Part shown: piece by piece, positions 1-11,554 of the stretch | Layout of the letters: every line of letters starts with the position of its first letter | How positions within the stretch are numbered: the first letter of the stretch is position 1 | Assembly: GCA_037924335.1 (NCBI GenBank) | Contig: JAXSMZ010000007.1 | Span: 22,463-34,016 of the forward strand | Source of the DNA: Aquificaceae bacterium | GTDB taxonomy: Bacteria; Aquificota; Aquificia; Aquificales; Aquificaceae | Length of the DNA: 11,554 bases | Reading direction: 5' to 3' | Program-made: the position numbers and the translations under genes | Notes under the pieces: generated by a model | Told to the model about the DNA's origin: nothing | The model's input: the letters and a program-made list of their open reading frames with translations, nothing else | Databases searched by the model: none

Positions 1-132
1 TACACAAGCAGGGCTTGTCCTGAATGTGGATATCAGGACAAGATGAACCGCGTAGGTGCGCGGTTCACAAGGGAGCTTATAGTCCCCTTGCCTGCTAAAC
101 CTCGTCCTGTGGAATATTTTTCTATGGGATGA
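1..132 (+). pseudogene. tnpB: 3' end of a TnpB (IS200/IS605 OrfB)-like frame entering from outside the window, truncated after the first zinc-finger half
   Basis: Frame 1 reads YTSRACPECGYQDKMNRVGARFTRELIVPLPAKPRPVEYFSMG*. YTS-x2-CPxCG...NR...F matches the TnpB zinc-ribbon start. The second CxxC and the RuvC-III D-x-NAA motif that should follow are absent. Confidence 0.75.
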
Positions 133-141
133 GGAACTATA
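7..141 (+). ncRNA. Candidate omegaRNA-like structured RNA / IS200-IS605 right end
   Basis: Closing stem 7-12/91-96 encloses hairpins 14-23/33-42, 44-52/59-67 and 68-73/85-90. A 15-bp hairpin follows at 100-114/120-134 (4 G-U pairs). Loop TATAGT (78-83) can pair with ACTATA (136-141). Confidence 0.65.
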
Positions 142-145
142 TACT
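140..145 (+). promoter_or_regulatory. Putative -10 box for a leaderless kinase transcript
   Basis: TATACT lies 7 nt upstream of the in-frame ATG at 153; no convincing -35. Confidence 0.4.
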
Positions 146-152
146 TTTGTTC

Positions 153-1181
153 ATGGGAGATTTTTCCATATTCGACGATTTTGAAGAAGAGGTGGTAGTC
201 ATAGATAAGGATTACGGGATCCTTTACGCTAACAAAAAATATCTTGAGGACTTGGGTTATAAGTCAAAAGAGGAGGTTCTTGGTAAGCCCTGCTATAAAA
301 TATCCCATTACAGGGAAGAACCATGCGATGGAGAGTGTCATCCGTGTCCTTTAAAAGAGATAGAGAGAACCGGCAAAGCAGTTAATGTTATACACACCCA
401 TTACACACACAATGGTGGAGAGTTTCCTGTTGAGATATGCGCCTTTCCTCTAAGAGATGGAAACATACTGCAGATAATAAAGGACATAAAGAGCGATAAA
501 GAGAAGTACTACCTTTTCAGTATGTCCCAGAGACTAAGCTCCATATCTTACCTTGCCTTGGGCGTTGCTCATCAGATGAGCACTCCTTTGAACGTTATAT
601 ACACATGTGTACAGCTTCTAGAAAGAGAGTACGGAACAAATGAGGAGATAAATAAAATAAAGGAAGCTATATGCGTATGCAAGAACTACGTGAGTAAGCT
701 CCTCTTTATGGTTAGAAGCCCTAAAGAAAGAAGTTTGGTAGATATAAAAAGGGCAGTCCATGATTCTGTGGAGCTTATAAACATCTATGCAAAAGAGAAA
801 GGGGTAAAGGTGGAGGAAGACTTGCAGGAATGCGGCTTCTTGCTTGGTAGTGAAGCAGATGTTAGGCATATAGCCATAAACCTTCTTACCAACGCCGTTG
901 ATGTATCCGAAGAAGGGGAAAGGGTGTTTGTAAGAACGTTTAGGGAAAACAGTTACGCAGTAATAGTAGTTGAGGATGAAGGTCCTGGAATAGAGGATGA
1001 GGATTTACACAAGATTTTCCTGCCCTTCTATCAGGGGAAGAATGCAAAGGGTGAAGGCTGCGGGCTTGGTCTCTCAATAGTCAGCAGTACGTTGAAGGAC
1101 ATGGGTGGATTGATTGAAGTCAACACAGCTGTAGGTAAAGGCTCAAAATTCACTGTTAAGCTTCCTATTTTCTCCCTTTAA
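153..1181 (+). CDS. Cytoplasmic PAS-domain sensor histidine kinase (NtrB-like)
   Basis: PAS-like N-terminus, H-box AHQMSTPL, N-box NLLTNA, G1 DEGPGI, F-box IFLPFY, G2 GCGLGL; no TM helix. Start placed at 153 because ATG 129 lies inside the 100-134 hairpin. Confidence 0.9.
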   Translation: MGDFSIFDDFEEEVVVIDKDYGILYANKKYLEDLGYKSKEEVLGKPCYKISHYREEPCDGECHPCPLKEIERTGKAVNVIHTHYTHNGGEFPVEICAFPLRDGNILQIIKDIKSDKEKYYLFSMSQRLSSISYLALGVAHQMSTPLNVIYTCVQLLEREYGTNEEINKIKEAICVCKNYVSKLLFMVRSPKERSLVDIKRAVHDSVELINIYAKEKGVKVEEDLQECGFLLGSEADVRHIAINLLTNAVDVSEEGERVFVRTFRENSYAVIVVEDEGPGIEDEDLHKIFLPFYQGKNAKGEGCGLGLSIVSSTLKDMGGLIEVNTAVGKGSKFTVKLPIFSL

Positions 1182-2474
1182 GAACTTGAGCTTTCTGTAA
1201 AGTGTCCTCTTACTACATCCTACTATTTGCGCTACTCTATCCAAATCCTTAAATCTCTCTGCAAGCATGGCTATGTATTTCGCCTCTAAGGTACGTAAAT
1301 CTGGTAATCCTTCAAACAACTCCTCACAACTCTTTTTATCCTTAAGGTTTATGAATAGATAATCATCAATGTAATCACCCTCCGACAAGATACAGGCTCT
1401 TTCTATAGTATTTTTTAGTTCTCTTATGTTTCCTTTCCAGTCGTAAGCCACAAGGTTTGTTATGGTCCTATCGCTTACCTTCTTTTTCCATTTACTGCAA
1501 AAGAAGCTCACTAATATGGGTATATCCTCTTTTCTCTCCCTGAGAGGAGGGACTGAAAGCTCAAGAGTGCTGAGCCTGTAAAAGAGATCTTCCCTGAAAG
1601 CACCCTTATCACAGAGCTCCCTAAGGTTCTTGTTGGTTGCGGATATTATTCTAACATCTGCAATACTCTCCCTTAGACCTCCAACCCTTCTGAACCTTTT
1701 AGTTTCTATAAATCTAAGGAGCTTGGATTGTATATAATGTGGTATATCTCCCACTTCATCTAAGAAAAGTGTTCCACCTTTGGCGATCTCCACAAGACCT
1801 TCTTTCCTGTTGGTGGCGCTGGTAAAAGCCCCCTTTTCATAACCAAAGAGCTCACTTTCAAAAAGTTCAGCTGGTATAGATGTGCATTCAACTACCAAAA
1901 AGGGTTTCTCTCTCCTGTTTGATAGGTCGTGTATATATCTGGCTACAGCCCCTTTACCAGTTCCCGTTTCACCTGTTATGAGTATGTTGGCATCCACCTT
2001 AGCGTATTTCTTACACAGAGAAAGGATGTATGAAAATACCTCACTTTTTGTTTCAAAGGTGTAAGCATTATCCTTCTTGAGTATCTCTTTTAGAGCTATG
2101 TTTTCCTCTTCTGTTAGCTTTTCTCTTATAGCTTTCTTTATGCTTATACCAAGGATATCGAGATTAAAGGGTTTTTGTATAAAATCGTAGGCTCCAGCTC
2201 TCATGGATTCAACGGCGGTTTTTATGTCTCCATATCCTGTTATAACTATGATCTTCGTATCTGTGACTTCCTTTATTATTTTTACTGTATCTACACCGGA
2301 TGCATCGGGAAGTTTAAGGTCAAGAAGAACTACATCGTAGGTGTGTTTGTTTAGTTCATCTATGCTCTCTTGCAGGCTACCTGCAGTAAAACAACAATGA
2401 CCGTCCTGAGAAAGGGCTCTTGCAAGTGCATTCCTCAGATGTTCATCATCTTCAACTATTAGGATGGTGGCCAT
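1143..2474 (-). CDS. Sigma54-dependent response regulator (NtrC family: receiver, AAA+, Fis-type HTH)
   Basis: Receiver ILIVEDD..LLDLKLPD..KPF, Walker A GETGTGK, ESELFGYEKGAFTSA, Walker B LFLDEV, FREDLFYRL, C-terminal SKRTLYRKL. Start at MATILIV (2474). Confidence 0.95.
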   Translation of the reverse strand: MATILIVEDDEHLRNALARALSQDGHCCFTAGSLQESIDELNKHTYDVVLLDLKLPDASGVDTVKIIKEVTDTKIIVITGYGDIKTAVESMRAGAYDFIQKPFNLDILGISIKKAIREKLTEEENIALKEILKKDNAYTFETKSEVFSYILSLCKKYAKVDANILITGETGTGKGAVARYIHDLSNRREKPFLVVECTSIPAELFESELFGYEKGAFTSATNRKEGLVEIAKGGTLFLDEVGDIPHYIQSKLLRFIETKRFRRVGGLRESIADVRIISATNKNLRELCDKGAFREDLFYRLSTLELSVPPLRERKEDIPILVSFFCSKWKKKVSDRTITNLVAYDWKGNIRELKNTIERACILSEGDYIDDYLFINLKDKKSCEELFEGLPDLRTLEAKYIAMLAERFKDLDRVAQIVGCSKRTLYRKLKFLKGENRKLNSEF

Positions 2475-2480
2475 ATAAAA

Positions 2481-2508
2481 AATATACTTTACTCTACTCT
2501 GTAGCCAA
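2481..2508 (-). promoter_or_regulatory. Putative sigma70 promoter for a leaderless regulator mRNA
   Basis: Minus strand TTGGCT-16 nt-TATATT, 6 nt before ATG 2474; no SD. Confidence 0.4.
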
Positions 2509-3394
2509 AACTCTTTATGAACTCTGGACGTCTTCTCCAGTCTGGTTTTACTACAACCCATAACTCTAAGTAAACTTTTCTACCCGTCAGGATCTCTAAC
2601 TCTTCTCTTGCCATACTGCCTATCTTTTTGAGCCTTTGCCCCCCTTTGCCTATGATTATGGGTTTGTGATTTTCCCTTTCCACAACGATCTGAGCCTTTA
2701 TCACAAGCATATTGGGGTCGTGTTTTCCGGGGGATGTTTCCTCAACTACAACTGCCAAACCCTGTGGGATCTCCTGATGAACTTGGAGAAGGACCTTTTC
2801 CCTTATTATCTCTGCTACCATGAGGCGCAGTGGAAGGTCTACTATCATGTCCTCGGGGAAGAGAGGTTGACCCTCTGGCAAGTATTTAACAATTGTCTTT
2901 AAAAGCTCATCCACGTTATAACCTTTCAGGGCGCTTATGGGTATAACCTCTTTGAACTCCTTATGCTTTTTTGTTATGTATTCTACCAAGGGAAGGGATT
3001 CTTTTAAGGGTCCAAGCCTGTCCACCTTGTTTATAACTAAAAAGATGTTCTTCTCTCCAAAGGGCTTTATGTAAGTGGAAAAAACCATCTCGTCATCATC
3101 CTTCCATCCATCCTGGGCATCTATCATAAAGAGGATGATGTCCGCATCGTTAAGGGAGGCATTAGCTGCTTCAACCATAGCTTTACCCAAAGCATCCTTA
3201 GGTTTGTATATTCCTGGAGTATCTAAAAAAACTATCTGCGCCTCGTCTGGTAAGTTCTTAACTCCCAACACTCTTATGCGCGTAGTTCCAGGCTTGGGAG
3301 TAACTATAGAAATTTTTTTCCCTATTATCTGGTTGAGAAGCGTAGATTTGCCTACGTTTGGCTTCCCTACTATTGCTACATATCCAAACTTCAT
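2489..3394 (-). CDS. era: GTPase Era
   Basis: GKPNVGKS, PGTTR, DTPG, NKVD, ISA motifs and a C-terminal KH domain (IIIGKGG..LKKIG). Confidence 0.97.
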   Translation of the reverse strand: MKFGYVAIVGKPNVGKSTLLNQIIGKKISIVTPKPGTTRIRVLGVKNLPDEAQIVFLDTPGIYKPKDALGKAMVEAANASLNDADIILFMIDAQDGWKDDDEMVFSTYIKPFGEKNIFLVINKVDRLGPLKESLPLVEYITKKHKEFKEVIPISALKGYNVDELLKTIVKYLPEGQPLFPEDMIVDLPLRLMVAEIIREKVLLQVHQEIPQGLAVVVEETSPGKHDPNMLVIKAQIVVERENHKPIIIGKGGQRLKKIGSMAREELEILTGRKVYLELWVVVKPDWRRRPEFIKSFGYRVE

Positions 3395-3843
3395 AAACCA
3401 AGAGCCTTCTTTAATCTTCTGAAAAGGCTGGACCTTCTCCTTTGTTGGTAGCTCAGCTTTTCGACCATTTCCCCTATCTTTCCAGACACTCTTGAAAGCA
3501 CGCTTTTATCCTTCAATCTGCCTTCGTAAAGAAACTCTTTTATCACTTGGTTTGTTCCTTCAAGAGCCTGTATGTACCTTTCGAGCTCCCTTTCATTCTC
3601 AAGGTCCAGCTTGTTTATAGAGTTGCTAAAGAATCTATTCAGGGCCTCTAAGGCGCTGTTAAAACTTTTGTTGGACGTTTCATAGTCCGAAGCAAACTGA
3701 TTTATAATTTCGAGAAGCTTGGACTTTAGATTAAGCTTGTACTGGGAGAGTTCTATAGCAAAAGGATCCTTTTTATGTATATCCTTAAAAAAATCTTCGA
3801 GGAGTGTAAAGACCCTGTCTTCTATGCTGGGTATTTTGTCCAT
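3391..3843 (-). CDS. Hypothetical helical protein, 150 aa, translationally coupled to era
   Basis: GGAGG SD precedes ATG 3843 (MDKIPSIEDRV). Stop overlaps the era start (ATGA). The longer ORF-track start at 3966 overlaps ygfZ. Confidence 0.8.
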   Translation of the reverse strand: MDKIPSIEDRVFTLLEDFFKDIHKKDPFAIELSQYKLNLKSKLLEIINQFASDYETSNKSFNSALEALNRFFSNSINKLDLENERELERYIQALEGTNQVIKEFLYEGRLKDKSVLSRVSGKIGEMVEKLSYQQRRRSSLFRRLKKALGL

Positions 3844-3879
3844 GTGCACCTCCAGAACGAATATAATTTTATAACACAA

Positions 3880-4776
3880 ATGCGATGGACAAAGTTCGAA
3901 AGGTCTAAAATAAGGGTTTACAGAAAAAGAGGGAGCGTATTGCCAAAGGGTGTGGAGGAAGAGCATACAGGCTTTTTACACAGCCTCTTTAGCAATGATA
4001 TAAAAGGAATGAAAGAAGGGAGTATGCTGTACAGTTTATGGCTAAAGCAGAATGGAAGCCCCATAGAAGATTTCTTTGTTTACAAGATAGATGAGGAATA
4101 CATTCTTGATACCCAGATGCATGCTCAAAAGCTAATAGAGGAATTTCAAAGGCTTAAGCTATCCTTAAGAGTTTACTTTGAAGATTTAACGGACAGGCTT
4201 GACCACTTTTTTATCTTTGGTGATAACTCTGAAGGTTTTGTTAAAAGCGTCTTCGGTTTGGACATTAAAGAGGGTGAAGCAAAGAGAAAAGATGGTGCTG
4301 TTGTATCAAAGAACAGCATAAGGCTAATGGAAGAGGGTTATGACATTATTGTAGAAAAGGGGAAGTTGGAAGGTATCTTAAAAGAGGAAGAGAGAGTAAG
4401 CTTACAAGAGTGGGAGGATTTGAGGATAGAGAGACTCATTCCTGAGATACATAAGGAGCTAAGGGAGGGGTTTTCACCTTTAGAAGCTGGAGTCCTATCT
4501 TTTGCCATCAGTCTCACCAAAGGATGTTATGTTGGGCAGGAAGCAATAGCAAGGGTTTACTACAGGGGAAGAACTCCGAGGACTTTGGCCAAGTTTGAGG
4601 TTAAGGATGTAAAAGAGGGAGACAGAATAAGGGATGAAGGCAAGGATGTTGGAGTCATAACGTCGGTAGACTCAAAGGGTAGATTGGCTCTTGGCTATTT
4701 ACTGAGGGTAAAAGCTGAGCTGTATAAAGAATATCAATGCGGTGAGGGTAAAGCAAAGCTTGTACAGATGATATAA
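3880..4776 (+). CDS. ygfZ: Folate-binding protein YgfZ (GcvT-like)
   Basis: Signature KGCYVGQE and W..LRIE...P motif. Start at MRWTKF (3880), just after the AT-rich divergent spacer. Confidence 0.9.
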
Positions 4777-4788
4777 AGGCATTATAAT
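4760..4788 (+). promoter_or_regulatory. Putative sigma70 promoter for moaE-moaA
   Basis: TTGTAC (4760-4765)-17 nt-TATAAT (4783-4788), 10 nt before ATG 4799. Confidence 0.6.
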
Positions 4789-4798
4789 TAAAAGAAGG

Positions 4799-5221
4799 AT
4801 GGTGCCAAGGGTTTATATAGGGGTTGAATGGATAGGTCTTGAGAGAATTCTTTCTGATTTTAGCGTTCCTAAGGAGTGTGGAGCGAATGTTTCCTTCCTT
4901 GGAATAGCAAGGTCTGCACCAGAGGACGGAAATGTGGAAGAACTTCACTACGAAGCCTTCCCCGAGATGGCTCTAAAGGTGATGGAAGAGATAAGGCAGG
5001 AAGCCTTCAGGCTCTTTAGTGTTAAGGAGATATTTGTCCATCACAGGCTTGGCCTTGTAAAGGTTGGAGAACCTTCCTTTCTTGTATGTGTCTTTGGTGG
5101 ACATAGGGATGAGACCTTCAAGGCTTGTAGATATGTGGTGGATGAGGTCAAAAAGAGAGCTCCCATATGGAAGAAAGAGGTCTTCTCTGACGGTAAAGGT
5201 CAGTGGGTGCTTGGGGCATGA
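4799..5221 (+). CDS. moaE: Molybdopterin synthase catalytic subunit
   Basis: [22 protein letters not shown]...[24 protein letters not shown] motifs. Confidence 0.96.
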
Positions 5222-6219
5222 AGGACCTTTTGGGAAGAGAGGTTCATGACTTTAGAGTATCTGTAACGGACAGATGCAACTTCAGATGCCAGTTCTGTAT
5301 GCCCGATGGCGAAAACTATGAGTTCTTCCCAAGATCAGAGATCCTCAGTTTTGAGGAGATAGAAAGAATAGTTAGAATAGTCGTCCCTTTGGGTGTAAAG
5401 AAAGTCAGGATAACTGGTGGTGAACCTCTTGTCAGAAGAGGAGTTGAAAACCTCATCCATCTTCTTTCAAAGGTTGATGGGCTTGAAGATATAAGTATGA
5501 CAACAAACGGCTTTCTGCTATCCGAAAAAGCTCATCTTTTAAAAGAATCTGGACTCAAAAGGGTAACTGTGAGCTTTCACTCTTTAAAGGACGAACTCTT
5601 TTCTCAGATCGTTGGGAAAAAAGTAAAAGTATCTCAGATAATAGAGGGTATAGAGGCTGCGATGGAAGCTGGTCTTGAACCTGTAAAGGTAAACGTGTGC
5701 GTTGTAAAGGGGCTCAACGACTGTGAAATACTTGACATAGCCAAGTTTTTCAAGAGTATGGGGGTTGTAGTTAGGTTTATAGAGTTTATGGATGTAGGGA
5801 CTGTAAACGGATGGTCCATTGAGAAGGTTGTGTCTGCAAGGGAGATAGTCAGTAAAATAGCAAGGGAATTTGATGTAGAGCCCATCGAAAAGAGCTATAG
5901 AGGAGAGGTTGCAGAAAGGTACAGATACAAAGATGATGGGTTGGAGTTTGGCGTCATATCCTCTGTAACTCAGCCATTCTGTGGAGATTGCAACAGATTG
6001 AGGCTCACTGCAGAAGGTAAACTTCTCACATGCCTTTTTTCAAGCTATGGCCACGATGTTAAATCCTTATTGAGAAGTGGAGCAAGGGACGAAGAGATAA
6101 GGGAGTTTATAAAAAGTGTATGGAAATCAAGAAAGGACAGGTACTCAGAGGAGAGGCTGGAAAAGATAAAAAGGGGTGAAAACCTCAGAAAAGTTGAAAT
6201 GTTCCAAGTTGGTGGGTAG
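5218..6219 (+). CDS. moaA: GTP 3',8-cyclase (radical SAM)
   Basis: [34 protein letters not shown]...C, C-terminal GG. ATG overlaps the moaE stop. Confidence 0.97.
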
Positions 6220-6222
6220 AAT
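6194..6222 (+). promoter_or_regulatory. Putative sigma70 promoter inside the moaA 3' end
   Basis: TTGAAA (6194-6199)-17 nt-TAGAAT (6217-6222), 8 nt before ATG 6231; no SD. Confidence 0.55.
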
Positions 6223-6230
6223 ATATACAT

Positions 6231-6644
6231 ATGGCTCTTGAGGAAAGACAGGTAGAGTTCTTAGTAAATCCTATAAAGAACAGGATATGGGCAGTTAGCA
6301 TGCCAGATGGTGAGCTATTGGACGACATACTGTCTGTAAAAAGAGCCATATTCTGCGTCGAAAACAATGAACAGTTTTGGCTTAATCCTTTTGACGGTGC
6401 TTTTTTGTGGACAACAAAGATTTCCAAGCCTTATGAGGAGGAGTTTGTAAGGTTTAAAAAGGAAGCTCAACATTACATTGGTCTCTTTGGTCTTGATGTA
6501 TCTGACCTTCAGTACATAGACTACTCACCAATAAAAGGAGAGCTTACCTTTGATGAAGAGATAAAAAGGAAGCTAAACAACAGGAGTTACACGGAGTTTG
6601 TCCTTTTCATGAAAGAATTATGGGACTTTATAAAGGAAGATTGA
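6231..6644 (+). CDS. Hypothetical protein, 137 aa
   Basis: Clean ORF filling the gap, with host-like codon use and a candidate promoter; no family recognised. Confidence 0.8.
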   Translation: MALEERQVEFLVNPIKNRIWAVSMPDGELLDDILSVKRAIFCVENNEQFWLNPFDGAFLWTTKISKPYEEEFVRFKKEAQHYIGLFGLDVSDLQYIDYSPIKGELTFDEEIKRKLNNRSYTEFVLFMKELWDFIKED

Positions 6645-6647
6645 AGG

Positions 6648-6821
6648 ATGGATGAGGAACTTTTAAAGATACTCGCCTGTCCAAAGTGCAAGGGCGACCT
6701 TTTATACGATGAAAAGCTCCAACTGCTCATATGCGAAAAGTGTCGAGTTTTTTACAGAATAGAGGATGGCATTCCTGTTCTTCTCATAGAAGAGGCAAGA
6801 CCTCTTGAAGAGCTAAAATAA
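6648..6821 (+). CDS. Trm112/YcaR-like (UPF0434) small zinc-ribbon protein, 57 aa
   Basis: Not in the ORF track. Manual translation MDEELLKILACPKCKGDLLYDEKLQLLICEKCRVFYRIEDGIPVLLIEEARPLEELK* fits the LL.IL.CP.CKG.L...Y.I.DGIPVLL..EA pattern. Confidence 0.93.
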   Translation: MDEELLKILACPKCKGDLLYDEKLQLLICEKCRVFYRIEDGIPVLLIEEARPLEELK

Positions 6822-7452
6822 GACTATCCGGATGCTTTGCCTGAAAGACCCCTTCCGGCTTTGCATCTTCACCAAAGTGTATGTACTCTACCGGCTTTTC
6901 GTACATCTTCCTGTAATAGTAAACCATCTGCCAATCTGCTAGGCTATCTCCCACATAAATGCATGCATCTAAGTTCATACTCTCAATGCAGATGTGAAGA
7001 GCGTAAGGGTGGGGTTTTTTGAGCTCTTCTTGCTCTATATCATCATCGTCAACTATAAGGTCAAAGTAGTCTTTTAAACGGAATTTTTCAAAGGAGTAAA
7101 GCAGGTCTTCCTTTGGCCTACCAGTAACTATGCCCAACTTTACTCCCAAGGACTTTAACCTTTTGAAGAAATTTCCGTTAAGCAAGAGCCTTTCCTGGTC
7201 TCTCACATGTTTGTACACACCGTTGAAGGTCTCTATCACATCCCTCAGGTCTGCTTCCTTTCCAAAATACCTTATAACTTCAAGAGTTGCAAGCCAATCG
7301 TTGTTTATAGCCCTTCCAAACTTTATCCTCCTCACCAGGTCAATGTCTACTTCTTCTCCCACAAACTTCTCTGCAGTATTCTTTATTGCCACGTGATAGG
7401 AATCCCTTACGTCTATGATGACACCATCCACGTCGAAAACAACGCCTTTCAT
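6784..7452 (-). CDS. HAD-superfamily subfamily IA hydrolase
   Basis: Motif I FDVDGVIID, motif II VTGRP, motif III KKPHP, motif IV YVGDSLAD. Substrate cannot be assigned. Confidence 0.9.
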   Translation of the reverse strand: MKGVVFDVDGVIIDVRDSYHVAIKNTAEKFVGEEVDIDLVRRIKFGRAINNDWLATLEVIRYFGKEADLRDVIETFNGVYKHVRDQERLLLNGNFFKRLKSLGVKLGIVTGRPKEDLLYSFEKFRLKDYFDLIVDDDDIEQEELKKPHPYALHICIESMNLDACIYVGDSLADWQMVYYYRKMYEKPVEYIHFGEDAKPEGVFQAKHPDSLILALQEVLPLL

Positions 7453-8363
7453 TGCTGAGCGGCAATTTCCTTCTCTGTTTTTGATAAGAGAAATCTTATG
7501 AACCTACCAGCTAAGAAGCTAAGTTTAGCACCATCTGGATATATTATGTAATACCATCTCGTTGCGTTAAAGCCCTTTATCTTCACGGGAACCACCTCAC
7601 CCTTCAGGATGTTTTTTCCCAGTATACTTGCAGAAAGGAAGCTTGTCCCATAGCCACTTTTTACCATACTGAGTATTGACCTACCACAGTTGACCTCTAT
7701 TTTTATATTCAGTCTTTCAAAGACTATTCCAAGCCTTTCAAGCTCCTTTTTTACTATCTTCCTTGTGCCAGAATTTACTTCTCTGAATATGATGTCAGCT
7801 TCGTACAACCTTTCTGGCTCTATTTCTCCTTCCTTTGCGAAGGGGTGGTCGGGATGGGTAAAGTATAGGATCTCATCCATCATCCATTTTATGGAGCGAA
7901 ACTTTTCTGACGGCTCTCTCTCTATAACACCAACGTTTAGTACGCCAGATAGCAGCCCCTCCTCTATCTGTTGGGAGTTTTCTACAGAAACTCTTATGGA
8001 CACTCCAGGCATCTGGGAATGGAATTCTGCTATCAGTTCAGGAAGTTTATACTCGCTCAGCGTTGTGCTTATACCAACGAGTAGCGTATCCTTGAAGTCT
8101 TTCTTTATCTTTGCCATCTCCTCCATGAGATTCTCATAATCGTTCAGCAAAGCCCTTGCTATCTCATATATCCTAGCCCCTTCGGGAGTTAGCACTATCT
8201 TTCCACCTTGCCTTTGGAAAAGCCTTGCTCCTATGATCTTTTCCAAAGCTTTTATCTGTTGTGTGACAGCCGGTTGTGTTATGTAGAGTATCTCTGACGC
8301 TTTTGAAAAACTTCCCAAGTCCGCAACTGCCATAAAAGTTTTAAGCTTACTTATGTCTATCAT
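7449..8363 (-). CDS. LysR-family transcriptional regulator (CysL-like)
   Basis: HTH GSFSKASEILYITQPAVTQQIKALE; effector domain with ISTTLSEYKLP and FREVNSGTR. Confidence 0.93.
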   Translation of the reverse strand: MIDISKLKTFMAVADLGSFSKASEILYITQPAVTQQIKALEKIIGARLFQRQGGKIVLTPEGARIYEIARALLNDYENLMEEMAKIKKDFKDTLLVGISTTLSEYKLPELIAEFHSQMPGVSIRVSVENSQQIEEGLLSGVLNVGVIEREPSEKFRSIKWMMDEILYFTHPDHPFAKEGEIEPERLYEADIIFREVNSGTRKIVKKELERLGIVFERLNIKIEVNCGRSILSMVKSGYGTSFLSASILGKNILKGEVVPVKIKGFNATRWYYIIYPDGAKLSFLAGRFIRFLLSKTEKEIAAQQ

Positions 8364-8372
8364 CCAATTTTA

Positions 8373-8401
8373 ATTATATGTATAAATATAAGTTATGGCA
8401 A
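8373..8401 (-). promoter_or_regulatory. Near-consensus sigma70 promoter for lysR-HAD
   Basis: Minus strand TTGCCA-17 nt-TATAAT, 9 nt before ATG 8363; no SD. Confidence 0.75.
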
Positions 8402-8415
8402 GATAAAAAATTCTA

Positions 8416-8515
8416 ATGTAAGCACTCTTTTAAGCTTATAAAGCTTACAGATGAAGGGGAGGAAGCACCTTCCCTGCTCAAGGAGGTGCTTACATGGGGC
8501 ATGCTTAAAAAGTGT
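8416..8515 (+). promoter_or_regulatory. Structured leader with a strong but sequestered SD
   Basis: SD AAGGAGGT (8480-8487) and ATG 8494. Stems 8463-8472/8482-8491 and 8416-8425/8486-8495 cover it. An alternative stem is 8455-8462/8468-8475. Confidence 0.5.
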
Positions 8516-8646
8516 AACTTAATCCTACAAGCAAACTCCTTGGCATGCCAGGAGCAAGAGCTCTTGAACTATCCCTTTTAGGGTCTATGGGTATAGGTAA
8601 TATAGGGTTTAACCTGGCTGCGTCCTCTAAAGATACCAACCTTTAG
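8494..8646 (+). pseudogene. Possible N-terminal remnant of the gene divergent from lysR (or a 4-codon mini-ORF)
   Basis: The frame from the SD-led ATG reads MGHA*KV*LNPTSKLLGMPGARALELSLLGSMGIGNIGFNLAASSKDTNL*; protein-like after two in-frame TAA codons. Confidence 0.45.
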
Positions 8647-8913
8647 GCTGTGCTTTGGCAAACCTGGTATTTTGTCTCCAGGTTGTGCTATAATAGCTCT
8701 AAGGTTACAGTTTACCTTAGGATTTTCTCCGCCCTCATCGCATACTTCACGAACTATGGGGTGGTTTGGACTGCTAAAAAACTCTTCTGTCCTGAACTCT
8801 GCATTTAAAAGGGTATAACCAGCAAAGAATTCGACCTTACCCATTTTACCCTCAAGCCCTATCTCTGCACCCCTTCTCCTCGTCTTGTTCACATTTTTGA
8901 AGAACACTTGACC
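8632..8913 (-). pseudogene. Internal fragment of a TonB-dependent outer-membrane receptor
   Basis: GQVFFKNVNKTRRRGAEIGL, FAGYTLLNAEF and GDKIPGLPKHSLKVG resemble barrel strands of TonB-dependent receptors. Only about 94 codons; no signal peptide, plug or terminal Phe. Confidence 0.75.
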
Positions 8914-8985
8914 AAAGCATAAGTACCTTTGGGAAGTCTGTAATAATTTTCTCTTACTTTTTTCATTACTTCTATATATCCCTTC

Positions 8986-9094
8986 GGGACTGTCTCATCC
9001 GTTGTGTAAAAAATAAAGTAAGGAGATATTAACATGAGACAGCCAAATAGGTTATGAGGTGCAGTAGAATTTACACAAATTTTGAAACAGTCCC
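8986..9094 (+). mobile_element. 109-bp IS256-family-like MITE (internally deleted IS)
   Basis: 25-bp terminal inverted repeats GGGACTGTCTCATCCGTTGTGTAAA and revcomp GGGACTGTTTCAAAATTTGTGTAAA (20/25 identical). The GGGACTGT..TTGTGTAAA pattern resembles IS256-family ends. Inside are AAGGAG and the ORF MRQPNRL* (9034-9057). Confidence 0.75.
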
Positions 9095-9119
9095 AAAAAA
9101 GTTAAAATATTAAAATACT

Positions 9120-10793
9120 ATGCCAAAAAGAACGGACATGAAGAGTATACTCATAATAGGGTCTGGTCCTATAGTTATAGGTCAGGCTGCAGAGTTTGAC
9201 TACTCAGGAACTCAAGCTTGCAAAGCTCTCAAGGAGGAAGGATACAAAGTCATCTTGGTAAATTCAAACCCTGCAACCATCATGACAGACCCACATATAG
9301 CCGAAAGAACATACATAGAACCCCTAACCTTGGAAGTTTTGGAGGAGATAATAAAGGTAGAAAGGCCAGATGCTCTTTTGCCAACCTTGGGAGGACAGAC
9401 AGCTCTGAACCTTGCTGTAAAGCTCTACGAAGAGAAGGTGCTCCAAAGGTACGGAGTTGAGCTCGTGGGAGCTAGCTACGAGGCCATAAAAAAGGGTGAG
9501 GACAGGGACCTTTTCAGAAAGTCCATGCAGAAGGCTGGTTTGAAAGTTCCAGAGAGTGCTATCGTATCCTCTTTGGAGGAGGGGTTAAGCGTTATAAAGA
9601 GCATAAGCTTTCCTGCAATACTCAGACCAGCCTTCACCCTTGGTGGAACTGGTGGGTCTGTGGCTTACAACATAGAGGAGTTCAAGGAAAAGCTCCAAAC
9701 AGCTTTGAAAACCTCACCCATACATCAGGTTCTCATAGATAGGTCTCTCATAGGCTGGAAGGAGTATGAGTTTGAAGTAATAAGAGACAGGAAAGACAAT
9801 GTGATAATAGTTTGCTCCATAGAGAACTTTGACCCTATGGGTGTACATACAGGAGATTCAATAACTGTGGCTCCAGCCCAAACACTTACAGATAAGGAAT
9901 ACCAGATACTTCGTGATGCTTGCATTACTGTCATGAGGGAGATAGGCGTAGATACTGGGGGTTCCAACATACAGTTTGCCGTAAACCCAGAAAACGGAGA
10001 CTTTTATGTTATAGAGATGAACCCAAGAGTTTCTCGCTCTTCAGCCTTGGCTTCCAAAGCCACTGGTTTCCCTATAGCAAAGGTTGCGGCAAAGCTTGCC
10101 GTTGGCTACACGTTGGATGAACTGAAAAACGATATAACAAAGTACACACCTGCATCCTTTGAACCATCCATAGACTACGTAGTTGTAAAGATGCCACGCT
10201 TTGATTTTGCTAAGTTTCCAGAAACTGACACCACCTTAACAACCATGATGAAGTCAGTGGGAGAGGTCATATCAATAGGAAGGACTTTCAAAGAGGCTCT
10301 TCTAAAGGCCGTAAGGAGTTTGGAAATAGATGCCAATGGCCTTTTATCCCCATCCTTTAACCATATGCCTGATGACGTTGTCATAAAGAATCTCAGAACC
10401 CCCAACGAGCATAGGCTATGGTACATAGCGTCAGCTTTCAGGAGAAACTTTTCTGTGGATGAGGTTTACGAATATACAAAGATAGACAGGTGGTTCTTGT
10501 ATAACATAAAAGAAGTTGTGGAGTTTGAAGAGCTTTTAAGGAAGGAGGAGTTGGATAAGGAAAGGCTTTTTAGGGCTAAGGAGTTTGGATACTCAGACAA
10601 AGAAATAGCCAAACTAAAGGGTATGACGGAGGAAGAGGTCAGAAGATTAAGGTACGAGTACGGCATCTTCCCAGCTTTCAAGGGAGTAGACACATGCGCA
10701 GGTGAGTTTGTAGCCTATACTCCTTATTATTACTCTTCTTATGAAAGACCTTACTACACCGTTGAGGGGGATGTTCTGTTGGATGAAGATTGA
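9120..10793 (+). CDS. carB: Carbamoyl-phosphate synthase large chain, N-terminal half only (split CarB)
   Basis: [50 protein letters not shown], ending after [16 protein letters not shown] at 557 aa. Confidence 0.96.
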
Positions 10794-11540
10794 ATGATGG
10801 ATCTCTCCCTTTTTACAAAAGTGTTGATATCCTACCTTCTTTTGTTACCCGTCCTTTTCATATCTTTGAAGGAAAAGCTTGGTGCAGAAAGGGATGTGAT
10901 TGAAAGCACTATCAGGACAACTTTCCAGCTTCTAATTGCTGGTTATGTTCTTGGATTCATATTGGGACAGCATTCTTTGTACGTGCTCGTTGCGGCTATG
11001 CTTTTTATGTCTTTAGTGGCTTCCTTTGTAGCTTCTGAGAGGTTGGACATTGGCAAAAGTTTTATGAAGAGCTTTATCATCAGCTTTCTCTCTTTGAACC
11101 TATCTACGCTTTTCGTATTCTTTAGCCTTTACTTTCTTGGCGTTATAAAGCATAACTTTACAGAGACCATAATCCTTTGGGGACTCATTCTTGGTAACTC
11201 TCTAAACAACGTAAATCAATCCTTTGAGAGACTCAGAGCAGAGGTATCAAACAGAAAGGAACAGATAGAGGCTATGGTTGCTCTTGGAGCTCCCCTCAGG
11301 GTTGCTCTTTCAAGCTGCGTACGCTCAGCCATAAGGGCTTCCATGATTCCCAAGTACAACATGTTAAAATCGGCCGGCTTGGTTCATATACCCGGTATAT
11401 CTGTTGGTATGGTTATAGCTGGCATAAACCCCTTGGAAGCTATGCTCTACCAAACGATATTCATGTGCATGCTTCTTTCCGTCGGCTTCTTAACCTCCTT
11501 TTTTGTTGTACTACTTTCGTACAAATATATTTTTTACTGA
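10794..11540 (+). CDS. FetB/YbbM (UPF0014)-like ABC transporter permease
   Basis: Multi-TM protein with R...QLLIAGYVL, GLILGNSLN, IEAMVALGA, GLVHIPG...GMVIAG.NPLEA..YQ motifs. Confidence 0.88.
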   Translation: MMDLSLFTKVLISYLLLLPVLFISLKEKLGAERDVIESTIRTTFQLLIAGYVLGFILGQHSLYVLVAAMLFMSLVASFVASERLDIGKSFMKSFIISFLSLNLSTLFVFFSLYFLGVIKHNFTETIILWGLILGNSLNNVNQSFERLRAEVSNRKEQIEAMVALGAPLRVALSSCVRSAIRASMIPKYNMLKSAGLVHIPGISVGMVIAGINPLEAMLYQTIFMCMLLSVGFLTSFFVVLLSYKYIFY

Positions 11541-11554
11541 TGGTAAAGCCTAAG

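What the first reader, a model, noticed from the sequence alone, without database searches (positions are those of the whole stretch)
1..141. Truncated TnpB tail doubling as an omegaRNA-like scaffold (four-way junction, long hairpin, pseudoknot)
Seen: AGCAGG/CCTGCT (7-12/91-96) closes three hairpins with almost no linker bases: CTTGTCCTGA/TCAGGACAAG (10 bp perfect), TGAACCGCG/CGCGGTTCA (9 bp perfect) and CAAGGG/CCCTTG. A 15-bp hairpin follows (100-114/120-134) whose four non-Watson-Crick pairs are all G-U on the + strand, which points to selection on a + strand RNA. The loop TATAGT pairs with ACTATA just 3' of that hairpin. Known: TnpB omegaRNAs overlap the tnpB 3' end and use a pseudoknot between an upstream loop and the last scaffold bases before the guide. 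Unusual here: the structure covers the zinc-finger codons, and the frame lacks the second CxxC and RuvC-III. Inference: a well-kept guide-RNA scaffold with a nuclease-dead TnpB derivative (TldR-like RNA-guided DNA binder), or a stand-alone scaffold used in trans.
Basis: partly seen in the sequence, partly recalled or inferred. Interest (0 to 1): 0.85.

Follow-up and report, generated by a model that had tools for sequence, protein, structure and literature searches.

The report
Gene-less mini IS607 with trimmed guide-RNA
These 140 bases are the right end of a 300-base, gene-less miniature transposon, present nine times in this genome, that has lost its nuclease gene but kept a neatly shortened guide-RNA fold; it is a clear example of a known kind of guide-only element, not a new regulator protein.

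Summary
The fold is real (z -8.2), but there is no nuclease-dead TnpB gene. Window 1-140 is the right end of a ~297-bp protein-less IS607 derivative; its left end lies ~150 bp upstream, across an assembly gap, already fused to the last tnpB codons. The genome holds 9 copies with this junction, intermediates, and pieces of 1.2-kb parents whose TnpB keeps the RuvC triad and both CxxC. A relative has this TnpB behind an IS607 serine recombinase. Helices P2-P5 covary in the family (15 of 50 pairs). Two deletions (54 and 15 nt) cut a long parental arm back to its base; 1.2% of random placements spare all helices (post hoc). A diverged copy in another genus keeps the new short stem by a double change. 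Best reading: a stand-alone omegaRNA mini-transposon served in trans by full-length TnpB and moved by TnpA. Against: no tnpA found in this genome, no RNA data. Known kind (PATE-like, stand-alone, ghost omegaRNAs); the natural trimming is the extra.

The parts
1..140 (+). Right part of a ~297-bp protein-less IS607 mini-element (putative omegaRNA scaffold). The left end is outside the window at G000:C7:22310-22397, followed by a 65-N gap.
   Evidence: ungapped copies C4:55003-55299 and C18 measure 297 bp from the left GTAT
1..132 (+). Residual tnpB frame (first CxxC at 16-27, stop at 130-132); no N-terminal domains; not a gene
   Evidence: 10 non-synonymous vs 4 synonymous codon differences to the G087 copy
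7..96 (+). P1 (7-12/91-96), closes the four-way junction; 5 pairs invariant in the family, the 6th pair (A7-T96) is seen only in G000 derivatives
14..42 (+). P2 hairpin (14-23/33-42) over the first CxxC codons
   Evidence: 3 of 10 pairs with changes on both sides
44..67 (+). P3 hairpin (44-52/59-67): the base of a ~90-nt parental arm, capped by two deletions (54 nt at 51/52, 15 nt at 59-61)
   Evidence: C51-G60 is T-A in the G087 copy
68..90 (+). P4 (nexus-like) hairpin; its loop ATAGT 79-83 is the pseudoknot partner
   Evidence: 4 of 6 pairs with changes on both sides
79..140 (+). Predicted pseudoknot 79-83 with 136-140
   Evidence: no double change inside the family; matching loop/end changes in sister IS607 elements
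100..134 (+). P5 terminal hairpin (100-114/120-134)
   Evidence: 5 of the 12 basal pairs with changes on both sides
138..140 (+). TAT core at the right junction, repeated at the left junction as G-TAT
   Evidence: 21 of 21 left ends preceded by GTAT; empty sites in 4 relatives
141..156 (+). Predicted guide (host flank); matches only the empty insertion site; length assumed
   Evidence: no GTAT-flanked match with more than 5 seed bases for this guide in G000
153..1181 (+). Host sensor histidine kinase gene whose promoter region received the insertion (start 153 by comparison with relatives; the listed ATG 129 lies inside the element); function read from sequence motifs, no family scan run

Best explanation
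A non-autonomous miniature of an IS607 tnpA-tnpB element that carries only a guide-RNA module. SHOWN: two transposon ends, 9 near-identical copies at unrelated sites, a deletion series from a 1.2-kb tnpB-only parent, IS607 ancestry, a GTAT target with a shared TAT core, and a covarying fold. INFERRED: (1) an IS607 serine recombinase supplied in trans excised and inserted it; (2) a promoter left in the left end (TTGACA-16-TATGTT) or read-through makes an RNA that runs through the right end into the flank; (3) TnpB from full-length sister copies binds this trimmed scaffold, takes the flank as guide and cuts the empty site (GTAT + guide) after excision, so that recombination restores the element. 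The deletions removed only a dispensable distal arm, and versions that kept the core fold were the ones retained. About 0.6 for the whole chain; about 0.95 for 'mini IS607, no TldR'.
For: Copies and junctions: (ungapped copies differ from the window by 2-4 bases). Parent TnpB passes NF040570 (109 vs cut-off 100 bits) with D186/E251/D335 invariant in 5 of 5. IS607: L110 has a serine-recombinase tnpA directly followed by the N-terminus of this TnpB; tnpA stubs precede it in L071/L081 (63% identity over 24 aa); complete IS607 elements L139-L141 share the left end. Covariation: 97.6% of cells paired, 15 of 50 pairs double-changed, 0 of 500 shuffles. Deletions: 236 of 20306 placements spare all helix arms; 0 of 600 random double deletions fold as well (-74.6 vs mean -55.0, sd 5.2). 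G087 copy: same deletions, z -8.47, 50 of 51 pairs kept, one double change in P3; G087 also holds a full-length TnpB. Promoter-like site 10 of 12. Precedent: PMC10055086, PMC10691335, PMC10432273 (passages).
Against: No IS607 tnpA or Y1 tnpA found in G000, although 39 contigs break at these repeats. No full-length tnpB is assembled in one piece in G000: a 5' part and a 3' part are each stop-free but differ at 12 of 254 overlapping bases. The scaffold is not more conserved than the upstream part between G000 and G087 (11 of 140 vs 12 substitutions in 126 columns), and the double change is one event at positions that also vary among parents. The deletion test is post hoc. Structure-breaking derivatives exist (L062, L063, L065; the C27:12117 copy lacks the 5' arms of P1/P2 as assembled). 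P1 never varies and the pseudoknot shows no double change in the family. The 16 rows are related and partly constrained by codons. The promoter-like site is 1 of 2 found against 0.9 expected.
Confidence: 0.6

Rival explanations
1. A plain MITE. It spreads because it keeps the two DNA ends that TnpA needs; the fold is inherited from the parent and no longer used. The tidy deletions arose mechanistically (repair or replication on folded single-stranded DNA) or by luck in one founder.
For: All minis descend from one founder, so the tidy deletions are one or two events. Equal substitution density inside and outside the scaffold. Other derivatives break the fold.
Against: Both outer breakpoints fall at the inner edge of P3 with no useful microhomology for the 54-nt deletion; 1.2% chance level; double change in the mini-specific stem; the three fold-breaking derivatives in relatives were each seen once, against 9 copies of this one.
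Confidence: 0.27
2. The working omegaRNA is only the last ~73 nt (P4 + P5 + pseudoknot). P1-P3 belong to the precursor and are trimmed off, so the four-way junction is not the protein-bound scaffold and the P3 deletions are neutral for guiding.
For: Two other G000 derivatives (C17:14311, C4:19326) keep only P4 and a shortened P5. In ISDra2 the RNA part over residues 336-373 is not needed (PMC10097598, section 8). This is compatible with use in trans; it changes the anatomy, not the class.
Against: P2 and P3 covary although they lie in zinc-finger codons; the ISXfa1 IS607 RNA is ~150 nt (PMC10711439, passage), close to this mini scaffold plus guide.
Confidence: 0.25
3. The mini RNAs are decoys: they bind TnpB but give a poorly active complex and so damp TnpB cleavage.
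For: Minis (9) are about as many as or more than parent-type left ends (6).
Against: Nothing in the core fold is broken; trimming a distal stem kept or raised ISDra2 activity in one study (PMC10097598), with mixed results in another (PMC11844463).
Confidence: 0.08
4. A TldR-like nuclease-dead TnpB with its guide RNA.
For: The residual frame is open and lacks the second CxxC and RuvC-III; the 6-, 54- and 15-nt deletions are all multiples of three.
Against: No WED/REC/RuvC-I/II: the left end is fused to the last ~70 codons before the gap; the gap is 65 N against 69 bases between the same anchors in C4. Ends are intact and the element is multi-copy. The peptide shows 10 non-synonymous vs 4 synonymous changes.
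Confidence: 0.02

Closest known systems
Stand-alone omegaRNAs and PATE-like IS200/IS605 elements (Meers et al. preprint PMC10055086; Altae-Tran et al. PMC10691335; passages read)
   Same: Protein-less element with both transposon ends and an omegaRNA, in a genome with TnpB-bearing sisters; use in trans proposed or shown there.
   Different: Ends are of the IS607 serine-recombinase type, not Y1 hairpin ends; the scaffold itself is shortened by internal deletions; a stepwise series is visible in one genome.
IS607 TnpB elements ISXfa1 (PMC10711439) and CboIStron (bioRxiv 10.1101/2023.11.20.567912); passages read
   Same: Serine-recombinase TnpA plus TnpB; no inverted repeats or target duplication; a core shared by both junctions that is part of the scaffold; 5-nt pseudoknot between a loop and the last scaffold bases.
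   Different: Core is TAT within GTAT, not GG; the pseudoknot loop sits in the third arm of a four-way junction, not in the first stem-loop; no intron; no genes.
Fanzor ghost loci of Spizellomyces punctatus (PMC10432273, passages)
   Same: Many protein-less copies with a slightly altered guide scaffold; ghost RNAs worked with the protein.
   Different: Eukaryotic, inverted-repeat ends, Fanzor1 effector.
Engineered ISDra2 Trim2 omegaRNA (PMC10097598, PMC11844463; passages)
   Same: Distal part of a long stem removed, base of the stem kept.
   Different: Here natural, larger (69 nt), in another TnpB clade; the stems are analogous, not shown homologous.
TldR (PMC10705468, passages)
   Same: Derived from tnpB with loss of C-terminal ZnF/RuvC parts; guide RNA downstream.
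   Different: TldR keeps a folded RNA-binding protein, has lost transposon ends and is tied to accessory genes; none of this holds here.

Membership tests
IS607-family non-autonomous derivative | Parent TnpB linked to a serine-recombinase TnpA | tested here: met
   L110 tnpA (hit of NF033518 over cut-off) is followed directly by this TnpB's first 26 residues; the contig ends there. tnpA stubs in L071/L081 (the stubs alone gave no IS607 HMM hit).
IS607-family non-autonomous derivative | Left end like that of autonomous IS607 elements | tested here: met
   GTATTAGAAACTAATCACT (G000) vs GTATTGAAACTAAT(C/T)AC in L139-L141.
IS607-family non-autonomous derivative | No target-site duplication; short core shared by both junctions | tested here: met
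   GTAT before 21 of 21 left ends; TAT closes 23 of 25 right-end hits (one TGT, one false hit on C3); empty sites fit one TAT. Which two bases are the crossover core is not resolved.
IS607-family non-autonomous derivative | GG core dinucleotide as in ISXfa1 and CboIStron | tested here: not met
   Core is TAT. The papers call GG typical or specific to those elements, so I do not treat it as family-defining.
IS607-family non-autonomous derivative | A TnpA available in trans | tested here: inconclusive
   0 hits in G000; fragmented assembly; 20 of 90 family genomes have one over cut-off.
Stand-alone omegaRNA | Conserved structured RNA at the right end, abutting a variable guide | tested here: met
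Stand-alone omegaRNA | Pseudoknot of a loop with the last 5 scaffold bases | tested here: inconclusive
   Always pairable but no double change in the family. Sister elements change both sides together: loop ATAGT/end ACTAT (G000 C8), AGAGT/ACTCT (L138), ATAGTC/GACTAT (L139, L140) (read by eye). A stronger rival pairing of the same 3' end with an upstream ATAGTTCC is predicted (-10.3 vs -1.6 kcal/mol as free duplexes) with one double change and one break.
Stand-alone omegaRNA | No effector gene in the element; cognate active TnpB elsewhere in the genome | tested here: inconclusive
   No gene: met. Intact TnpB: 6 parent-type left ends, stop-free 5' and 3' parts, none assembled whole.
Stand-alone omegaRNA | Expressed and bound by TnpB | not testable with these tools
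   No RNA holder was listed.
TldR | TnpB-like protein with its RNA/DNA-binding domains and a dead RuvC | tested here: not met
   Only the last ~70 codons remain.
TldR | Loss of transposon ends; stable link to accessory genes; guide matching a host target | tested here: not met
   Both ends kept, 9 unrelated sites, no GTAT-flanked target beyond chance.
IS200/IS605 PATE (strict sense) | Y1 TnpA-type ends | tested here: not met
   Ends match IS607; no Y1 tnpA in G000. Works like a PATE, is not one.

The most novel reading that the evidence does not exclude
Selection acts on the guide RNA of protein-less minis strongly enough to minimise it: the series parent, C12, C2, mini is a natural trimming experiment that yields a ~140-nt four-way-junction scaffold, fully active with a hot-spring 367-aa IS607 TnpB that reads a GTAT motif, and the mini persists across genera by borrowing both TnpA and TnpB. 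The four-way junction over zinc-finger codons would then be a scaffold type shared by two Aquificota IS607 subfamilies and not described in the papers I read.
Probability: 0.3. Interest if true: 0.6.

Novelty: new member of a known kind. Interest (0 to 1): 0.38.

Why it matters
It makes a known but little tested idea directly testable: do guide-only minis gain from TnpB in trans? Here parent, two intermediates and the mini sit in one genome, with nine different guides, a predicted GTAT motif and a cross-genus copy. If the trimmed RNA is active, it is a ready-made compact scaffold for a probably thermostable TnpB. It also removes a false lead: this is not a new TldR. One copy has landed in the promoter region of a two-component sensor next to a sigma-54-type promoter, which may alter host regulation.

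Tried and rejected
Rfam: nothing in the window or in 8 related loci except a tRNA. Y1 tnpA, resolvase and IS607 tnpA in G000: none; the one weak NF033518 hit is a MerR-like ORF after dnaJ. Viral contigs: no relative of this TnpB and no mini junction. Expression: no RNA holder listed; the one added run laid 0 contigs on the C4 copy; neither bears on expression. Mini junction in relatives: 1 of 178 genomes with the exact pattern at up to 2 mismatches (G000 only); with a degenerate pattern 3 of 90, of which G087 is a true copy and G049 looks like a chance palindrome, not followed; one search used a pattern two bases too long and is void. Guides as regulators of host sites: 23 guides scanned, best matches 10-11 seed bases with 4-5 mismatches, no control run, judged chance. 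Small peptide from the residual frame: rejected on codon changes. Solved structures: only distant Cas12f/TnpB chains through the ZnF/RuvC-III stretch. The pair count for the rival upstream pairing was not obtained as a separate count; supplies it on 8 rows. No fold or complex prediction was run. Literature searches listed no paper on an Aquificota IS607 mini; the library lacks most subscription papers and I read no supplements, where lists of stand-alone omegaRNAs could include this element.

Full report
Observation. The + strand folds at -73.4 kcal/mol, z -8.21, with 0 of 200 shuffles as stable; the - strand gives -55.7, z -6.06. Rfam has no match.

What lies upstream. Left of the gap there is no tnpB. 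There are 88 bases of a repeated left end, which stop in a junction where the left-end TTGACAC is fused to the tnpB codons for HWLY. Ungapped copies on C4 and C18 show the whole element, 297 bp from the left GTAT to the right TAT; C4 has 69 bases between the anchors that flank the 65 N. The search tool lists no withheld bases for G000, so I treat the run as an assembly gap and leave it unfilled. The mini-specific junction occurs 9 times in G000, at unrelated flanks; ungapped copies differ from the window by 2-4 bases. A TldR reading fails here.

Parent and family. G000 has 6 parent-type left ends and about ten right ends with the full zinc-finger region, mostly at contig ends. Whole parents of 1205-1224 bp occur in relatives. 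They encode a 367-aa TnpB that passes NF040570 (the G005 protein scored 91.5, under the cut-off of 100), with D186, E251 and D335 invariant in 5 of 5 (their role as the RuvC triad is recalled from TnpB motifs). Named records of close relatives are titled Aquificaceae. The family is IS607: L110 has a serine-recombinase tnpA followed at once by this TnpB's N-terminus, two loci keep a tnpA stub before it, and complete IS607 elements L139-L141 share the left end. All 21 left ends in G000 follow GTAT, and 23 of 25 right-end hits close with TAT. Empty sites in 4 of 7 genus genomes searched fit a single TAT. The element therefore ends at window 140 and the guide would start at 141. No tnpA was found in G000.

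Deletion series. G000 shows the steps: full length; C12, with the ~0.85-kb left deletion only; C2, with a further 6-nt deletion (its left junction lies in a gap); and the mini, with further 54- and 15-nt deletions. In parents P3 is the base of a ~90-nt arm over the second CxxC and RuvC-III codons. The two deletions leave its base and a 6-nt loop. Of 20306 placements of two such deletions in the 220-nt region, 236 (1.2%) spare all helix arms; 0 of 600 random pairs fold as well as the real pair. This test was designed after seeing the result and covers one founder lineage.

Covariation. On 16 rows (13 parent-type, the C2 intermediate, 2 minis) 97.6% of cells pair, and 15 of 50 pairs change on both sides, above all 500 shuffles and all slid controls. 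P2, P3, P4 and P5 carry the signal. P1 never varies. The pseudoknot has 4 invariant pairs and 1 wobble. One row (G005c) is shifted by a column in P5. The rows are kin and partly codon-bound, so this is support, not a probability. Sister IS607 elements give indirect support for the loop pseudoknot: ATAGT/ACTAT in a second G000 mini, AGAGT/ACTCT in L138, ATAGTC/GACTAT in L139-L140 (read by eye, ends placed by homology). RNAalifold prefers a rival 8-bp pairing of the same 3' end with an upstream ATAGTTCC, which in this copy would lie in the gap; it has one double change and one break.

A copy in another genus. G087:C62 holds the same mini with a lost left end. It folds at z -8.47. Of 11 differences in 140 bases, 5 are unpaired, 2 form a C-G to U-A double change next to the deletion junction, 3 are wobble-type and 1 breaks the G000-specific 7-96 pair. 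Against selection: the upstream part has a similar density of changes (12 in 126 columns), and several of the differences are also parental variants. The residual frame shows 10 non-synonymous and 4 synonymous changes, so no peptide is conserved. G087 holds a full-length TnpB.

How it most likely works. TnpA in trans moves the mini to GTAT sites. A promoter-like TTGACA-16-TATGTT across the left junction (10 of 12; 2 sites found, 0.9 expected) or read-through yields an RNA that runs into the flank. TnpB from full-length sisters binds it and cuts the empty site after excision, and recombination restores the element. This follows the model of PMC10055086 and, for IS607, bioRxiv 10.1101/2023.11.20.567912 (passages), where TnpB was equally active with the RNA in trans. 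Transcription, binding and cleavage are inferred here, not shown. Derivatives that break the fold exist (L062, L063, L065), each seen once; two G000 derivatives keep only P4 and a short P5, which leaves open that the mature RNA is just the last ~73 nt.

Comparison. PMC10055086 states that PATE elements often encode omegaRNAs to be acted on in trans. PMC10691335 says mobilised stand-alone omegaRNAs were shown to work in trans. PMC10432273 describes ghost loci whose altered RNAs were active. PMC10711439 gives the IS607 rules for core and pseudoknot. PMC10097598 (passages and section 8) and PMC11844463 (passages) cover engineered trimming. PMC10705468 defines TldR (passages). PMC11061315 and PMC10530073 were read in passages and added nothing specific. 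No supplements were read. Six earlier notes of this scan describe gene-less IS607 minis in other genomes; they are unchecked and show only that the kind recurs.

Verdict. Observation confirmed; interpretation half right. A new member of a known kind, with an unusually well documented natural trimming. Interest 0.38.

Noticed in passing
G000:C8:49769-49459 (minus; L015): A second, 311-bp gene-less mini from the sister IS607 subfamily with a ~500-aa TnpB (cf. L138). It has similar ends, a TTGACA-17-TATATT site, and also folds as a four-way junction.
   Followed up: partly
window 138-155 and G000:C7:22189-22313: The insertion splits the region just upstream of the histidine kinase gene: a TATACT box stays at the right junction, while conserved TGACA-type repeats and a divergent sigma-54-like site (TGGCAC-N5-TTGC, also in 4 relatives) stay on the left, before a flavoprotein gene resembling sulfide dehydrogenase FccB/SQR (label recalled from motifs, no family scan).
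   Followed up: partly
window 1-132; L166:1509-1715: All indels in the residual frame are multiples of three (6, 54, 15 in G000; +3 in G087), although the codon changes argue against a peptide. Unexplained; may be chance.
   Followed up: partly
G000:C17:14307-14772 and C4:19330-18952: An independent two-copy derivative with several internal deletions keeps P4 and a shortened P5 whose first pair is U-A instead of C-G.
   Followed up: no
G000 parents, e.g. L014:452-470: In several parents the 5' arm of P1 has a local rival partner (CTGCTT with AAGCAG); the 6-nt deletion of the C2 and mini forms removes it (read by eye).
   Followed up: no
G000:C4:55003 and C27:12113: Two minis sit in or beside remnants of the sister IS607 family, suggesting nested insertion.
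   Followed up: no
G000:C1, C23, C24, C25, C27, C36, C37, C39: At least three further tnpB families with right ends of the AGTTCAC/AGTTGAC type, mostly fragments, in a genome with no Y1 tnpA found.
   Followed up: no
G000:C8:4664: The right junction TAT+G supplies the ATG of what looks like a host gene whose ribosome-binding site lies left of the insertion (read by eye).
   Followed up: no
window 8578-8907 and 9120-10793: A short ORF that looks like a fragment of a TonB-dependent receptor precedes a 557-aa carbamoyl-phosphate synthetase large-subunit half (split carB; labels recalled from sequence).
   Followed up: no
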